From Minisyncoccota bacterium (lineage in GTDB: Bacteria; Patescibacteriota; Minisyncoccia; Phycocordibacterales; UBA6065), in contig DASWWW010000003.1 in the NCBI GenBank assembly GCA_036400935.1, positions 35,716-99,715 on the forward strand: a DNA stretch of 64,000 bases, written 5' to 3'. Below, one piece after another: positions 1-64,000 of the stretch. Under the pieces are notes generated by a model. The model was given only the letters and a program-made list of their open reading frames with translations, ran no database searches and was not told where the DNA came from. Position numbers and translations under genes: made by a program. The number at the start of each line of letters is the position of its first letter. Positions within the stretch are counted from its first letter, which is position 1.

Positions 1-220
1 CGACAAGACTTCGGGCGAGAAGAAGTATCGCACCGAGATCGTCGCAGAATTGGTCCAGTTCGGACCAAAGGCAGGCGGCTTCGGCGGGGCAGAGGCTCCC
101 GCGTCGCGACCAGCGGCGGCATCGAGCGCGAAATCTTCGGCCTCAGCGCCAAAGAAGGACGCTGTCGACACCATCGACTATCCGTCAGAGGACATCAATC
201 CTGAAGACATCCCATTCTAA
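1..220 (+). CDS. ssb: Single-stranded DNA-binding protein, C-terminal fragment (the 5' end lies outside the window).
   Basis: In-frame translation ends ...GGFGGAEAP...EDINPEDIPF*. The Gly-rich linker plus acidic DIPF tail is the SSB C-terminal signature. rpsR follows immediately, matching the conserved ssb-rpsR order. Confidence 0.6.
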   Translation, partial: DKTSGEKKYRTEIVAELVQFGPKAGGFGGAEAPASRPAAASSAKSSASAPKKDAVDTIDYPSEDINPEDIPF

Positions 221-238
221 AAGTTATAACCAATCATT

Positions 239-442
239 ATGAGCAAGCAGTGTTTCTTCAAACAGAACAATATCCAGCACGTCGACTACAAGGATACTGA
301 GATCTTGAAAAAGTTCCTCAATCCTCACGCTCGAATCCTCAGCAAGAAGCGCACCAGCGTTTCTGCCACGAATCAGCGAAAGCTCGCCGAGGCAGTAAAG
401 CGAGCGCGATTCATGGGCCTTCTCCCATATATCGCCCGATAG
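239..442 (+). CDS. rpsR: 30S ribosomal protein S18.
   Basis: The 67-aa ORF has the typical S18 sequence (FFKQNNIQHVDYKDTEILKKF...RKLAEAVKRARFMGLLPY). Confidence 0.9.
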   Translation: MSKQCFFKQNNIQHVDYKDTEILKKFLNPHARILSKKRTSVSATNQRKLAEAVKRARFMGLLPYIAR

Positions 443-455
443 TTCTGATAGACGA

Positions 456-482
456 GAGCCTCCCCGAAAGGGAGGCTTTTCG
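456..482 (+). terminator. Rho-independent terminator after rpsR.
   Basis: gagcctccccgaaagggaggc hairpin followed by a T-run. Confidence 0.55.
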
Positions 483-522
483 TTGACTTTGCCCGACTGC
501 GGGGGTAATGTTTCTGGGCATC

Positions 523-822
523 ATGAGTAAATGCAGATACGGCAAAGTTCTTTTTTGGAAGCCTGAGTTCGGTCTCGGTCAGATTCAGGAAGACGATACG
601 GGGGCCAAATTTACCTTCGGAGTTTCGGGCCGCAGGAATGCCGAACGTTCGGAAGTGGCTCTCAGTCTCACTTCAGGTGCTTGCTACGTGGGGCCGAAAT
701 GGCTTCAGCTCGAGCGGCGTGAGATTCCGGTCAGACGCCCGAAAGATGGTGATCGCGTGGTGTTCGATCCTGATATTTACGGATCGCCCGAGGATCCGGT
801 TTGGGATTTCATGGATCCTTAG
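523..822 (+). CDS. Hypothetical protein with an N-terminal cold-shock-like (CSD/OB) motif.
   Basis: MSKCRYGKVLFWKPEFGLGQIQEDDTGAKFTFGVSG resembles the CspA pattern (G.V.WFN..KGFGFI..DDG..F.F). Start chosen at the second ATG (523); the ORF tool starts at 508. Confidence 0.4.
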   Translation: MSKCRYGKVLFWKPEFGLGQIQEDDTGAKFTFGVSGRRNAERSEVALSLTSGACYVGPKWLQLERREIPVRRPKDGDRVVFDPDIYGSPEDPVWDFMDP

Positions 823-845
823 TAACTTGGTAGTTAGCCTTCAAA

Positions 846-880
846 CCACATAACCCCTAGCGGTCGTGTGGCTTTTTATT
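846..880 (+). terminator. Weak hairpin plus T-run downstream of the 523-822 gene.
   Basis: ccaca...tgtgg stem followed by ctttttatt. The loop is long, so this is a weak call. Confidence 0.3.
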
Positions 881-1034
881 GACTTTGGATGGGGAGAAGG
901 GCAATATGCGCTTATCACTCCGCCTAGGCGCAGTGGGCCGTTAACGGGCCTTTCTCGGGCTCGTAATGCAGGATACCGCACTCCGCGGAAGCTGCATTCC
1001 ATGCTGGCAACGGGAACCTCTCAAAGGAGGAAAC

Positions 1035-1529
1035 ATGAGAAATCGCAAAAAAGACAAGAAGAAAACGCCGGAAGAAACGCTCATCGAAACCGCAAACAAG
1101 ATGATCAATGAGTGCCGACAAGCCAGTTCGGCGCTTTATTGGGACGAAGCGACGCGGTTGGAGCCGCCGACGTTCTTCCAGTCGATATCCGGTCTCAGTC
1201 ATCGGCTGGAGACCAATTTCAGCCCTGAGACTTTGGGCGAGATTGGCGCGCTCGGCCTCGGTCACAGCAGTTCTACCGACTGGCGCCGGACATCGATGCT
1301 GGATATCTGCGGCCCCGGTCCCCGCCGTGATTTCGATTTCGACATGGTTGATGGAAAGATGCTCTTGGTTCGACTGGCTCGAATTGTCATTGCGGCTGCC
1401 ATGTATGACATTCTGGCGACTCGGCATACCCTAAGCATCGAGGCTGGATCGGTGCCTCGCAGCACAACTTATGTGCCGCCAAAGCTGCTCCGCGAGTATG
1501 TTCGCAAGGTGCGCCGGGCCCATATCTGA
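1035..1529 (+). CDS. Hypothetical protein with a Lys-rich N-terminus.
   Basis: The ORF has an ATG preceded by aaaggagg. The + strand is supported by a downstream hairpin plus T-run. The competing minus-strand ORF 924-1427 looks non-coding. Confidence 0.45.
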   Translation: MRNRKKDKKKTPEETLIETANKMINECRQASSALYWDEATRLEPPTFFQSISGLSHRLETNFSPETLGEIGALGLGHSSSTDWRRTSMLDICGPGPRRDFDFDMVDGKMLLVRLARIVIAAAMYDILATRHTLSIEAGSVPRSTTYVPPKLLREYVRKVRRAHI

Positions 1530-1555
1530 TATTCAAGTTCTTTCGTGCAGCAAAT

Positions 1556-1585
1556 CGCGAGACCTTTCGGTCCCGCGTTTTTTAT
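1556..1585 (+). terminator. Rho-independent terminator, possibly bidirectional with efp.
   Basis: cgcgagacc-tttc-ggtcccgcg hairpin followed by ttttttatt. Confidence 0.5.
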
Positions 1586-1593
1586 TGCCTGAG

Positions 1594-2190
1594 CTATTTA
1601 TTGATGCGCTCTCGGTACTCGCCGGTGTCGGTGTTTACCTTTACAACGTCGCCTACGTTGACGAAGAGGGGAGCGGTGACGACCAATCCTCCCTTGAGGA
1701 CGATCTGCTTGCCTCCGCCTCGGGCGGTGTCGCCCTTGATGCCTGGAGGAGCCTCCATGACCTCGAGATCTACTGTCGCAGGGAGCTTGATGTCGAAGAT
1801 GATGCCGTCCGCCTCGTCCGTGTCAGGAGCGATATAGACCTGGAGGTCGTAGATCTCGTTAGGGAGGAGGAACTTCGACTTGACGCCGAGGAGCTCTTCA
1901 GAGATCTTGAATCGCTTGCCTGGATTGGTCGGGTCGCAGAACCACCACTCGCCCTTGGAGCTGTAGAGGAATTTCGCCTCGCGGGTAGTGATCTCGGCCT
2001 CTTCTACTTTGTCCGCAGCGTGGAAGGTGACGTCAGAGATGCGTCCTGTAAGGAGGTTCTTGATCTTGGTCTTGTTCTGGGGCTTGCGCTGCTGCATGCG
2101 GAAGATATGGTTCTCCATAACCTCGTACGGCTCGCCCTCGTATACGATGTATTTCCGGACTGTTATCTCGCTGTAATCAAGCATCGACAT
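1594..2190 (-). CDS. efp: Elongation factor P.
   Basis: 198 aa. The C-terminal LKGGLVVTAPLFVNVGDVVKVNTDTGEYRERI and the loop region RMQQRKPQNK align with EF-P. Confidence 0.85.
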   Translation of the reverse strand: MSMLDYSEITVRKYIVYEGEPYEVMENHIFRMQQRKPQNKTKIKNLLTGRISDVTFHAADKVEEAEITTREAKFLYSSKGEWWFCDPTNPGKRFKISEELLGVKSKFLLPNEIYDLQVYIAPDTDEADGIIFDIKLPATVDLEVMEAPPGIKGDTARGGGKQIVLKGGLVVTAPLFVNVGDVVKVNTDTGEYRERINK

Positions 2191-2430
2191 AGTTTTTTGT
2201 AATATGGCTTAGTAGGGCTTTATCCTAGCGCAGGAGCAGGGGATTGTCCATTATCCACGGCATGCCGGCGGATTTGAGCTTTGCTTCATATTTTCTTGAG
2301 CAGATCTTTATGCGCGGATCGCTATTGTAGGTCCAGATCGCACTTTCAAACATGTGGACCAAGCGCAGAAATCGCCCATCGGGCGGTTTTCTGTTTGCGA
2401 CGTTTGTTGGCAATGCGAGCCAAAGGAATT

Positions 2431-2928
2431 ATGATTGGTGCCATGAACACACTCGTCTATCCTCACGCGCTCAAGTTCGTCGCGGCCGTCACCCGTGCCC
2501 TTGATACGCTCGCTTCTGCCGCTAGGGAGCAAGGGCGTTATCCTGCCGGCTATTTCACTGTACGTTCAAGGCGGGACAACACGCTCGCACTCTTGATGCC
2601 TTTCGGCGACGGCGTGGCCGAGCACACCAATCCGGAAAAGTATGTTGGCTGGCGGGACAAGGCCCTTGAGAAAGGCGACAGGCTCTTTAATAATCCAGGC
2701 CATGTGAGCAGCTGGCAGTCTCGCGATCCTGAAAAGAAGAAATACGGCGGGGCGATAGCTGTCGGCGATTATATTCTGACGTTCTCGGGCCTTCCTGAGG
2801 CCTTGGACGAGGCCTTGTGCGCACTCGTGGCGCTCGATATGGGCATTGCTGATGCGCAGACCGTCCAGAAGATATTTGAAGTGAGCGGAAATGCCGAGGG
2901 CCAAAGGTTTCTGGCACAGATCAAATAA
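2431..2928 (+). CDS. GlcG/HbpS-like (DUF336) putative heme-binding protein.
   Basis: YGGAIAVGDYILTFSGLPEALDEALCALVALDMGI resembles the GlcG core (GG.I...G..IGAIGVSG..V..D). Start chosen at ATG 2431, which follows aaagga; alternative starts are 2413 and 2443. Confidence 0.35.
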   Translation: MIGAMNTLVYPHALKFVAAVTRALDTLASAAREQGRYPAGYFTVRSRRDNTLALLMPFGDGVAEHTNPEKYVGWRDKALEKGDRLFNNPGHVSSWQSRDPEKKKYGGAIAVGDYILTFSGLPEALDEALCALVALDMGIADAQTVQKIFEVSGNAEGQRFLAQIK

Positions 2929-2931
2929 AGC

Positions 2932-2962
2932 GAAAGCCGCCCTTGGGCGGCTTTCGTTTTGC
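2932..2962 (+). terminator. Bidirectional rho-independent terminator between the 2431 gene and recA.
   Basis: gaaagccgccc-ttgg-gggcggctttc hairpin followed by gttttg. Confidence 0.55.
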
Positions 2963-2974
2963 ACGAGAAGGGGA

Positions 2975-4078
2975 CTAGATTTCCTTGAGCTTCTCTCGGA
3001 TCTTCTTCAAGATCTCGTTTGTGATCTTCGAATTCTCCTTGAGGAATTGGCGGGTAGCGTCGTATCCGCGGCCGAGGGCGATTTTTTCGCCTCCTTCAGG
3101 CTGGTACGAGTACGATGCGCCCGATTTCGCGATGATGCCGTGCGACTCGCCGAGAGCGATGATCTCGCCCTCGCGGCTGATGCCTTCGTTGTACATGAGG
3201 TCGAACTCGGTCTGCTTGAATGGGGCGGCGACCTTGTTCTTTACGACCTTAACGCGCACGCGGCCTCCGACGATCTCTTCGCCTTTTTTAATTTGCGCGA
3301 TGCGGCGGATATCGAGTCGGACAGAGGTGTAGAATTTGAGAGCCTTGCCGCCTGGAGTGGTCTCAGGATTGCCGAACATGACTCCGATCTGCATGCGGAT
3401 CTGGTTGATGAAGATGACGACGGTTTTCGACTTTGCGGTGATGGCGGTGAGCTTTCGGAGGGCCTGCGACATGAGGCGTGCCTGCTTGCCCATATGCGAC
3501 GCTCCCATGTCTCCCTCGATCTCATCCTTTGGGGTGAGGGCGGCGACGGAGTCGATGACGACTACGTCGAGCTTGCCCGATCGTACGAGCGATTCTACGA
3601 TCTCGAGAGCCTGCTCGCCGGTGTCAGGCTGCGAGATGAGGAGATCGTCGATCTTTACGCCGATCTTCTTTGAGTATTCGGGATCCATCGCGTGCTCGGC
3701 GTCGATGAACGCGCAGATGCCGCCTTGCTTCTGGGCCTCGGCGATGATGTGGAGGGAGAGGGTAGTCTTTCCGGACGATTCAGGCCCGTATATTTCGATA
3801 ATTCGGCCGCGGGGAACGCCTCCGATGCCCAAAGCGGCATCGAGTCCGATCGAGCCGGTAGGGATGGCGTTTATGTTTACCTTCGGCTTTGCGCCGAGCT
3901 TCATGATGGCTTCGTCGCCGAACTTGGTTCGGATGGCCGCGAGGGTATCGTCCATATTCGCGGGCGCCTTTTTAGATGCGACGGGCTCGTCATCGTTGGT
4001 GACTGTTCGTTCCTCGTCTTTTTCCTCGACCTTCTTAGCTGGAGCGTCCTTCAAATCCTTCTTGTCTTTTTTTGCCAT
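2975..4078 (-). CDS. recA: Recombinase RecA, with an approximately 41-aa Lys/Glu-rich N-terminal extension if translation starts at 4078.
   Basis: Walker [17 protein letters not shown], the L2 loop and the C-terminal domain are all present. The canonical RecA N-terminus would begin at the internal [13 protein letters not shown]. Confidence 0.95.
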
Positions 4079-4079
4079 G

Positions 4080-4433
4080 TTATTTATAGATTAGCTGCAA
4101 TGTCTTCTGTGCCGTCCTGCCGAAACGATCTTTTGCTTCAAGGGTCATTATATTATATCCGTACGAAAGAAGTACCTGTTCCGAGAATACGCCCGACTCG
4201 TCGGTAAATATCTTCTCGCCATTGAGGGTGAGGAAGGATATGTTGCGGGCGAATCCCTTTACCTCGACTAATGATTCGGCCAAGGTCGCCCCGTTGGCAG
4301 GGGAGTCTATGCCGATATCGGGACCCTCGATAAAGCTCATGGCCCTGAATATGCCATAGCCTATGACTAGAGCGGCTACGGCCACGATAGCCCATATCTT
4401 TATCCATCGTTTTACTTTGCGGCGGTCGGTCAT
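4080..4433 (-). CDS. Small membrane-anchored hypothetical protein, translationally coupled to recA.
   Basis: 117 aa with one N-terminal TM helix ([20 protein letters not shown]). Its stop codon abuts the recA start. Confidence 0.5.
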
Positions 4434-4473
4434 GTGCGTCTGGAATTAGTCTCTCACCGGGCTGCTAAAGGAA

Positions 4474-6774
4474 TTATAAAGACTCGTCGTCTGCCTGTGG
4501 ATTATCCGGGGCAGCGTCCGCCTTTGGGGCAGCGCTTCCTCCGCCCATTATGACCGGCCGAGGCTTCGATCCGTCAGCCTCGCCGATAACGCCTCGCTCC
4601 TGGAGGAGATCCATCAATCGGGCCGCGCGGGAATAGCCGACGCGCAGCTTTCGCTGGATATATGAGGTCGATGCTTTGCCAGCCTCTATGACGACGCGCT
4701 TGGCCTCTTCATACATGTCGTCATCGTCGCCGCTGCCTCCGTCCGCGCCCGGCTCGTCGAGAGTCGCCGAAAAGATAGCGTTGTCTACCTGGGCTGAATC
4801 GGAAAGGTTGATCTCGTCGTTGAGCTCGTCTATGTGGCTGTCTATGAGGAACTTAACGATCTTCTTCACCTCCGCTTCGGTAATGTAGGCGCACTGGATA
4901 CGGGTAGGCTTGGACATCTCTCCGCCGAGGAAGAGCATGTCTCCCTGGCCGAGGAGCTTTTCCGCGCCCGGCTGGTCGAGAATTGTTCGGGAGTCGATCT
5001 GGGAAGCCACCTGGAGGGCGAGGCGGGAAGGGATGTTCGCCTTGATGAGGCCGGTGATGACGTTAACTGACGGTCGCTGGGTCGAAAGCATGAGATGGAT
5101 GCCGACGGCTCGGGACATCTGGGCGAGGCGGACGATGCCGGCTTCGAGCTCTCGAGGGTAAGTCTGCATGATATCGGCAAGCTCGTCGATGATCACGACG
5201 ATATACGGCATAGGATCGAGGCTCTTTGTCTCCTCAGCGTCCTCGCCGTCCTTCTTTACCTTCACTTTCTTCAATGAAGGCTGGTAGATGTTCTTGTGGT
5301 ACGAGTCGATATCGCGCACGGAGTGCTCCTGGAGGAGGTTGTAGCGCCTATCCATTTCCTTTGCCGCCCATTTGAGGGAGAGGATGGCCTTCTTGGCATC
5401 GGTAATAACAGGGGTGAGGAGGTGAGGGATCTTGTTATAGAGGGTGAGCTCGACGCGCTTCGGGTCGATCATGATGAATTTGAGCTTCTCAGGGCCCATC
5501 CGGTAGAGGAGGGACACGATAAGGGCGTGGATGGTCACGGACTTACCCGAGCCGGTAGCACCCGCAATAAGAAGGTGTGGCATTTTCGCCACGTTCTGGA
5601 ACTGGGACTTGCCCGAGATGCCCTTGCCGAGGCCGACAAGGAGGGGCTTCTCCGATGTCTGAAATTCTTCTGTTGCGAAAAGAGTGCCGAGGCCGACGGT
5701 GGTCTTTGTCGTATTAGGGATTTCGATACCGACGAGCGACTTGCCCGGAATAGGGGCCTCGACGCGGATCGAAGGGGCGGCGAGGGCATAGGCAAGGTTG
5801 TCCTGAAGGGCGACGATGCGCGAGAGCTTCACGCCTTCGGCAGGCTTGAGCGCGTATCGGGTGACAGACGGTCCGATCGACACCTCGTCCATCTCGACGT
5901 CGATGCCGAAATTCGAGAGGGTCCTCTTGATGATGTTGGCGTTAGCCTTTACGTCACCGACGACAGGCTTGCCCTTGTCGCGTTCAAGAAGGGAGAGAGG
6001 GGGCGGGGTGTACTCCTTGTCAGCATCATGCTTCGAAGGCTTGATGAAGTCCTTGTCGTCCTCGCTTGCGGCGAGCTTGAGGTCTTTCGGCTTCTTCTCA
6101 GGGACCGGCTTCTCCGCTTCCGGCTCCGGCTTCTTGATCTTCTTAGGGGCCTCTTCCTCTGGAGGAAGGTTGAGCTTGAGATTCACGTCGTCCTCGATGT
6201 CTGCCTCGTCCTCTTCCTTCTCCTCCTTTTCGCGTCGGAAGCTGAAGAGGGACTTGAGGTCGAGCTCGTCATTGAATGCGATCAATATTGAAACGACCAC
6301 GAACGATGAGAGGAAGACGAGCGCGGCAGTTGTGTCGACGAGCTTTACGAAAGGGTAGGCGGTCCAAGTTCCTACGAATCCTCCCTGGCCCTTGGAGACG
6401 ATATCGATGATGCCGAGGGTGGCGATCAAGAAGAGGAGCGATCCGTAGAGCTTTGCGACATCGAACTTGCGATGGAGATTCCGCAGGAAGGTGAGGGCGA
6501 GGACGATAGAGAGGAGGGGGAGGAGGTAGTATCCGACTCCCAACATATATGTGAGGCCGACGAAGGTGTAGTGCCCGACGATGCCCGCCTTGTGCCACGG
6601 CTCGATGGCCAAGGATGTGAACACCGCGAGCACGAAAAACGCCACGGCGGCGATGCCCTGGACGGTCTCATCCGGCAGGTTCTTTATAAAGCCTTTCTTG
6701 GTTTCCTTCTTTTCCTTGCGCTCCTTTTTTATAGGTTCCTCTACCTCGTCTTCGATAATTTTCTTTTTCGCCAT
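4474..6774 (-). CDS. ftsK: DNA translocase FtsK/SpoIIIE.
   Basis: N-terminal TM helices, a Lys/Glu-rich linker, a motor domain (GATGSGKSV, VVIIDELADIM) and a C-terminal gamma winged-helix domain (YIQRKLRVGYSRAARLMDLLQERGVIG). Confidence 0.9.
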   Translation of the reverse strand: MAKKKIIEDEVEEPIKKERKEKKETKKGFIKNLPDETVQGIAAVAFFVLAVFTSLAIEPWHKAGIVGHYTFVGLTYMLGVGYYLLPLLSIVLALTFLRNLHRKFDVAKLYGSLLFLIATLGIIDIVSKGQGGFVGTWTAYPFVKLVDTTAALVFLSSFVVVSILIAFNDELDLKSLFSFRREKEEKEEDEADIEDDVNLKLNLPPEEEAPKKIKKPEPEAEKPVPEKKPKDLKLAASEDDKDFIKPSKHDADKEYTPPPLSLLERDKGKPVVGDVKANANIIKRTLSNFGIDVEMDEVSIGPSVTRYALKPAEGVKLSRIVALQDNLAYALAAPSIRVEAPIPGKSLVGIEIPNTTKTTVGLGTLFATEEFQTSEKPLLVGLGKGISGKSQFQNVAKMPHLLIAGATGSGKSVTIHALIVSLLYRMGPEKLKFIMIDPKRVELTLYNKIPHLLTPVITDAKKAILSLKWAAKEMDRRYNLLQEHSVRDIDSYHKNIYQPSLKKVKVKKDGEDAEETKSLDPMPYIVVIIDELADIMQTYPRELEAGIVRLAQMSRAVGIHLMLSTQRPSVNVITGLIKANIPSRLALQVASQIDSRTILDQPGAEKLLGQGDMLFLGGEMSKPTRIQCAYITEAEVKKIVKFLIDSHIDELNDEINLSDSAQVDNAIFSATLDEPGADGGSGDDDDMYEEAKRVVIEAGKASTSYIQRKLRVGYSRAARLMDLLQERGVIGEADGSKPRPVIMGGGSAAPKADAAPDNPQADDESL

Positions 6775-6912
6775 AATGTAGAAATTATATCACGCGGGCG
6801 CTCAATACGGGCCTATATTTCTATGTCCTATTGCACGTCCCATTGTTTCGTGTCAGAGACAGGCGAAAGACCTTTACGTCCGTTACGCGAAAATCTATAA
6901 TGGACACACCTC

Positions 6913-6941
6913 TTGACATTTTGGTATAAAGGACATATTAT
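6913..6941 (+). promoter_or_regulatory. Sigma-70-like promoter for the 7020 gene, in the divergent region shared with ftsK.
   Basis: TTGACA, a 17-nt spacer, then TATTAT, in an AT-rich intergenic region. Confidence 0.4.
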
Positions 6942-7019
6942 ATATAGGACAAAATACGCAGTATTCTAAAGGACTATTATTAAAGACATTCTCTAATTAG
7001 CCTTAATTTACAAAGCTTT

Positions 7020-7901
7020 ATGGAAGGGACACACGAGAACCAGAATCATAGCTCTCCAACGAAGACCGAACTCGGTCTCGCATCTCTCTCGCTCTTCAAC
7101 CAGAGCGCTCACTTCTCATACATCTACAAAAAGACAGAGAAGCTTGTCACGGCGATCTACATGATCACCAACTTCATCAAGGACAGCGAGCCTTTGAAAG
7201 GGAAGCTCCGCGAGAACGCCCTCAAGCTCCTCTCCCTTAACCGCGCGTTCACTACCGTATCGCTTTCTGACAGGAAAGACCTTATGAAGGAATACCAGGG
7301 CGTGGCTCTGGAGGTATCTTCTTTGGCTACCGTCGCATATCATGGGGGACTTATTTCTGAGATGAATGCGGGAGTACTCACTCGCGAATTCAACGCTCTC
7401 GTCATGCTCATCGAAAAGGACGAGAACAAGAAGGCGAACGAGCAGACGGTCATTCTCGATTCGAGCTTCTTCCAGATCGCTCCGAATGCAGCGGTCGAAA
7501 GCCGCGTCGAGCGACCGGTCTCGGCACCGACGCCAGTGCCTAATGTCCTTTATAATATCGAGCACAAGGAGCCTATTGCAGATAAAGGACATGCCGTTCC
7601 AGCTCCAGTGGCAAGCGCTCCTGCAAAGCCTGAATACCTTTCCATTAAAGACGTCCATATGGCCCCAGCTCCAGTCGTAAGAGAGAAGACTCCGCGAACG
7701 GCAGACTCAAAGGACAGCAGGCAGTCTGTCATCCTCAAAATCCTCTCAAAGAAGGGGGGCCTCAATATCAAGGACTTTACTGACGCCATAAAGGGCGTCA
7801 GCGCAAAGACCATACAGCGAGAATTGCTCTCCATGGTCGCCGCCGGTGTCCTTAAAAAGGAGGGGGAGAGGCGTTGGAGCACCTATTCCTTGGCTGACTA
7901 G
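7020..7901 (+). CDS. Hypothetical protein with a C-terminal winged-helix-like domain.
   Basis: 293 aa. The N-terminal half is helical, the linker is Pro/Ala-rich, and the C-terminus is RQSVILKILSKKGGLNIKDFTDAIKGVSAKTIQRELLSMVAAGVLKKEG. Confidence 0.5.
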   Translation: MEGTHENQNHSSPTKTELGLASLSLFNQSAHFSYIYKKTEKLVTAIYMITNFIKDSEPLKGKLRENALKLLSLNRAFTTVSLSDRKDLMKEYQGVALEVSSLATVAYHGGLISEMNAGVLTREFNALVMLIEKDENKKANEQTVILDSSFFQIAPNAAVESRVERPVSAPTPVPNVLYNIEHKEPIADKGHAVPAPVASAPAKPEYLSIKDVHMAPAPVVREKTPRTADSKDSRQSVILKILSKKGGLNIKDFTDAIKGVSAKTIQRELLSMVAAGVLKKEGERRWSTYSLAD

Positions 7902-8427
7902 ACCTCTGCCGTCCAAGCTTGCTTTTTCCCGTTTTTCGGTATAGTATAGATAGGTGGCTAATACCCATTGGAATAAGGCTTTTAAAGGGCTTTATTCTCT
8001 TATCCACATATGTTTTTGCGCCCCAGGGCTCGAAAATATATAATTATTGGGTTACGGCATTCCAGACCTATCCGTGCTCTAGACCATTGAAAACCGAATA
8101 GCGATTAAATACCGATTACTGATTCTTTCCGACGGTGCGCCGATATTCAGACGATCCCTTACATCCCTTGCCGCTATCTCCAGACTTTGTGTCGACCTAC
8201 TTGCCCGAGGTTAAAAACTCGGGCAAAGGAAAAATAAAGTTTGGTGAATAGTCGAGGAGCAGGCGTCAGGCGAAAGCTTGGCGTTGCGCTCTACACTCCC
8301 CCTGTTGCTGTCGAAGCGCAGGGAAGAGTGAAGATTATTGAAAGTTTATTCGCGGGGCAGAGAAAGCATTCATTATTAGTACAAGCCTTTCTCTGTTTCC
8401 ATCATTACTAGAAGTACACACACAATT

Positions 8428-10299
8428 ATGAAAATTTCTTCAAGGATTGTTGTTGGCGCATTGAGCCTTGCTCTCGCGTTCTCAGCATCTTCTGTTGCAT
8501 CTGCACAGGCAACCATGTCTTATGCAGACCTTATCAAGGCTTTCGTCGCAGCTGGAATCATTTCAGCAGACAAGGCAGCTCAGGCTCAGGCAATCATCTC
8601 TGCTACAGTTTCAACTTCATTCACTCGAGACCTCACTGTAGGTTCTACTGGTGCTGAGGTTACTGCTCTCCAGAATGCTATCGGAGTTACACCAGCTACT
8701 GGTTACTTCGGTTCATTGACAAAGGCAGCTGTTCAGAAGTACCAGGCTTCAAAGGGTATCTCAGCAACAGGTTACGTTGGACCGCTCACACGAGCAGCTC
8801 TCAACGCTTCTGTTACTACTACAACTGGCGGTTCAACAACAACTGGCGGTTCAACTGTTGTTAACTCAGGCGTAGAAGGTACTCTCACTGCAGATCGATT
8901 CTCGATCTCGAACACTACTGCGTACGAGGGTGATTCAATGGTTCCTGTTCTCGCTGTAAAGCTCCAGGCAAAGCTCTCTGACATCACTGTTCAGCGCATC
9001 AAGCTCGACCTCGGTGACTCAACTTCAATCTACACAAAGGTCTTCAAGACTCTCTATGTAGTTGACGATGCAGGCAACGTTGTTGCACGAGCAGATCTCA
9101 ACAGCAACACTGTTGTTAAGAACGACGGTCGCTACGAGCTCACCTTCGGTGGCTTTAGCTACAATGTCGCTAAGGACTCTTCAAAGGTTCTTACCATAAA
9201 GGGCGATGTCTACAGCTCAATCAAGACTGCAGACCAGGGTACTAAGACTATCCGACTCGCAACTGACGGCATCCGAGGTGTTGACGGTGCAGGTATCGAC
9301 CAGTACGCTGGCGGTACATCTGTAACTCAGAACATCACGATCGCTACGACTCTTGCTGACTCAGCAACTATGAGCCTCTCGACAAACTCATCGAACTACA
9401 AGACGACTGAGGTTGTTGCGGCAAACGGTTCTGAGGAGGATGAGCTCGACAAGCTTGCTGTCCTCGCGTTTGACCTCAAGGCAAACAAGGCAGACCTCGA
9501 CGTAACTGATCTCGCAGTTCGACTTACCACTTCTGGTACAGCGACAGCGACAACAGCTTACCTCTACGATGGTTCTACTCTCCTCGCAACTGAGTCTATC
9601 AACGGTGGCGTAGCAGCGTTCAACGACTCGAACGAGCTCTTCACAGTTGCAAAGGATTCTACAAAGACTCTCACTGTTAAGATCGACATCCGAGACGCAG
9701 CATCGTCGGCAACGACTTTCACCGCTCGCGTAGAGGCTGCAGATATCTCAGCTGAGAACGTTGCATCAGAGTCAAAGACAACTACAGGTTCAGCAACTGG
9801 TGAAGCTATGGTAGTTCGAAACGTTGGCCCAGTATTCTCGCTCTTGAGCAAGAACATCTCGGTTAGCGGTACAAACAACTCTGGTTCTACACTCTCGACC
9901 TCAACCATCACAGCGACATTCTCGCTCCAGGTTCAGGCTCTCGGTGGAGACATCACCTTCGGATCACAGGCTTCTGCAACTCCTATGTTCGGATTCAAGA
10001 CATACGATGTAGCAGGTTCTGAGGTCACAAGCGTATCTTCAACTACTGGTTTCACTATCCCTTCATCGGGCGTAGTAACAGCAGGCCTCACAAACAGCTT
10101 CACTGTTCAGGAGAACAACACTGTAACTCTTAACCCAATCACAGTTACGATTGCTGGTAAGGATACAGCTGGTGCTCCACGAAACGCGATTGCTGTTGCG
10201 ATTGACTCGATCAAGTGGATCGGTACAACTGCAGGCGTTCAGACTTCAAACTTCATGTCAGGTAAGACTGAGTGGAGGACAAACACACAGACTCCTTAA
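8428..10299 (+). CDS. Secreted cell-surface protein: signal peptide, peptidoglycan-binding domain (PG_binding_1-like), then repeated Ig-like Ser/Thr-rich domains. It is S-layer-like and likely abundant.
   Basis: Signal peptide MKISSRIVVGALSLALAFSASSVASA. The PG-binding motif is TGAEVTALQNAIGV...GYFGSLTKAAVQKYQASKGISATGYVGPLTRAAL. The rest is Thr/Ser-rich repeats. Codon usage (gct/gca/tct/act/gtt/ggt/cga) matches rplJ, rplL and pyk, not the bulk genome. Confidence 0.8.
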   Translation: MKISSRIVVGALSLALAFSASSVASAQATMSYADLIKAFVAAGIISADKAAQAQAIISATVSTSFTRDLTVGSTGAEVTALQNAIGVTPATGYFGSLTKAAVQKYQASKGISATGYVGPLTRAALNASVTTTTGGSTTTGGSTVVNSGVEGTLTADRFSISNTTAYEGDSMVPVLAVKLQAKLSDITVQRIKLDLGDSTSIYTKVFKTLYVVDDAGNVVARADLNSNTVVKNDGRYELTFGGFSYNVAKDSSKVLTIKGDVYSSIKTADQGTKTIRLATDGIRGVDGAGIDQYAGGTSVTQNITIATTLADSATMSLSTNSSNYKTTEVVAANGSEEDELDKLAVLAFDLKANKADLDVTDLAVRLTTSGTATATTAYLYDGSTLLATESINGGVAAFNDSNELFTVAKDSTKTLTVKIDIRDAASSATTFTARVEAADISAENVASESKTTTGSATGEAMVVRNVGPVFSLLSKNISVSGTNNSGSTLSTSTITATFSLQVQALGGDITFGSQASATPMFGFKTYDVAGSEVTSVSSTTGFTIPSSGVVTAGLTNSFTVQENNTVTLNPITVTIAGKDTAGAPRNAIAVAIDSIKWIGTTAGVQTSNFMSGKTEWRTNTQTP

Positions 10300-10355
10300 C
10301 CGGAATCTGTACGGACCGGACGCTAAGCCGCAAGGCCTAACGTAAGGTAAGTCGA

Positions 10356-10390
10356 AAAACACCCCTTCTTTCGAAGGGGTGTTTTTCGTT
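10356..10390 (+). terminator. Rho-independent terminator.
   Basis: aaaaacaccccttc-tttc-gaaggggtgttttt hairpin. Confidence 0.6.
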
Positions 10391-10410
10391 GTCTGGGATA
10401 TAATAATCGC

Positions 10411-11400
10411 ATGAAGAAAAATACAGAACAGGGCGGCTTTGTCATAAAGCTCATGATCATAGTCGTCGGCGCCTGCGTCATGTTCCTCGTGTTGGCCGTG
10501 CTCGCAAACGGCACCCTGGGATCGATTAACCTCAGCGCTCCGATAGGGGACCTGACGGAGCGAAATCCGAATACCGATTATTACGATGGCCGCATTAACC
10601 CGCTGCTCGATTTCGGCGATGGCACCGGATTCATCGACGACAGCACCCGGTCGACCCCGAATACCGATGGCAAGGGCGTTTCGGCGTACTCGAACGCCAT
10701 CAGCTTCTCTGCGGGCAATACATCGACGAGCCAGCCGCATGAGGAGTATCTCGTCTTGCGCAATTCCGGCAAGACTCCCATCGATATAACCGGCTGGGCG
10801 ATCATGAACGGAAAGGGCAGCCGTCCGATCCAAAACAGCGGCAACAGCTATTTCTATCCATCCGCTGATGTCGCCGTCATCGGGCAGGGAACCGAGTTTC
10901 TCGATCCGTCGGGCCGATCGAATATCGGCAATATCGTCCTCAAGCCGGGCGATACCGCGTACATAACAACGGGCGGTCCGTTTGCGCAGTTCCCGTTTCC
11001 GATCGCAACGTCGTTCCGCGAGAATATCTGCCAAGGGTATTTGGAGGACTATCCATTCTTCCCGCGCTTGCAGCAGTCGTGCCCGTCTATCGCGGCTGAT
11101 CCCCAGATAAGGACCGTCACCGACGAGTGCTACGACTACATCACGTCGCTCGCACGCTGCCCGAACCCTCAGCGTACCGAGCGAAAGGTCTACGACCAGC
11201 AGCCGTCGCACTGCAAGGCATTCATCGAGGCCCGCGTCGGATACAAGGCTTGCGTTGCCCAGAACGGCAACGTCTCGGGATTCTCTCTCAAGCAGTGGCG
11301 CGTATTCCTCGGCCAAAAGAGGGAGATGTGGGCGAACAGCCGCGAGACCATCACCCTGTACGACTCGAAGGGAACGGTGGTCGACCAGATCAGCTACTAG
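10411..11400 (+). CDS. Membrane-anchored lamin-tail-domain (LTD) protein.
   Basis: N-terminal TM helix followed by an LTD-like segment (HEEYLVLRNSGKTPIDITGWAIMNGKG...FYPSADVAVIGQGTEF) and a Cys-containing C-terminal part. The antisense ORF 10258-11316 is rejected. Confidence 0.65.
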   Translation: MKKNTEQGGFVIKLMIIVVGACVMFLVLAVLANGTLGSINLSAPIGDLTERNPNTDYYDGRINPLLDFGDGTGFIDDSTRSTPNTDGKGVSAYSNAISFSAGNTSTSQPHEEYLVLRNSGKTPIDITGWAIMNGKGSRPIQNSGNSYFYPSADVAVIGQGTEFLDPSGRSNIGNIVLKPGDTAYITTGGPFAQFPFPIATSFRENICQGYLEDYPFFPRLQQSCPSIAADPQIRTVTDECYDYITSLARCPNPQRTERKVYDQQPSHCKAFIEARVGYKACVAQNGNVSGFSLKQWRVFLGQKREMWANSRETITLYDSKGTVVDQISY

Positions 11401-11486
11401 TTATCAACAGGGAAGGGTGAATCTTTAGGGTTTCTTTATGGCCGTGCTGAGATGATAGCCTGATGGAAAAGGTATTTCATTCAAAT

Positions 11487-11519
11487 AAAAAGCCGCGCAC
11501 GAAGTGCGCGGCTTTTTTC
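11487..11519 (+). terminator. Rho-independent terminator.
   Basis: aaaaagccgcgcac-gaa-gtgcgcggctttttt hairpin. Confidence 0.55.
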
Positions 11520-11543
11520 TATTCACATAAAGAAAAAATAAAA

Positions 11544-12812
11544 ATGCTCAGAAAATTAGCGAAAAGCGCGACCGTTTTCTGCTTTCTGCTGGCGGCACCC
11601 GTCATGGTTTATGGCCAGGTTAAGTTCAGCGAGATCATGTATGACATTGAAGGGGCGGATACTGGAAGGGAATGGATCGAGGTCCAAAATACTGGTGATA
11701 GCGGAATAGACCTCACTGCTTGGAAACTCTTTGAGGCAAACAGCAATCATAAGATTTCAGCAATCGGCGATGCAATCCTTCCGGCCTTGGGATATGCGAT
11801 TATCACTGACAATCCGGAAAAATTCAAAGCAGACAACCCGCAGTTTTCAGGATTGCTATACGATAGCGCTTTTTCGCTCAGTAATGACGGGGAAACGATA
11901 GTTCTTCGGAACGAATCGTCGGTAGATTCTGATACGGTCTCATATACGCCGGATATGGGTGCTCTGGGCGACGGGACTTCTCTTCAAAAGATCTCTTCTG
12001 GATGGATATCGGCCGTGCCTACGCCCGGATCGCTAACTACTGCGACTGAATCCTATCATCCGACGACTCTCGATAATGATAGCGGCAACCAGGGATCAAC
12101 GACGACCTCCGATAATTCGAGCGATCAGGGCAATGCGACCGATTCGAACAGTACGAGACTCTCGGACTATTCAGCCCATTCGGCTCAGGCTGCGGCAACG
12201 GTCTCGTACGACATCCCTGAGTTTCAGGTTACGGCCGGCCGAGCGCGCCTGGGATTCGTCGGGACGCCGATCTTCTTTGAGGCCAAGATAAAGGCCGCTA
12301 AGAATCTCTTGTCGGGCGGCCTCGGTGCCGAGTGGTCCATGGGTGACGGCACCGAAAAGGCGGGCCAGACGATATATCACACATATCAGTTTGCTGGAGA
12401 TTATGTCGTCATTCTTAATGCGCAACTCGGAGGATCCTCTGCAGTGTCCAAGATTCAGGTAAAGATTGTCGATCCATCCGTTGAGATCGTTTCAAGTCCT
12501 GCCGGCTATATCGAGATATCAAACGCTTCCGACAACGAGCTCAATATCGGCGGCTGGATTCTCGAAACGGTCGGCGCCAGATCGATCCTTCCGCGAGACA
12601 TTTTGATTCAGTCTAAGTCCTCTATAAAAATCCCTGTCGGCGTTATCGGAATGAGGGAGCAGAGAGAATATGTCAGGCTGGCGAATCCCTCGGGAAAGAT
12701 TGTCGCGATTACCGGAGCAGCCTCAATGGTGGGCGAAACCCTCATTATCTTGCCTGACGGCATCGACAGCTCGGACATTATAAGCAGGCTCGAAGGCGTA
12801 ATTGTTAAATGA
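11544..12812 (+). CDS. Secreted protein with two lamin-tail-domain (LTD) modules.
   Basis: Signal peptide MLRKLAKSATVFCFLLAAPVMVYGQ. LTD 1 is FSEIMYDIEGADTGREWIEVQNTGDSGIDLTAWKL...NDGETIVLRN. LTD 2 is GYIEISNASDNELNIGGWILETVG. Start moved to ATG 11544, downstream of the terminator, instead of the tool's 11463. Confidence 0.65.
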   Translation: MLRKLAKSATVFCFLLAAPVMVYGQVKFSEIMYDIEGADTGREWIEVQNTGDSGIDLTAWKLFEANSNHKISAIGDAILPALGYAIITDNPEKFKADNPQFSGLLYDSAFSLSNDGETIVLRNESSVDSDTVSYTPDMGALGDGTSLQKISSGWISAVPTPGSLTTATESYHPTTLDNDSGNQGSTTTSDNSSDQGNATDSNSTRLSDYSAHSAQAAATVSYDIPEFQVTAGRARLGFVGTPIFFEAKIKAAKNLLSGGLGAEWSMGDGTEKAGQTIYHTYQFAGDYVVILNAQLGGSSAVSKIQVKIVDPSVEIVSSPAGYIEISNASDNELNIGGWILETVGARSILPRDILIQSKSSIKIPVGVIGMREQREYVRLANPSGKIVAITGAASMVGETLIILPDGIDSSDIISRLEGVIVK

Positions 12813-12813
12813 T

Positions 12814-15800
12814 ATGATGTACCCATGTTCGACAAGACTTTCTTTAAATTCGCGTTTGGTTTCCTTGCTATCGTCGCGATCAGCCTCTGCTTCATCTACT
12901 TTAACGGCACCGTCTCGCGATAGGGCTCTCGGCTGCTTGCCGCTATTACTTTCGAGGTTTGCCTTGCTTCTTATTGTGTGCGCAAGCCTCTTTCTGTTCG
13001 AAAAGGCTGAGGCCTATGTCATTGCCCCGCAGGAGATAATTACCGATGCTGTTTGGACAAAGGAGCTCGGTCCATACCTTGTGTTTGGTGAGTTAAAGAT
13101 TGGTTCTGGCGCGACTCTTACAATATCGCCCGGAACTGTCGTAGCTCTGCAGGGCGAGCCCATAACCATACAGGGGACGTTCCGTATTGTTGGCGATCCT
13201 TTAGACAAAATCCGGTTTGTATCAATATCAGAATCCAGTCTTCCATATCCAGAAACTATCACTCCAAGTACTGCCGTTAATCTGCAGCTCGAGGTCGATC
13301 AGGGATCTGTTTCTATTGAGAATGTTGATATTCCGGGCACGATGTTTATCGGAGCACGTGGCGGAGGGGTATCGGTGAGATCGGCGACTGCGCGCAGTAC
13401 TGGCTGGCGCCTTTCGTCGGGCGCTCGAATAGATTTCGATAACGTTCATCTGGGCAATGCGCTCATAAGGACGTTGTCGGACGGTGCTGAGCTTGCAGCG
13501 CGATTGTCATCGTTCCCTCAGGGATATTGGTCTATCAGAGACGGCGCGCGTCTGAATCTCGTCGATTGCGATCTGACCGATTTTGGCGGTTTTGAAATAT
13601 CTGGCGGTTATGGGACGTTCGAGAAGACGTCCTTTGCCGATTCATCAGGAAGCTTTGCGGTCCAAGCGGGCGGATCGGCGCTGTTTAAGGATTCTCTCAT
13701 AAGGGACTTTTCGGCAAACAAGGTTTTTGAGGTCTCCGGGCATTCAAGCGTTCTATTCGAAAGCTCGCGAGTGTCTCCAGTGCGATCTGATTTTGCTTTG
13801 CTCAAAGAAGGATCGGTTCTGGCGGCTACGTCGACGATAATAGAGAATGTTTTAAACGGAGCGATCCAGGGCGTGGGGCGGTCTAGAATTTCCCTCTATG
13901 ATACAAGCTTGCGGAATACCCTGTCGGGACAACCGAGCGCTTTTCTTGTTTTGCTGGCCGGCTCGACTTTATCGGCTGACAAATCGATCTTTTCAAGCAG
14001 TACCGGATTTGCTATCGGCACCGAGCGTGTCGACGGGTTGGGGCCGAGTGAATTAGACATACGCAATTCCGTCATTTCTGACTACGGTAATGTTGGTGTT
14101 TTTGCCGGCCATGCAACTGGTACACTGCGGGGCGTAGAAATACGGAAAGGAGGGATTGGCGTAATGTCGGATGGGTCTCATTTGGATATATCGAATTCTT
14201 CTTTCGCTGAGAGTGCGTCTGCGGCGGTAGAAAATACTAGTCCGAGCAATGCCGTTATCGCAAAGAATAATTTCTGGGGCGACGCCTCTGGCCCCGGCAA
14301 CCAGTCCTCGAATCCGGAAGGGAGAGGGGATCGAGTTTCTGAGGGCGTCATCTACTCCCCGTGGCTTTCATATGATCCCAACGGCCCTTGCTGTTCGAGC
14401 GTTTTGTTCGTGCCGGGATTTCAGGCAACCAGGCTCTATTCCTCCGAAGGAGACGGGGTACGCTTGTGGGAGCCGTCGATCGTCGGGAGGGGGGATATCA
14501 GGGAGCTTTTTCTCAATGATCGGGGACAGAGCATGCGCTCGGATATTGTCGCCAAAGAAATCATAGACGAAGCATTGGCGCCGGTAATCGGTTCCAACAT
14601 ATACAAGTCATTTATCGCTGATATGGACGCGCTTAAGTTGAGTGGCACTTTTGCAGATTGGCGCCCGTTTCCTTATGATTGGCGTTTCTCAGTCGACGAC
14701 ATTGTCGATGCGAGCGATATTGTTGATCAGATAAGAGGAATGGCTGAGAGTTCCAAAACGGGCAGGGTAACGATTATCGCGCATTCGAACGGAGGGTTGG
14801 TGGCGAAGGCCATCATGCTGCGGCTGCGAGAGCTAGGAATAGAATACCTGGTCGATACGCTCGCGCTTGTTGCTTCGCCGCAGAGCGGAACGCCTCTAGC
14901 AATCGGCGCGCTACTTCATGGGTTTGATCAGGGCATACCGCTTTTGGCGCCCACAAAGGAAATGAGGGTATTGGGTCAGAACATGCCTGGTGCATACGGA
15001 TTGCTGCCTTCGCCCGATTATTTCAGGGAGGATGGCCAAGCTCTAATATCTTTTGATGCTTCTTCGACCATGTCTTGGATGCGAAACTCGCTTTTGGCCT
15101 TTGGAGAATCGATTTTATCTTATGCATCTTTGAATGGTTTTTTGAAGGCTGTCGACGGCCGTTTTTCTCCAGAGAGTTCAGATCTGGCTTCTCCGAGCGT
15201 TTTGAATTCAGGCTTAATCGATTCCGGGCAGGAGATGCACAGGATCATTGATGGATGGGTTCCGCCCATGAATCTGAGGGTCATACAAATAGCCGGACAA
15301 GGAGAGGATACCGTCAGCGGTCTGAGATACTACGAGGGCAGAAAGAGAGGTGAGCCTGTCCTCAGGTATGACCCTCTGTTTACGTCGGCCGGCGATGAGA
15401 CTGTCGTGGCGTCGAGCGCTCTGAGCCTGTTTTCGCTACCTCAGGTTTCTAGCTATATTGTTGACTTGGCGCAGGCAAATCTCGGATTGTCGGTGCGTAG
15501 AAGCCATGCCGATATTCTCGAACTCGCTCCCGTCAGAGACCTCTTGCAGAAAATAATTGCGCGAGAGCCTGATTCTCTGCGGATAGAGGGCGTGATGTCT
15601 CTTTCGGACGATGAGCTGTCTGAGGATCAAAAGTCAGGAATTCGGCTCCTTCTTCATTCGGATGCCTTTGCGATGAGCGTCTATGATTCCTTTGGCAATC
15701 ATACAGGAATCTCTACGAGCACGGGAAGGATTGAGGAGCTGATACCGAATAGCTCATACGGAAGGTTTGGCGATGTCGCTCACGTTAGCATCAAATCGAC

Positions 15801-16425
15801 AGATTCCTCCAGTCTTCGTGTCGCCATGCAGCCGTCCTTTCATATAATGATTCGACCAGCCGATGTTGATAGGGCGGAAAGGGAGCCTTACACTCTTGAT
15901 GTCGTACGATTCAGGGGCAACGAGGTTGTCTCCTCGATCTCGTATATCGATATACCAGCGTCCGCGTCATCGATCTCGAGTCTTGATGTATCGGGGCAGG
16001 AGATTCCTTCGCAGCTGATGGTGGATCAAGACGGGGATGGCGATATCGATATCGAATTTATTCCAGGATTACGTCCAGAATCAGAGCCGGATGAAGCGGT
16101 AGCTGTGCCGGTCGAGATCTCGTCCTCTAAAAGAGGAAGTGGGAGAGCGGCCAGGATTGCGATTGGCTTGCATGATGCCGGGCATCTTGAGAGAGCTCCT
16201 CGGGATGTTGCTTCCAGTGAAATTACAGAGACACAAAAGCCTGCCGGACCTAATTTAACCTTTAGAATGGCGACAGGAAGCCCGCGGGCCAATTTGCCGA
16301 CTACTTTGGTGCAGACCGCATCGGTTTTCCAAGGAGTGGATGGCGACGGAATCAAAGTCTGGCTAAAGGCGATTATTTCTAGGCTAATTCAATTTGCTGA
16401 AAGGCTGAAGCACTGGGCATGGTAA
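12814..16425 (+). CDS. Giant 1203-aa signal-anchored protein: right-handed parallel beta-helix repeats, then an alpha/beta-hydrolase (lipase-like) domain, then a C-terminal region with a Ca-binding-like DxDGDGDID motif.
   Basis: Hydrophobic anchor LPLLLSRFALLLIVCASLFLF. Repetitive G/S/N-rich beta-helix segments. Lipase-like nucleophile elbow IIAHSNGGL (AHSxG, as in class-2 lipases) near aa 658. DQDGDGDIDIEF near the C-terminus. Its start abuts the stop of the 11544 gene. Confidence 0.7.
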   Translation: MMYPCSTRLSLNSRLVSLLSSRSASASSTLTAPSRDRALGCLPLLLSRFALLLIVCASLFLFEKAEAYVIAPQEIITDAVWTKELGPYLVFGELKIGSGATLTISPGTVVALQGEPITIQGTFRIVGDPLDKIRFVSISESSLPYPETITPSTAVNLQLEVDQGSVSIENVDIPGTMFIGARGGGVSVRSATARSTGWRLSSGARIDFDNVHLGNALIRTLSDGAELAARLSSFPQGYWSIRDGARLNLVDCDLTDFGGFEISGGYGTFEKTSFADSSGSFAVQAGGSALFKDSLIRDFSANKVFEVSGHSSVLFESSRVSPVRSDFALLKEGSVLAATSTIIENVLNGAIQGVGRSRISLYDTSLRNTLSGQPSAFLVLLAGSTLSADKSIFSSSTGFAIGTERVDGLGPSELDIRNSVISDYGNVGVFAGHATGTLRGVEIRKGGIGVMSDGSHLDISNSSFAESASAAVENTSPSNAVIAKNNFWGDASGPGNQSSNPEGRGDRVSEGVIYSPWLSYDPNGPCCSSVLFVPGFQATRLYSSEGDGVRLWEPSIVGRGDIRELFLNDRGQSMRSDIVAKEIIDEALAPVIGSNIYKSFIADMDALKLSGTFADWRPFPYDWRFSVDDIVDASDIVDQIRGMAESSKTGRVTIIAHSNGGLVAKAIMLRLRELGIEYLVDTLALVASPQSGTPLAIGALLHGFDQGIPLLAPTKEMRVLGQNMPGAYGLLPSPDYFREDGQALISFDASSTMSWMRNSLLAFGESILSYASLNGFLKAVDGRFSPESSDLASPSVLNSGLIDSGQEMHRIIDGWVPPMNLRVIQIAGQGEDTVSGLRYYEGRKRGEPVLRYDPLFTSAGDETVVASSALSLFSLPQVSSYIVDLAQANLGLSVRRSHADILELAPVRDLLQKIIAREPDSLRIEGVMSLSDDELSEDQKSGIRLLLHSDAFAMSVYDSFGNHTGISTSTGRIEELIPNSSYGRFGDVAHVSIKSTDSSSLRVAMQPSFHIMIRPADVDRAEREPYTLDVVRFRGNEVVSSISYIDIPASASSISSLDVSGQEIPSQLMVDQDGDGDIDIEFIPGLRPESEPDEAVAVPVEISSSKRGSGRAARIAIGLHDAGHLERAPRDVASSEITETQKPAGPNLTFRMATGSPRANLPTTLVQTASVFQGVDGDGIKVWLKAIISRLIQFAERLKHWAW

Positions 16426-16459
16426 AATGATCTTTGTAACCCTCCTAACCAACCTACAT

Positions 16460-17131
16460 ATGAAAAAAATAATCTGGATCATAATTGCCGTCATCGCCGT
16501 TGCCGCAATTGCGACATTCGCGTATTTCCTAAAGCCCGTATCGGCCCCTTCGCAGGATATAAACGAGGTGACCTCTAAATTGCCTGCGGGATCGGCTACA
16601 TCGAGCGTGTACCGCATTTCTCAGAAGGAATCGCTCGTCACCTTCACCATGAACGAGCTCCTTCGGGGCAAGCCTTTCCTCGTCGTCGGAACTACCACCC
16701 AGATCGCGGGCGATATCGCCGTTAAGGACGGCAAGTTCGATATAGGGGAGCTCGCCATCAATGCAAAGACTCTCGTCACCGACAGCGCCTCCCGAAACGG
16801 CGCGATCGCCCGAGCCATCCTCAAGTCGGAGACTCCAGGAAACGAGTTCATGATCTTCAGGCCGTCTTCTAACGACTTTACGGGCGCTCTCGCCATGGGC
16901 AAGGAGGTCTCGTTCAACGTCATGGGCGACCTGACCATCTCAGGTGTTACCAAGCCGGTAACGTTCAAGGTGACGGCCACCGTAGAGGCGGGTAAGGTCA
17001 CGGGAACCGCTACGACAACCCTCAAGCGCTCTGACTTCAACCTCAAGATCCCGGACCTTTCGTTCATCGCCAATGTCGACGACGAATTCCCGGTCACCGC
17101 AAAGATCGTCGCTGACAGGGTAATGTACTAG
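16460..17131 (+). CDS. YceI-like domain protein, membrane-anchored or secreted.
   Basis: N-terminal hydrophobic helix followed by a YceI-like fold (YRISQKESLVTFTMNELLRGKPFLVVGTT...VSFNVMGDLTISGVTKPVTFKVTA). Confidence 0.65.
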   Translation: MKKIIWIIIAVIAVAAIATFAYFLKPVSAPSQDINEVTSKLPAGSATSSVYRISQKESLVTFTMNELLRGKPFLVVGTTTQIAGDIAVKDGKFDIGELAINAKTLVTDSASRNGAIARAILKSETPGNEFMIFRPSSNDFTGALAMGKEVSFNVMGDLTISGVTKPVTFKVTATVEAGKVTGTATTTLKRSDFNLKIPDLSFIANVDDEFPVTAKIVADRVMY

Positions 17132-17135
17132 CCTG

Positions 17136-18446
17136 ATGCCTCAAGCACCTTCGAACAAGAGGAAGATAATCGCGGGCGTTCTCGTCATCGCGGTCCTCGC
17201 GGCCGGCGGGGCGTATTACGCATTGCGCCAGGACAAGACCGAGGCCGTCGCGTACAAGACCGCTGAAGAGAAGGACGAGTACGTGCGCTTCCTTATGGAA
17301 GGCTTCGACAAGATTGGCCAGAACTATTGGGAGAAGACCGACGAGGCCGCGATGGCGGGGCATTTCCAGCTCTCGTTGCAGAAAGCCCAGAACTCTATAA
17401 CCATGCCCATCCTCGCTACCAAGGATCGCGCGGGCGCCTCAAAGATGCTCGCCGAGGCGATGTCTCTCGCCACCTCGACGGATGCCAAGAAGAACCTCGC
17501 CTTGAACACCCTCAACGTCGCTCTCTACAACCTTCAGCCTGTCGGGCGAAACAGCCTGCTTTCCCAGACTCAGGAGACCGCATTCCGGGACAATGTCGCC
17601 AATGTCGACCAGAGCAAGGATCTGTACCAGGACCTCGGGCTAGAGAAGGGGGCAAGCGAGGCCGATGTGAAGGTCGCATATGAGAAGAAGGCCGCGGAGC
17701 TCGCCGCATCGACCTCGCCTGAGGCGATTGCCGAGCTCGAGAAGGCGTCTCATGCAAAGGACGTGCTCGCCAACCCTAATACCAAGGATCTTTACGACAC
17801 CGCAAAGATCGAGCCGACCGCGTCGACGAACGTCATAGGCAAGACCCTCTACATCAAGATAGACAAGATATCGCCGACGACACTTTTGGAATTCGGCAGG
17901 ACCGTATATGCCGCCACGACCACTCCGGGACTCAATAGCATGGTTATCGACTTCCGCCAGAACCTCGGCGGCGCCCTCGATTTCGCGCAGCATTTCCTTG
18001 GCTTGTTCCTCGGGCAGAATCAGTTCGCATTCGACCTTTACCAGCAGGACGTGTATAACGTGCAGAGGACCGCTCAGCCGTATTTCCCGGAGCTCGCCCG
18101 ATACAAGAATATCGTCATCCTTACCGACGGCATGACTCAGTCGACTGCCGAGGTTACGACCGCAGCCTTCAAGCGTTTCAAGCTCGGCACCGTGGTGGGC
18201 GAGACGACCCGCGGTTGGGGGACGGTGGAGAATACGTTCCCGCTCGATACGGTCATCGATTCAAAGGAGAAATACCTCATGCTTCTCGTTCACAGCATTA
18301 CGCTGCGCGAGGACAATCAGCCGACGGAAGGCAGGGGCATCGACCCGGACGTGAATATCAAGGATCCGAATTGGAAGACGCAGCTCAGGAGCCGATTGGG
18401 TTCGGAGGAGTTTGCGAAGACGGTCGAGAGCGTTTTGGCGAAATAA
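17136..18446 (+). CDS. S41-family C-terminal processing peptidase-like protein, membrane-anchored.
   Basis: TM anchor, then an S41-like core (MVIDFRQNLGGALDFAQHFLGLF...ILTDGMTQSTAEVTTAAFKRFKLGTVVGETTRGWG). Confidence 0.65.
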   Translation: MPQAPSNKRKIIAGVLVIAVLAAGGAYYALRQDKTEAVAYKTAEEKDEYVRFLMEGFDKIGQNYWEKTDEAAMAGHFQLSLQKAQNSITMPILATKDRAGASKMLAEAMSLATSTDAKKNLALNTLNVALYNLQPVGRNSLLSQTQETAFRDNVANVDQSKDLYQDLGLEKGASEADVKVAYEKKAAELAASTSPEAIAELEKASHAKDVLANPNTKDLYDTAKIEPTASTNVIGKTLYIKIDKISPTTLLEFGRTVYAATTTPGLNSMVIDFRQNLGGALDFAQHFLGLFLGQNQFAFDLYQQDVYNVQRTAQPYFPELARYKNIVILTDGMTQSTAEVTTAAFKRFKLGTVVGETTRGWGTVENTFPLDTVIDSKEKYLMLLVHSITLREDNQPTEGRGIDPDVNIKDPNWKTQLRSRLGSEEFAKTVESVLAK

Positions 18447-18482
18447 AAAACGGCCGCGATCGTCAGATCGCGGCCTTTCGTA
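18445..18482 (+). terminator. Rho-independent terminator.
   Basis: aaaaaacggccgcgatc-gtca-gatcgcggcctttcg hairpin. Confidence 0.55.
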
Positions 18483-18789
18483 TCAGAAGCTAGCTGCTAT
18501 GAAAGTGACGGTTGCGGCCGATCGCCGAACGCCGAGAAAAGGGGTTGTGAGTCTCTTGGCCTCCACGCCGACGAAGGGCGCGGCGAGCCGCGTGATTGAG
18601 CGGGGCCGGCGTATTGGTGGCCGACGTATTGCGAGCAAATGACTTTTTGGCCATAGGGGTGAGCAAGCTACTTAACCAGCATTATGTATGGTCCTTTCAT
18701 CCGGGACCGTGTACGGATTCATTTCCCAGTATATCTAGGGCGCCACGCGTGTCAAAGCTTGAAAAGGGGACAGGTTTCTGATAGTCTCT

Positions 18790-18950
18790 ATCTCGAAAGG
18801 CCGGAGAAAGTAGGTGGCCCTATACAAGGCCATAATCCTCGAAAGAGGCACTCCTACTGAGGTCGAAACGCCAAAGCGCGCAAGCGCCGAAGCGTCTCTA
18901 CTCCACCTGCCGAAAGGCAGCCTTTTATTTATCAGAGGTAAGTTGAAATA
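18790..18950 (+). promoter_or_regulatory. Candidate ribosomal-protein L10 leader (autoregulatory structured 5'UTR) upstream of rplJ.
   Basis: Sits directly upstream of rplJ within a roughly 470-nt non-coding gap. Several complementary segments are visible (ggccggag...ctccacctgccgaaaggcagcc). No model was run. Confidence 0.25.
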
Positions 18951-18953
18951 TAC

Positions 18954-19445
18954 ATGCCAATCACGAAAGACAAGAAGAAGGAGCTCGTCTCGGAACTCGA
19001 GACAGTCTTCAAGGGTTCGAAAGGAGTCGTCTTCGTAGGATTCAAGGGTCTCAAGGTAAACGAGGCTAACACCATGCGAAAGGGCTTCAAGGCGCAGGGA
19101 GTTAACTTCATCGTAGCCAAGAAGACTCTCATGGGCCGCGCTCTCGAGTCGGCAAAGATCGAAGGCACAAAGCCTGAGATCGGCGCAGAAGTCGCAGTCG
19201 CGTACTCAGCTGAGAATCTCACGACAGCTCGCGAAGTCGGAAGCTTTTTGAAGGCGAACAAAGGCAAGCTCTCTATCCTCGGAGGTATTTTCGAAGGAAA
19301 GTACATCACGGCGGCGGAGGTAGCAGTCTACTCTTCGATCCCAGATCGCAAGACTCTCTACGCTCAGGTGGTCAATCTCTTCAATTCTCCTATCCAGGGA
19401 TTTGTTATGGCCGCTAGCGAGATAGCTAAGAAGAAGCAGGCTTAA
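18954..19445 (+). CDS. rplJ: 50S ribosomal protein L10.
   Basis: 163-aa L10 sequence. It has the codon bias of highly expressed genes and is followed by rplL. Confidence 0.9.
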
Positions 19446-19465
19446 TTAATAATCTATTTATCACT

Positions 19466-19840
19466 ATGGAAACCCCAGCAAAATTCAAGGCAATCGTAGA
19501 TGCTCTCGAAGCAATGTCGGTCCTCGACCTTCACGAGCTCGTAAAGCACCTCGAGACTAAGTTCGGCGTATCTGCAGCAGCAGTCGCAGTAGCGGCTCCA
19601 GCAGCGGGCGCAGCAGCAGGCGAGGAGAAGTCTACCTTCACGGTAGAGCTCAAGGACGCAGGCGCTTCAAAGATCAACGTTATCAAGGTCGTGAAGGAAG
19701 CTCTCGGACTCGGCCTCAAGGAAGCAAAGGACCTCGTAGACGCAGCTCCAAAGGTACTCAAGGAGGGCGTAAAGAAGGAGGATGCAGACAAGCTCAAGAA
19801 GGAGATCGAAGCTGCAGGAGGAAAGGTAGAGTTGAAATAA
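19466..19840 (+). CDS. rplL: 50S ribosomal protein L7/L12.
   Basis: 124 aa with an N-terminal dimerisation domain, an Ala-rich hinge and the C-terminal domain ([40 protein letters not shown]). Confidence 0.9.
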
Positions 19841-19860
19841 TCTCCCTTATCCCCAAGAAC

Positions 19861-19884
19861 GAGCCGCCGCAAGGCGGCTTTTTC
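19861..19884 (+). terminator. Rho-independent terminator after rplL.
   Basis: gagccgccgc-aa-ggcggctttttcg hairpin. Confidence 0.6.
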
Positions 19885-19903
19885 GTGGGATACTGAATCC
19901 ATC

Positions 19904-20569
19904 ATGGACAAGGCATTCATCGCGATAATGGTGCTCGTAGCCCTCATCATGCTGGGCGGGGCGGGAGGGTCGTCATCCGCGCCCGCGGACAGGAACGTCG
20001 GGACAGATACGTATCTCGTCCCTGATACCAAACCAGTCGTTCCTGAGGCGATTCAGGCATCGCCTATACGGCCGACTGACAATTCCTGGCAGGGCGAGGA
20101 GGGCACGATCGCGGTAGGCAGCGTCTCTTCGGGACCTGTCACGATATACGAGGGAAGCCCGACGAGGATAATGTCATTTAGCGTAAGCGCTCGCGGATCG
20201 CAGGTGTACGTCCAGCGCGTAAGGGTCGACCTCGGCCAGACCAAGGACGTGTGGCTCAAGATCCTGAGCGAGGCAACCCTGCGGGATGACTACGGCACCG
20301 TGCTTGCTCGCGTCGTGCTCGACAATTCTACGGTAAGCACGATCGGCGGCAGGCAGATCCTGACATTCGCCGGCTTCAACTATGCGGTAGACAAGAACGC
20401 CACCCGCACTCTCCATGTCTACGCCGATCCGTACTCGACCATAGACGGCGGCAGCGGCAGGGAATACGCCATCTCTATCCCAAAGCATGGCGTCCGCGCC
20501 CAGGACGGAAGGGCGTCTGAAATATACGGCCCGGAGCGGGCTATCTTGACCTCGATAAGGCTCCAGTAG
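19904..20569 (+). CDS. Membrane-anchored hypothetical protein carrying one copy of the repeat domain found in the 8428-10299 surface protein.
   Basis: TM helix, then VYVQRVRVDLGQTKDVWLKIL...DDYGTVLARVVLDNSTV...ILTFAGFNYAVDKNATRTL. This aligns at roughly 45 % identity with ITVQRIKLDLGDSTSIYTKVF...DDAGNVVARADLNSNTV...LTFGGFSYNVAKDSSKVL in the surface protein. Confidence 0.6.
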   Translation: MDKAFIAIMVLVALIMLGGAGGSSSAPADRNVGTDTYLVPDTKPVVPEAIQASPIRPTDNSWQGEEGTIAVGSVSSGPVTIYEGSPTRIMSFSVSARGSQVYVQRVRVDLGQTKDVWLKILSEATLRDDYGTVLARVVLDNSTVSTIGGRQILTFAGFNYAVDKNATRTLHVYADPYSTIDGGSGREYAISIPKHGVRAQDGRASEIYGPERAILTSIRLQ

Positions 20570-20644
20570 CTGCTACGGTAGGGTTTTTGTGTTGTACCGC
20601 CGTTTTGCTATACTCCATGTACTTTTATACAGAAATCAAAACAC

Positions 20645-21274
20645 ATGGACACACTTTCGCAGCTCTTCGGTTCCGCTCTTCGGGTAAAGCTCATGAGGCT
20701 TTTCCTTTTCAACAAAGGCGTGGCGTACGACGTCATGTATATCGAGGACAAGACCGGCGCTCGCGCTAAGGACATCGAGAAGGAGGTCGCATCACTGAAG
20801 AAAATGAAGCTCGTGAAGGGTACTTCGCTCTCCCGCGTCGTATCCATAAAATTCGGCAAGAAGACTGTCGAGAAGAAAAAGACCTTCAAGGCATGGACTC
20901 TCGACAGCGGCTTCGAATTCACCGAGGCTCTTACCGATTTCCTGATAAAGACCCACTCGCTCGAGGACAAGGCCATCGTCCGCAGGCTCGACAAGGTCGG
21001 CCGCATCAAGGCCGTACTGGTATCCGGCATATTCATGCGGGATTCGGATAGCCGCATAGACATGTTCGTCGTCGCCGACGCTCTCAAGCAGGCGTCCATG
21101 GACAAGGTCATCAAGTCTATAGAGTCGGATATGGGCAAGGAGATCCGCTATGCGGTAATGTCGGCCGCCGATTTCGAATACAGGCTGAGCATGAACGACA
21201 AGCTCGTCAGGGACGTGCTCGATTTCCCTCATAAAGTGCTCTCGAACAAGATAGGCATCATCAGCAAGCAGTAG
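20645..21274 (+). CDS. Hypothetical protein with an N-terminal winged-helix-like segment.
   Basis: 209-aa ORF followed by a clean terminator. N-terminus is LRVKLMRLFLFNKGVAYDVMYIEDKTGARAKDIEKEVASLKK. Confidence 0.5.
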   Translation: MDTLSQLFGSALRVKLMRLFLFNKGVAYDVMYIEDKTGARAKDIEKEVASLKKMKLVKGTSLSRVVSIKFGKKTVEKKKTFKAWTLDSGFEFTEALTDFLIKTHSLEDKAIVRRLDKVGRIKAVLVSGIFMRDSDSRIDMFVVADALKQASMDKVIKSIESDMGKEIRYAVMSAADFEYRLSMNDKLVRDVLDFPHKVLSNKIGIISKQ

Positions 21275-21284
21275 GGGAAGGTGG

Positions 21285-21312
21285 AAAAATCGCCAGCGGT
21301 GGCGATTTTTTC
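21285..21312 (+). terminator. Rho-independent terminator.
   Basis: aaaaatcgcc-agcggt-ggcgatttttt hairpin. Confidence 0.6.
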
Positions 21313-21359
21313 GTTGTATAATTACCAGCGCAGGAGTTTATTACTTTTAATTACTTATT

Positions 21360-22049
21360 ATGTTGATGTCACTCAGGGAGTCGCTCGTCGGCTCATTTAA
21401 CGGAATCTCAACAGGCCTCGTAGCGTTCATCCCGCGCCTTTTCTGGGCGGCGATCACGTTCATCGCGGCTTGGATCATCGGCGCTTTCATCGGAAAGCTC
21501 GTCGCCCACATCTTTAGGGCACTCAAGGTAGACAGCGCTCTCGAGAGGGCGGGCTTCAGCGCTACGCTCCACCGAGCGGGCCTCACCCTTAACTCGGGCG
21601 CTCTCGTAGGCGGCCTCGTAAAGTGGTTCATCATCGTTATTGGCCTCGTCGCCGCTTTCGATATCATCGGCCTCGTGCAGGTGAATATCTTCCTCCAGTC
21701 GGTCGTATTGCTCTATCTCCCTCAGGTGATAGTGGCCGTGCTTATCCTCTTGGTATCGATCGTCATCGCTGACGTCGTATCGAAGGTCATCCAGAGCTCT
21801 GCAAAGGCGGCTGGCGTCCGATCGGCCAACTTCCTCGGCACGATGGCTCGATGGGCAATTTGGATCTTCGCTATCCTCATGGCTCTCGTCCAGCTCCAGA
21901 TCGCGACCACTTTCATCCAGACCCTCTTTACCGGCGTCGTTGTGGCTCTCGCCATCGCTTTCGGCCTCGCATTCGGACTCGGCGGCCAGGAGGCTGCTGC
22001 TCGCTACATCGAGAAGGTAAAGCAGGATATAGCAGATCATAAGAACTAA
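21360..22049 (+). CDS. Integral membrane protein with repeated conserved TM helices (TM_helix / MscS-N-like).
   Basis: 229 aa with about six hydrophobic helices. The antisense ORF 21408-22052 is rejected. Confidence 0.55.
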   Translation: MLMSLRESLVGSFNGISTGLVAFIPRLFWAAITFIAAWIIGAFIGKLVAHIFRALKVDSALERAGFSATLHRAGLTLNSGALVGGLVKWFIIVIGLVAAFDIIGLVQVNIFLQSVVLLYLPQVIVAVLILLVSIVIADVVSKVIQSSAKAAGVRSANFLGTMARWAIWIFAILMALVQLQIATTFIQTLFTGVVVALAIAFGLAFGLGGQEAAARYIEKVKQDIADHKN

Positions 22050-22054
22050 CAATC

Positions 22055-22462
22055 ATGAGAAAAGACATTACCGCTCTCGTAGTCAGGCTCATTGTCGGAG
22101 GCATCTTTATTACCGCCGGATACCTTAAGGTTACTGAGATGGCCGGCACTATCGGATTCTTCGGCCAGCTCGGCATTCCAGCGTTCCTCGCGTATGTAGT
22201 CACGTACGCCGAGCTCATCGGCGGTGCGTTCATCGTGCTTGGCCTCTGGACGTGCATCTCTGCCGCGGTCCTCGCCGTCGTGATGCTTGTCGCCGTGGTT
22301 CTTTCGTTCCCAGGAGGGTTCCAGGCGTACTCGTATCCTCTCGTCGTCCTCGCGGGATTGGTATCCCTTATCGGCTCGTGCGGAGGGAAGTACTCGATTA
22401 CCGGCTGCCGATCGTGCAGGAAGGTAAGCGTGCCTGCAGACGCTCAGACGCCTCAGATATAG
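22055..22462 (+). CDS. DoxX-family membrane protein.
   Basis: 135 aa with four TM helices. RLIVGGIFITAGYLKV is the DoxX signature (RL.LG..F...G..K). Confidence 0.65.
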   Translation: MRKDITALVVRLIVGGIFITAGYLKVTEMAGTIGFFGQLGIPAFLAYVVTYAELIGGAFIVLGLWTCISAAVLAVVMLVAVVLSFPGGFQAYSYPLVVLAGLVSLIGSCGGKYSITGCRSCRKVSVPADAQTPQI

Positions 22463-22475
22463 ACTTGTTCGTTTG

Positions 22476-22514
22476 AAAGCGGCCGGGACCCTTCGGGTCC
22501 CGGCCGCTTTTCGT
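22476..22514 (+). terminator. Rho-independent terminator.
   Basis: aaagcggccgggaccc-ttc-gggtcccggccgcttttcg hairpin. Confidence 0.65.
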
Positions 22515-22621
22515 CGTTTTTATTACAACCTCCATATACCCATATGTCAATCTCTGTAAGGGTCCTGTGGCAGGGCCGTCACCCAATCCTTAGACAAAAG
22601 GGAAGAATCGTGGTTTAGGGC

Positions 22622-22649
22622 TTGACGAATAGGGCGCGATAAGTATACT
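22622..22649 (+). promoter_or_regulatory. Promoter of the 23S-5S rRNA unit.
   Basis: TTGACG, 16 nt, TATACT, then tacttctacctc. It is near-identical in -10 and downstream sequence to the 16S promoter at 40730. Confidence 0.5.
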
Positions 22650-23009
22650 TACTTCTACCTCCAAATGGTTATTAATTCTCATCTAGCGCGAACGAAATAA
22701 AGGCCATTCAGTTGGCTATATTACGTTTCGCTCGAGAGAGCGATTTCTTTTTTAAGGGGGTATGTTGTTTCTTCGACAATAGAACCCCACCGCATGAGTC
22801 TTTCGAGTCAGTCCTACAAGGGACCGATGAGATGGTCTTTTCAAGCATGCAGGTGACTGCAATGATCTATAGATGGTTATTGCAAAACCTACTTTTTTCC
22901 AGGAAAGAAAAAGTAGAACAGGTAAATTAAAGTATTGAATTTCTGTTCGTTGTAAGCGAACAGGGATCATTGAGAGAAATTAGTTTAGTGGTTTTTAAAT
23001 TTCCTAATA

Positions 23010-26300
<3,291 letters not shown>

Positions 26301-26412
26301 TTATTAGGAAATTTATGAATCACACATGCCGTTCGAAAGGACAGCGGTGGTCTAGTTTCCTCAACTTTATTTACTTGAAATTACATATTTCCGAAAAACA
26401 ACATGATTGAGC

Positions 26413-26534
26413 TCTCTGTTCTGGTGATTCAACGCGATGGAACCACCTCTTCCCATCCCGAACAGAGAAGTTAAACGTCGTAGTGCCGATGATAGTCCTA
26501 CAGGGCGAAAGTAGGTAGTCGCCAGTACAGAGAG
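26413..26534 (+). rRNA. rrf: 5S ribosomal RNA.
   Basis: cccatcccgaacagagaagttaaac...gccgatgatagt...agtaggtagtcgcc. The terminal helix is ctctctgttc / acagagag. Confidence 0.85.
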
Positions 26535-26545
26535 TTCAATCGAAG

Positions 26546-26575
26546 AAAAAGCCGCCCTCCTGGGGCGGCTTTTTC
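26546..26575 (+). terminator. Rho-independent terminator after the 5S rRNA.
   Basis: aaaaagccgccc-tcct-ggggcggcttttt hairpin. Confidence 0.65.
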
Positions 26576-26610
26576 ATGTCTGCATTCGTATGTGCTAAAA
26601 TATGGGCACT

Positions 26611-27372
26611 ATGGCATCTTGGTCAACCAGACGAAAATACGGATACTTTCTCGCGCTCGTGGTAGTCGCGGTCGTGCTTATCGGCTTGCCGGCCTTTTTC
26701 CTCTTCTACAAGCCGCCGACCTGTGCCGACGGCAAGATGAACGGATCGGAGAGGGGAATCGACTGCGGCGGCAAATGCGCGCGCCTCTGCCCGGCCGATT
26801 TCTCGGAGGCGAAAGTCCTTTGGAGCTACTCGTCCCAGGTCGTCCCCGGCGTCTATAACGCGCTCGCGTACGCCCAGAATCCGAATCAGAACGTCGAGAT
26901 AGCATCGCTCGGATACACGTTCAAGCTGTACGACTCCGAGGGCATACTGGTCGCGGAAAAGAACGGCACGACATTCGTGCCTGCCGGCCAGAAGTTCGTC
27001 GTATTCCAGGCGGGCATACAGACAGGCACCCGCGTACCGGCCCGAACGACATTCGAATTCACCGGCACGCCTGCATGGCGCCCAGGAGCCGTGCTATCCA
27101 AGATCCGAACCCTGAATGTCGAGCTCGAGCAGGACGGCGCCCCGTCCGCAGAGGTGAGGATCAAGAATGACGCCGTCGACCAGGCTTTCTCAAATATCGA
27201 TGCCTATGTGGTTCTCTACGACAGGGACGATAATCGCGTGGCGTTCTCGAAGACTGTTATCGAGAAGATCGGCGTTTCCGAGACCCAGACCCTTTATTTC
27301 ACGTGGCCAGGGGCATTCGTCCGCCCGGTCGTAAGGACGGAGGTCATATTCATGGCTCGCCCTCAAAAATAG
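26611..27372 (+). CDS. Membrane-anchored hypothetical protein with a Cys-rich motif, translationally coupled to ftsW/rodA.
   Basis: TM anchor, then CADGKMNGSERGIDCGGKCARLCP and a beta-rich domain. Its stop overlaps the start of the SEDS-family gene. Confidence 0.5.
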   Translation: MASWSTRRKYGYFLALVVVAVVLIGLPAFFLFYKPPTCADGKMNGSERGIDCGGKCARLCPADFSEAKVLWSYSSQVVPGVYNALAYAQNPNQNVEIASLGYTFKLYDSEGILVAEKNGTTFVPAGQKFVVFQAGIQTGTRVPARTTFEFTGTPAWRPGAVLSKIRTLNVELEQDGAPSAEVRIKNDAVDQAFSNIDAYVVLYDRDDNRVAFSKTVIEKIGVSETQTLYFTWPGAFVRPVVRTEVIFMARPQK

Positions 27373-27373
27373 C

Positions 27374-28519
27374 ATGCCGGAGCTCGTCAAAGGCATCGGC
27401 GCGCGCATAGCGCGCGCCCCTATAGACTGGGTGATGCTCGCGGCAGCCGTCACGCTCGTCCTCTTCGGCCTCATTACCATGAACTCGTTCGTGGGGGAGA
27501 ACTATTTCTTCGAGAAGCAGGCGATCTGGCTCGGAGTCTCATTGGCGGTATTCTTCGGCACGAGCGTCATCGATTGGACGTTCCTCAAGCGCACGCAGGT
27601 GCTCGTGACGCTCTTTGGCGCCTTGCTGGCTCTGCTCGCATTCCTCCTCATCGCGGTACGAGCCGTAAAGGGAGCGCAAAGCTGGCTCGATCTCGGCTTT
27701 TTCTCGTTCCAGCCGACCGATCTGGCCAAGATCCTTCTCATACTTATCCTTGCAAAATACTTCTCGCGCAGGCATGTCGAGATCGCCCGCATCCGCCACG
27801 TCATAGTGTCGGGCGTCTATGCGCTCATCTTATTCTGCCTTGTCGCCCTGCAGCCCGACTTCGGAGGCGCCGTCATCATCGCCTGCGTATGGCTCGGCAT
27901 GGTGCTCGTCTCGGGCATATCCAAGAAGCATCTTTTGATATTGGGAGCTTGCGGACTGCTGGTGTTCACGCTCCTGTGGAATTTCGGCTTCAAGGATTAC
28001 CAGAAGAACCGTATCCTTACTTTTATACATCCGCTCTCCGATATTCAGGGGACGGGATATAACGCCTATCAGTCGACGATCGCCGTGGGATCCGGCGAGA
28101 TCTTTGGAAAGGGTATCGGCTATGGCACCCAGTCAAAGCTGAAATTCTTGCCCGAATACCAGACCGACTTCGTATTCGCCGCATTTGCTGAGGAGTGGGG
28201 CTTCTTTGGAGTGATACTGCTGTTCGGCACGTTCGGCGTGCTCATTTGGCGTATCGTTGCTAATGCGCGCAGGGGGGCGAGCAATTTCGAAATACTCTAC
28301 GGCCTCGGCCTCTCGATATTCTTTATGAGCCATTTTTTCATAAACGTCGGCATGAATATGGGCCTTTTGCCTGTTACGGGAATCACCTTGCCGTTCGTAT
28401 CCTACGGAGGATCGCATCTGCTTGCCGGATTCTTCGCCCTCGGCTTGCTCCAGTCTCAGCGCAGGTATATGCGCGAGGTGCATAGGGAAGAGACTAAAAA
28501 AGAGTTTCTCGGAATCTAG
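27374..28519 (+). CDS. SEDS-family peptidoglycan polymerase (FtsW/RodA).
   Basis: 381 aa, about 10 TM helices, and the motif DLGFFSFQPTDLAKILLILILAKYF (compare QPSEFAK). Confidence 0.85.
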   Translation: MPELVKGIGARIARAPIDWVMLAAAVTLVLFGLITMNSFVGENYFFEKQAIWLGVSLAVFFGTSVIDWTFLKRTQVLVTLFGALLALLAFLLIAVRAVKGAQSWLDLGFFSFQPTDLAKILLILILAKYFSRRHVEIARIRHVIVSGVYALILFCLVALQPDFGGAVIIACVWLGMVLVSGISKKHLLILGACGLLVFTLLWNFGFKDYQKNRILTFIHPLSDIQGTGYNAYQSTIAVGSGEIFGKGIGYGTQSKLKFLPEYQTDFVFAAFAEEWGFFGVILLFGTFGVLIWRIVANARRGASNFEILYGLGLSIFFMSHFFINVGMNMGLLPVTGITLPFVSYGGSHLLAGFFALGLLQSQRRYMREVHREETKKEFLGI

Positions 28520-28529
28520 TTTGGAAAAG

Positions 28530-28560
28530 CAAAAGCCCGCATCTCGCGGGCTTTTGCTTC
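28530..28560 (+). terminator. Bidirectional terminator between the SEDS-family gene and the minus-strand GT4 gene.
   Basis: aaaagcccgc-atct-cgcgggcttttg hairpin. Confidence 0.55.
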
Positions 28561-28564
28561 AGCA

Positions 28565-29722
28565 TTATTTCTTTTCGTACACCGCGACGGTATTCTTGAC
28601 CATGAGCTCGATCGAGAATTTCGCCCGTACTTTCTCCTCGAGGGCTTTGCCGAATGCGGCGGCACGAGCCCGCTCATCGAGCACCATATGGAGCCCTTGG
28701 GCTATATCGGCTGGCTTTCGGGTCTGGACAAGGATGCCGGACTGCATATCGTCGATGATCTCGCGTACGCCGCCGACATTGGTCGCCACGACAGGCAGGG
28801 CAGCGAATCCGGCCTCAATAACTACATAGGGCAGGCCTTCCTTTATAGAGCTGAGGACGAAAGCATCAAAAGCCTTGAGGTAGGTAGGGGACTCTTTCAC
28901 GAATCCGACGAGGGCGACCTGCTTCTCGACGCGGAATTTCTGGATGAGGCTTATGAGGCTCGCCCGCTCCTCGCCTTCGCCCATGATGACGAGCTTTGCC
29001 GGCTTGTCGAAGTCCATCGCCAGTTCGGCGAATGCCTCGATGAGGTATTCGTAGCCCTTGTTCTTGTGGAGCTCTCCCATGGCGCCGATAAGGATGTCGT
29101 CGGGAGCGATCTCTACGCCCTTTGCGTGGGCGAGCTCGGTCATGTATCTGCGGCCGCGCAATGCGTCCTTGAATTCCGGTACGCGCACGCCGTTGTGGAC
29201 GAGCGTCATTTTATGGCCAACGAAGGCCATTTTTCTGCCATCTGACAGGTCGCGTTCGGAAACAGTGATCGTGGTATGCGAAAAAGCCACGGTGAGCCAT
29301 GAAAAGAAATTGATCGCGAGGAGCGAGAGGGCAGAGCGATCCTCGTTGAACGGCCATCCGTGGCAGGTGAATATGATGCGAGGAACGCCCATTGCGCGAG
29401 CCGCGAAAGCGCCGAGACCGCCGACCTTGGAGCTGTTTACGTGGACGATGTCGGGCTTTTCCTTCCTGAAAATCGAGAGCAATCGGAAGAGGCTCGCAGC
29501 GTCGCCGAATACGGTCACGTCGCGCTGGAGCGACTTTATCGATACGGTGCGCACTCCTGCCGCCGCGAGCTTGTCGGCGAGGGGGCCTTTTCCGCCGAAT
29601 ACTACGGCCACGTCATAGGATTCCTTGGGCAGGGAGGTTGCCAGGTCGTATACGTATTTCTGAGCTCCGCCCCAATTCGATTTGGTAATGACGAACAGTA
29701 TTTTCTTTCGCTTCTGGTCCAT
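28565..29722 (-). CDS. Family-4 glycosyltransferase (GT-B fold).
   Basis: 385 aa. The C-terminal half carries the GT4 sugar-nucleotide motif (FVLSSIKEGLPYVVIEAGFAALPVVATNVGGVREII). Confidence 0.8.
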   Translation of the reverse strand: MDQKRKKILFVITKSNWGGAQKYVYDLATSLPKESYDVAVVFGGKGPLADKLAAAGVRTVSIKSLQRDVTVFGDAASLFRLLSIFRKEKPDIVHVNSSKVGGLGAFAARAMGVPRIIFTCHGWPFNEDRSALSLLAINFFSWLTVAFSHTTITVSERDLSDGRKMAFVGHKMTLVHNGVRVPEFKDALRGRRYMTELAHAKGVEIAPDDILIGAMGELHKNKGYEYLIEAFAELAMDFDKPAKLVIMGEGEERASLISLIQKFRVEKQVALVGFVKESPTYLKAFDAFVLSSIKEGLPYVVIEAGFAALPVVATNVGGVREIIDDMQSGILVQTRKPADIAQGLHMVLDERARAAAFGKALEEKVRAKFSIELMVKNTVAVYEKK

Positions 29723-29780
29723 AATGTGGCTTTAAGTATACCTTGTAACCCCGGCGGGGTCATGTAATATTACAGTCTAT

Positions 29781-31115
29781 ATGACTATGTTTAATAAGAG
29801 GGCCCCTTGGATACTGCTTTTCGGAGATATTGCCGCCTTTATCGCATCCCTCTGGCTTGCTTTGCTCGTCCGCTACGCGGAGCTTCCGAGCGAGAGCTAT
29901 TTCTTTGCCCATCTGGCGCCGTTCTCGCTCCTCTTCGTCGTGTGGGCCCTTGTCTTCTTCATATCGGGACTCTATGAGAAGCAGCTCATCGTTCTCCGGT
30001 CGAAGCTTGTGGCGTCGCTTTTCCGCGGCCAGGTCGTGAACATGCTTATCGCGACCGCTTTCTTCTATTTCATCCCTTGGTACGGCATCAGCCCGAAGAC
30101 GACGCTCTTCCTCTATCTCCTTGTCTCGCTCATCGCGATCCTTCTCTGGAGGATCTACGGGTACTTCCTGATCGTGCCGCGCACCCGCGAGAAGGCCGTT
30201 CTTATCGGCAGCGGGGAGGAGGTCCATGACCTCTTTAGGCGGGTAAACCAGAGCGAGCACTACAGCGTCGAATTCGCTTTTCTCATCGACTTGGCTGAGC
30301 CGCTGAAAGGCGATATGGCCGAGACGATTAGGGCATCCGGGGCGTCGCTCGTCGTCGTCGACATGCAGAGCGACAAGGCACGAGAGACCCTCCCTGAGCT
30401 CTATAATCTCCTGTTCTCACAAATACGTTTCATTGATATGGATCGCGTGTACGAGGACATGTTCGACCGTATCCCGCTCTCCGTCGTAAAGCACACCTGG
30501 TTTTTGGAGAATGTCTCCGCCTCGCCGAAATTCGTCTATGACGCCCTCAAGCGCCTGATGGACATATCAATCGCCTTCGTGCTCGGCGCCGTGTCCCTGA
30601 TCGCCTACCCATTCGTAGCATTGGCCATCTGGATGGAGGACAAAGGCCCCGTATTCATCGTTCAGGAGCGAACGGGCAAGAATGACAAGCCTATTAGGAT
30701 CGTGAAATTCAGGAGCATGTCTAGAAACGAGGTGAATCTCGCCAAGGGAGGCGACAATCAGGTCACCCGCGTGGGCGGATTCATCCGAAAGACCCGCATC
30801 GACGAGCTGCCTCAGCTTTGGAACGTCGTTCGCGGCGACCTGTCGCTGATCGGCCCTCGCCCTGAACTGCCTTCGGGAGTGGCCTTGTACAAGAATGAGA
30901 TTCCGTACTACGGCATCAGGCACCTCATAAAGCCGGGACTGTCGGGATGGGCGCAGATATACCACGAGAACCATCCTCATCACGGCGAGGCGATCAAGGA
31001 GACCCGCGAGAAGCTCTCGTACGACCTTTACTACATCAAGAACCGATCGTTCCTCCTCGACCTCACTATCGCCCTAAAGACTGTTCGCGAACTGGTTTCA
31101 AGAAAGGGCCGCTAA
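29781..31115 (+). CDS. Polyprenyl-phosphate sugar phosphotransferase (bacterial sugar transferase, WbaP/CpsE-like).
   Basis: TM helices followed by a C-terminal catalytic domain (KGPVFIVQERTGKNDKPIRIVKFRSM...DELPQLWNVVRGDLSLIGPRP...YYIKNRSFLLDLTIALKT). Confidence 0.85.
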   Translation: MTMFNKRAPWILLFGDIAAFIASLWLALLVRYAELPSESYFFAHLAPFSLLFVVWALVFFISGLYEKQLIVLRSKLVASLFRGQVVNMLIATAFFYFIPWYGISPKTTLFLYLLVSLIAILLWRIYGYFLIVPRTREKAVLIGSGEEVHDLFRRVNQSEHYSVEFAFLIDLAEPLKGDMAETIRASGASLVVVDMQSDKARETLPELYNLLFSQIRFIDMDRVYEDMFDRIPLSVVKHTWFLENVSASPKFVYDALKRLMDISIAFVLGAVSLIAYPFVALAIWMEDKGPVFIVQERTGKNDKPIRIVKFRSMSRNEVNLAKGGDNQVTRVGGFIRKTRIDELPQLWNVVRGDLSLIGPRPELPSGVALYKNEIPYYGIRHLIKPGLSGWAQIYHENHPHHGEAIKETREKLSYDLYYIKNRSFLLDLTIALKTVRELVSRKGR

Positions 31116-31125
31116 CATATCGCTT

Positions 31126-32100
31126 ATGAAGAAAACATCAAAGAAGGCTCCAGCAAAGAAAGCGGAGAAGAAGACGGTGATCGTCACGGGTGGGGCAGGT
31201 TTCCTCGGCGCGTCTCTCGTGCCCGCTCTCGTCGACGCAGGCTATAGCGTTCATGTCGTGGACAGCCTGGTGTCAGGCAAGAAGGAGAGGGTGCCAAAGG
31301 AGGCAACTCTCCATGTCATCGATATCCGCGACGCTCACGCGGTCGAGGGATTGTTTGCGGGCATCGCCCTCAATTCGGCAATTCACTGCGTCTTTCATCT
31401 CGCGGCGCTTCCTCGCGTCCAGTTCTCGATCGACCATCCTCGAGAGTCGCATGATACGAACGTGAATGGCTTGCTCAACGTATTCGAGGCCGCCCGCAAG
31501 GCAAAGGCACGACGCATCGTCTACTCGGCGTCGAGCTCAGCCTACGGCGATCAGACGACCATGCCGCTCCAGGAGGACATGAAGCCGAATCCAAAGAGCC
31601 CCTACGCGGCGCAGAAGTTCTATGGCGAAGTGCTCGCGAAGCAGTACGCGCTGCACTATGGCGTTGAGACCGTCTGCCTGCGCTATTTCAATATATTCGG
31701 CCCAAGTTTTGATCCGAATGGCCCCTACGCTATGGCTATCGGAAAATTCCTCGTGGCGGCAAAGGAAGGCAGGCCTCTGACCGTAACGGGCGATGGCAGC
31801 CAGACCCGCGACAGCGTATACGCTACTGACGTGGCGCGCGCCAATATCCTTGCCATGGAATCCCCAAAGGTTGGCAAAGGCGAGACGATAAATATCGGAT
31901 CAGGCAAGAATCGATCGGTCCTCGAGATGGCAAAGCTCATTGCCGGCAGGAATGGAAAGATCGAGCATGTGGCGCCTCGCGTGGAGCCGCACGATACGAA
32001 GGCGGATATCTCTAAGGCCAAGGAGCTGCTCGGCTGGGAGCCCAAGGTGGAGTTCGAGAAGGGGATCGCGGAGCTGAAAAAGCTTAGTGGCATACGATAG
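31126..32100 (+). CDS. NAD-dependent epimerase/dehydratase (SDR family, nucleotide-sugar epimerase).
   Basis: Rossmann motif VTGGAGFLGASL, the catalytic YAAQK, and YSASSSAYGD. Confidence 0.85.
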   Translation: MKKTSKKAPAKKAEKKTVIVTGGAGFLGASLVPALVDAGYSVHVVDSLVSGKKERVPKEATLHVIDIRDAHAVEGLFAGIALNSAIHCVFHLAALPRVQFSIDHPRESHDTNVNGLLNVFEAARKAKARRIVYSASSSAYGDQTTMPLQEDMKPNPKSPYAAQKFYGEVLAKQYALHYGVETVCLRYFNIFGPSFDPNGPYAMAIGKFLVAAKEGRPLTVTGDGSQTRDSVYATDVARANILAMESPKVGKGETINIGSGKNRSVLEMAKLIAGRNGKIEHVAPRVEPHDTKADISKAKELLGWEPKVEFEKGIAELKKLSGIR

Positions 32101-32118
32101 GCCCGCTAAATCTTCATC

Positions 32119-32146
32119 AAAAAGCCGCCTTCGGAGCGGTTTTTCT
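32119..32146 (+). terminator. Rho-independent terminator after the epimerase gene.
   Basis: aaaagccgcc-ttcg-gagcggtttttc hairpin. Confidence 0.5.
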
Positions 32147-32153
32147 AGCACTA

Positions 32154-32182
32154 TTGACTTATGTATTTTATATGTGTATAAT
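32154..32182 (+). promoter_or_regulatory. Consensus sigma-70 promoter (TTGACT-17-TATAAT, with TGTG immediately upstream of the -10) driving the AT-richer ORF at 32270.
   Basis: ttgact tatgtattttatatgtg tataat. A 23-codon uORF (32202-32273) lies between the promoter and the ORF. Confidence 0.5.
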
Positions 32183-32269
32183 ATTAAAGGATGTTGGATA
32201 AATGAGAAAGACAGGCATGATTTGCGAAGTAATCTCTTCGGAGCTTGTCTGCTTTCAGTTTATCCAACT

Positions 32270-32797
32270 ATGAATACGATGGAAATGAATGGGGCCCTTT
32301 GGGGCTTAGTCCGAGGGATAGATATTCCCGCTTGCCTAAGCATTGTTATCAAGAATGCTCAGGAGATTCCGATTTCTGGTAATTGCAGCATTGATTTAAG
32401 TCATCGAGACGAGGGATCGTCTTCCTTTACCGGTCAGACAAATCTGGGCAATGCGGAAGTGCACGAAAATCGGGCGCGCGTCATTGAAAAAAGTTTTGGT
32501 TCGACCAAGGCGCGGGTCGGCCACTTCAAGATCCTCCGCAGAGAGAAAGACGGCATCGGGCTCATAAGCTTCGAGCATTACTGGGCTTCGGACAGCTCGA
32601 CCCAAGGCATGAAGGATGATCCGATTACTTACGATATTCGTTATGATCTCAAGACCCTCGAACCGATCAGCTTCGGTGTGTTTGAGGAAGTCGAGGCTTT
32701 CAGTATCTGGATCTTTCACTGGATAAAAGTCATGTTCCATCCCCTTCCGGAAGGGGAGCCTGTTTTCAGCCATAACAAGGTTGCAATCATCCACTGA
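32270..32797 (+). CDS. Hypothetical protein encoded in an AT-richer segment, a possible horizontally acquired gene.
   Basis: 175 aa. It has its own consensus promoter upstream and a hairpin plus T-run terminator downstream. GC is visibly lower than the neighbours. The tool's longer ORF from 32087 overlaps the epimerase gene and a terminator, so the start was moved to ATG 32270. Confidence 0.5.
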   Translation: MNTMEMNGALWGLVRGIDIPACLSIVIKNAQEIPISGNCSIDLSHRDEGSSSFTGQTNLGNAEVHENRARVIEKSFGSTKARVGHFKILRREKDGIGLISFEHYWASDSSTQGMKDDPITYDIRYDLKTLEPISFGVFEEVEAFSIWIFHWIKVMFHPLPEGEPVFSHNKVAIIH

Positions 32798-32815
32798 ACA
32801 GGGCTTTGTCCTACG

Positions 32816-32845
32816 AGTCACGCTTTTATGGCGTGACTTTTTCTT
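32816..32845 (+). terminator. Rho-independent terminator.
   Basis: agtcacgc-ttttatg-gcgtgactttttc hairpin. Confidence 0.6.
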
Positions 32846-32899
32846 TGCAAAATAGGCCTTTGCGCGCTAGTATTGCCGTACATTAATACAGTAATTCAT

Positions 32900-34237
32900 A
32901 TGTGGAAAAAAAGAATTTCAGCGCTTGTCCTGTTGGTGATCGCGTTCGGTATCGGCTATTTTACATACGATAAGGTCGGCGTAGAGACGCGCTTCCCATA
33001 CAGGCTCGGCCTCGACCTCTCGGGAGGTACGCACCTCGTATTCCGAGCGGATACTTCAAAGCTTTCGGCTGCGGACATTCCTGGCGCGATGACGTCACTT
33101 GCGGAGGTCGTCGAGCGACGCATCAATACCTTTGGCGTATCTGAGCCTATCGTCCAGGTAGAGACGGGCGGCAGCGTAGGCAGCACCGAGCACCGATTGA
33201 TCGTAGAGCTCCCGGGCGTTACCGATGTAAAGGAGGCCGTAGATCTCATCGGCAAGACTCCGACTCTCGATTTCCGTCTCTTGAAGCCGGGCGCTGAGAA
33301 TCTCACCGAAGAGCAGCAGAAGACCGCGACTGTCGACGACATCTTCGTCACTACCGGTCTCACGGGCCGATACCTCAAGACGGCTCGCCTCGAGTTTGAC
33401 CCGACGACATACGCTCCACACGTAGCTATCGAGTTCAACAGCGAGGGCAAGGACCTTTTCGCGAAGATTACCAAGGAGAACAAGGGCAAGATCCTCGCCA
33501 TCTTCCTCGACGGCAGCCCGATCTCGACCCCTGTCATCCAGTCCGAGATTACCAACGGCCAGGCCGTCATCAACGGTAGCTTCACCGTAGCCGAGGCAAA
33601 GACCCTCGTTAACGACCTCAAGACCGGCGCGCTTCCTGTGCCGATCTCTCTCGCTTCTACCCAGACCGTGGGCGCGACCCTCGGAAAGGGAGCTCTCGAC
33701 GCGAGCATGTTCGCCGGCCTCGTCGCGTTCATCGCCGTCGGCCTCTTCCTCATCATCTGGTACCGAGTGCCGGGCCTCATCGCTACTATCGCCATGGCCA
33801 TCTACGTTGCGCTCAACCTCGCGCTCTTCAAGCTTATCCCTGTAACTCTTACCTCAGCGGGCATTGCCGGCTTTATCCTTACCTTGGGAATGGCCGTGGA
33901 CGCCAACATCCTCATCTTCGAGCGAATGAAGGAGGAGCTCGCGAAGGGCAAGAACCTCGCCGACGCTATCAAGGAGGGTTTCCACCGCGCCTGGAACTCG
34001 ATCCGAGACTCGAACATGTCCTCGATCATCACCGCGCTCATCCTCTACTACTTCGCCTCGACTCCTGTCATCAAGGGCTTTGCGCTCGTGTTCGGCCTCG
34101 GCGTCGTCGTATCGATGTTCACCGCCATTACCGCTTCGCGAACGCTCCTTATGGCTGCGGGCGTAAAGGGGGAGGGCAAGGTATCCCGATTCTTCTTCGG
34201 TTCCGGCTTCATTTCATCTAAAAAGATAAACAGCTAA
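32900..34237 (+). CDS. secD: Protein-export membrane protein SecD.
   Basis: Large periplasmic domain containing ...PTLDFRLL..., then six C-terminal TM helices. secF follows immediately. Confidence 0.9.
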   Translation: MWKKRISALVLLVIAFGIGYFTYDKVGVETRFPYRLGLDLSGGTHLVFRADTSKLSAADIPGAMTSLAEVVERRINTFGVSEPIVQVETGGSVGSTEHRLIVELPGVTDVKEAVDLIGKTPTLDFRLLKPGAENLTEEQQKTATVDDIFVTTGLTGRYLKTARLEFDPTTYAPHVAIEFNSEGKDLFAKITKENKGKILAIFLDGSPISTPVIQSEITNGQAVINGSFTVAEAKTLVNDLKTGALPVPISLASTQTVGATLGKGALDASMFAGLVAFIAVGLFLIIWYRVPGLIATIAMAIYVALNLALFKLIPVTLTSAGIAGFILTLGMAVDANILIFERMKEELAKGKNLADAIKEGFHRAWNSIRDSNMSSIITALILYYFASTPVIKGFALVFGLGVVVSMFTAITASRTLLMAAGVKGEGKVSRFFFGSGFISSKKINS

Positions 34238-34241
34238 ACAT

Positions 34242-35165
34242 ATGTTCATCGTCACACACCGAAAATTCTTCTACGCTTTCTCAACGATCCTCCTCGTCGC
34301 GTCTGTCGTCGCGGTCTCCGTCTGGGGGCTCAAGCCGGGCATCGACTTCAAGGGGGGCTCTATCATCGAGGTCGAGTACGCTTCGTCTACTCGCCCTACT
34401 GCGGAGGCGGTAAAGCCGGCTCTCAATGCCCTTAATCTCGGCGAGTATTCGGTTCGCGAGACTGGTGCTGCCGGTTTCATCATCCGAACCAAGGAGCTCA
34501 CTCCTGTCGAGCATAACGGCGTGCTTGCGGCTCTCTCTGGCAAGTCGGCAGCGACTATCTCCGAGAAGCGCTTCGATTCTGTCGGGCCTATCCTCGGAAA
34601 GGAGGCTCTCGAGAAGTCCTTCTACTCGATTGCTCTCGTTCTCATAGCCATCGTCCTCTTCATTACCTTCGCGTTCCGCGGAGTGTCGCGGCCCGTCGCG
34701 TCGTGGAAGTACGGCGTGATCGCTATCGTCGCCCTCATCCATAACATCGCCGTTCCAGTGGGGGCTTTCGCCGTCCTCGGCCGCTATGCCGGCTTCGAAG
34801 TCGACACCCTCTTCGTTACCGCACTTCTCGTCATCCTCGGCTTCTCGGTCCACGACACGATCGTGGTATTCGACCGAGTGCGCGAGAACCTCAGGGGAGG
34901 CATCGACGGCAAGCAGAGGACTTTCGACGCTGTCGTGGGCATGTCGATAAATCAGACGTTCGTCCGATCGATCAACACGTCCCTTACGACCCTGATCGCA
35001 ATCTTCGCTCTCTACCTTGTCGGCGCTGAGTCTACGAAAAACTTCTCATTGGCTCTCCTTATCGGAATCCTCATGGGTACGTACTCTTCGATTTTCCTCG
35101 GCTCGCCGCTTCTCGTGACTGTATTCAAGATGCAGGAGAAGAAGGCTGCAAAGGCGGACAAGTAG
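34242..35165 (+). CDS. secF: Protein-export membrane protein SecF.
   Basis: 307 aa with SecF topology and conserved C-terminal TM block. Confidence 0.9.
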   Translation: MFIVTHRKFFYAFSTILLVASVVAVSVWGLKPGIDFKGGSIIEVEYASSTRPTAEAVKPALNALNLGEYSVRETGAAGFIIRTKELTPVEHNGVLAALSGKSAATISEKRFDSVGPILGKEALEKSFYSIALVLIAIVLFITFAFRGVSRPVASWKYGVIAIVALIHNIAVPVGAFAVLGRYAGFEVDTLFVTALLVILGFSVHDTIVVFDRVRENLRGGIDGKQRTFDAVVGMSINQTFVRSINTSLTTLIAIFALYLVGAESTKNFSLALLIGILMGTYSSIFLGSPLLVTVFKMQEKKAAKADK

Positions 35166-35187
35166 CAAAATCCCGTCTCGTACGTCT

Positions 35188-35219
35188 AAATAGGAGGCCG
35201 CGCAAGCGGCCTCCTATTT
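35188..35219 (+). terminator. Rho-independent terminator.
   Basis: aaataggaggccgc-gcaa-gcggcctcctattt hairpin. Confidence 0.65.
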
Positions 35220-35225
35220 GCTTAC

Positions 35226-37157
35226 ATGAATAAGAAAACGTATCGATATTCGGCCCTATTCCTGGTCGCGGTCCTCGGGATCGCCGCGCTCGCAGCCTGG
35301 CAGCTATTTCCAAGGCAATCGGCGACCCCTGAGGTCGCGACGTCCGAGGGGCATATGGGCCATGCCGGCCATCGCATGGAGACGGAACAGGAGATCGAGA
35401 AGCGGGAGCCTGTCATTGCCGTCCTGCCTCCGGCAAAGACTTTGTATAAGGCATTGAGCCCTGCGGCCTATTCGAGCTATCCTCTGCGCGCCGTAGGCGT
35501 CCATGGCGGCGACGATTGGATTCCCGACCTTTCCGCGGTGGCGACCAAGGAAGTCTCGTCGAGCGGGGCTTGGTCAAAAATATTTCCATATGGAGCGCTT
35601 GCCCCGGCGGATATCGTGAAGATACCGAAAGGGGTGATGGTGATTTACGATATCTCAACCACTACGCCGCTTGCCGCGATACACGTCGCGGGAACGCTGG
35701 CTTTTTCGACTACGACCCCTACCAAGATGTCGGTAGGCACTATCTTCGTGGACGGGGGAACGCTCGCGATCGACGCTTCGAGGACAACGGCCGACATATT
35801 GTTCAAAGGGTCGGTCTCGAAAGAGAAGGATCCCTTGCAGATAACTCTCGGCTTCGTAGCGGGAGGCGGCACGGTCAGCATACAGGGCAGGGTATTGTCC
35901 CAGCCGTTCGCTTATGCGGAAGGGAATGCGGGCGAAAGGACGCTGCGCCTCGACAGGGCGGTGGATTGGCGGGCAGGAGACGAGGTCTATGTCTCTTCGG
36001 GCAATGATGCGAGCGTCGATTCGACGTTCTGGGCGTACAATCATCGCGACTGGAGCTTGCGCAGGCCTTTCCCTGAGACAGGCGAGAGGGCGAAGGTCGT
36101 TTCCGTTCGGGGAGCGGCGGTGACTCTGGATAAGGCGCTTTCATACGATCACGCGCAGAGCGTGGCGGCTGACGTCACGCGATCGGTAACGTTCCGCTCC
36201 GATCCGGCGAATGCGGGCGGCGCCCGCGGGCATGTCATGCTTGCCGGTATGACCGATGCGACGGTGCAATACGCGCGCTTTTATGACTTGGGCAGGACGA
36301 CGATCGCGGCTACGGACGACACTCTCGTGCCGAACGGCGTCGTCACGCATACCGGCACGAATCAGCGAGGGCGCTACGCCTTGCATGCGCATCACCTGAT
36401 GAGGTCGTTCCTATTCGAGGGGAATGTCGTGTACGGATCCGAGATCGCACGAAAAGTCAGATCGGGCACGGAGCGCGCCGTCTCTGGCTCGCCGAAATGG
36501 GGCATCGTCAATCACGACAGCAACGGCATCATTCGCAGGAATGTCGTCATCGGCGCGGCCGGTTCCGGCATCGTGGGCGAGGATGGTACCGAAACGGGCG
36601 TCGTCGAGAATAACTTGGTCATCGGCACGGGCGGGGGATCGGGCGACAACGACGACGAGCGCTTTGGCGTGACAAAGAGCCTCGATATGGCCCATGGCGG
36701 CTTCGGGTACTGGTTCCGCGGGCCGTTCCTCGAGGTTCGCAACAACATAGCCGCCGGACATTTCAATCAGGCAGCCTATACATACTTTGTCCATCCGGGA
36801 TTCTTGCGCGAATTCATCAGGGATGATCCTGGCGTTCCGGCCGATCTGCGCGGCAAGAGGCAGAAGGATCTGGTGAGCGTGAATACCATCCGTCAATTCT
36901 CCGGAAATACCGCTGCGGGCTATTTTGGCAATGCTGGTTTTGTCATGTTTTATTCGCAGGTCGTGCAGCCGATCGATTCCTTTACCATGCGGGCGTTCGG
37001 TTCCGGTCCGGTAGACGGGGTGCTGTCGAGGATCATGAAGGGGATGAGGGTCTCGAATTCTGATTTGCGGGGAACGGGCGGCGGCGATGCCCTGGTCGCT
37101 TCGGAAAGCGGCCCGGTGGAGGCGGTGAATACAGTGATAGACCATTTCGCTCAATAA
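35226..37157 (+). CDS. Secreted right-handed parallel beta-helix repeat protein (G8/PbH1-like) with a His-rich N-terminal segment.
   Basis: Signal peptide, then SEGHMGHAGHRME, then Gly/Asn/Asp-rich repeats typical of beta-helix proteins (NNLVIGTGGGSGDND..., NNIAAGHFNQAAY). The antisense ORFs are rejected. Confidence 0.65.
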   Translation: MNKKTYRYSALFLVAVLGIAALAAWQLFPRQSATPEVATSEGHMGHAGHRMETEQEIEKREPVIAVLPPAKTLYKALSPAAYSSYPLRAVGVHGGDDWIPDLSAVATKEVSSSGAWSKIFPYGALAPADIVKIPKGVMVIYDISTTTPLAAIHVAGTLAFSTTTPTKMSVGTIFVDGGTLAIDASRTTADILFKGSVSKEKDPLQITLGFVAGGGTVSIQGRVLSQPFAYAEGNAGERTLRLDRAVDWRAGDEVYVSSGNDASVDSTFWAYNHRDWSLRRPFPETGERAKVVSVRGAAVTLDKALSYDHAQSVAADVTRSVTFRSDPANAGGARGHVMLAGMTDATVQYARFYDLGRTTIAATDDTLVPNGVVTHTGTNQRGRYALHAHHLMRSFLFEGNVVYGSEIARKVRSGTERAVSGSPKWGIVNHDSNGIIRRNVVIGAAGSGIVGEDGTETGVVENNLVIGTGGGSGDNDDERFGVTKSLDMAHGGFGYWFRGPFLEVRNNIAAGHFNQAAYTYFVHPGFLREFIRDDPGVPADLRGKRQKDLVSVNTIRQFSGNTAAGYFGNAGFVMFYSQVVQPIDSFTMRAFGSGPVDGVLSRIMKGMRVSNSDLRGTGGGDALVASESGPVEAVNTVIDHFAQ

Positions 37158-37175
37158 GTGTAGAGTGTTTGCAAT

Positions 37176-37257
37176 GAACACGTGGCGGAACTGGTATACG
37201 CGTACGTCTCAGAAGCGTATGGAGCAATCCTTGAGGGTTCAAGTCCCTCCGTGTTCA
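37176..37257 (+). tRNA. tRNA-Leu (anticodon CAG), type II with a long variable arm.
   Basis: Acceptor GAACACG/CGTGTTC. D-arm GCGGAACTGGTATACGC is nearly identical to E. coli tRNA-Leu. Anticodon loop CT-CAG-AA. Variable arm TGGAGCAATCCTT. T-arm GAGGG-TTCAAGT-CCCTC. Discriminator A. CCA is not encoded. Confidence 0.85.
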
Positions 37258-37325
37258 CACTTTCTCCAGCCGATTGCTTTTTAGTCCAATAAGAGTAGAT
37301 TTCAGGTAAGCATACAGCTTGCCTT

Positions 37326-38822
37326 ATGAAGAAAACCCTCTATATAGCCGTCTTATCGGCGCTTATCTACCCGGCTTTTGCCCAGGCGGCGTGGCAAGAC
37401 CCATTCATCTGGATCATCTCCGGCCGCTTTAACGCGCCTGCGACCGCGGCTATTAAAACAACCATCGAGGAGGCTGAGGCGACTTCGACTGCCCCCGCAT
37501 ACGTCGCGCCTTCTACCGAGGATCTCCTAAAGAGGATCGCGGAGCTTGAGGACAAGCTCGACAAGGCTCTCGCCAAGAATGCGGAGCTCGTGCAGGCAAA
37601 GCAGGTTGCCTCGGCAGCCGCTCCTGCCGCAAAAGCGGAGTCAAACGGATCGGGCATAACATCATCCGATCTTATCGCGAAGGTTCGGCCGGCTATTGTC
37701 GCTATCGACACGGCGACGAGCTCTGGCAGCGGCGTCATCATCGACTCTCAGGGACGTATCCTTGTCTCGGCTCGTACGGTGCTCAATTACGATTCGTCCG
37801 GAGCGGCTATCGGCGCTGCCGAGAACATGTCGGTAACGTTCTCGAATGGCACGAGCAAACAGGCGAAGCTCGTCGGCTTCAATGAATCGCACAATGTCGC
37901 TATCGTGCAGCTCGCAAGCGGCAGCGCATCGTCGTATTTGAAAAATGCGGACGTGTCGGCGCTCAAGGCTGGGGACAAGGCGTACGTATTTGCCTCGGCC
38001 CAGTCAAAGACGAATTCCGGCGGTACCGATATCGTTTCAGGAACCGTATCGAGCAAGGTAGGCGGATCGGTCGAGATGACTTCGGACAAGAAGCCTCTGG
38101 ACAATGCCGGCGCGCTCGTGAACGGCAAGGGCGAGCTCGTAGCGCTTCCTCGCACGACGTCCTGCAAGATTATGGAAGAGTCGCATACCTGCCTTACCTA
38201 CAAGATCGGCGCGGATATCGTATCGTCATTCCTCGCAAAGCCTCTCGAGGGCATGCGCCTCTACAAGAACAAGAAGGTCCGCACCGATGAGGAATTCCTC
38301 GTCCGCGGACAGCTCGAGGGCACGCTCCGCGCGATCAGCTCGAGCGGAACTTTGGAGTACGGCATAGCGAGCCTCTCAGGCAAGAACTCGTTCGACAATT
38401 TCAATAACAAGCTCGTCGACGACGAGGAGGGCAAGATAACCAGGCTTTATTTGGCAAAGCTCAAGATCGGCGCGGACAGCCTCATGAAGGCGAACGACGT
38501 GCTCAAGGCGCAGGCGCACGCATTGAACATCTTCTTTATCGACTATGCTGCGCAGATCCTCACCCTCGGCGACTACCAGCGAAAGATCCTCAAGGCGATG
38601 GAGGTGGAGAATGCCCTCAAGTTCAAGGAGTACGAGGCGAAAGTGAATTACTGGTCCGCAAAGAGGAACGAGTACGATTCGCTTATCACGAAGCCGCAGA
38701 ATGCTACCCATGATTTCCTGATGGAAGAGGGCGCGGCCATGGAGTCCGGCGTGAAATACCTCGAGAAGGAGCGGAAGAGGGTGCTTGATTCGGTCTCGAG
38801 CGAGATAATCGGGCTTTTCTAA
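37326..38822 (+). CDS. Secreted HtrA/DegP-like trypsin-fold protein with all three catalytic residues substituted (a likely pseudoprotease), plus an N-terminal coiled coil and a C-terminal helical domain.
   Basis: Signal peptide MKKTLYIAVLSALIYPAFAQA. SGSGVIIDSQGRILVSARTV aligns with GSGVII...NNHVV (H to R). HNVAIVQL aligns with DIALIQL (D to N). DNAGALVNGKGELVAL aligns with GNSGGALVN (S to A). Confidence 0.6.
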   Translation: MKKTLYIAVLSALIYPAFAQAAWQDPFIWIISGRFNAPATAAIKTTIEEAEATSTAPAYVAPSTEDLLKRIAELEDKLDKALAKNAELVQAKQVASAAAPAAKAESNGSGITSSDLIAKVRPAIVAIDTATSSGSGVIIDSQGRILVSARTVLNYDSSGAAIGAAENMSVTFSNGTSKQAKLVGFNESHNVAIVQLASGSASSYLKNADVSALKAGDKAYVFASAQSKTNSGGTDIVSGTVSSKVGGSVEMTSDKKPLDNAGALVNGKGELVALPRTTSCKIMEESHTCLTYKIGADIVSSFLAKPLEGMRLYKNKKVRTDEEFLVRGQLEGTLRAISSSGTLEYGIASLSGKNSFDNFNNKLVDDEEGKITRLYLAKLKIGADSLMKANDVLKAQAHALNIFFIDYAAQILTLGDYQRKILKAMEVENALKFKEYEAKVNYWSAKRNEYDSLITKPQNATHDFLMEEGAAMESGVKYLEKERKRVLDSVSSEIIGLF

Positions 38823-38850
38823 ATTCGGCGTGAGGCGCTATTATTAGCCC

Positions 38851-39792
38851 ATGTCAGACAAAGACGATACGCAGCATTCTACATACAAGACCCGGATTGA
38901 TGCTGCCGAAATGGAATCTTTCCTCAAAGGGAAGTATGGCGACGCAGTTGCGGGCGTTACATTTTTACGTGGCGGCGAGACGTCGCAGGCTTTCTCGTTC
39001 GAGAACGCTGGCGAGAAGCTTCTGATTCGGGTAAACAAGCATAATTCTAATGGCTTCGAGAAGGATCGCTACGTCCACGGTCATTATTCGTCAGACCGTA
39101 TCCCAACTGCCGATATCTTGGAAATAGGAAAGATGCCCCAGGGTAATTTCTATGCGATATCGAAAATGATAGAAGGGCAGACTGTCAATTCGCTTTCATC
39201 GGAAGCTTTAAGGAAGATCGTGCCAATCAGCTTCAAGATGCTCGATGAGGTGCACTCGCTGTCGCTTGAGGGCACCAAAGGTTATGGATATTGGAATGCG
39301 AAAGGCGAGGGCGAGCACTCTTCGTGGAAAGAGGTGATTGTTTCAATGGCTGATCGCTATGAAAGGTGGGACAAGCTGTTCGCTACTACGTTTATGGAAA
39401 GGAGCGTTCATGCCGAGCTCTCCCGCCAGATAAAGGATCTTGTGGTTCTTTGTCCCGAGGAGCGCTACCTGATGCATGGCGACTATGGCTTCGACAATAT
39501 GATTTCGGATGGCGAGCGGATCGTGGGGGTTATCGATTGGGCGGAATCCCGCTATGGAGATTTTCTTTACGATGCTGCGTGGCTTTCTTTCTGGCCGTCA
39601 GATTTCGATTTCAAGGCCGCGCTCGATACACACTACGCGGGAAGGAGCATTCCTCATTATGAAGAGAGGATCAGATGCTACCACGCATACATCGCTCTCA
39701 ATTCGCTCAGTTTCTATGCCTACTCGAACCAGAGGGACAAGTACGATTGGGCCAAGGGAAGGATAGCCAAACTCTTGGGGATCACTCTTTAG
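38851..39792 (+). CDS. Phosphotransferase-family kinase (APH/choline-kinase fold).
   Basis: Brenner motif LMHGDYGFDNMI and the Mg-binding motif VGVIDWAESRYGD. Confidence 0.7.
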   Translation: MSDKDDTQHSTYKTRIDAAEMESFLKGKYGDAVAGVTFLRGGETSQAFSFENAGEKLLIRVNKHNSNGFEKDRYVHGHYSSDRIPTADILEIGKMPQGNFYAISKMIEGQTVNSLSSEALRKIVPISFKMLDEVHSLSLEGTKGYGYWNAKGEGEHSSWKEVIVSMADRYERWDKLFATTFMERSVHAELSRQIKDLVVLCPEERYLMHGDYGFDNMISDGERIVGVIDWAESRYGDFLYDAAWLSFWPSDFDFKAALDTHYAGRSIPHYEERIRCYHAYIALNSLSFYAYSNQRDKYDWAKGRIAKLLGITL

Positions 39793-39804
39793 CCCGGCTC
39801 GTAA

Positions 39805-40632
39805 CTATTCCCGGATCCTCTCCGAGAAATCGGTGCTGTCCGCGAATTTCTCGGCGCGCGCATTTATATTGAATGTGGCGCGCGCCGCCTCGAACGAAAG
39901 GTCCGTATCGATAAGGCCGAGCTCGTAGGCGTAGCGGTCCGAATAGCCGGGAAGGAGGACTCGCATGTCGAATGGGATGCGGTCGGGAACGAGCTTGTTC
40001 ACATGGCTCACGATATTGGTAGTGCAGGTCGAGGTGAGGGTGTTATAGAATTCCGGCTCGCGCTGGAGCTTGTCGGCGCGCGCGAGCATGTCGAGGAAGA
40101 GGCTTTTGACCTGCTCCTTGCTTGCCTTGATGGGGTAGAGGAAGACCTGGTCGTGCCGGTAGTTTGAGCGCAGCTTTATGACGTCGCGCTCGTCGGCGAT
40201 GACGTACGAGAGCTCGTACTGGCGCAGGAGGCCCTTGACCGGCGAGAACGACTCGCCTTTTTCCTTGCGTATCTCGACCGAGACCGCCACGTGATTGCCG
40301 TCGTCAAAGCCGAAGGTAAGGAGCGTGTGAGCCGCGCCGGGATTCGTCGAGAACGGCTCGACCATGAAATCGACCGTCGCTATGCGATTGAGGTCGAACG
40401 TCTTGTCGTAATAGCCGGGAGTGTAGTCGGTCGTCGTGCGATAGGTGAAATTGCGGATGTCTTTGATCATGACCTTGTCGCCGTCGATTGATATCTTTGG
40501 CTCGACCGCCTGATCGAGGTTCCAGTCGCGGTCGGTGCGGGGCACGACGACGACGCTGAAAATCGCGTAGGCGAGGGCGAGCAGGACGGCGCCAAAGAAG
40601 GCGATTTTAGCGATATATTTGATGATTTTCAT
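39805..40632 (-). CDS. Membrane-anchored hypothetical protein (DUF4105-like).
   Basis: 275 aa with an N-terminal TM helix followed by a globular periplasmic-type domain. Family assignment is from memory only. Confidence 0.5.
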   Translation of the reverse strand: MKIIKYIAKIAFFGAVLLALAYAIFSVVVVPRTDRDWNLDQAVEPKISIDGDKVMIKDIRNFTYRTTTDYTPGYYDKTFDLNRIATVDFMVEPFSTNPGAAHTLLTFGFDDGNHVAVSVEIRKEKGESFSPVKGLLRQYELSYVIADERDVIKLRSNYRHDQVFLYPIKASKEQVKSLFLDMLARADKLQREPEFYNTLTSTCTTNIVSHVNKLVPDRIPFDMRVLLPGYSDRYAYELGLIDTDLSFEAARATFNINARAEKFADSTDFSERIRE

Positions 40633-40729
40633 ATAGGGCTATTGTAGCCCATGCGGGCCTTTATTTTAAGCCGTTTTATGGCCTAGTCACGCCCTTGACC
40701 CGATTCCTGTAATGAAAGCCAAGATACGC

Positions 40730-40757
40730 TTGACTCTTTTCCCGCCCTGAGTATACT
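40730..40757 (+). promoter_or_regulatory. Promoter of the stand-alone 16S rRNA gene.
   Basis: TTGACT, 16 nt, TATACT, then tgtacttacctc. It closely matches the 23S promoter at 22622 (shared -10 and downstream +1 region). Confidence 0.5.
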
Positions 40758-41099
40758 TGTACTTACCTCTGAAAAACTCAGGTTTGAGGAAAAAAGACTT
40801 CGAAAGATGTCCTTTTTCTTTAAGGGGGACGGCAACTGTCGGACTTTGAAATAATTATTGTTATATAAGATTGAGAACGTGCAGAAGAGAGACTGGTTCA
40901 AGTTTCTTTGAATGTACGAGTCCAAATCTTTGAGTATGTTGGATACTGCGATCGGGTCAAAATTCGGACCAAGAGCAGATAATAGGATTGTGGAGGCGGG
41001 AAAGCACCCGTGAATCTCCCAGAGCAAAATATGCAGCAGTTCATACTGTCGTCTATTTTGTTCCGTTCGCTTTGTGCGCTCTTCGGAGCTTCAAAGTTT

Positions 41100-42592
41100 A
41101 TATTAAGAGTTTGATCCTAGCTCAGGATGAACGCTGGCGGCGTGGATAAGTCATGCAAGTCAAGGGGGCCGCAAGGCAACCGGCAGACGAGGTAGTAATA
41201 AGTAGGTACGAAACCAAAAGTCATGAATAGCCCACCGAAAGGTGGGGTAATACATGATAGTCCCTCCGGGGTAAAGATTTATCGCTTTTGGATCGGCCTG
41301 CTCGGTATCAGCTAGTTGGTGAGGTAAAAGCTCACCAAGGCTATGACGCCTAGGGGACCTGAGAGGGTGACCCCCACCGATGGAACTGAGACACGGTCCA
41401 TACACCTACGGGTGGCTGCAGACGAGAATATTCGACAATGGACGAAAGTCTGATCGAGCGACGCCGCGTGCAGGATGAAGTCCTTCGGGACGTAAACTGC
41501 TTTTATTGGGGAGGAAGTTTATTGACGTTACCCATTGAATAAGAGGTTGCTAAACTCGTGCCAGCAGCAGCGGTAATACGAGTGCCTCAAGCGTTATCCG
41601 GAATCATTGGGCGTAAAGGATGTGTAGGTGGCCGCATTAGTCTTTTGTTAAATTTCCCGGCTTAACTGGGAACCTGCAGAAGAAACGGTGCGGCTAGAGG
41701 ATGCAAGGGGTCTGCGGAACTCATAGTGTAGCGGTGAAATGCGTTGATATTATGGGGAACACCAAAAGCGAAGGCAGCAGACTGGGGCACTCCTGACACT
41801 GAAACATGAAAGCGTGGGTAGCGAATGGGATTAGATACCCCAGTAGTCCACGCCCTAAACGATGACAACTAGCTATTTCGAGTATCGACCCTCGGAGTGG
41901 CGTAGCTAACGCGTTAAGTTGTCCGCCTGGGTAGTACGACCGCAAGGTTAAAACTCAAAGGAATAGACGGGGACTCGCACAAGCAGAGGATCATGTGGTT
42001 TAATTCGATGGTAAACGAAGAACCTTACCAGGGTTAGAAATGTAGCTGAAGACAAGCAGAAACGTTTGTCGCCGCAAGGCAGTTACACAGGTGCTGCATG
42101 GCCGTCGTCAGTTCGTGGTTTGAATTGTTCCCTTCAGTGGGGTAACGAACGCAACCCTCATTGCCTGTTACAAGTGTCAGGCGAGACTGCCCAGCTTTTT
42201 GAGCACAAATCGAAAGATTTGCGAGCAAGAAGCTGGGAGGAAGGTGAGGATGACGCCAGGTCAGCATGGCCCTCTGATACCCTGGGCTACACACGTGATA
42301 CAATGGTGCATACAACGCGACGCGACGAGGAAACTCTGAGCAAATCGTAATAAAGTGCACCCTAGTTCGGATAGGAGTCTGCAACTCGACTCCTTGAAGC
42401 TGGATTTGCTAGTAATCTCGGGTCAGCCATACCGAGGTGAATACGTTCTCGAGTCTTGTACTCACCGCCCGTCAACTCAAGGGAGTTGGGAGTGCCCGAA
42501 GTCTGCGCCTGTCGCGGCCTAAGGCAAGCTCAATGACAGGGAGTAAGTCGTAACAAGGCACGGGTAGCGGAAGCTGCTCGTGGATTATTTCA
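41100..42592 (+). rRNA. rrs: 16S ribosomal RNA, unlinked from 23S-5S. Its 3' tail lacks the anti-Shine-Dalgarno CCUCC.
   Basis: The 5' end is agagtttgatcctagctcaggatgaacgctggcggcg. Internal blocks gtgccagcagcagcggtaatac and gtcgtaacaagg are present. The 3' end reads ...ggaagctgctcgtggattatttc, where CACCUCCUU is expected. Confidence 0.9.
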
Positions 42593-42765
42593 AGTGAAAA
42601 CACGCTTCTTATCTACGGATAAGAGCTGATAGAGTCGATCGTTTCAATAACGGGTTCGCGAGACACCTAAATCTCGCTGGAATCAGGGAAGACTGATAGA
42701 AGTCCGGTAGCCTTTATGGAGACCGAGATTAGAACGGGACAAAATAGAAGACAGTATACATGAAA

Positions 42766-42792
42766 GAAAGCCGCCCTAAAGGCGGTTTTCTT
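42766..42792 (+). terminator. Rho-independent terminator downstream of the 16S rRNA.
   Basis: gaaagccgcc-ctaaa-ggcggttttc hairpin. Confidence 0.55.
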
Positions 42793-42806
42793 CTGCCCGG
42801 ATATAT

Positions 42807-42835
42807 TTGACAAAAACATATAAGTTTGATAATAT
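42807..42835 (+). promoter_or_regulatory. Sigma-70-like promoter for the 42854 small gene.
   Basis: TTGACA, 17 nt, TAATAT. Confidence 0.45.
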
Positions 42836-42853
42836 ATAAACGTAATCCTGCAT

Positions 42854-43228
42854 ATGAGCGCCTTGCACGCTCCGCGTCGTATGTGCACAAGCTACGACAA
42901 GGAGATTCGCAGAAAGCAGTTCATTGTGCCCCTGTGGCTTTACGCCATGGTGGAGATCACGAGGCGGTCGTTCAAGCCCGTCCTCGTCGTGGTAGCGGTC
43001 GCTGCCGCATTGTACGGGATCTACGTATTCGACAAGAAGATAGACGCCATTCCGGTCGTCTATCGCGAGTACCTCGGACATGGAATTACGGGGAATGTGG
43101 TCCAGGTCAGAATTGCCGACACCGTTCGGCTCGCCAAGGACATCCCTCCTGCCGAGATGAAGAAGATCCTGAGCAGCGTGCGCGAGGAGGTTGCGTTCGA
43201 CCCAAGAGCGGAACCCAAACGGCCCTAA
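42854..43228 (+). CDS. Small hypothetical membrane protein.
   Basis: 124 aa with a central TM helix (VLVVVAVAAALYGIYVF). It has a promoter upstream and a terminator downstream. The 227-aa antisense ORF is rejected because it runs through a promoter and the tRNA. Confidence 0.45.
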   Translation: MSALHAPRRMCTSYDKEIRRKQFIVPLWLYAMVEITRRSFKPVLVVVAVAAALYGIYVFDKKIDAIPVVYREYLGHGITGNVVQVRIADTVRLAKDIPPAEMKKILSSVREEVAFDPRAEPKRP

Positions 43229-43251
43229 AGGCCAAAAAATAAACCAATAGT

Positions 43252-43292
43252 GGCGCTGGAGTCGAAAGACTCCAGCGCCCTTTAGCTTTTCT
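43252..43292 (+). terminator. Rho-independent terminator.
   Basis: ggcgctggagtc-gaaa-gactccagcgcc hairpin followed by ctttagcttttc. Confidence 0.55.
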
Positions 43293-43432
43293 TGAAAAAT
43301 AAGGCGTTTTCTGCTATATTTCTGAAACGTTTTGGAAGGCCAGAACAGACGAAAGACATATGCGCGTTTGGCTGTTTTGGTAGTTAAACTTGCCGAGCGC
43401 GCAATATAAGTAGCAGAGAGTAATTCAAATAT

Positions 43433-43505
43433 GCGCGTATAGCTCAGTTGGTAGAGCACATCACTGATACTGATGGGGTCCTAGGTTCAAATCCTAGTAC
43501 GCGCA
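43433..43505 (+). tRNA. tRNA-Ile (anticodon GAT).
   Basis: Acceptor GCGCGTA/TACGCGC. D-arm GCTCAGTTGGTAGAGC. Anticodon stem-loop CATCA-CTGATAC-TGATG. T-arm CTAGG-TTCAAAT-CCTAG. Discriminator A. Confidence 0.9.
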
Positions 43506-43548
43506 CAAAATGAAAGGCCGCCGAAAGGCGGCTTTTCATTTTGTGCGC
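43499..43548 (+). terminator. Long (about 23-bp) hairpin beginning inside the tRNA-Ile 3' acceptor strand. It likely acts as a terminator or processing element.
   Basis: cgcgcacaaaatgaaaggccgcc-gaaa-ggcggcttttcattttgtgcgcg is a near-perfect inverted repeat. Confidence 0.45.
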
Positions 43549-43575
43549 GTAAGCAATCGCCTGTGGCGATTGCGT

Positions 43576-43669
43576 CTAGGATTTGAAGCCCGGTTGAGCA
43601 TATTTTATGAGCGCAGCGAAATAAAATATCCAACCGCGGGTACTGACCCTGTAAGGGTCAAATCCTAGG
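43576..43669 (+). repeat. Extended imperfect hairpin of about 94 nt whose outer arms resemble the tRNA-Ile T-arm (ctaggatttga...tcaaatcctagg).
   Basis: Nested complementary segments: cctaggatttga/tcaaatcctagg, cccggttg/caaccgcggg, atattttat/ataaaatat. The arm ggtcaaatcctag matches the tRNA T-arm ggttcaaatcctag in 13 of 14 positions. Confidence 0.3.
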
Positions 43670-43720
43670 CAAATCCCCCTGTAATTTTCCTCATCTCCCG
43701 GCGTCTGTAGGACTGGCTCT

Positions 43721-43915
43721 ATGAACGATTTAAAGAGAGACCTGAAAGAGCTACTTAACCAAAAGCAGTTCAGCATGGAGGTATCCCCGTACAAGACCTA
43801 TGGCCGGACCAGGGAGCAGGACATTGCGGTATTCATGATACCTTCCGCGATCGTCGTCGCCTTGCTCCTGGCCTTTGCCTTGAGAATCTGGTGGGTAAAG
43901 CATGTTGGCCATTAA
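43721..43915 (+). CDS. Small hypothetical protein with a C-terminal TM helix.
   Basis: 64 aa (…IPSAIVVALLLAFALRIWWV…), followed by a hairpin plus T-run (gcgcctc-gcgg-gaggtgctttttt). Confidence 0.35.
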   Translation: MNDLKRDLKELLNQKQFSMEVSPYKTYGRTREQDIAVFMIPSAIVVALLLAFALRIWWVKHVGH

Positions 43916-43998
43916 TATACCGATTAGCGCCTCGCGGGAGGTGCTTTTTTATACGCTTTTCGGCCTTTTGCGCCCAGAGCGGACCGTGGTGCAATAGC

Positions 43999-44026
43999 TT
44001 GAAAAAGCCCTATTTTTCTGTATGAT
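43999..44026 (+). promoter_or_regulatory. Sigma-70-like promoter upstream of pyk.
   Basis: TTGAAA, 16 nt, TATGAT. Confidence 0.4.
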
Positions 44027-44050
44027 GAGGGCTCTCAATTAATTAAAAAT

Positions 44051-45427
44051 ATGCTCACCAAGAAATCAAAGATTCTCGTAAAGATCGCCGACAACAAGTC
44101 GGAAGTGGCTTTTATCAAGTCTCTCGTCGACGCGGGCGGCAACGTTGCGTGGCTTAACACCGCGCATCAGGACGAGGAGGCGACGCTCAAGGTGATCAAC
44201 AATATCCGAGCCGTCAGCACCCTTATCCCGATCGCTATCGATACCAAGGGTCCTGAAGTTCGAACAAAGAACGTCGAGGTTCCTTTCGAGGTAAAGAAGG
44301 GCGATCATATTACTTTCACAGGCGACGCGACCCTCAAGGGTAAGAATGTCGTCCTCGTAACGTATCCTAATTTTCATAACGAGGTGCCGGTAGGCGAGAT
44401 TATCCTCTATGATGATGCATTGATCGAGACGATCGTCGTCGAGAAAGTATCAAAGGGCATCAAGTGTATCGTGAACAACCCTGGCCTCATCAAGAACAAG
44501 AAGAGCCTCAACATCCCGAACGTCCACATCCAGCTCCCAGCTCTCTCTGAGAAGGACAAGGGCTTCATCCATTTCTGCGCGAAGCACAATGTCGACTACA
44601 TCACTCACTCGTTCATGCGCAGCCGAAACGATATCGCTGAGATTCGAAAGATCACCGATACGTACCCTGATTACGCTCCAAAGATCATCGCGAAGATTGA
44701 GAACCGAGAAGGATTCGAGAACGTCCGCGACATCCTCAAGCACTGCGACGGACTGATGGTTGCCCGTGGAGATCTCGGTGCTGAAGTCGGCCTCGAGAAC
44801 GTCCCATTCATGCAGAAGAAGATGGTCGAGGCTTGCCTCGAATTGGGCAAGTACTGCATCGTCGCTACCCAGGCTCTCGAGAGCATGATCAAGAATCCTC
44901 GCCCAACTCGAGCAGAGGTTTCTGACGTCGCGAACGCTGTCCTCGAAGGCACCTGCGCCGTATCTATGTCGGGCGAGACCGCTTACGGAGACTATCCGGT
45001 AGAGGCGACTACGACTATGGCAAAGGTCATGAAGGCAACTGAGGACAAGCGATCTGAGCTTCCTCACTTCGCCGCTCAGCCCCTCAAGCCTAACGCTACG
45101 TTCAAGCTCGCTCAGGGCATCTTGAAGAAGGCGGCGGCAGGGAAGGCAAAGGCAATCTTCGCGGTCGGATCTGATATCACTCTCCTCCGCGCATTCTCGG
45201 CATACCGACCGGCGATTACCGTCCTCGCGGCCTGCTCAAAGGAGGCTGACGTCCGAGAGCTCGGCCTCGCATACGCTGTCGACGCTCGACTCGTGGCAGA
45301 GCCTACCGCTCCTCACCTTGCTCAGCTCGAGAAGGACTCATTCAAGCCAAAGGATATGGTTATGGTGGTGGAGAAGGCGGGAAAGGGCTACAAATCGTCC
45401 CTCAAGGCATTCTCAGCAATCAAATAG
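44051..45427 (+). CDS. pyk: Pyruvate kinase.
   Basis: [40 protein letters not shown] and [10 protein letters not shown] are all present. It has the codon usage of highly expressed genes. Confidence 0.9.
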
Positions 45428-45459
45428 CTCCTGGAGCATTTTAAGCCCTCTGGAAGCCT

Positions 45460-45490
45460 CAAAAACCGCTTATTTTGGGCGGTTTTTGCA
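45460..45490 (+). terminator. Rho-independent terminator after pyk.
   Basis: caaaaaccgc-ttattttg-ggcggtttttg hairpin. Confidence 0.6.
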
Positions 45491-45517
45491 TGATCAGAAT
45501 GGGCCCGCTTTGAGCGC

Positions 45518-45546
45518 TTGACAAATACATCTAATGGGTGTATAAT
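45518..45546 (+). promoter_or_regulatory. Perfect-consensus sigma-70 promoter (TTGACA-17-TATAAT) of the first unknown gene in the cassette.
   Basis: ttgaca aatacatctaatgggtg tataat. It is followed by the motif gatatgagc and a 13-bp perfect hairpin (45579-45625) in the roughly 160-nt 5'UTR. Confidence 0.5.
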
Positions 45547-45712
45547 ATACTCAGAATAAGCACATTGATATGAGCATGCGGTTGCAGAATCGAGGGCCGG
45601 CAATGGGCCTTGGATTCTGCAACCGACACCAAGTCTTAATTATAGCTTTCGTGATTTACACGAAGGTTCCCTATCCAGGGAAGACAAGCAAGTCGCTGCA
45701 GTGCTTATTCCT

Positions 45713-46360
45713 ATGTCAACTCAGTCCCTCCGTCCCGCGTTCCGCCCCGCCGCTCAGGCTCAAGCCAGCAGCATCAACCTCAACGACAAGGATATGACGA
45801 AGATGCTCCTGAAGTTCAACTTCCGGAGCCAGAGTCATATTCCCAAGGGTATCCCTCAGCAGCCGCGCCGCGCCGACTTCACCGTCGATCAAGCGCATGC
45901 TGCCAAGGCCGCTAACTCGAATCTCGGGGAAGTGGGCCGCGTCCGTGAAGGGCGCGTCGATACCGGTCGTCCGGTGATCCAGAACCTGCCGTTTGTGCAG
46001 GTGCGGGTCCTCCGTGCGAGCTTGCGGAATGCCGGTTGCGGCATCATCGCCGCCCACTGGTATCACAATCCGTCGAAGGACACGTACGTGGTCGTCGTCG
46101 AGGTCGCCCTCGGCAGCAATCCGGATCGTTACAACGATACCCCGCTGTCCGCCGAGGCGATCGAAGGCTTGCGCAACCTCTCCCGCTGCATCTGGCAGTA
46201 CTGCCATGTGTGGGAGAACAAACCGAAGGATACCGGGACGAACGGCATCTTCACGGTGAACTTGGTCGGGCTGCAGCCTTCAAACGCCCGCAGCCAGAAC
46301 ATGCTCGCAGTTCGGGACGGCCACATGCTGGCCATCCCTTTCGTGGAATCCGAAGACTAA
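45713..46360 (+). CDS. Hypothetical protein (unknown-function cassette, gene 1).
   Basis: 215 aa with a Gln/Ala/Ser-rich N-terminus (MSTQSLRPAFRPAAQAQASSINLNDKD) followed by a globular part. It has its own consensus promoter and terminator. Confidence 0.5.
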   Translation: MSTQSLRPAFRPAAQAQASSINLNDKDMTKMLLKFNFRSQSHIPKGIPQQPRRADFTVDQAHAAKAANSNLGEVGRVREGRVDTGRPVIQNLPFVQVRVLRASLRNAGCGIIAAHWYHNPSKDTYVVVVEVALGSNPDRYNDTPLSAEAIEGLRNLSRCIWQYCHVWENKPKDTGTNGIFTVNLVGLQPSNARSQNMLAVRDGHMLAIPFVESED

Positions 46361-46380
46361 ACCTCTCCGGAATCCGCAGG

Positions 46381-46417
46381 AACAGGCGCTTCTCACGAAG
46401 CGCCTGTTATTCTTTTT
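46381..46417 (+). terminator. Rho-independent terminator.
   Basis: aacaggcgcttc-tcac-gaagcgcctgtt hairpin followed by attcttttt. Confidence 0.65.
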
Positions 46418-46425
46418 GGTAAGCA

Positions 46426-46453
46426 TTGACAAATATATTTTATATGCTATAAT
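46426..46453 (+). promoter_or_regulatory. Near-consensus sigma-70 promoter (TTGACA-16-TATAAT) of the second unknown gene in the cassette.
   Basis: ttgaca aatatattttatatgc tataat. It is followed by the same gatatgagc motif, here forming an 11-bp perfect hairpin (46484-46527). Confidence 0.5.
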
Positions 46454-46583
46454 TGTACACAGAACAATTCATTTACATCCTCTCGATATGAGCCTTCAAA
46501 GATTCAATGCTTTGACGGCTCATATCGAGCAATTCCAGTCCTCAAAACTGGAAACAGCCAAAACACAAATAGGAAGTTCCAAA

Positions 46584-47330
46584 ATGAGTACATCGTCTCA
46601 GGCTGCGGCTACCGCAGTTACTAAGGATCAGACGGCCGATACCGGCGCGTCTTTGCAGCAGGGCAAGGGTCAGGGCAAGGGCGACAAGAAGGTGGTTCAG
46701 TTTCCGCCTCAGTCGGGTTCGATCAATCTGATGCGTCAGCCGCTTCAGCGCGATGCTCATCGGCACTACGAGGCCGAGGGTACGCTGTTTCGGGGCTCGC
46801 TTCCGATTCGGTGCTATGTCGAGCGGAGAAAGCTGGGCCTTCTGGCGAGCGCCCTCGGCCGACAGATCACCAAGGAAGAGCTCAGCCTCTTCATCGGGGT
46901 CGAGGCGGTCGGCGCAGAGTGCGCGATCACCAAGAAGCCCTTCCAGCCAGTGTGGTGGGCGGTGATCACGCAGCATCTGATCGATCTGGCCGCGCGTGAC
47001 AAGGAGATCATGCGCGATCGGATCGTAAAGGTCGGTTGCTTCTTCATGTCTCCCGACCCCGAATCGGACCAGGTGCTCACGTTCTCGGGCTATCCGTACT
47101 CGTGGAAGCGCGGGCGGTTTAGCGAAGAGTCGGATCGTCTCGCAGACGAGAATCCACTCATCTTCGCTTACCGCGAGAGCGAGTTCCGCTGGGGATTCAC
47201 TCTCGACCGCGTCAACGAAACGGTTGCAAGTCGCAAGAGCGCTCGCAAGCGGGAGCAGGAGGCGGAGGTCCGGCTGGTGCAGGTGAAGGAGTTCTTTACC
47301 AAGAAGCCCAAAGATAAACGTCGGTCGTAG
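46584..47330 (+). CDS. Hypothetical protein (unknown-function cassette, gene 2).
   Basis: 248 aa with a Ser/Gln/Gly-rich N-terminus (MSTSSQAAATAVTKDQ...GSINLMRQP) and a Lys/Arg-rich C-terminus. Start placed at ATG 46584, after aggaag. The tool's start at 46416 lies inside the promoter. Confidence 0.5.
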   Translation: MSTSSQAAATAVTKDQTADTGASLQQGKGQGKGDKKVVQFPPQSGSINLMRQPLQRDAHRHYEAEGTLFRGSLPIRCYVERRKLGLLASALGRQITKEELSLFIGVEAVGAECAITKKPFQPVWWAVITQHLIDLAARDKEIMRDRIVKVGCFFMSPDPESDQVLTFSGYPYSWKRGRFSEESDRLADENPLIFAYRESEFRWGFTLDRVNETVASRKSARKREQEAEVRLVQVKEFFTKKPKDKRRS

Positions 47331-47342
47331 CCCTTAAGGGGC

Positions 47343-47392
47343 AAAAGGGGGTGTCATGCAAGTGACACTCCCTTAAAGCTTTTTATATATCT
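47343..47392 (+). terminator. Imperfect hairpin between the convergent genes (cassette gene 2 and truD).
   Basis: ggggtgtcatgcaagtgacactccc followed by ttaaagcttttt. Confidence 0.35.
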
Positions 47393-48785
47393 ACGCCGCC
47401 TCGCCGCCGTCCGCCCTCACTTCCAATTTTCTGAATATATCAATAGTTTGGGCGCGCGCCGGATTCTCCGAGACTGCCGATCCGTCGATCCTTTCTTTGG
47501 ACATGCCTTCGGGCAGGGCGTCGCCGACGATCGTGATGTGGTGCGAGAGGAACGTCGTCGCGTAGGCTCCCTTTGGCAGGCTGAACGATACGAACGATCC
47601 GTGCTCGGAATTGCGCACCTCTATGTTCCGCGCCGTCTCGATCGTCTTTACAGTCCTATGGGCGAGTCGGATAAAGGGTAGCGGCTTGAGGTTCTGGAAT
47701 GGCGGCGGAAACATGCCGAGGGCGGTGAGTTCCTTTCTGTACGCCTCGATATCGGCCCTGTCGAACGAGAATATGAAAGGCAGGACCGTCGGCGGGCGCA
47801 TGTCCTTCTGGACGAAGCTCGATATCTTCTCGTTGAAGAGCAGGGAGGCCAGGCCGTAGAGCCAGAGCTGCACCTGATCGGGAATGAGGTTGAGCGCTCC
47901 TGTAAAATCCTTTGGGTTCGAGATGAGCCGGTCGAGCATCGGCGCCTCGCAATGCATGATGTTGAGGATAGGATCAAAGACCTCCTTTACCTCTGCCCAG
48001 GTCTTTTTCGTCTTGGCCTCGTTGCGCAGCTGGGATATGAAAGGAAGCTCTCGCGGCTGCACGTCGAACATGACGCTCCGGACGGCCGCCTCGTAATTGC
48101 CGCGAAGGAGCTCGAATCCCCAGAGGTAGTTGATGAGGCGCGGGCTGCCGAATCGCTGCATGTAGAAATAGTTGTAGAAATCCTCGCTCGGCTTGTCGGC
48201 GAGGGCGATCGTCTCGCCCGGATTCATGCGCAGGAATATGCCGAAGCGGTTTCCGGACAGGTTGGTCATGCTTATGACTCCTTTGCCTCGAGCGACATCC
48301 TTGAGGAAATAGAAGGGCGACGATACGTTCCTCAGCGCGCTCTCGTCGGCGCCGCGCAGCGATATGCGCTGCGACGTCACCGCGTGCTTGTCCTTGATTC
48401 CCGCATAGCCGATCGATTTTTCAGGGATGTTGAGCTGCTTCGCCAGATCCTTCACCACTTCGAGGGTGGAGAGGCTGCATTTTACGAGCGTGGCATAGAT
48501 CGTGTCGCCCTCGCCGTCGATAGCGGAGTCTTTTGCGAGCACGTTCTCATGGTCGATGGTAAGCACTTTGCCCGATAGGTCGATTTCCTCGACGATGAAG
48601 TCCTCGGCATAGAGCTTCATGAAGCCCTGAGGCAGCAACTCCTTGCCGGGAATGAATATGCCAAAGCGGCTGAGGTCCTGAGCGCTCTCGACAAACGAGG
48701 GCTTGGTGAAAAGCTCGGGATGCTCGGCGAGTGCCTTCTTTACGACGGGGTGGTTGTGGCTGATCATTTGCCTGTAATTATACAC
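47391..48785 (-). CDS. truD: tRNA pseudouridine synthase TruD/Pus7 family.
   Basis: 464 aa. Catalytic motif GYAGIKDKHAVTSQ (TruD GxKD) and the TruD-like core RFGSPRLINYLWGFELL. Confidence 0.7.
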   Translation of the reverse strand: MYNYRQMISHNHPVVKKALAEHPELFTKPSFVESAQDLSRFGIFIPGKELLPQGFMKLYAEDFIVEEIDLSGKVLTIDHENVLAKDSAIDGEGDTIYATLVKCSLSTLEVVKDLAKQLNIPEKSIGYAGIKDKHAVTSQRISLRGADESALRNVSSPFYFLKDVARGKGVISMTNLSGNRFGIFLRMNPGETIALADKPSEDFYNYFYMQRFGSPRLINYLWGFELLRGNYEAAVRSVMFDVQPRELPFISQLRNEAKTKKTWAEVKEVFDPILNIMHCEAPMLDRLISNPKDFTGALNLIPDQVQLWLYGLASLLFNEKISSFVQKDMRPPTVLPFIFSFDRADIEAYRKELTALGMFPPPFQNLKPLPFIRLAHRTVKTIETARNIEVRNSEHGSFVSFSLPKGAYATTFLSHHITIVGDALPEGMSKERIDGSAVSENPARAQTIDIFRKLEVRADGGEAA

Positions 48786-49657
48786 GCTACGGTTCCTGCG
48801 AATGTCGCGCCTTTCGCCTTTGCCCTGATGAGTCCGGCAAGAGACAGTGCGCCGTTTCCAGTCGCCTCGATGGCGGCTTTTTCTTTGAGCAAGTTCTGGG
48901 CGGTCCTTATATTCGCATTGGTAGCGATCCAGCCGTTTCCGCGCGTTTCGGTGAGTATTTTTTCAAGGGCGGTGCGGCGATGGGCGACGCGGTCGACGAT
49001 GGCGTCAGCGAGGGATTCTTCTTTCGCCGCTGATGCCTGCGCGGCGCCGTCCTTGTCGAAATCGGCGGCCATGGTCGATACCTCGGTTGTCTGAACGATA
49101 TGCACGGCGATTTTCTTGCCTGTGTTATGGAAATACTCGGCGAGGGCCTGGGCAGTCGTGCCCGACGACGTGGCGACAAAGACGTCCGAAAGGTTCGGCA
49201 GATATGAGAGGTCCTCTGCGAGCTCGTGATAGCCGGCAAGCGCGCTGTCGTCATTGGACTGGCGTAGGCTCACGGCCGAGGTGCCCTTTATAAAATTCAT
49301 CAGGGACTGGAGCGGGCGAGGGGCGGTTGCGATGGTGATAGCGCTGTCTGCGCCGATCTCGGATTCGAGCCGCGCCTTCTTGCCCGCGTCGATGTGCTCG
49401 CCGACGAATACCGAGAGGGTGAGGCCGCGGCCCTCGGCATTCAATTTCTGGATATGACGGACGGCGGCGAGGGCCGCGTTCCCGGACGAAGAGAGGGCGA
49501 AGCTTGTCGCGCCGAGGGCGACTTTCTCGTCTATCATTCGGGGGATGGAGCGCCCCTTGTGCGAGCCGTACGGATGGAGATCCTCTCGCTTCAAATAGAG
49601 GGCCGGAATGCCGAGAGTCGCGGCCAATTCAGGATATTCTTTCTGCGGGGTTGTCAT
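48764..49657 (-). CDS. PLP-dependent enzyme of the tryptophan-synthase-beta / threonine-synthase fold.
   Basis: LHPYGSHKGRS (compare the Lys-bearing LHPTGSFKDRG), a Gly-rich loop and SSSGNAALA. Start placed at MTTPQKEYPE; the tool's upstream extension lies in AT-rich leader sequence. Confidence 0.55.
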   Translation of the reverse strand: MTTPQKEYPELAATLGIPALYLKREDLHPYGSHKGRSIPRMIDEKVALGATSFALSSSGNAALAAVRHIQKLNAEGRGLTLSVFVGEHIDAGKKARLESEIGADSAITIATAPRPLQSLMNFIKGTSAVSLRQSNDDSALAGYHELAEDLSYLPNLSDVFVATSSGTTAQALAEYFHNTGKKIAVHIVQTTEVSTMAADFDKDGAAQASAAKEESLADAIVDRVAHRRTALEKILTETRGNGWIATNANIRTAQNLLKEKAAIEATGNGALSLAGLIRAKAKGATFAGTVACIITGK

Positions 49658-49710
49658 GGTTGTATAGTATCGTTTTTCGGCTATTATATAAAGCACTAAC
49701 CAAAACAAAC

Positions 49711-49875
49711 ATGAAATGCGTATGTCCAGAATGTAAGAACGATATCGACGTCTCGAAGCATCCAAAGATCGCTATCGGCTACGTCATCGAGTGCGATACC
49801 TGCGGCATCATGCTTGAGGTTCGATCGATGGACAATGGAACGGTAACAACGGAGATCGTAGACGAGGGCAAGTAG
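49711..49875 (+). CDS. Small zinc-ribbon protein, LysW-like (CxxC...CxxC).
   Basis: MKCVCPECKNDIDVSKHPKIAIGYVIECDTCGIMLEVRSMD...EIVDEGK resembles amino-group carrier LysW (CPECGAE...CEDCGAELEV). It lacks the C-terminal EDWGE tail. Confidence 0.4.
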   Translation: MKCVCPECKNDIDVSKHPKIAIGYVIECDTCGIMLEVRSMDNGTVTTEIVDEGK

Positions 49876-49904
49876 CAAAAGCCCCGCATCGCGGGGCTTT
49901 TGCT
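49875..49904 (+). terminator. Bidirectional rho-independent terminator.
   Basis: gcaaaagccccgc-atc-gcggggcttttgc hairpin. Confidence 0.65.
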
Positions 49905-51332
49905 TTATTTCTGTGCCAATTTTTTTACCGTCTCCTCAATCATACCCCTGAATCCGTGTGAGCCGAGGAAGGCGATGACGTCGCCTTCGCCGCGGGCCAT
50001 GGTTACGAAATCGACGAGCAGGCTGTCGTCGGCGATGTAGTGCACGTCCTTGTGCTTTGCCTCGATCGTGAGGGCGAGCTCCTCGCCGTCGAATGTCTTT
50101 TCTGGATTCGACTCGTCCACTTTTAGCTTTGAGAGGCGAGGGATGACGACCGTATCGGCATCCTTGAACGCGTCGTCGTATGCGGGCTTTGACTGCGGGG
50201 TGCGGTTGCCGATATTCGGCTCGTAGACGGCGATGATCATGCCGCTGTAGATCGAGCGGAGGTTTGCGAGCACGGATTTTGCCTTTTCAGGGCTATGCGC
50301 GATGTCGTCGATGACCGTGATCTTGTTCTCGTAGCGCTTCTCGAGGCGGCGCTTCATGCCGAGGAACGACTTGATCGCGTCGCTGATATCGCCCGGTGCG
50401 ATGCCCGAGGCGTGCGCCATGGCAAAGCAGCCGGTCACGTTCTCGGCATTGTACGCGCCGAGGAGAGGGCATTCGATATGGTACGTCTTGCCGTGATAGA
50501 CAATGTCAAAGGAGATGCCGGTTGGGGTCGATACCACTTTCTCGTAGCGGTAGTCGGCGTTCTTGTCCTTACCGTAGCTTATGAATTCGCGCTTTGCCGA
50601 TGCGAGCAATTTTGGCAGTGTCTCTGTGTCGATGCAGGCGACGATGACGCCCGTGCCCTCGGATGCTTTAGGCATGCCGGCGATGAGCTGCCTGAATGCG
50701 TCGAAATACGATTCCTCGGTAGGGTAGAGGTCAGCATGATCCCACTTTACGGCCGTAAGGAGGAGATGCGTCGGCTTGTAGTGGAAGAATTTCGCGCGCT
50801 TGTCCCACTTCGCGGTCGAGTACTCGTCGCCCTCGACGATAGACCAGTCGCCCGTGTCGACAGCGGCCGATGGGGCGCCGTCCTGAGTAAGCCCGCCGAC
50901 CATGTATGAGGGCTTCTTGCCCGCATGCTTGAAGATGTGGGTGAGCAAGGCGGAAGATGTCGTCTTGCCGTACGTTCCAGACACGACGATGGAATTTTTC
51001 TGGATCAAATATTCGCCGGTAGTCTCGGGGAACGACTTGAAAGGGATGCCGTGCTCCTTGGCATAGAGAAGCTCTGGGTTGTTCGACGACGCGGCATTGC
51101 CGACGACGATGAAATCGGGAGCGCCGCCCTCGATCATTTTTTCAGGGTGCCAGCCAGAGTAGTAGGGCACGCCGAGAGCCGTAAGGTGAGTCGAGATAGG
51201 CGGGAAGAAGCCTGCGTCGGAACCGGTGACCTTGAATCCCTTCTGCCAGAGGGCGGTAGCGACGGCTGACATGGCGACGCCGCAGATGCCTATAAAGTGG
51301 ACTTTTTGAGCGGTTTTGGTGGTCTGTGACAT
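49905..51332 (-). CDS. Mur ligase of the MurC/Mpl family (UDP-N-acetylmuramate-L-alanine or -tripeptide ligase).
   Basis: HFIGICGVAMSAVATALWQKGFKVTGSD, SGTYGKTTSSAL and EGDEYSTAKWDKRAKFFHY (closest to E. coli Mpl, EADEYDCAFFDKRSKFVHY). Start placed at MSQTTKTAQKVHFIG. Confidence 0.8.
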   Translation of the reverse strand: MSQTTKTAQKVHFIGICGVAMSAVATALWQKGFKVTGSDAGFFPPISTHLTALGVPYYSGWHPEKMIEGGAPDFIVVGNAASSNNPELLYAKEHGIPFKSFPETTGEYLIQKNSIVVSGTYGKTTSSALLTHIFKHAGKKPSYMVGGLTQDGAPSAAVDTGDWSIVEGDEYSTAKWDKRAKFFHYKPTHLLLTAVKWDHADLYPTEESYFDAFRQLIAGMPKASEGTGVIVACIDTETLPKLLASAKREFISYGKDKNADYRYEKVVSTPTGISFDIVYHGKTYHIECPLLGAYNAENVTGCFAMAHASGIAPGDISDAIKSFLGMKRRLEKRYENKITVIDDIAHSPEKAKSVLANLRSIYSGMIIAVYEPNIGNRTPQSKPAYDDAFKDADTVVIPRLSKLKVDESNPEKTFDGEELALTIEAKHKDVHYIADDSLLVDFVTMARGEGDVIAFLGSHGFRGMIEETVKKLAQK

Positions 51333-51411
51333 GGGTCTAAGGATAGCAATAAAGGCTAAAAAGGGCCATTGGAGTCGAAGATTTCTCGTTGTGTGGTATA
51401 ACTTACATGCA

Positions 51412-52629
51412 ATGAAGCGCACAACGATACAGGGCGTCGCCATACTCCTTCTTTTCGCCTTTTCCGTCTGGCTCGTATCGCTTGTCGGCATCGGTTTTGG
51501 TCGGGACAATCTTGCTGCCGTATTCAGCGTGGACAACGTTACGCCGCAAGAGCTGCAGGACAAGGGGCGACTCGCCTCTACCGACTCGCAAGCTCAGAAG
51601 ATCCGCATCTTCATCATGCCGGGGCACGAGCCGGATTTTGGCGGCACCGAATACCGCAAGCTCAAGGAGCGCGACATCAATATCGAGATCGCTACGGAGC
51701 TGCGGGACTTTTTGCATAAGGATGGCGCATATGACGTTGTGCTTGGGCGCGACGCTTCGGGATGGGATCCGCGGCTGAAGGAGTATCTGGACAAGAACGT
51801 GAAAGAGATCGACGCGTGGAGGGCCGATCAGGCTCGCATCATGCGCCAGCTCGTATCGGAAGGCGAGATTGAGGCCAAGACGGACGGCGTTCCGCATAGC
51901 TCCGCGCCGAAGGACGTGGCGAACAGGCTTTTCGGCATAAACAAGTGGGTGAGCGAGACCTATTTCGACCTCGTTATTCATATCCATATAAACGATTACG
52001 GGTCGCGCCGCTTCGACCGGCCGGGCGAATTTACCGGCTACTCGATCTACGTGCCTGACAGGCAATATTCCAATGCCGCGGCGGCGCGCCAAGTAGCCGA
52101 ATCCATCAGCTCGCGCCTCGACGATTTCGTCGCTCAGAGCGATCTGAAGAAGGAATCTGGCGGGGTAGTCGAGGATCAGGAGCTCGTAGCCGTGGGCCGA
52201 TACAATACCGTCGACGTGCCAAGCGTCCTTATCGAATACGGATACATATACGAGCCGCAGTTCCAGGACGCCGACGTGCGAAAGGCTGTCGTTCGCGAGT
52301 ACGCGTATCAGACGTACTTGGGATTGCGCGAATTCTTCTCGTCGGGCATCGCTCGAACGGGCGCTTTGCCGACCGTCACTCTTCCGTATGAATTCAAAAA
52401 AGATATCCGCGAAAGCTCCAGCTATAGCACCGACATTTTTGCCCTGCAGATGGCGCTTGCCCAAGCCCGAGCCTATCCGGCAAAGGGAAGGACTCTCAAC
52501 GACTGCCCGATATCGGGATATTTCGGGGCATGCACTAAAAACGCCCTGACGGCATTCCAGGCGGCCAAAGGCATAACAGGGGAGAAGGGGTATGCGGGCG
52601 AGAATACTCGTGCGGTACTGAATTATTGA
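51412..52629 (+). CDS. N-acetylmuramoyl-L-alanine amidase (Amidase_3) with a C-terminal peptidoglycan-binding domain.
   Basis: IMPGHEPDFGG, HIHINDYG and LIEYGYIYE (amidase_3 zinc site). C-terminal PG_binding_1-like segment FALQMALAQA...GYFGACTKNALTAFQAAKGI. Start placed at MKRTTIQ (51412). Confidence 0.8.
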   Translation: MKRTTIQGVAILLLFAFSVWLVSLVGIGFGRDNLAAVFSVDNVTPQELQDKGRLASTDSQAQKIRIFIMPGHEPDFGGTEYRKLKERDINIEIATELRDFLHKDGAYDVVLGRDASGWDPRLKEYLDKNVKEIDAWRADQARIMRQLVSEGEIEAKTDGVPHSSAPKDVANRLFGINKWVSETYFDLVIHIHINDYGSRRFDRPGEFTGYSIYVPDRQYSNAAAARQVAESISSRLDDFVAQSDLKKESGGVVEDQELVAVGRYNTVDVPSVLIEYGYIYEPQFQDADVRKAVVREYAYQTYLGLREFFSSGIARTGALPTVTLPYEFKKDIRESSSYSTDIFALQMALAQARAYPAKGRTLNDCPISGYFGACTKNALTAFQAAKGITGEKGYAGENTRAVLNY

Positions 52630-52727
52630 CTTTTTGTCAATAATATGTAGTGTAAATTTCAAAGGCTCTTCGTAATGCGCGGCAAATCGCGTCTGCAAGA
52701 GTCTTTTGTGCTTCAATTCCCATTCTC

Positions 52728-53177
52728 ATGAAAGCTCGGAAACTCAGCATGGTTATGCGGGCGTCAGTCGCCCTCTTCGCCGCCTCGTTCTTTGCGAGCA
52801 TCGGCTTCGTTATCGGCAATCCCAACTACAGCGGTAGCGACTTCCGCATCGACGTGGCCTACTACGCCAATCCGGCAAGTTACTTCGCGGACGAGCATCC
52901 CTTCACCGGGCGCTTGAGCGATCGGGCGGGGACGCATACTCCGTTTCTTGTTCCTATCGATCGGCCCGAGGCGCAAGGTGTGGTGCAGGCGCCCTCGGGC
53001 TTCCTGATCACCTCGGCCTTCTTCCCGATGATGGTTGCCGGATCTGTTTGGCTGATGCTGCTCGTCGGAACGGCTTATGCCCTTTCCTGGGCGGTTGATC
53101 GGATTCCGAAACCTGTCGCTTTTTGGCGGAAGGGAACTACCGAGCAGCCGGCGGCGATTAGCGCCGCGTCAAACTAG
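52728..53177 (+). CDS. Small hypothetical secreted or membrane protein.
   Basis: 149 aa with an N-terminal hydrophobic segment and a C-terminal TM helix. Confidence 0.4.
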   Translation: MKARKLSMVMRASVALFAASFFASIGFVIGNPNYSGSDFRIDVAYYANPASYFADEHPFTGRLSDRAGTHTPFLVPIDRPEAQGVVQAPSGFLITSAFFPMMVAGSVWLMLLVGTAYALSWAVDRIPKPVAFWRKGTTEQPAAISAASN

Positions 53178-53235
53178 TCGACGATTCGTCTCGTGGCCCG
53201 TACTCATTGGAGTGCGGGCTTTTTTATTTCACGGA

Positions 53236-53658
53236 CTACTCGTGATGATACTTCTCGTTCTTGAGGATGGTGAATGCTCGATAGAGCTGCTCGAGGAAGA
53301 TGACGCGCACGAGGTCGTGGGGGAATGTCATTTTTGAGAGGGCGATGGTGCCGTCGGCGATGTCGCGTACCGCCTGAGTAAATCCGAATGGCCCGCCGAC
53401 TACGAAGGCAAGGCTCTTTGGGCTCATGTTGAGCTGCTTCTCTATGAATTGCGACATCTCTACCGACGTGTACTCGCGGCCCTTCTCGTCGAGGAGGTAC
53501 ACGCGCTCGAATTTTTCCAAAGTCTTTTCAAGCTTGTCGTCGGTCGTCTCTACGAATTCAAACGGGCTGTAGCGGCTGATGCGTCCTGAATAGTCCCGGA
53601 TCGATTCCTGGAGCTCCTTGATGCTTGTCTTGCCGATAGTGACGAGGGCGATTTTCAT
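53236..53658 (-). CDS. rlmH: 23S rRNA (pseudouridine1915-N3)-methyltransferase RlmH (SPOUT).
   Basis: MKIALVTIGKTSIKELQESIRDY...YLLDEKGREYTSVEMSQFIE...LAFVVGGPFGFTQAVRDIADGTIALSKMTFPHDLVRVIFLEQLYRAFTILKNEKYHH. The tool's longer ORF upstream is Arg-rich junk, so the start was moved to MKIALV. Confidence 0.8.
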   Translation of the reverse strand: MKIALVTIGKTSIKELQESIRDYSGRISRYSPFEFVETTDDKLEKTLEKFERVYLLDEKGREYTSVEMSQFIEKQLNMSPKSLAFVVGGPFGFTQAVRDIADGTIALSKMTFPHDLVRVIFLEQLYRAFTILKNEKYHHE

Positions 53659-53666
53659 GAGATTGA

Positions 53667-54335
53667 TTATTTGAGGATCTCTTTGAGGGGCGCCGTATCC
53701 GCTCGCCATGTCTCTCCGTCGAACCACTCTCCGCCGAGGAATTGGAGCTTGTAGGTGTCGCTTGGGCGCTGGAGGGAGCCGAGGTACATGTATTTCTTGC
53801 CCGAAGCCTTGGCCCATTCGATGGCCTTGGTCATCATGCCGAGACCGCGCGACGGCTCGCTCGCGTCTTCGATATAGAAAGGAAAGCTGTAGTGGATGAT
53901 GTCCGCCGTTTCGGCGCAGATCACGTACCCGACAGGCTGGCCTGCGGTAGGGCTGTCGGTTCGGGTGTCGGTGAATACCAGGAGCTTGTTGAAGTTGCTC
54001 TTTGCGGCGTCCGTGACGATCTCCTTGGTCTTGTTGGCCGAGAAAACGTTGTCGCCGAATTTCTCGTAGAAGTCCTTTGCCAGCTTGCCGATCTTCCACG
54101 AATAGTCGGCATAGGGGATAGTCTCGGCCGATAGGGCGAGGTGCTCAGACTTGCGCATGATGCGGCGATTCTCGGATGACGACACGTACGCGCCCAGGTC
54201 GATCCTGAAAGACCGCGTCTTGTTCATCACGCCCCTGTCGACGCGCGTGAAAACATAGCCCTTGTCGTACATGGCCTCGATGTTGGCGACAGAGAAGTCG
54301 CTTATGATTTGCGTGTCCCAGTTGAGGTAGGTCAT
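53667..54335 (-). CDS. Aminoacyl-tRNA-protein transferase-like protein (ATE_C / Bpt-like GNAT fold).
   Basis: The C-terminal segment YMYLGSLQRPSDTYKLQFLGGEWFDGETW resembles the R-transferase/Bpt C-terminal block (YLGYW...YK..F.P.E...G.W). Assignment is from memory, not a search. Confidence 0.35.
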   Translation of the reverse strand: MTYLNWDTQIISDFSVANIEAMYDKGYVFTRVDRGVMNKTRSFRIDLGAYVSSSENRRIMRKSEHLALSAETIPYADYSWKIGKLAKDFYEKFGDNVFSANKTKEIVTDAAKSNFNKLLVFTDTRTDSPTAGQPVGYVICAETADIIHYSFPFYIEDASEPSRGLGMMTKAIEWAKASGKKYMYLGSLQRPSDTYKLQFLGGEWFDGETWRADTAPLKEILK

Positions 54336-54339
54336 TGAA

Positions 54340-55491
54340 TTAGTGAAGCCCGATCCAGACGCCGAGGAGGACGAAGCCGAAGTGGATCACCCAGAGGCGC
54401 ATGATGGTCTTTTCCTCGCTCCAGCCGCATAGTTCGAGGTGATGGTGAAGGGGAGCCATGCGGAATACGCGTCGGCCAAAGATGTGCCGGCCGATAGCCT
54501 GGATCATGACGGTGATCGCCTCGGCATAGAACATAAAGGCGATGAAAGGCAGGATGGCCATCGAGTTTACGGCCAGCGCGTTGATGGCGAGGAGTGCGCC
54601 CAATCCGAGCGATCCGACGTCTCCCATCTGGAAGCGGGCAGGCTTGATATTGAAATAAGTATACGAGACGAGCGATCCGGCTGTGACGGCGTTCAAAATG
54701 GCGAGAGCGTCGAAGCCGTATATCCACGCCATGAATGCGAGCGCGCCGAATGTGGGGATGAGCATTCCACCCGCGAGCCCGTCCATGCCGTCAGAGACGT
54801 TTACAGCGTTCGCCGTGAACATGACGATGAGGATGATGAGGGGGATGATCAGGATGCCGATGCTCTCGTACCCGTGGAAAGGGATGTATATGTCCCTCCA
54901 TGCCTCGCCGAGCTTATAGTAGATCCACCATGCCGATACGGCGCCGGCTGCGAACTGAAGGATGAGCTTCTCGTGCACGAGCACGCCGGTGCGCTGCTTT
55001 GACCCAAGGACGGTCGTCATGCGCTTGAAGAGCGTCCAAGGCAGGGTGACGATGAGCCAGAGCTTTACGTACCACAGCTTGTGGACGCGAATGAGGGTCA
55101 TTGTCTGGGCGAGCGAGCGCTGCCTGCGGATGCCTCCGAATACGTTCAGGAGGTCGTCGATCGCGCCAAGGAGGGCCGCGATAAAGAGCACGCCTATAGG
55201 CACCCACGTGAACTGTCGGTCCCAGTTCCAGAGATAGGTGAATACGAGAACGGTGAGAATGACGAGGAGGCCTCCCATGATAGGGGTCTGGGCCTTTCCT
55301 TGGCGGCTCTCGAGCTCCATCGTCTTGTCGCCGGCGCTCTTGCGGGCGATGCCGTAGCGGCGCAAAAACGAGATGAGAAGCGGCGCTGCGGCGAGGCTGG
55401 CTATGCTCGCGGCAATGCCAAAGCCGAGGATGAGGATGAGACTGTCGATCTGGGAAGGGAGAAAGTCGGTCATGGCTTCATTATATAGCAA
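54340..55491 (-). CDS. mraY: Phospho-N-acetylmuramoyl-pentapeptide transferase.
   Basis: 383 aa with about 10 TM helices and the motif ANAVNVSDGMDGLAGG. Confidence 0.9.
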   Translation of the reverse strand: MLYNEAMTDFLPSQIDSLILILGFGIAASIASLAAAPLLISFLRRYGIARKSAGDKTMELESRQGKAQTPIMGGLLVILTVLVFTYLWNWDRQFTWVPIGVLFIAALLGAIDDLLNVFGGIRRQRSLAQTMTLIRVHKLWYVKLWLIVTLPWTLFKRMTTVLGSKQRTGVLVHEKLILQFAAGAVSAWWIYYKLGEAWRDIYIPFHGYESIGILIIPLIILIVMFTANAVNVSDGMDGLAGGMLIPTFGALAFMAWIYGFDALAILNAVTAGSLVSYTYFNIKPARFQMGDVGSLGLGALLAINALAVNSMAILPFIAFMFYAEAITVMIQAIGRHIFGRRVFRMAPLHHHLELCGWSEEKTIMRLWVIHFGFVLLGVWIGLH

Positions 55492-56257
55492 ACTTCAGGC
55501 GGCGTACGGAAACTTCCTTGGCGTCGGCCGCGCTCTGATAGGTGTAGTTGTCGGCTCCTGTCACGCTGCGCTCCTTCCAGGTGCCGGCAAGGATATCGTT
55601 GTCGCGTATGAGAATGTCGCCTTCGCGCACGCCGGTATCGTAGAGGCCGTCCGACGGCCATGCATACGAGTGGGCGTACGAGAGCCGGATGCCGTTTTCT
55701 GATCGCTCGACGGCGGTGATGACGAGGATGTGATTATAGGTCTTGTCCTTGCCCGTGCCGATGAAGGTAACGATGTCGCCGGGCTTCGCGTCGGCAGCTG
55801 AAATGGCTGAGCTGTTCTTGTCGTTCCGAAACGAGTTCACTCCGAGGTTCTCTGCGGGGCGCAGGCGGGCGAGGATCGAGCCGATGAATCCCGACCGCAT
55901 CGACGTCACGTAGCTCGCTATGCCCTTGCCCTTGGTCTCGAGAGCGAGCGCGTTGAGCACGTGATAGGCGAATCCAGAGCAGTCGACGCCGAGGCCATTC
56001 TCGACGAGGAACTGCTTGAGCTTGTCGGTCGCGAGAGTCTGGATATCCGTTCGTGCGAGCTTTGCCATGATAGTCGCTTCCTCGACGATCTCAGCGGGCG
56101 AGCCTTTTCCGATCATCACGCGCAGGCCGCCGCGATTCTTGAATCGGCGGTTGTTGTAGTAGGGGCACGAAGGCTTCGTGCCGACAGGCAATGCCAAATA
56201 GGCGTCGATTACGGCGCGCGCATTGGTCGGGATCGCTGCAGTTTCTACTTGATGCAT
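55481..56257 (-). CDS. NlpC/P60-like papain-fold cysteine peptidase/amidase family protein.
   Basis: GLGVDCSGFAYHVL (Cys nucleophile) and, later, AKPGDIVTFIG...YNHILVI (His), in the NlpC/P60 order. The ORF overlaps mraY and the ATP-grasp gene, indicating an operon. Confidence 0.45.
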   Translation of the reverse strand: MHQVETAAIPTNARAVIDAYLALPVGTKPSCPYYNNRRFKNRGGLRVMIGKGSPAEIVEEATIMAKLARTDIQTLATDKLKQFLVENGLGVDCSGFAYHVLNALALETKGKGIASYVTSMRSGFIGSILARLRPAENLGVNSFRNDKNSSAISAADAKPGDIVTFIGTGKDKTYNHILVITAVERSENGIRLSYAHSYAWPSDGLYDTGVREGDILIRDNDILAGTWKERSVTGADNYTYQSAADAKEVSVRRLKFAI

Positions 56258-57432
56258 GATGAGATTTTCTTACCCAAGGCGTTGAGGACGTTGTGGTCCT
56301 CCATTATACCGACATGCGACTGAATACGGAAAAGCTCCTTGTTGTGAGCGTCGTTCTCGTATTCAGTCACCGCGAGCTTCATCTCGCGGAGCGCGCCGAC
56401 GTCGACAGTGTGCGGGACTTTCGTCACGCGCGATACGATCTGCGCGCCGACGTAGATGTTCGAGGTCGAGGTCGGGAAGAGGCGATTGAGCAAGCCGGCG
56501 ATGTGGGCCTGAAAGACGCTCGCCGATCCGCGGCTGTCGTGATGGAGCGTTTTCTGGAGCGTCGACTCGAATACTGCCGACGCCGCCTGCCGCGCGTTTA
56601 TCTCGAGCAGGTACATCTTTCCGGTCTCTGCATCCTTGATCGCGTCGATGCCAAAGAGGCCGCGCCAGCCGTCCTTCTTGAGTCGCTTGCCGACGATACG
56701 GGCGATCTTCGCGACTTGGCGGCGCTCTTTGCCGGTGGGCAGGGCCCAGTCGTTGCCGATCGTAGAGAAAGGAAGGTCTGTGAAAGGCTGTAGCCCGGTG
56801 ATCTGATAGCTCGGCGAGCCGATGAGCACGCGAGCGCGGTTGACCGAGGCGTTTATGGTAAAGACCGGCCCATCGACAAAGTCCACGATGCGGCATTCGC
56901 GGTCAGGAAATTTCGCCTTGAGCGCCTCGAGATCCTTTGCCGACTCGATGACGAATGTGCCTTGCCCCGTATGCGAGTGATTGAACTGGAGGACGAATCG
57001 CTTGCCCTTGAACGTCACGTCTTTGACGACGGTGACCTTGTGCGGCGGCAAAAGGCCGGCATCCTCGCCGAGCCACGCGACTTGCGAGATTTTCTCCTCT
57101 ACCTTTCGGGCGAGGGCTGCCGAAGGGTTGATGAGATTCCATTTCATTTCGGCGGCGATCCTCTCGATGCGCGGCGTGTTCTGGAATACGACGAGATCTG
57201 CGTCGAGCTTGCTGATGATCTTCTCCACTTCGGGAAGGGCGAGCAGGTCGTGCGTGTCGAGAGCCTCGGTATTCTTTACGAGAAAGACGTGGTCGGGATG
57301 CTTTGCCTGTATTTCGCGTCCGTGCGGGGTGTCGTTCGACACTATGAAATACTTGCCCTCGGGCTTCATTCCCAGGGCCCTTTCTATATCTCGGGTGACG
57401 TAGACAAGCGGTTTTTTGAGGCGTATGGACAT
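56245..57432 (-). CDS. ATP-grasp domain enzyme (carboxylate-amine ligase).
   Basis: GLFGIDAIKDAETGKMYLLEINARQ is the ATP-grasp C-terminal core. 395 aa. It is the first gene of the minus-strand operon ending in rlmH. Confidence 0.6.
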   Translation of the reverse strand: MSIRLKKPLVYVTRDIERALGMKPEGKYFIVSNDTPHGREIQAKHPDHVFLVKNTEALDTHDLLALPEVEKIISKLDADLVVFQNTPRIERIAAEMKWNLINPSAALARKVEEKISQVAWLGEDAGLLPPHKVTVVKDVTFKGKRFVLQFNHSHTGQGTFVIESAKDLEALKAKFPDRECRIVDFVDGPVFTINASVNRARVLIGSPSYQITGLQPFTDLPFSTIGNDWALPTGKERRQVAKIARIVGKRLKKDGWRGLFGIDAIKDAETGKMYLLEINARQAASAVFESTLQKTLHHDSRGSASVFQAHIAGLLNRLFPTSTSNIYVGAQIVSRVTKVPHTVDVGALREMKLAVTEYENDAHNKELFRIQSHVGIMEDHNVLNALGKKISSCIK

Positions 57433-57455
57433 AATGAATAGTATACTTAATAACC

Positions 57456-57677
57456 ATGATCAAGCCAGGAATATATAGGCATTCGAAGAAGGGGAACGAG
57501 TATCGCGTCATCGGTACCGGCAAGCATACCGAGACGCTCGAATCGATGGTCGTCTACGAGGCGCTCTACGATAACAAAGAGTCAAAGATCTGGGTGCGCC
57601 CCGAAGAGATGTTTCAGGAGATCGTCGAGGTGAACGGAGCCAAGGTCCCGCGATTTGTATTCGTGAGGGCGGAGTAG
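57456..57677 (+). CDS. DUF1653-family small protein.
   Basis: GIYRHSKKGNEYRVIGTGKHTETLESMVVYEALYDNKESKIWVRPEEMF matches the DUF1653 pattern. Confidence 0.55.
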   Translation: MIKPGIYRHSKKGNEYRVIGTGKHTETLESMVVYEALYDNKESKIWVRPEEMFQEIVEVNGAKVPRFVFVRAE

Positions 57678-57689
57678 TAGAGTGGCTCC

Positions 57690-58355
57690 ATGGCAACTCT
57701 CTATATAGTGGCGACCCCGATAGGCAATCTCGAGGACATAACTTTCCGCGCTGTCCGCGTGCTCAAGGAAGTCTCGGCCGTCTTTTGCGAGGACACCCGC
57801 ACGTCGCGTGTCCTATTCTCCAAATACGGCATCGAGACCAAGGCCGAGAGCTTTCACGCTCAGAGCCCTTTGTCGCGCATAGACTACATATCCGAACTTT
57901 TGGAGGGCGGCAGCGATCTTGCTCTCATTTCGGACGCCGGCACTCCAGGCATATCCGATCCGGGCATGGTTCTGGTCTCCGAAGTGCGCAAACGCCTGCC
58001 GCAGGTACAGGTGATCGCCATTCCGGGCCCGTCAGCCCTTACCGCCGCTGTCTCTGTCGCGGGCCGACCCCTGCATGAGTTCGTTTTCCTCGGATTTTTG
58101 CCGCACAAGAAAGGCCGCCAGACTATTTTCGAAGAGATTAAGGCGGGCGAGAGGCCGTACGTCTTCTACGAGTCTCCGCACCGCATAGAAAAGACTCTTG
58201 AATCGCTCAAGGAGATCCCGAAGACCGTCACCGTCCTCCGCGAGATTACGAAAGTGTACGAGTCGTACATTTCAGGCACTGCCGAAGAGGTTTTGACGAG
58301 TTTCAAGAGCAACCCGGAGACTCTCCGCGGCGAATTCGTGGTCATCGTCGGATAA
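57690..58355 (+). CDS. rsmI: 16S rRNA (cytidine1402-2'-O)-methyltransferase RsmI.
   Basis: LYIVATPIGNLEDITFRAVRVLKEVSAVFCEDTRTS and the tetrapyrrole-methylase-like fold, 221 aa. Confidence 0.85.
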   Translation: MATLYIVATPIGNLEDITFRAVRVLKEVSAVFCEDTRTSRVLFSKYGIETKAESFHAQSPLSRIDYISELLEGGSDLALISDAGTPGISDPGMVLVSEVRKRLPQVQVIAIPGPSALTAAVSVAGRPLHEFVFLGFLPHKKGRQTIFEEIKAGERPYVFYESPHRIEKTLESLKEIPKTVTVLREITKVYESYISGTAEEVLTSFKSNPETLRGEFVVIVG

Positions 58356-58424
58356 GAAATCGCCGCGCATTCGAAAATTACTTCCATCGCGTGCTATAAT
58401 TGCCGCATAATTTTTTATATTTGA

Positions 58425-58634
58425 ATGCGATACAGAAACATAATCATCGGCCTCGGTTTTTTCGTCGTCATTATCCAGTTCTTGGGCTTCCCTCAGTCAT
58501 GGAGGAACGCCTTTTACGCAGTTTCGGGTATCCTGATCGTCGCCGGAGGCTACATGTCTGACAAGGAGCGCAAGATGCATCCTGCGGCGGCCACCGTCTC
58601 CACATCCGCCGACAGCTCAGGTACCCTCTCATAA
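58425..58634 (+). CDS. Small hypothetical membrane protein.
   Basis: 69 aa with two hydrophobic helices. Support is weak. Confidence 0.3.
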   Translation: MRYRNIIIGLGFFVVIIQFLGFPQSWRNAFYAVSGILIVAGGYMSDKERKMHPAAATVSTSADSSGTLS

Positions 58635-58640
58635 ATTCCT

Positions 58641-59891
58641 GTGGCGCAAGGCAGAACGAAAGAGAGCATAAGGGCTTATCGCATCGGGGTCGCCGTCCTG
58701 ATAGCCTTTTTGTTCCTCTTTATCGTCATATATGCCGGCGTGCCGGGTGGCGACATCAGCTATACGTCGGGGACGCCCGCTAGCGTAGCTACGTCGGCGC
58801 CGGCGGCGCCACTGATTCCCGAAGTCCCGCATCTCGCGACGCCGCCGGCGGTCAAAGGCATATATATGACGTCGTGCGTGGCCGCCACCCCGAGCCTGCG
58901 CGACAATCTCGTGAAGCTCATCGATGAGACCGAAATAAACTCTGTCGTCATCGATATAAAGTCGTTCGACGGGTACCTCTCGTTCGAGCCGGAGAACCCC
59001 GATCTCAAGCACGCTACCGGCGGCTGCTTTGTAAAGGACATGAAGGACTTCCTCGAGACGCTCCATGATCACAATATCTACGTCATCGGCCGCCTCGCCT
59101 CGTTCCAGGACGCGCTGCAGGTAAAGCTTCGCCCGGAGCTTGCCGTAAAGAAGGCGACGGCGACTTCTACCGTCTGGCGCGATCACAAGGGAATCCCTTG
59201 GATCGACGCTTCGGCCCGGCCGCACTGGGAATACCTCATTGCCGTGGCAAAGGACGCGTACGCGGTCGGCTTTGACGAGGTCAATTTCGATTACATCCGC
59301 TTTCCGTCTGACGGCAACATGAAGGACATCAGCTTCCCATGGAGCGGGGACAGGAAGAAGAGCGAGGTCATGCGATCCTTCTTTGAATATATCCACGAGG
59401 AATTGGGACCTACCAAGATCGTTACCTCCGCCGACCTCTTTGGCATGACGACGACTAATACCGACGACCTCAATATAGGTCAGATCCTTGAATATGCATT
59501 GCCCAATTTCGACTACATCGCCCCGATGGTCTATCCGTCGCACTATCCGAAGGGATTCATGAACTTTTCCGATCCAAATCAGCACGTGTACGAGGTGGTC
59601 AATCATTCGATGCAGGTAGCTGCGGACCGGACCGTTGCGACTACTACGAAGGTTCCGATGCCCGATTCGCGCATGGGCACGTCGACCCTCTACATGAAGC
59701 CCTCTTTCGATATCAACAAGCTCCGGCCGTGGCTTCAGGACAACAATTATCCGGTAACCTATACGGCCGAAATGGTGCGCGCGCAGATACAGGCAACTTA
59801 CGACATCGGCCTCAATTCATGGATGCTTTGGAATGCGGGGAATAGGTACACGAGGGCCGCTTTGGAGACCGCTACGAGCACCGATTTTTAG
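58641..59891 (+). CDS. Membrane-anchored putative glycoside-hydrolase-like TIM-barrel protein (DUF4015/GHL-like).
   Basis: 416 aa with an N-terminal TM helix, then GIYMTSCVAATP...VVIDIKSFDGYL...GFDEVNFDYIRFP. The antisense ORF 58629-59606 is rejected. Confidence 0.55.
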   Translation: MAQGRTKESIRAYRIGVAVLIAFLFLFIVIYAGVPGGDISYTSGTPASVATSAPAAPLIPEVPHLATPPAVKGIYMTSCVAATPSLRDNLVKLIDETEINSVVIDIKSFDGYLSFEPENPDLKHATGGCFVKDMKDFLETLHDHNIYVIGRLASFQDALQVKLRPELAVKKATATSTVWRDHKGIPWIDASARPHWEYLIAVAKDAYAVGFDEVNFDYIRFPSDGNMKDISFPWSGDRKKSEVMRSFFEYIHEELGPTKIVTSADLFGMTTTNTDDLNIGQILEYALPNFDYIAPMVYPSHYPKGFMNFSDPNQHVYEVVNHSMQVAADRTVATTTKVPMPDSRMGTSTLYMKPSFDINKLRPWLQDNNYPVTYTAEMVRAQIQATYDIGLNSWMLWNAGNRYTRAALETATSTDF

Positions 59892-59894
59892 CCT

Positions 59895-60250
59895 TAATTT
59901 GCACAAGGCGGTACTTGCAAACTTTTGTCAATTGGGTAGTATTGGGGAGTCTTGGCGGTACCAGGACCCTTCCTCTGGAAGGATTTCGTAATCAAGTAGC
60001 TCCTTAGAAAATGCGCACTAGCTCACGTCGGCGGTCGTTCCTGTCCTCGCAACCATCGCAGCAAACGGGAAATCCTTTCCCGAAGCCTGATTCGAACCGT
60101 GGCGGTTCTGATGATGGCCTCAAGTGGGTGCAGACGGGTTCGCGCCGCGGTCACTGGGAAAAGCGGTAGCGTAAGTGGCGGCGAGAAGGCTTCATCATCT
60201 CGTCATTCGAAGCTCGGCGGCGGATCACCCCTGATCCGCCGCTTTCGCTT
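59895..60250 (+). ncRNA. Candidate structured non-coding RNA with its own rho-independent terminator (60217-60250), class unknown.
   Basis: About 390-nt GC-rich gap with no credible ORF. Several local hairpins (ccttcc-tctg-ggaagg, gggaaa-tcc-tttccc) and a long-range 7-bp pairing (gaagcct at 60083 / aggcttc at 60186). It ends in the terminator ggcggcggatca-cccc-tgatccgccgc-tttcgcttt. Confidence 0.25.
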
Positions 60251-60285
60251 TGTCTAAATAAGATAAAAATGGCACAATAGGGCAA

Positions 60286-62271
60286 ATGACAAGCGACGAC
60301 AAGGTAACATATTTCGGCGAGACCGACGCGCGAGGCAAGAGGGTCAAATTCGGCATCAAGGCCGAGGACCGCACCCGCCACATGTACGTCATCGGAAAGA
60401 CGGGAATGGGAAAATCGAACCTTCTCGAGGTCATGGCCGTGCAGGATATCCAGAGCGGGGAAGGCCTCTGCTTTATCGACCCCCACGGCAAGACAGCCGA
60501 GCTTCTCCTCAATTACATCCCCGAGAACCGCATCAAGGATATCGTGTACTTCGCGCCGTTCGACGTGGACAATCCGATTTCCTTCAACGTCATGGAGGAC
60601 GTGGGCTACGACAAGCGACACCTTGTCGTTTCGGGCCTCATGTCCACCTTCAAGAAGATTTGGGTCGACGCATGGTCTGCCCGTATGGAATACATCCTCG
60701 GCAACACGCTTCTCGCGTTGCTTGAGTATCCCGACGCGACGCTCCTCGGCGTAAACAAGATGCTTTCGGACAAGGTCTACCGCAAGAAAGTGGTCGACAA
60801 TATTACCGATCCCGCCGTTAAGTCCTTCTGGGTCGACGAATTCGCGAAGTACACCGAGAAATTCGCCGCCGAGGCGACTCCCGCTATCCAGAACAAGATC
60901 GGACAGTTCACGAACAATCCTCTCATCCGAAACATCATCGGCCAGCCGAAATCATCGTTCGATATCCGAAAGATGATGGACGAGCGCAAGATCCTCATCG
61001 TGAACCTCTCGAAGGGACGAGTGGGCGAGTCGAATGCGAACCTCCTCGGAGCGATGTTCATCACGAAAATCTATCTCGCCGCCATGAGCCGTGCTGACGC
61101 GTCCGAAAAGATGATGAAGGCCCTGCCTAACTTCTACCTCTACGTAGACGAGTTCCAGTCGTTCGCCAACGAGTCGTTTGCTGACATCCTTTCCGAGGCC
61201 CGAAAATACAAATTGAACCTGACCATTGCTCACCAGTACGTCGAGCAGATGTCCGAGGAGGTGCGCGCGGCCGTATTCGGAAACGTGGGAACTATGATCG
61301 TTTTCCGCGTGGGCTCTATCGACGCCGAGCAGTTCGAGAAGGAGTTCGCTCCCAAATTCACTGCGGACGATATCGTAAACCTCGGCAAGTACCAGATGTA
61401 CTTGCGCCTTATGATCGACGGCGTGGGATCTCAGCCATTCTCTGCGAGGGGATTGCCGCCAGTAGCGGTGCCAGCCATATCGTATAAGGAGCAGGCGATC
61501 GCGGCTTCTCAGGCTACGTTCGGCAATCCGCGCGAGAAAGTCGAGGAATACATCCGCGAGTGGATGCTTGGCGGCCCCGCTGAGGCAAAGGCGGACAAGC
61601 CTGCCGCGGGCGACAAGGCGGTTTCGGCTACTCCCGCTTCGGGTTCGCCCGCGGCATTGGCACAGGTCCCTCGCGCCCCTCAGCAGGCGACGCGCCCGGC
61701 CCAGGATTTCCGAAAGCCTCAGGAGAACAGGCCGCCTCGCGCGCCGTCTCCTATAGACATGCGCCAGCCCGTAGCGCCAGTCCCTCCAAAGCCGCGACCC
61801 GCGATGCCTCTTCCGCCTGCGGATCCCGCTGACGGCTTTCAGGGCCTCGCTTCATTGAAATCTCTCGTCCAGGCTCCGGCTCCAAAGCCGGCGGCAGATA
61901 ATCGCCCAAAGGAGAATCGCCATCCGGAAAGAAAGGGCGTGACTGCCGAGTCGCGCCTCGATCTCAAGATGGCGTTGGCCGCCCTCATAAAGCCGGAACA
62001 GAATTCCAGCAAGCCTGCCGAGCCGAAACCTGCGCCTGCAAAGGACAAGCCGGCGGCGGTCCCAGCGGCGACCCAGGCAAAGCCGCCCGCTCCGGCCCCG
62101 GCCCACAAGATCGCGCCCGCCATAGACACCTCTCGCTCTACCGTGAAGCCCCAGGAAAAACCTGCTGAAAAACCGGCGGAAAAGCCGGTCGAAAAGGCGG
62201 CGCCTCAGCCAAAGAAAGAGGGCCTTCAGGAAGTTCCCGAGGACGTCCTAAAGAGGATGCTCGAAGTCTAA
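60286..62271 (+). CDS. TraD/TraG/VirD4-like (TrwB-type) P-loop ATPase, soluble, with a long Pro/Ala/Lys-rich C-terminal tail.
   Basis: Walker A HMYVIGKTGMGKSNLL, IDPHGKTAE (compare the DPKGE of coupling proteins), Walker B YLYVDEFQSF. There are no N-terminal TM helices. The C-terminal 200 aa are low-complexity (PAPKP-like repeats). Confidence 0.5.
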   Translation: MTSDDKVTYFGETDARGKRVKFGIKAEDRTRHMYVIGKTGMGKSNLLEVMAVQDIQSGEGLCFIDPHGKTAELLLNYIPENRIKDIVYFAPFDVDNPISFNVMEDVGYDKRHLVVSGLMSTFKKIWVDAWSARMEYILGNTLLALLEYPDATLLGVNKMLSDKVYRKKVVDNITDPAVKSFWVDEFAKYTEKFAAEATPAIQNKIGQFTNNPLIRNIIGQPKSSFDIRKMMDERKILIVNLSKGRVGESNANLLGAMFITKIYLAAMSRADASEKMMKALPNFYLYVDEFQSFANESFADILSEARKYKLNLTIAHQYVEQMSEEVRAAVFGNVGTMIVFRVGSIDAEQFEKEFAPKFTADDIVNLGKYQMYLRLMIDGVGSQPFSARGLPPVAVPAISYKEQAIAASQATFGNPREKVEEYIREWMLGGPAEAKADKPAAGDKAVSATPASGSPAALAQVPRAPQQATRPAQDFRKPQENRPPRAPSPIDMRQPVAPVPPKPRPAMPLPPADPADGFQGLASLKSLVQAPAPKPAADNRPKENRHPERKGVTAESRLDLKMALAALIKPEQNSSKPAEPKPAPAKDKPAAVPAATQAKPPAPAPAHKIAPAIDTSRSTVKPQEKPAEKPAEKPVEKAAPQPKKEGLQEVPEDVLKRMLEV

Positions 62272-62307
62272 CGTAACGTTTATCCAGCAATTCGGATTAT
62301 AGAAGCC

Positions 62308-63534
62308 ATGGCTGACCAGAAGAAAAAAATACTCATATTCTCCTTCGTATATTACCCGCGATTCATCGGCGGGGCGGAGATCGCTATCAAGGAAATCACC
62401 GATCGCGTCGAGGGTGTCGAATTCGACCTCATAGCATTGCGCCTCGACAAGAGCCTTCCCGAGACCGAGAAGATCGGCAATGTGACCGTACATCGCATCG
62501 GCTGGACCGGCAGCGCGCAGGCGTCGCCGGACTCTTTGCCCGCCTTCCTTCACCTCAACAAGTACGCCTATCCATTCCTGGCAGCCATAAAGGCGTGCAA
62601 GCTCCACGCGCACAGGAAGTACACGGCGATCTGGGGGATGATGGCGAACTATTCGGGCTTTGCGGCGCTTTTCTTCAAGCTGTTCCATATGGACGTGCCG
62701 TTCCTCCTGACGCTTCAAGAGGGCGATCCGATCGAGTACATCAAGAGCCGCGCGTTCAGGATTTCTATCGGCCCGATAAAGATCCCGGTGAAATGGATCA
62801 TGCTGCCGGTCTTTGGGATGATCTTCAAGCACGCCGACCGCATTCAGACGATCTCGAATTACCTCGCGGATTTCGCAAAGAGCATGGGCGCGACCTGCCC
62901 GGTGACCGTCGTGCCTAATGGCGTCGACGTCCCGCATTTCTCGCAGGAGTATTCGCCTGACGAGATCGGCGCCATCAAGACGAGCCTCGGCAAGGCGGAG
63001 GGGGATGTCTTTATCATTACCACTTCGCGTTTGGTCGTGAAGAATGCCGTGAACGACATTGTCGAGGCGCTCTCGCATTTGCCGGCGAACGTAAAGCTCA
63101 TCGTCCTCGGCGTCGGCTACGAGCTGGCGAACCTCAAGGCCCTCGCAGCAGAGCTCGATGTCGCCTCTCGCGTACAGTTTTTGGGCTATGTCTCGCACGC
63201 CGACATGCCCAAGTATCTCAAGGCATCCGATATCTTTATTCGACCGTCGATCTCCGAGGGCTTTGGCAATTCATTCATCGAGGCGATGGCGGCAGGGCTT
63301 CCTGTCATAGCGACGCCCGTCGGGGGCATCGTGGATTTCCTTAAGAACAAGGAGACAGGACTCTTCTGCGAGGTCTCGAACCCGGAGGATATCGCTCGCA
63401 AGGTAGAGGTATACATGCATGACACAGGATTGCGTGACGAGATCGTCGATAATGCCATGCATATGGTGCTTGACCATTATGATTGGAAGCTCGTGTCAAA
63501 GGACATGAGAGAGAAAGTATTTGATATACTCTAG
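62308..63534 (+). CDS. Family-4 glycosyltransferase.
   Basis: RPSISEGFGNSFIEAMAAGLPVIATPVGGIVDFL is the GT4 C-terminal motif. 408 aa. The antisense ORF 62248-63198 is rejected. Confidence 0.8.
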   Translation: MADQKKKILIFSFVYYPRFIGGAEIAIKEITDRVEGVEFDLIALRLDKSLPETEKIGNVTVHRIGWTGSAQASPDSLPAFLHLNKYAYPFLAAIKACKLHAHRKYTAIWGMMANYSGFAALFFKLFHMDVPFLLTLQEGDPIEYIKSRAFRISIGPIKIPVKWIMLPVFGMIFKHADRIQTISNYLADFAKSMGATCPVTVVPNGVDVPHFSQEYSPDEIGAIKTSLGKAEGDVFIITTSRLVVKNAVNDIVEALSHLPANVKLIVLGVGYELANLKALAAELDVASRVQFLGYVSHADMPKYLKASDIFIRPSISEGFGNSFIEAMAAGLPVIATPVGGIVDFLKNKETGLFCEVSNPEDIARKVEVYMHDTGLRDEIVDNAMHMVLDHYDWKLVSKDMREKVFDIL

Positions 63535-63536
63535 GC

Positions 63537-64000
63537 ATGAAGATTCTGATCGCTACCGGCATATTTCCGCCCCAGATAGGCGGTCCCGCGACCTATTCCA
63601 AGCTCCTCTACGACGAATTGCCGAAGCGCGGCATCGACGTCGAGATCTCGACGTTCGGCGACTATCTGGACAGGCCGAAGCTTGTCCGCCATTTCCTCTA
63701 TTTCCTCGAATTGCTTCGAAAAGCCGAGGGCGTCGACATGATATACGCTCTCGATCCGGTATCGGTCGGCTTGCCGGCCCTCATCGCTTCGCAGATCCGC
63801 AACAAGAAATTCGTCCTGCGCATCGCCGGCGACTATGCTTGGGAGCAGGGTACGCAGCGATTCGGCGTGACCGACATGCTCGATGATTTTTCCAAGAGAT
63901 ACCAGAAGTACCGCTGGCAGGTGAAGGTCATGAAGAAGGTCCAGAAGTATGTCGCCGACGGGGCATACCGCATCATCGTGCCGAGCAATTACCTGAAGAC
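63537..64000 (+). CDS. Family-4 glycosyltransferase, N-terminal fragment (continues past the window).
   Basis: MKILIATGIFPPQIGGPATYSKLLYDELPKRGIDVEI is the GT4 N-terminal domain signature (GG). The frame is open to the end of the window. Confidence 0.65.
   Translation, partial: MKILIATGIFPPQIGGPATYSKLLYDELPKRGIDVEISTFGDYLDRPKLVRHFLYFLELLRKAEGVDMIYALDPVSVGLPALIASQIRNKKFVLRIAGDYAWEQGTQRFGVTDMLDDFSKRYQKYRWQVKVMKKVQKYVADGAYRIIVPSNYLK

Follow-up and report, generated by a model that had tools for sequence, protein, structure and literature searches.

We wanted to establish what two neighbouring genes of a Patescibacteria genome are and how they are expressed. The genes, here called A and B, lie between pyk and truD in the window, that is, in the whole 64-kb stretch of DNA that we analysed. 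A preliminary description had presented them as a co-regulated two-gene cassette, with effectors, defence components or a toxin-antitoxin-like pair as candidate roles. The question is therefore whether A and B are one module or two separate units, and what their long leaders may do.

Promoters and terminators of the two genes

Both ORFs agreed in their coordinates with the preliminary description. Gene A (45713-46360, + strand) encodes 215 aa starting with MSTQS, and gene B (46584-47330, + strand) encodes 248 aa starting with MSTSS. Upstream of A lies the gene for pyruvate kinase (pyk; PF00224, E 2e-97). Downstream of B, in convergent orientation, lies truD, which encodes tRNA pseudouridine synthase D (47391-48785, - strand, stop codon 47391-47393; PF01142, E 1.5e-54).

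The promoter of gene A (45518-45546, + strand) consists of TTGACA at 45518-45523, a 17-nt spacer and TATAAT at 45541-45546. That of gene B (46426-46453, + strand) consists of TTGACA at 46426-46431, a 16-nt spacer and a TG-extended TATAAT at 46448-46453. They had been described as near-perfect sigma-70 promoters; both scored 12/12, which makes them perfect. Exact matches to TTGACA-N16-18-TATAAT on either strand of the window were limited to these two, in agreement with the earlier remark that consensus promoters are rare elsewhere. The number of perfect promoters expected from shuffled sequences was 0.01 per window, and none of 100 shuffles reached two.

We observed a similar design in other genomes. 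At orthologous A loci the promoter scored 10-12/12 and its -10 box ended 166-169 nt before the ATG. A TTGAC(A/T) -35 box, a 16-18 nt spacer and a -10 box were present in all 20 A loci, and the TG extension in 18 of them. Across 17 A loci (191 kb), the 300 nt upstream of A contained 7 perfect promoters and 3 that scored 11/12, while only 4 perfect ones occurred elsewhere, 2 of them before B. Perfect promoters precede B also in loci L007 (5628-5655) and L027 (957-985). We took promoter strength from the match to the consensus and transcription starts from the position of the -10 box. Judged in this way, genes of the A family have some of the strongest promoters in their genomes. The strong expression proposed earlier is likely for both genes, since the window has no other such promoter and the trait spans the whole A family.

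Transcription of each gene also appears to be bounded. An intrinsic terminator (AAAAACCGC...GCGGTTTTT, 45461-45490, + strand), read from the sequence, follows pyk and is predicted to shield gene A from upstream transcription; counterpart hairpins follow pyk in loci L001 and L007. Gene A ends in an intrinsic terminator of its own (46381-46418, + strand; 12-bp stem followed by a T-run). The strong terminators that the preliminary description had assigned to the two genes were found at 46381-46408 and 47345-47374. The latter is a hairpin with a 13-bp stem between the stop codons of B and convergent truD, and it probably terminates in both directions.

Structured leaders of A and B

The 3' end of the 16S rRNA lacks CCUCC, which means that there is no anti-Shine-Dalgarno sequence. 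Such a loss was reported for part of Parcubacteria (PMC9297842). In the window, a -10-like box precedes the ATG of many genes by 6-10 nt, and the genome looks largely leaderless. With the anti-Shine-Dalgarno sequence absent and most genes apparently leaderless, the long leaders of A and B are exceptions.

The leader of gene A is approximately 160 nt long (45553-45712, + strand, with the start placed from the -10 box). Its minimum free energy was -72.5 kcal/mol (z = -7.2), which was matched by none of 200 shuffled sequences. The 13-bp perfect stem described earlier at 45579-45625 (+ strand) was confirmed as the base of a longer helix, P1, which has 19 pairs in total: 13 perfect pairs, a G-G mismatch and about 6 more pairs, closed by a loop of 6-7 nt. 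It is followed by helices P2 (45645-45667, + strand) and P3 (45668-45681, + strand), the latter being retained. We compared four sequences, namely those of the window, L001, L007 and L027. P1 was nearly invariant, with 16 of its 19 pairs unchanged. The changes were confined to three apical pairs, two of them compensatory, and one G-U pair was invariant. The A proteins encoded downstream were just 38-59% identical. In P2, 9 of 10 pairs showed changes on both sides. Over the whole leader there were 14 such pairs and 93.5% of cells were paired; 0 of 500 shuffles equalled the observed values, and pairing was at most 52% when the partners were slid. A further long-range helix closing leader A was dropped, as it was not conserved.

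We used the covariance model R1 to look for this leader elsewhere. It identified the same leader in L001, L007 and the independent L027 (77 bits, E about 1e-19). When it was run on all distant A loci, the window-type leader proved to be limited to a close clade, and more distant A orthologues carry unrelated hairpins or none. An uninterrupted leader stem of at least 14 bp was present in 13 of 20 A loci; in A loci other than that of the window, such stems measure 14-24 bp. Five A loci have a short leader with no hairpin, and the hairpin is therefore not essential to the A family.

The leader of gene B (46460-46583, + strand, start likewise placed from the -10 box) is approximately 124 nt long, with a minimum free energy of -44.6 kcal/mol (z = -7.8; 0 of 200 shuffles matched). 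Its main hairpin was real as proposed but larger: the 11 bp described at 46484-46527 form the core of a 13-bp perfect stem at 46482-46529 (+ strand), which extends to about 20 pairs. A second hairpin lies at 46533-46553 (+ strand). In the three available sequences (window, L007, L027), 6 of the 20 pairs of the main hairpin were compensatory and the loop GAUUYRAUGC was retained. The RNA structures of both leaders are thus supported by compensatory changes in independent sequences, and the G-U pairs in both hairpins assign the structure to the sense RNA. RNA-level control, as suggested earlier, is plausible given the conserved leaders and covarying helices. The contrast between near-invariant P1 and freely covarying P2 exceeds what a purely structural stabiliser would explain and points to sequence-specific recognition by a factor.

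Rfam 15 gave nothing at gathering threshold for either leader; the best sub-threshold matches, to unrelated models of sRNAs and miRNAs, fell far short of the cut-offs. In viral contigs, both hairpin sequences had only chance 16-mer matches inside unrelated coding DNA. The word (T/C)GATATGAGC, said to be common to the two leaders, is indeed present at 45566-45575 and 46484-46493, but it is not conserved. It is missing from three orthologous A leaders, in B it is the 5' arm of the hairpin, and chance alone gave a common 9-mer in 4-6% of trials. The occurrence of GATATGAGC in both leaders is probably due to chance.

The two proteins and their families

Protein A is basic (pI 9.5) and soluble, with an acidic C-terminus. 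It carries the motif GRVREGRVDTG at residues 75-85, which in the family corresponds to a loop, GRxRxGRVDTG, that is rich in Arg and hardly varies (in L007, RVDTG is replaced by RFDNG). The family is unannotated, belongs to Patescibacteria and comprises at least 287 clusters at 50% identity. Convergent truD lies directly downstream of A in 16 of the 17 distinct loci with enough flank. The outer neighbours of this A-truD unit vary between loci, and housekeeping genes surround it. A had no match in Pfam, NCBIfam, PHROGs or PADLOC. Searches of the PDB and of a library of viral protein structures gave no fold match, and Pfam found no real domain or fusion partner in 99 members of the family and 10 unusually long ones. 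The structure model was built from 7 sequences, and the most conserved motif falls in a low-confidence loop. The RVDTG motif and the linkage to truD had suggested a pseudouridine synthase; however, A shows no sequence or fold similarity to one, and profile comparison ruled out a relationship to TruD. In a limited literature search we found no description of the A family, its linkage to truD or its promoter-leader design, and nothing specific to the A or B families among reports on highly expressed Patescibacteria genes.

Protein B, with a pI of 9.6, is also basic; its N-terminus is disordered and its C-terminal tail basic. Alignment of homologues gave a conserved core, ALGRQIT...FQPVWW...SGxPxxW. 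The family is rare and patchy, with only four clusters among 5.8 billion proteins, and it had no match in Pfam, NCBIfam, PHROGs or PADLOC apart from a meaningless NCBIfam match to a sigma factor (E 0.018; 14.5 bits against a cut-off of 185 bits). An AF2 model from 2 sequences reached a pLDDT of 35, and PDB profile searches with either protein found nothing. Neither A nor B has a signal peptide or membrane segment.

A and B do not form a pair. They showed no BLASTP similarity, and their profile-profile probability was 0.3%. The MST start and the SINL motif that the preliminary description had listed are present in both, but SINL is not retained in B homologues and the two proteins are not homologous. 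In L001, L004, L028 and the more distant loci A is present and B is missing, while L018/L019 have B but neither A nor truD. The idea of a mobile or variable two-gene module, be it a toxin-antitoxin, defence or effector pair, would fit the rare and patchy B, the fast evolution of A, and an A tree that is locally at odds with the TruD and pyruvate kinase trees (between the window and L001, A is 55% and TruD 48% identical; between the window and L007, 38% and 71%). We nevertheless give this reading almost no credence. The genes have separate promoters and terminators, and each is found without the other. A scan of viral contigs brought up no relatives of A. GC3 was ordinary (0.79 for A and 0.75 for B, against 0.68-0.78 for the neighbours), with no integrase or repeats flanking the region. 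A is not variably present but syntenic, next to truD across many Patescibacteria lineages, and B, though patchy, occupies the same housekeeping slot as A. A toxin-antitoxin pair was rejected on the basis that there is no single operon, no co-occurrence and no toxin or antitoxin domain in Pfam, NCBIfam or PADLOC; anti-phage defence was rejected for want of a PADLOC family and with A fixed beside truD. The cassette was a tempting but wrong label, which can be removed. The outcome that the preliminary description would have taken as a refutation did not occur: there was no homology to housekeeping proteins, and the promoter-leader design recurs at orthologous loci in other genomes.

Proposed explanation and known systems

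We lean towards the reading that A and B are independent single-gene, high-output units for lineage-specific abundant proteins, with post-transcriptional control through their leaders. Each unit combines a sigma-70 consensus promoter, a long structured leader that is conserved, a short gene for a basic soluble protein and an intrinsic terminator. A followed by convergent truD is the conserved genomic unit of a Patescibacteria-wide family, and B, rare and unrelated, has come to occupy that intergenic slot. The analysis shows these promoters and terminators, the conserved RNA structure, the size of the family, the synteny and the independence of A and B; the output of the genes and the action of the leaders are inferred from them. 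Both genes would be transcribed at very high rates. The leader hairpins of about 20 bp may then act on the sense RNA after transcription and set mRNA lifetime, processing (their size suits RNase III) or access to the start codon, which would carry weight in an organism with mostly leaderless mRNAs and no anti-Shine-Dalgarno sequence. The products would be abundant and, judging from their charge, probably bind nucleic acids. The divergence of A, which is faster than that of TruD in most close pairs (e.g. 38% vs 71%), is not what one would usually expect of a protein expressed at very high levels and counts against high output. The near-invariance of P1 and the five A loci with short, hairpin-free leaders also weigh against the preferred reading.

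The leaders could also serve autogenous feedback, in which A, and likewise B, binds its own leader hairpin and represses translation or triggers decay, as is known for ribosomal-protein leaders, thrS and pnp. Both proteins are basic, A has its Arg-rich loop, P1 is kept in sequence as well as structure, and A is genetically tied to the gene of an RNA-modifying enzyme. However, P1 is identical in L007, where protein A is only 38% identical and has the altered RFDNG, and in the distant A orthologues the hairpins are unrelated or missing. No leader-like sequence was found in the 16S, 23S and 5S genes or in the rest of the window. Feedback of this kind seems rather doubtful to us. Another RNA carrying a similar hairpin may be the main target in such a scheme. 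Leaders that act as sensors, as a cspA-like thermosensor, a riboswitch or a regulatory upstream ORF, would make expression conditional and not constitutive. Leader A is close to the cspA 5' UTR in length, the design is multi-helical, two of three B leaders have a predicted pairing between their 5' end and the start codon, and all four A leaders retain an AUG at the 5' base of P1, as do all three B leaders within the 5' arm of their hairpin. We consider sensing unlikely: the leaders match no Rfam family, what is conserved is a helix paired throughout, with no internal loop or junction for a ligand pocket, and orthologues differ in leader type. Neither L027 nor the A leaders show start-codon pairing, and sequestration in leader B was dropped as not conserved; regulatory upstream ORFs were dropped as well, since neither their length nor their frame is conserved.

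Control could instead take place on DNA, with the inverted repeats as repressor operators and the RNA hairpin as a by-product. This would agree with the invariance, not covariation, of both P1 arms and with repeats at approximately 25-75 nt from the predicted transcription start. Yet one G-U pair of P1 never varies and P1 also has a G-G mismatch, G-C to G-U changes in both hairpins keep RNA pairing and not DNA symmetry, and compensatory changes maintain pairing in apical P1, P2 and the B hairpin. There is no linked regulator gene, and we know of no operators with arms of 19-20 bp whose centres lie about 30 bp apart, which also counts against DNA-level control. We regard it as very unlikely. 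We hold it quite unlikely, too, that A is an abundant, Patescibacteria-specific RNA-associated protein, kept tail-to-tail with truD across the whole radiation by a joint role in tRNA, rRNA or translation, with the leader hairpin as the site of a conserved post-transcriptional regulator. One possibility there is that A offsets features of the ribosome or of initiation lost in Parcubacteria without an anti-Shine-Dalgarno sequence. If such a reading were true, the locus would offer an entry to the expression of leadered mRNAs without Shine-Dalgarno pairing.

The analysis also gives two candidate cis-acting RNA motifs absent from Rfam, from a mostly leaderless lineage without an anti-Shine-Dalgarno sequence. 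They bear on how structured leaders of 120-160 nt are translated without Shine-Dalgarno pairing. Much of bacterial diversity falls within Patescibacteria, and many of their genes have no assigned function. With its many clusters, no fold relative, a strong promoter and linkage to truD, A is well worth studying for its structure and function.

Among known systems, the cspA-type genes of E. coli have a strong promoter, a structured 5' UTR of approximately 159 nt, a single gene and its own terminator. The A and B units have the same transcription-unit design and similar leader lengths, several unlinked genes share the design, and the expected product is small and abundant and may bind nucleic acids. 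In contrast to cspA, A and B have no cold-shock domain (no Pfam match), their leaders share no cold-box sequence, and the host has no Shine-Dalgarno system. Hairpins of the 5' UTR also set the fate of mRNAs in the ompA-type 5' stabiliser and in the pnp and rnc leaders cleaved by RNase III. As in these, a stable hairpin lies near the promoter of an mRNA predicted to be strongly expressed, and the stems of approximately 19-24 bp (19 pairs in P1, 20 in the B hairpin) resemble RNase III substrates in size. Unlike the ompA type, the A and B hairpins start approximately 22-26 nt after the predicted transcription start and not at the 5' end, and the sequence invariance of P1 goes beyond a stabiliser's need. 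The leaders of rpsO, rplT and similar genes are autoregulatory ribosomal-protein leaders, and A and B resemble them as genes of basic proteins with their own conserved structured leaders. They differ in that A and B match no ribosomal family in Pfam or NCBIfam and A evolves much faster than ribosomal proteins; at the level of sequence, no match to the 16S, 23S and 5S genes of the window was detected. A also resembles CPR-specific families, as it is found solely in Patescibacteria MAGs as far as sampled.

Transcription signals of genes A and B

The window comes from a genome of Patescibacteria (CPR). The two open reading frames named in the preliminary description were present as described, gene A at 45713-46360 (215 aa) and gene B at 46584-47330 (248 aa). 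They are preceded by the pyruvate kinase gene pyk (44051-45427, PF00224), whose terminator was read from the sequence at 45461-45490, and followed by truD (47391-48785, PF01142), which is convergent with both. The database entries for the identical proteins are VGE35_03245 and VGE35_03250, both hypothetical, from a MAG named "Candidatus Paceibacterota bacterium". The base composition of both genes was normal for the genome (GC3 of 0.79 and 0.75 for A and B, 0.68-0.78 in the neighbours).

Each gene had its own set of signals. Promoter A (45518-45546, spacer of 17 nt) and promoter B (46426-46453, spacer of 16 nt, TG extension) both match TTGACA/TATAAT at 12 of 12 positions. Both strands of the 64-kb window were scanned, and no further exact promoter was found; shuffled sequences gave an expectation of 0.01, and two or more occurred in 0 of 100 shuffles. 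The predicted leaders of A and B contain hairpins at 45579-45625 (13 perfect pairs, 19 in total) and 46482-46529 (13 perfect pairs, approximately 20 in total), and the genes end in terminators at 46381-46408 and 47345-47374, respectively. In all these observations the preliminary description was confirmed. Its interpretation was right only in part.

The two genes had been regarded as a two-gene cassette. The shared word GATATGAGC, taken for a common element, is a 9-mer that arose by chance in 4-6% of trials and was missing from the three orthologous A leaders; within leader B it forms one arm of the hairpin. Similar N-termini and a SINL motif occur in both proteins but are no sign of homology. 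BLASTP gave no alignment between the proteins, the profile-profile probability was 0.3%, and SINL was not retained in B homologues. Nor did related loci always keep the genes together. The gene order was pyk, A, truD with B absent in L001, L002 and L003, while L004 and more distant loci carried A and truD without B or pyk. Both A and B were found in L007 and L027, and in L018 and L019 a B homologue followed pyk with neither A nor truD at the site. Since A and B occur alone and have separate promoters and terminators, an operon, a toxin-antitoxin pair and an obligate two-component system are excluded. In the slot with B but without A and truD, a 126-aa open reading frame (L018:2919-3299, also L019:3812-4192) with its own promoter-like TTGACA at approximately 2874 precedes a PALP gene. 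The slot 3' of pyk appears to gather small genes with their own promoters.

We further analyzed the promoter and leader in other loci. Seventeen A loci, 191 kb in all, were scanned on both strands. The 300 nt 5' of A held a total of 7 perfect promoters and 3 matching at 11 of 12 positions; the remainder of these loci had only 4 perfect ones, two of which precede B (in the window and L007). All of 20 A loci had TTGAC(A/T), a spacer of 16-18 nt and a -10 box, with the TG extension in 18. The longest uninterrupted leader stem measured 14-24 bp in 13 of the 20, and leaders were short and hairpin-less in 5. The B homologues of L007, L027, L018 and L020 also had a strong promoter and a leader hairpin. 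As read from these sequences, the promoter-leader architecture is a trait of the A family. The two remaining perfect promoters drive small single-gene units (L007:728-1190 and L012:1731-2170), each with a leader of approximately 85 nt and its own terminator. Their products are a 102-aa hydrophobic protein (L007:841-1149) and a charged protein of approximately 90 aa (L012:1845-2115). Such units may belong to a broader class of small genes with strong promoters and leaders.

The protein families and the linkage of A to truD

Neither protein matched any entry of Pfam, NCBIfam, PHROGs or PADLOC. A first search with protein A gave six homologues, and a profile search over 1.84 billion cluster representatives then identified 287 clusters at E<=1e-3, 78 of them <1e-30, nearly all of approximately 200 aa. 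Named members were each called "hypothetical protein" and came from Parcubacteria or Paceibacterota MAGs. We found no real Pfam domain in 99 members scanned singly, no fused domain in longer members, no hydrophobic segment in the family and no PDB sequence matching the profile. The AF2 model of A, based on 7 sequences, was alpha/beta with about eight strands (pLDDT 75, pTM 0.74). Members are basic, with a median pI of 8.8 (9.5 in the window), and frequently have an acidic tail at the C-terminus. Its most conserved element is GRxRxGRVDTG, in which R78, D83, T84 and G85 were present in 94-97% of members, and which the model placed in a low-confidence loop. In L010 the A homologue (L010:4004-4573) begins at GRVREGRVDTG, the N-terminal third seen in other members being absent; truncation, a frameshift or a pseudogene may explain this.

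Protein B was rare, with four clusters in 5.8 billion proteins, profile search included. B too is a basic protein (pI 9.6); its disordered N-terminus precedes a conserved core, and the C-terminal tail is basic. Its AF2 model was unusable (pLDDT 35), and no PDB relative was found.

The A loci were collected from genomes and metagenomes by A homology alone, and the MAGs were labelled Paceibacterota, Taylorbacteria, Buchananbacteria, Staskawiczbacteria and others. Among 17 distinct loci with sufficient flanking sequence, 16 had truD directly 3' of A in convergent orientation (the window, where B lies between, was counted), and the identity of TruD across the loci fell to 30%. The exception was L026, with truD approximately 2.3 kb upstream. 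Across the loci sampled, the linkage of the A family to truD is nearly universal. The gap between A and truD was 46-85 nt and contained a single hairpin terminator. The 5' neighbours of A varied (pyk, ClpB, a pectate-lyase-like protein, an IS200-type transposase, unknown genes), and so did the genes past truD (PALP enzyme, trypsin-like protease, YceG, DNA polymerase III delta subunit, CYTH protein, RelA/SpoT, S1 protein, PNP_UDP). In a Buchananbacteria MAG an IS200-type (Y1) transposase gene (L013:2928-3458) lies directly 5' of the A promoter, and the A-truD pair is undamaged. The conserved motif and the truD linkage prompted the idea that A is a relative of pseudouridine synthases, which we rejected: against an alignment of 16 TruD sequences the A profile reached a probability of 0.2%, and there were no synthases among the fold matches of A.

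Protein A was less conserved than TruD in most close pairs (38% and 71% for the window and L007; 52% and 69% for L023 and L024). The window and L001 presented the reverse case (55% and 48%), and pairwise identities of the two proteins were weakly correlated (r = 0.39). The A tree was at odds with the genome tree. Window A (45713-46360) was 55% identical to that of L001 (L001:6001-6633) and 38% to that of L007 (L007:4925-5569), while L007 is the closer genome, as judged from pyruvate kinase (62% to L001, 88% to L007) and TruD (48%, 71%). Either an exchange of A alleles at one fixed locus or faster evolution of A in the L007 lineage may account for this.

Leader RNAs and the translation setting

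The predicted folds of the leaders were stable (-72.5 kcal/mol, z = -7.2 for A; -44.6 kcal/mol, z = -7.8 for B) and were equalled by 0 of 200 shuffles in both cases. The window type of leader A was also found in L001, L007 and L027. With three of the four leaders as input, a covariance model recovered the fourth at 77 bits (E ~1e-19) and gave no further match in other A loci. In the four-sequence alignment 93.5% of cells were paired and 14 pairs were altered on both sides, values reached in 0 of 500 shuffles; shifted partners gave at most 52% pairing. In helix P1, 16 of 19 pairs were invariant, with variation confined to apical pairs, and a G-G mismatch and a G-U pair were invariant too. By contrast, helix P2 had compensatory changes in 9 of 10 pairs. 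A stretch of approximately 53 nt, comprising P1 and flanking sequence, did not differ among the window, L001 and L007, and the A coding sequence behind them was 52-61% identical as DNA and 38-55% as protein. The leader B hairpin, compared in three sequences, had 20 pairs, 6 of them compensatory, and a conserved loop. No Rfam match was obtained for either leader, and nothing resembling them was found elsewhere in the window, rRNA genes included.

An upstream AUG was kept in 7 of 7 leaders; its reading frame and length were not. It stands (as GCAUG) just 5' of P1 in 4 of 4 A leaders (window 45570-45578) and in the 5' arm of the hairpin in 3 of 3 B leaders. The upstream AUG of window B (46488-46490) is in frame with B, and the upstream reading frames of L007 and L027 end after 9 and 17 codons.

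In the window, as usual in CPR genomes, the rRNA genes are unlinked: approximately 15 kb lie between the 16S rRNA gene and the 23S rRNA gene, which contains a group I intron (23002-26311, 25755-26010; 16S at 41099-42595). The 3' tail of 16S rRNA (42575-42595) is GGATTATTTCAAG, without the CCUCC anti-Shine-Dalgarno core, a loss reported in about half of Parcubacteria (PMC9297842). Shine-Dalgarno sequences were scarce among window genes and gene A had none. Approximately one third of the genes had a -10-like TANNNT box 4-12 nt 5' of the ATG (e.g. 6774(-), 10411, 39805-40632(-), 57432(-)), which suggests leaderless mRNAs. Given this pattern, leaders of 124-160 nt would be exceptions in the genome.

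Possible roles of the two units

In the best-supported reading, A and B each form an independent high-output unit of a single gene, whose product would be an abundant, basic, lineage-specific protein and whose mRNA would bear functional 5' structures. The data show the promoters, terminators, RNA structures and their conservation, the family size, the synteny and the independence of the two genes; we infer high expression, action of the hairpins after transcription and binding of nucleic acids by the proteins. A DNA operator is unlikely in view of the G-U pairs and the covariation. In both leaders, G-U pairs and one-sided changes from G-C to G-U assign the structures to the sense RNA and speak against a DNA palindrome. 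A riboswitch is likewise unlikely: conservation falls on an unbroken helix, and orthologues differ in leader type. A toxin-antitoxin, defence or effector role, suggested in the preliminary description, found no support, and a scan of viral contigs gave no relatives of A.

Hairpins of the size of RNase III substrates recur in the family with unrelated sequences, which speaks for a general function in the processing or stability of mRNA. Such a role does not explain the invariant sequence of P1 in the close clade, which points to a specific conserved partner. Autogenous binding of protein A to P1 is plausible, but the case is weakened by an unchanged P1 where the protein, its conserved loop included, has diverged.

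In summary, the analysis yields a large unannotated protein family of Patescibacteria whose expression architecture is striking and whose linkage to truD, nearly universal in the loci sampled, is unexplained, as well as two candidate cis-acting RNA motifs. A link of A to tRNA or translation biology, if true, would raise the significance of the family. The nearest working analogies for the two units are cspA-type genes, stabilisers in the 5' UTR together with RNase III-cleaved leaders, and the autoregulatory leaders of ribosomal proteins; the features compared did not place A and B in any of these.

Follow-up and report, generated by a model that had tools for sequence, protein, structure and literature searches.

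Here, we describe a 394-nt interval without a called gene (positions 59892-60285) in a Candidatus Paceibacterota (CPR/Patescibacteria) MAG; "the window" below is the whole 64 kb stretch of DNA analysed, and "the gap" is this interval. The gap lies between a DUF4015 putative glycosyl-hydrolase gene and a gene for a TraD/VirD4/HerA-like ATPase, labelled 'DUF87 domain-containing protein' in the public record, after which come three GT4 glycosyltransferase genes. Exact-protein look-up with four window proteins returned 12 contigs carrying the window's own proteins, all of which are one locus with a gap identical to that of the window. Within the 64 kb no second copy of the gap was found, so a repeat or MITE was rejected. 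An earlier reading of the letters and their open reading frames (the sequence-only reading) had described a GC-rich, ORF-free gap of roughly 390 nt. The length is borne out, but the rest is not: G+C content is 53.3%, compared with 54.2% across the window and 56-59% in the flanking genes, and the + strand carries two 52-codon ORFs, one starting with ATG and one with GTG (Table 1). The GTG ORF traverses the terminator of the gap and can therefore be dismissed.

Table 1. Genes and predicted features in and around the gap (window coordinates)
Feature	Position	Strand	Details and basis
DUF4015 putative glycosyl-hydrolase gene	58641-59891	+	Upstream neighbour of the gap
Predicted sigma-70-type promoter	59915-59942	+	-35 TTGCAA 59915-59920, N16, -10 TAGTAT 59937-59942
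Two adjacent 5' hairpins	59949-59967; 59968-59982	+	GUCUUGG-CGGUA-CCAGGAC; CCUUCC-UCU-GGAAGG; MFE and centroid folds
ATG ORF, 52 codons plus stop	60011-60169	+	MRTSSRRRSFLSSQPSQQTGNPFPKPDSNRGGSDDGLKWVQTGSRRGHWEKR; candidate orphan small basic protein
Two perfect hairpins inside the ATG ORF	60066-60082; 60094-60108	+	CGGGAAA-UCC-UUUCCCG; GAACCG-UGG-CGGUUC; hairpin scan
7-bp long-range pair	60082-60088 / 60187-60193	+	GAAGCCT / AGGCTTC, 98 nt apart; present in the sequence
GTG ORF, 52 codons	60099-60257	+	Reading-frame scan
Predicted intrinsic terminator	60216-60253 (hairpin 60216-60243)	+	Terminator scan; sole site found in the gap
Predicted TraD promoter and leaderless start	60250-60288	+	-35 TTGTCT 60250-60255, 17-nt spacer, TGg+CACAAT 60270-60278, 7 nt, ATG 60286
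TraD/VirD4/HerA-like ATPase gene	60286-62271	+	Downstream neighbour of the gap

For comparison, 173 loci with a TraD-like protein were gathered: 80 from species-representative genomes, 80 from metagenomes and 13 by exact-protein look-up, the last amounting to about eight distinct relatives, with the remainder being the source contig or a duplicate. TraD of the closest relatives is 71-75% identical to that of the window over the full protein and 84-90% identical over the conserved N-terminal two-thirds. The conserved gene order is TP_methylase, a small gene, DUF4015, the TraD-like gene and three GT4 genes. In 102 of 168 loci DUF4015 precedes TraD in the same orientation, and the interval between them varies from 7 nt to over 2 kb. 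In the nearest clade this interval is 741-1150 nt long and holds two small units, termed 'a' and 'b'. Unit 'a' is a gene for a small membrane or zinc-ribbon protein and is equipped with a terminator of its own. In unit 'b', a promoter (TGGACA-N16/17-TAGnnT) leads into a structured leader, then an ATG-initiated ORF of 65-106 codons and a hairpin terminator, with a conserved leaderless TraD promoter directly behind; this layout is seen in the closest relatives (loci L163-L168, L001-L006 and L081-L085). No nucleotide homologs of the gap were found in the 173 loci by blastn, nhmmer or profile nhmmer built from the relatives' units, so orthology between the window's unit and theirs is argued from position and architecture alone. 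Compared in this way, the gap looks like a unit 'b' that stands without unit 'a'.

The predicted promoter of the gap (TTGCAA-N16-TAGTAT) starts 23 nt past the DUF4015 stop and aligns with the 'b'-unit promoters of 14 relatives (TGGACA/TTTACA-N16/17-(gag)TAGnnT), and it fits the form of the clade's sigma-70-type promoters (-35 and -10 hexamers separated by 16-18 nt). Scored with a weight matrix made from the 14 relatives' sites only, with the window left out, it comes 9th among the 127,920 positions of the window, and among the sites that outrank it are those immediately preceding the 16S and 23S rRNA genes and several protein genes. A generic promoter scan missed this site because only 8 of 12 positions fit the E. 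coli consensus. Transcription is predicted to start near 59949 and to yield a transcript of ~300 nt (about 59949-60250). The distance from the -10 element to the ATG is 68 nt in the window and 73 nt in L163. Two adjacent hairpins open the predicted transcript, and the units of relatives also open with one or two strong hairpins, whose sequences are unrelated to those of the window. Folding of the first 70 nt of the unit gave a mean z of -1.67 over 15 units (-1.09 for the window).

At the other end of the gap, the strong intrinsic terminator that the sequence-only reading had placed shortly before the TraD start is present. Its hairpin has 12 pairs (11 Watson-Crick and one G.T; 8 G-C), a CCCC loop and the tail TTCGCTTTGT(C), and the stem ends 42 nt from the ATG. 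By sequence it thus has the G+C-rich stem of at least 5 pairs, the loop of 3-8 nt and the U-rich tail, at the end of a unit, that characterize intrinsic terminators, although its U-tract is interrupted (UUCGCUUUGU), a style shared by the relatives' terminators. A hairpin is present in all close relatives aligned, its position being conserved and its sequence not. In the 150 nt ahead of the TraD start, terminator-like hairpins were found at 47 of 143 distinct homolog loci, compared with 0 of 159 coding control windows, and the distance from stem end to ATG across TraD homolog loci has a median of 52 nt. The recurrent placement of a terminator just ahead of the TraD start suggests a conserved way to insulate TraD from upstream transcription. 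The next promoter follows at once, its -35 element overlapping the terminator tail and its extended -10 element (TGn) lying 7 nt from the ATG. It is conserved among close relatives ('tttgtcta...aaaaaTGgcacaATag..aaATG'), with a TGnnAnAAT motif found 4-9 nt ahead of the TraD ATG in 41 of 143 homolog loci. The TraD start has no Shine-Dalgarno sequence, and a conserved promoter that abuts the ATG indicates that the TraD mRNA is leaderless. With this promoter adjoining the terminator, and a promoter-like site of its own at the other end, the gap is probably transcribed independently rather than as a TraD 5'UTR, in line with the independent transcript that the sequence-only reading implied.

Gene callers leave the window's ATG ORF uncalled, as they do the equivalent ORFs of L163 and L168. 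Its predicted product is a 52-residue protein (MRTSSRRR...GHWEKR), strongly basic and hydrophilic, with predicted peptides SFLSSQPSQQTGNPFPKPDSNR, GGSDDGLK and WVQTGSR, and is the shortest of the unit series. The ATG, about 60 nt into the predicted RNA, falls where the sequence is A-rich and unstructured (89th percentile of the transcript); over 13 units, start-codon unstructuredness has a mean percentile of 0.78 (0.89 in the window). The ORF stop is 116 nt from the TraD ATG, within the 87-121 nt seen in relatives. ATG ORFs of 50 codons or more that end no more than 70 nt from the terminator occur in 13 of 13 units, compared with 1.21 expected from dinucleotide shuffles, the 13 being those units, the window among them, whose hairpin meets terminator criteria. 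For the window alone the same ORF-near-terminator test gave p = 0.055, and ATG ORFs of 52 codons or more arose anywhere in 25% of shuffles of the gap.

Codon usage of the window ORF is poor, with a log-odds score of -8.4 per 52 codons, compared with means of -11.7 for spurious ORFs and +19.3 for the window's genes; only 4.8% of true gene segments score as low. The 'b' ORFs of relatives range from -10.7 to +11.2, where the other genes of these relatives score about +17; since the 'b' ORFs also score low, codon usage does not discriminate. No real homolog of the window ORF was found among 1.84 billion representative proteins, the sole match being a repetitive, low-complexity protein of 1769 residues, and no family was found in Pfam or NCBIfam. 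Comparison with the relatives' 'b' proteins by phmmer, profiles, BLASTP and shuffle tests revealed no significant similarity: a profile of L164/L165/L167 scores the window ORF at 0.2 bits, a 13-sequence profile ranks it 40th among 496 null ORFs, and shuffle tests against the relatives' ORFs gave p = 0.02-0.86 in 20 uncorrected tests. Resemblances seen by eye (F at residue 10, 'TSSR', 'KW..S.RG', 'NPF' and 'CTAGAAAAT') were non-significant in shuffle and profile tests and were set aside. The window ORF thus resembles small protein 'b' in position and architecture, and not in sequence when compared with the L164/L165/L167, L003/L085 or L006/L084 groups.

Among relatives, the 'b' ORFs retain protein similarity within subclades despite diverged DNA (BLASTP E = 1.5e-8 for L164-L165, 5e-11 for L003-L085 and 1.4e-5 for L006-L084). 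Their in-frame dN/dS is 0.33-0.44, compared with about 0.9-1.5 in shifted frames, under a protein-guided alignment that somewhat favours the true frame. The third codon position is the least conserved, and switches between AGY and TCN codons for Ser are visible. Searching 5.8 billion proteins with a profile of the L164/L165/L167 protein recovered only the L164- and L165-type members that the profile already contained and a single close relative of L164. That the ORF is constantly present, is under protein-level selection and has accessible starts indicates that unit 'b' is a fast-evolving small-protein gene in these relatives. With dN at about 0.7-1.0 within one subclade, undetectable similarity to the more distant window is what orthology would lead us to expect. 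The sequence-only reading had held that a missed small ORF conserved at the protein level would refute a structured RNA here; such conservation holds at clade level, with the window ORF as a positional candidate for it. One close pair of loci behaves differently. In L164 and L173 the whole interval is about 87% identical, with dS of 0.26 in 'b' and 0.49 in 'a', while the neighbouring DUF4015 gene has reached saturation at its synonymous sites (dS 1.39), and dN/dS of 'b' is the same in frame (0.44) as in a shifted frame (0.46). Either recent recombination or nucleotide-level constraint would account for this.

A start codon used without a Shine-Dalgarno sequence would be in keeping with the rest of the genome. 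No Shine-Dalgarno motifs were found upstream of the organism's genes, and its 16S rRNA ends GGAUUAUUUCAAGU, compared with the bacterial consensus GGAUCACCUCCUUU, with no CCUCC tail; unstructured start codons fit a genome of this kind. Our literature search on Shine-Dalgarno loss in CPR returned nothing directly relevant. The absent anti-Shine-Dalgarno, the absent Shine-Dalgarno motifs and the tight packing of terminator and leaderless promoter may interest specialists more than the gap itself.

RNA folding was assessed against shuffled sequences. With the terminator included, folding energy z reaches -2.07 in the gap and -2.0 in the predicted transcript; the - strand gives -0.99. Without the terminator (59949-60212) it falls to -0.53, no better than shuffles, so the terminator is the only strong structural signal, and the proposal of a structured ncRNA is not upheld, with no relevant Rfam family found either. 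The multiple hairpins reported by the sequence-only reading do exist. Three of them (59968-59982 and the two inside the ORF) are perfect, with 6-7 bp and 3-nt loops, a number reached in 0 of 1000 dinucleotide shuffles of the gap, which is the densest spot for perfect short hairpins in the 64 kb (p about 0.1 once the scan is allowed for). The two inside the ORF (60066-60108) mildly favour structure at the RNA level and weigh against a coding role for it. The 7-bp long-range pairing also exists in the sequence, but at chance level (six 7-bp complementary pairs observed in the gap, 4.1 expected from dinucleotide shuffles, p = 0.25), and neither the MFE nor the centroid fold uses it.

Known RNA families were sought with cmscan, over the whole window at Rfam gathering thresholds and over 59700-60450 (751 nt) with permissive filters at E<=10. 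The whole-window search matched 23S, 5S and 16S rRNA, a group I intron and two tRNAs and left the gap empty; the permissive search returned only Xoo2, at 18 bits (gathering score 45), which corresponds to the terminator hairpin. No Rfam matches were found at the equivalent place in 15 related loci. ARAGORN called only tRNA-Leu and tRNA-Ile in the window, both outside the gap, in agreement with the earlier dismissal of tmRNA and tRNA; for the T-loop-like string GGTTCGAATCA at 60088-60098 of the - strand, no T-stem that pairs is present, and a tRNA fragment or att site was also rejected. For RNase P RNA (RNaseP_bact_a/b) there was no match at E<=10, and the best fits to CR-I (GAGGAAAGUCC...) and CR-V, the motifs from which P4 is built, need 6/15 substitutions. 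For bacterial small SRP (4.5S) RNA there was likewise no match at E<=10, the helix-8 motif, which in this RNA carries a GNAR tetraloop and conserved symmetric and asymmetric loops, is missing even when 7 substitutions are allowed, and the 5' end is taken up in local hairpins. For 6S RNA, whose ends pair around a large bubble in a molecule of about 180-200 nt, cmscan gave no match, and the MFE and centroid folds have neither an end-to-end helix nor a central bubble. Any similarity of the gap to plasmids or phages was also absent, and an origin from either was rejected.

From these comparisons, we propose that the gap is a self-contained short transcription unit whose likely product is an unannotated, lineage-specific, fast-evolving, basic small protein of 52 residues, a reading that we place at about even chances. 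Because no homolog of the window ORF could be detected and its codon usage is poor, the candidate is best phrased as an orphan small-protein gene. RNA polymerase would initiate near 59949, and the two adjacent 5' stem-loops may protect the RNA 5' end or otherwise set its stability. The ATG about 60 nt downstream would then be used from its A-rich, unstructured stretch, with translation stopping at 60169. The hairpin at 60216-60243 would end the gap transcript together with any read-through from the DUF4015 operon, and the TraD-like gene would restart as a leaderless mRNA from a promoter that overlaps the terminator tail.

The gap could instead be a non-functional spacer, a decayed remnant of the relatives' small genes, in which only the terminator, ending the TP_methylase-DUF4015 operon, and the TraD promoter matter, and the ORF and internal promoter-like site are relics or chance. 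The window interval is the shortest of the clade, lacks the upstream small Zn-ribbon membrane gene and its terminator, and belongs to a hot spot of turnover, judging from the range of lengths among the 102 loci. Between the DUF4015 stop and 60216 there is no terminator, so read-through would make the gap a 3'UTR, and the spurious-like codon usage, the lack of homologs and the window-alone p value of only 0.055 are consistent with decay. We regard this as rather unlikely, because the promoter-like site equals genuine promoters of this genome in rank, the ORF is intact with an accessible ATG, and the spacings from -10 to ATG and from stop to TraD ATG are like those of relatives.

A lineage-specific small non-coding or dual-function RNA of ~300 nt (59949 to about 60250), with the 52-codon frame incidental or secondary, would draw on several of the same observations. 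Promoter and terminator bound a discrete predicted transcript, the trio of perfect hairpins is unmatched in shuffles, and the 5' leaders of equivalent units are more structured than shuffles; moreover, a leader stem CCAGT/ACTGG in L164, L167 and L168 becomes CGGT/ACCG in L165. The low divergence of the L164/L173 interval relative to the neighbouring gene, the equal dN/dS of its 'b' ORF in frame and in a shifted frame, and the non-coding-like codon usage of the homolog-free window ORF would also fit. Bacterial RNA regulators that also encode a small peptide include SgrS and RNAIII, and the gap resembles trans-acting and dual-function sRNAs of this kind in transcript size, promoter, intrinsic terminator, 5' stem-loop and embedded small ORF. 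It differs from them in that its ORF fills more than half of the transcript, and in that it has no conserved seed and no complementarity longer than 11-12 nt to the rest of the window. The absence of an Rfam family and the unremarkable fold once the terminator is removed count against an RNA product, and an ORF in every unit, with frame-specific selection in the deeper comparisons, is unexpected for a pure ncRNA; we consider this explanation unlikely. A narrower version, which we find distinctly improbable, is a Paceibacteria-specific regulatory or dual-function RNA in which promoter, tandem 5' hairpins and terminator are conserved rather than the peptide, and which would act on or with the TraD/VirD4-like locus. 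Were it true, the low divergence between L164 and L173 would reflect constraint at the RNA level.

The remaining explanations fare worse. Several perfect palindromes upstream of a coupling-protein-like gene could hint at a DNA-level element linked to this ATPase, for instance an oriT or palindromic operator sites, but this is very improbable. The TraD-like gene is conserved on Paceibacteria chromosomes, where its synteny with DUF4015 and GT4 genes is fixed, and its surroundings showed neither relaxase nor T4SS genes. The three palindromes have different sequences and are not conserved in relatives, many of which have just 7-90 nt between DUF4015 and TraD. No plasmid or phage similarity was found. 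The sequence-only reading had also entertained one of the universal RNAs, none of which it saw elsewhere in the window (a lack that the whole-window cmscan confirms). The ~300-nt size class and the terminator would suit RNase P, SRP, 6S or tmRNA too divergent for recognition by eye, but this explanation is effectively refuted by the uniformly negative cmscan, ARAGORN and motif searches, by a 5' end that makes local hairpins and not the pairing with the 3' end of 6S or 4.5S RNA, by relatives without an Rfam match at the same place, and by a gap sequence that is unconserved even where the neighbouring protein is 70-75% identical, where universal RNAs would be conserved.

Compared with these known RNAs, the gap shares size class and intergenic location only, and lacks a covariance-model match, defining motifs, an end-to-end closing helix and conservation across relatives. 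It is not to be annotated as RNase P, SRP, 6S or tmRNA, and blocking such an annotation is the practical, negative value of the check. As a candidate small-protein gene, the gap resembles sORF and orphan genes in being a short stand-alone unit with its own promoter and intrinsic terminator and an ORF of about 50-75 codons, skipped by gene callers, without a family, fast-evolving (dN/dS about 0.4 in relatives), hydrophilic and basic. It differs from them in that translation would be independent of a Shine-Dalgarno sequence, from a structured leader of roughly 60 nt and with a 16S rRNA without an anti-Shine-Dalgarno, and in that the unit is known here from sequence, with an orthology to the relatives' ORFs that is positional only. 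Should the small-protein reading be true, the gap would add another unannotated small gene to those of CPR genomes, of modest value for small-protein annotation in reduced symbiotic bacteria, and Paceibacteria would maintain a slot for a fast-evolving small protein beside a conserved TraD/VirD4-like ATPase.

Among 102 related loci (e.g. L025, L033, L049, L058 and L077; L numbers denote loci with TraD-like homologs from related genomes and metagenomes), the interval between the DUF4015 gene and the TraD/VirD4-like gene can be as short as 7 nt or exceed 2 kb, and is a hot spot in which gene turnover is concentrated. Inserted genes encode proteins that resemble Mur ligases, thioredoxin/DsbD-like membrane proteins and type IV pilins. 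In relatives, a gene with its own terminator sits between DUF4015 and unit b (promoter, leader, small ORF and terminator upstream of TraD), and encodes small protein a, which has 60-80 residues and combines a zinc ribbon (CxxC...CxxC) with a transmembrane segment. The window has no small protein a.

L164 (2254-3000) and L173 (480-1259) share approximately 87% identity over the entire intergenic interval, which takes in units a and b with their leaders and promoters; dS is 0.26-0.49, while synonymous sites of the neighbouring DUF4015 gene are saturated (dS 1.39, dN/dS 0.05). The low divergence of the interval points to either recent recombination or constraint at the nucleotide level. On the other side of DUF4015, a conserved small gene of 56-69 residues follows the TP_methylase gene both in the window (58425-58634) and in all close relatives. 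Its product has no Pfam family, and its codon usage is gene-like (+18.5), in contrast to that of the 52-codon ORF in the gap (-8.4).

Within the gap, the 60066-60082 hairpin and the second of the two 5' hairpins share 9 bp of complementarity (AAGGATTTC / GAAATCCTT): 59979-59987, at the 3' side of the latter, matches 60069-60077, which takes in the former's loop and 3' arm. This pairing could permit another fold; chance alone would give ~0.3 pairs of this kind.

Positions of features in the window and in related loci
Feature	Locus	Position	Remark
Group I intron	window	25755-26010	inside 23S gene
TraD/VirD4-like gene promoter and start	window	60250-60288	compared with L001-L006, L081-L087, L163-L168
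Small protein a	L165	2249-2458	
Small protein a	L167	about 2215-2500	
Small protein a	L002, L003, L004, L006, L081, L084, L168		directly after DUF4015

The rRNA genes of the window (23002-26527 and 41099-42595) do not form a linked cluster, and their order is unusual. The 3310-nt 23S gene, which carries further insertions besides its intron, is followed by 5S; the 16S gene lies ~14.5 kb farther downstream on the same strand, with tRNA-Ile next. The 16S rRNA 3' end (42549-42595) reads ...GGAUUAUUUCAAGU in place of the bacterial consensus GGAUCACCUCCUUU, and therefore lacks the CCUCC anti-Shine-Dalgarno core. Almost no Shine-Dalgarno-like motifs were found at ~40 gene starts inspected across the window, a scarcity in keeping with the absence of this core. 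Many of these genes have a -10-like hexamer just 7-12 nt upstream of the ATG, which suggests leaderless mRNAs. For the TraD/VirD4-like gene, an extended -10 promoter (aaaaaTGgcacaAT) is strongly conserved 6-7 nt 5' of the ATG in Paceibacteria, and in close relatives a terminator stands immediately 5' of this promoter. Together, these elements would make the TraD/VirD4-like gene a transcriptionally insulated, leaderless transcription unit in many genomes.
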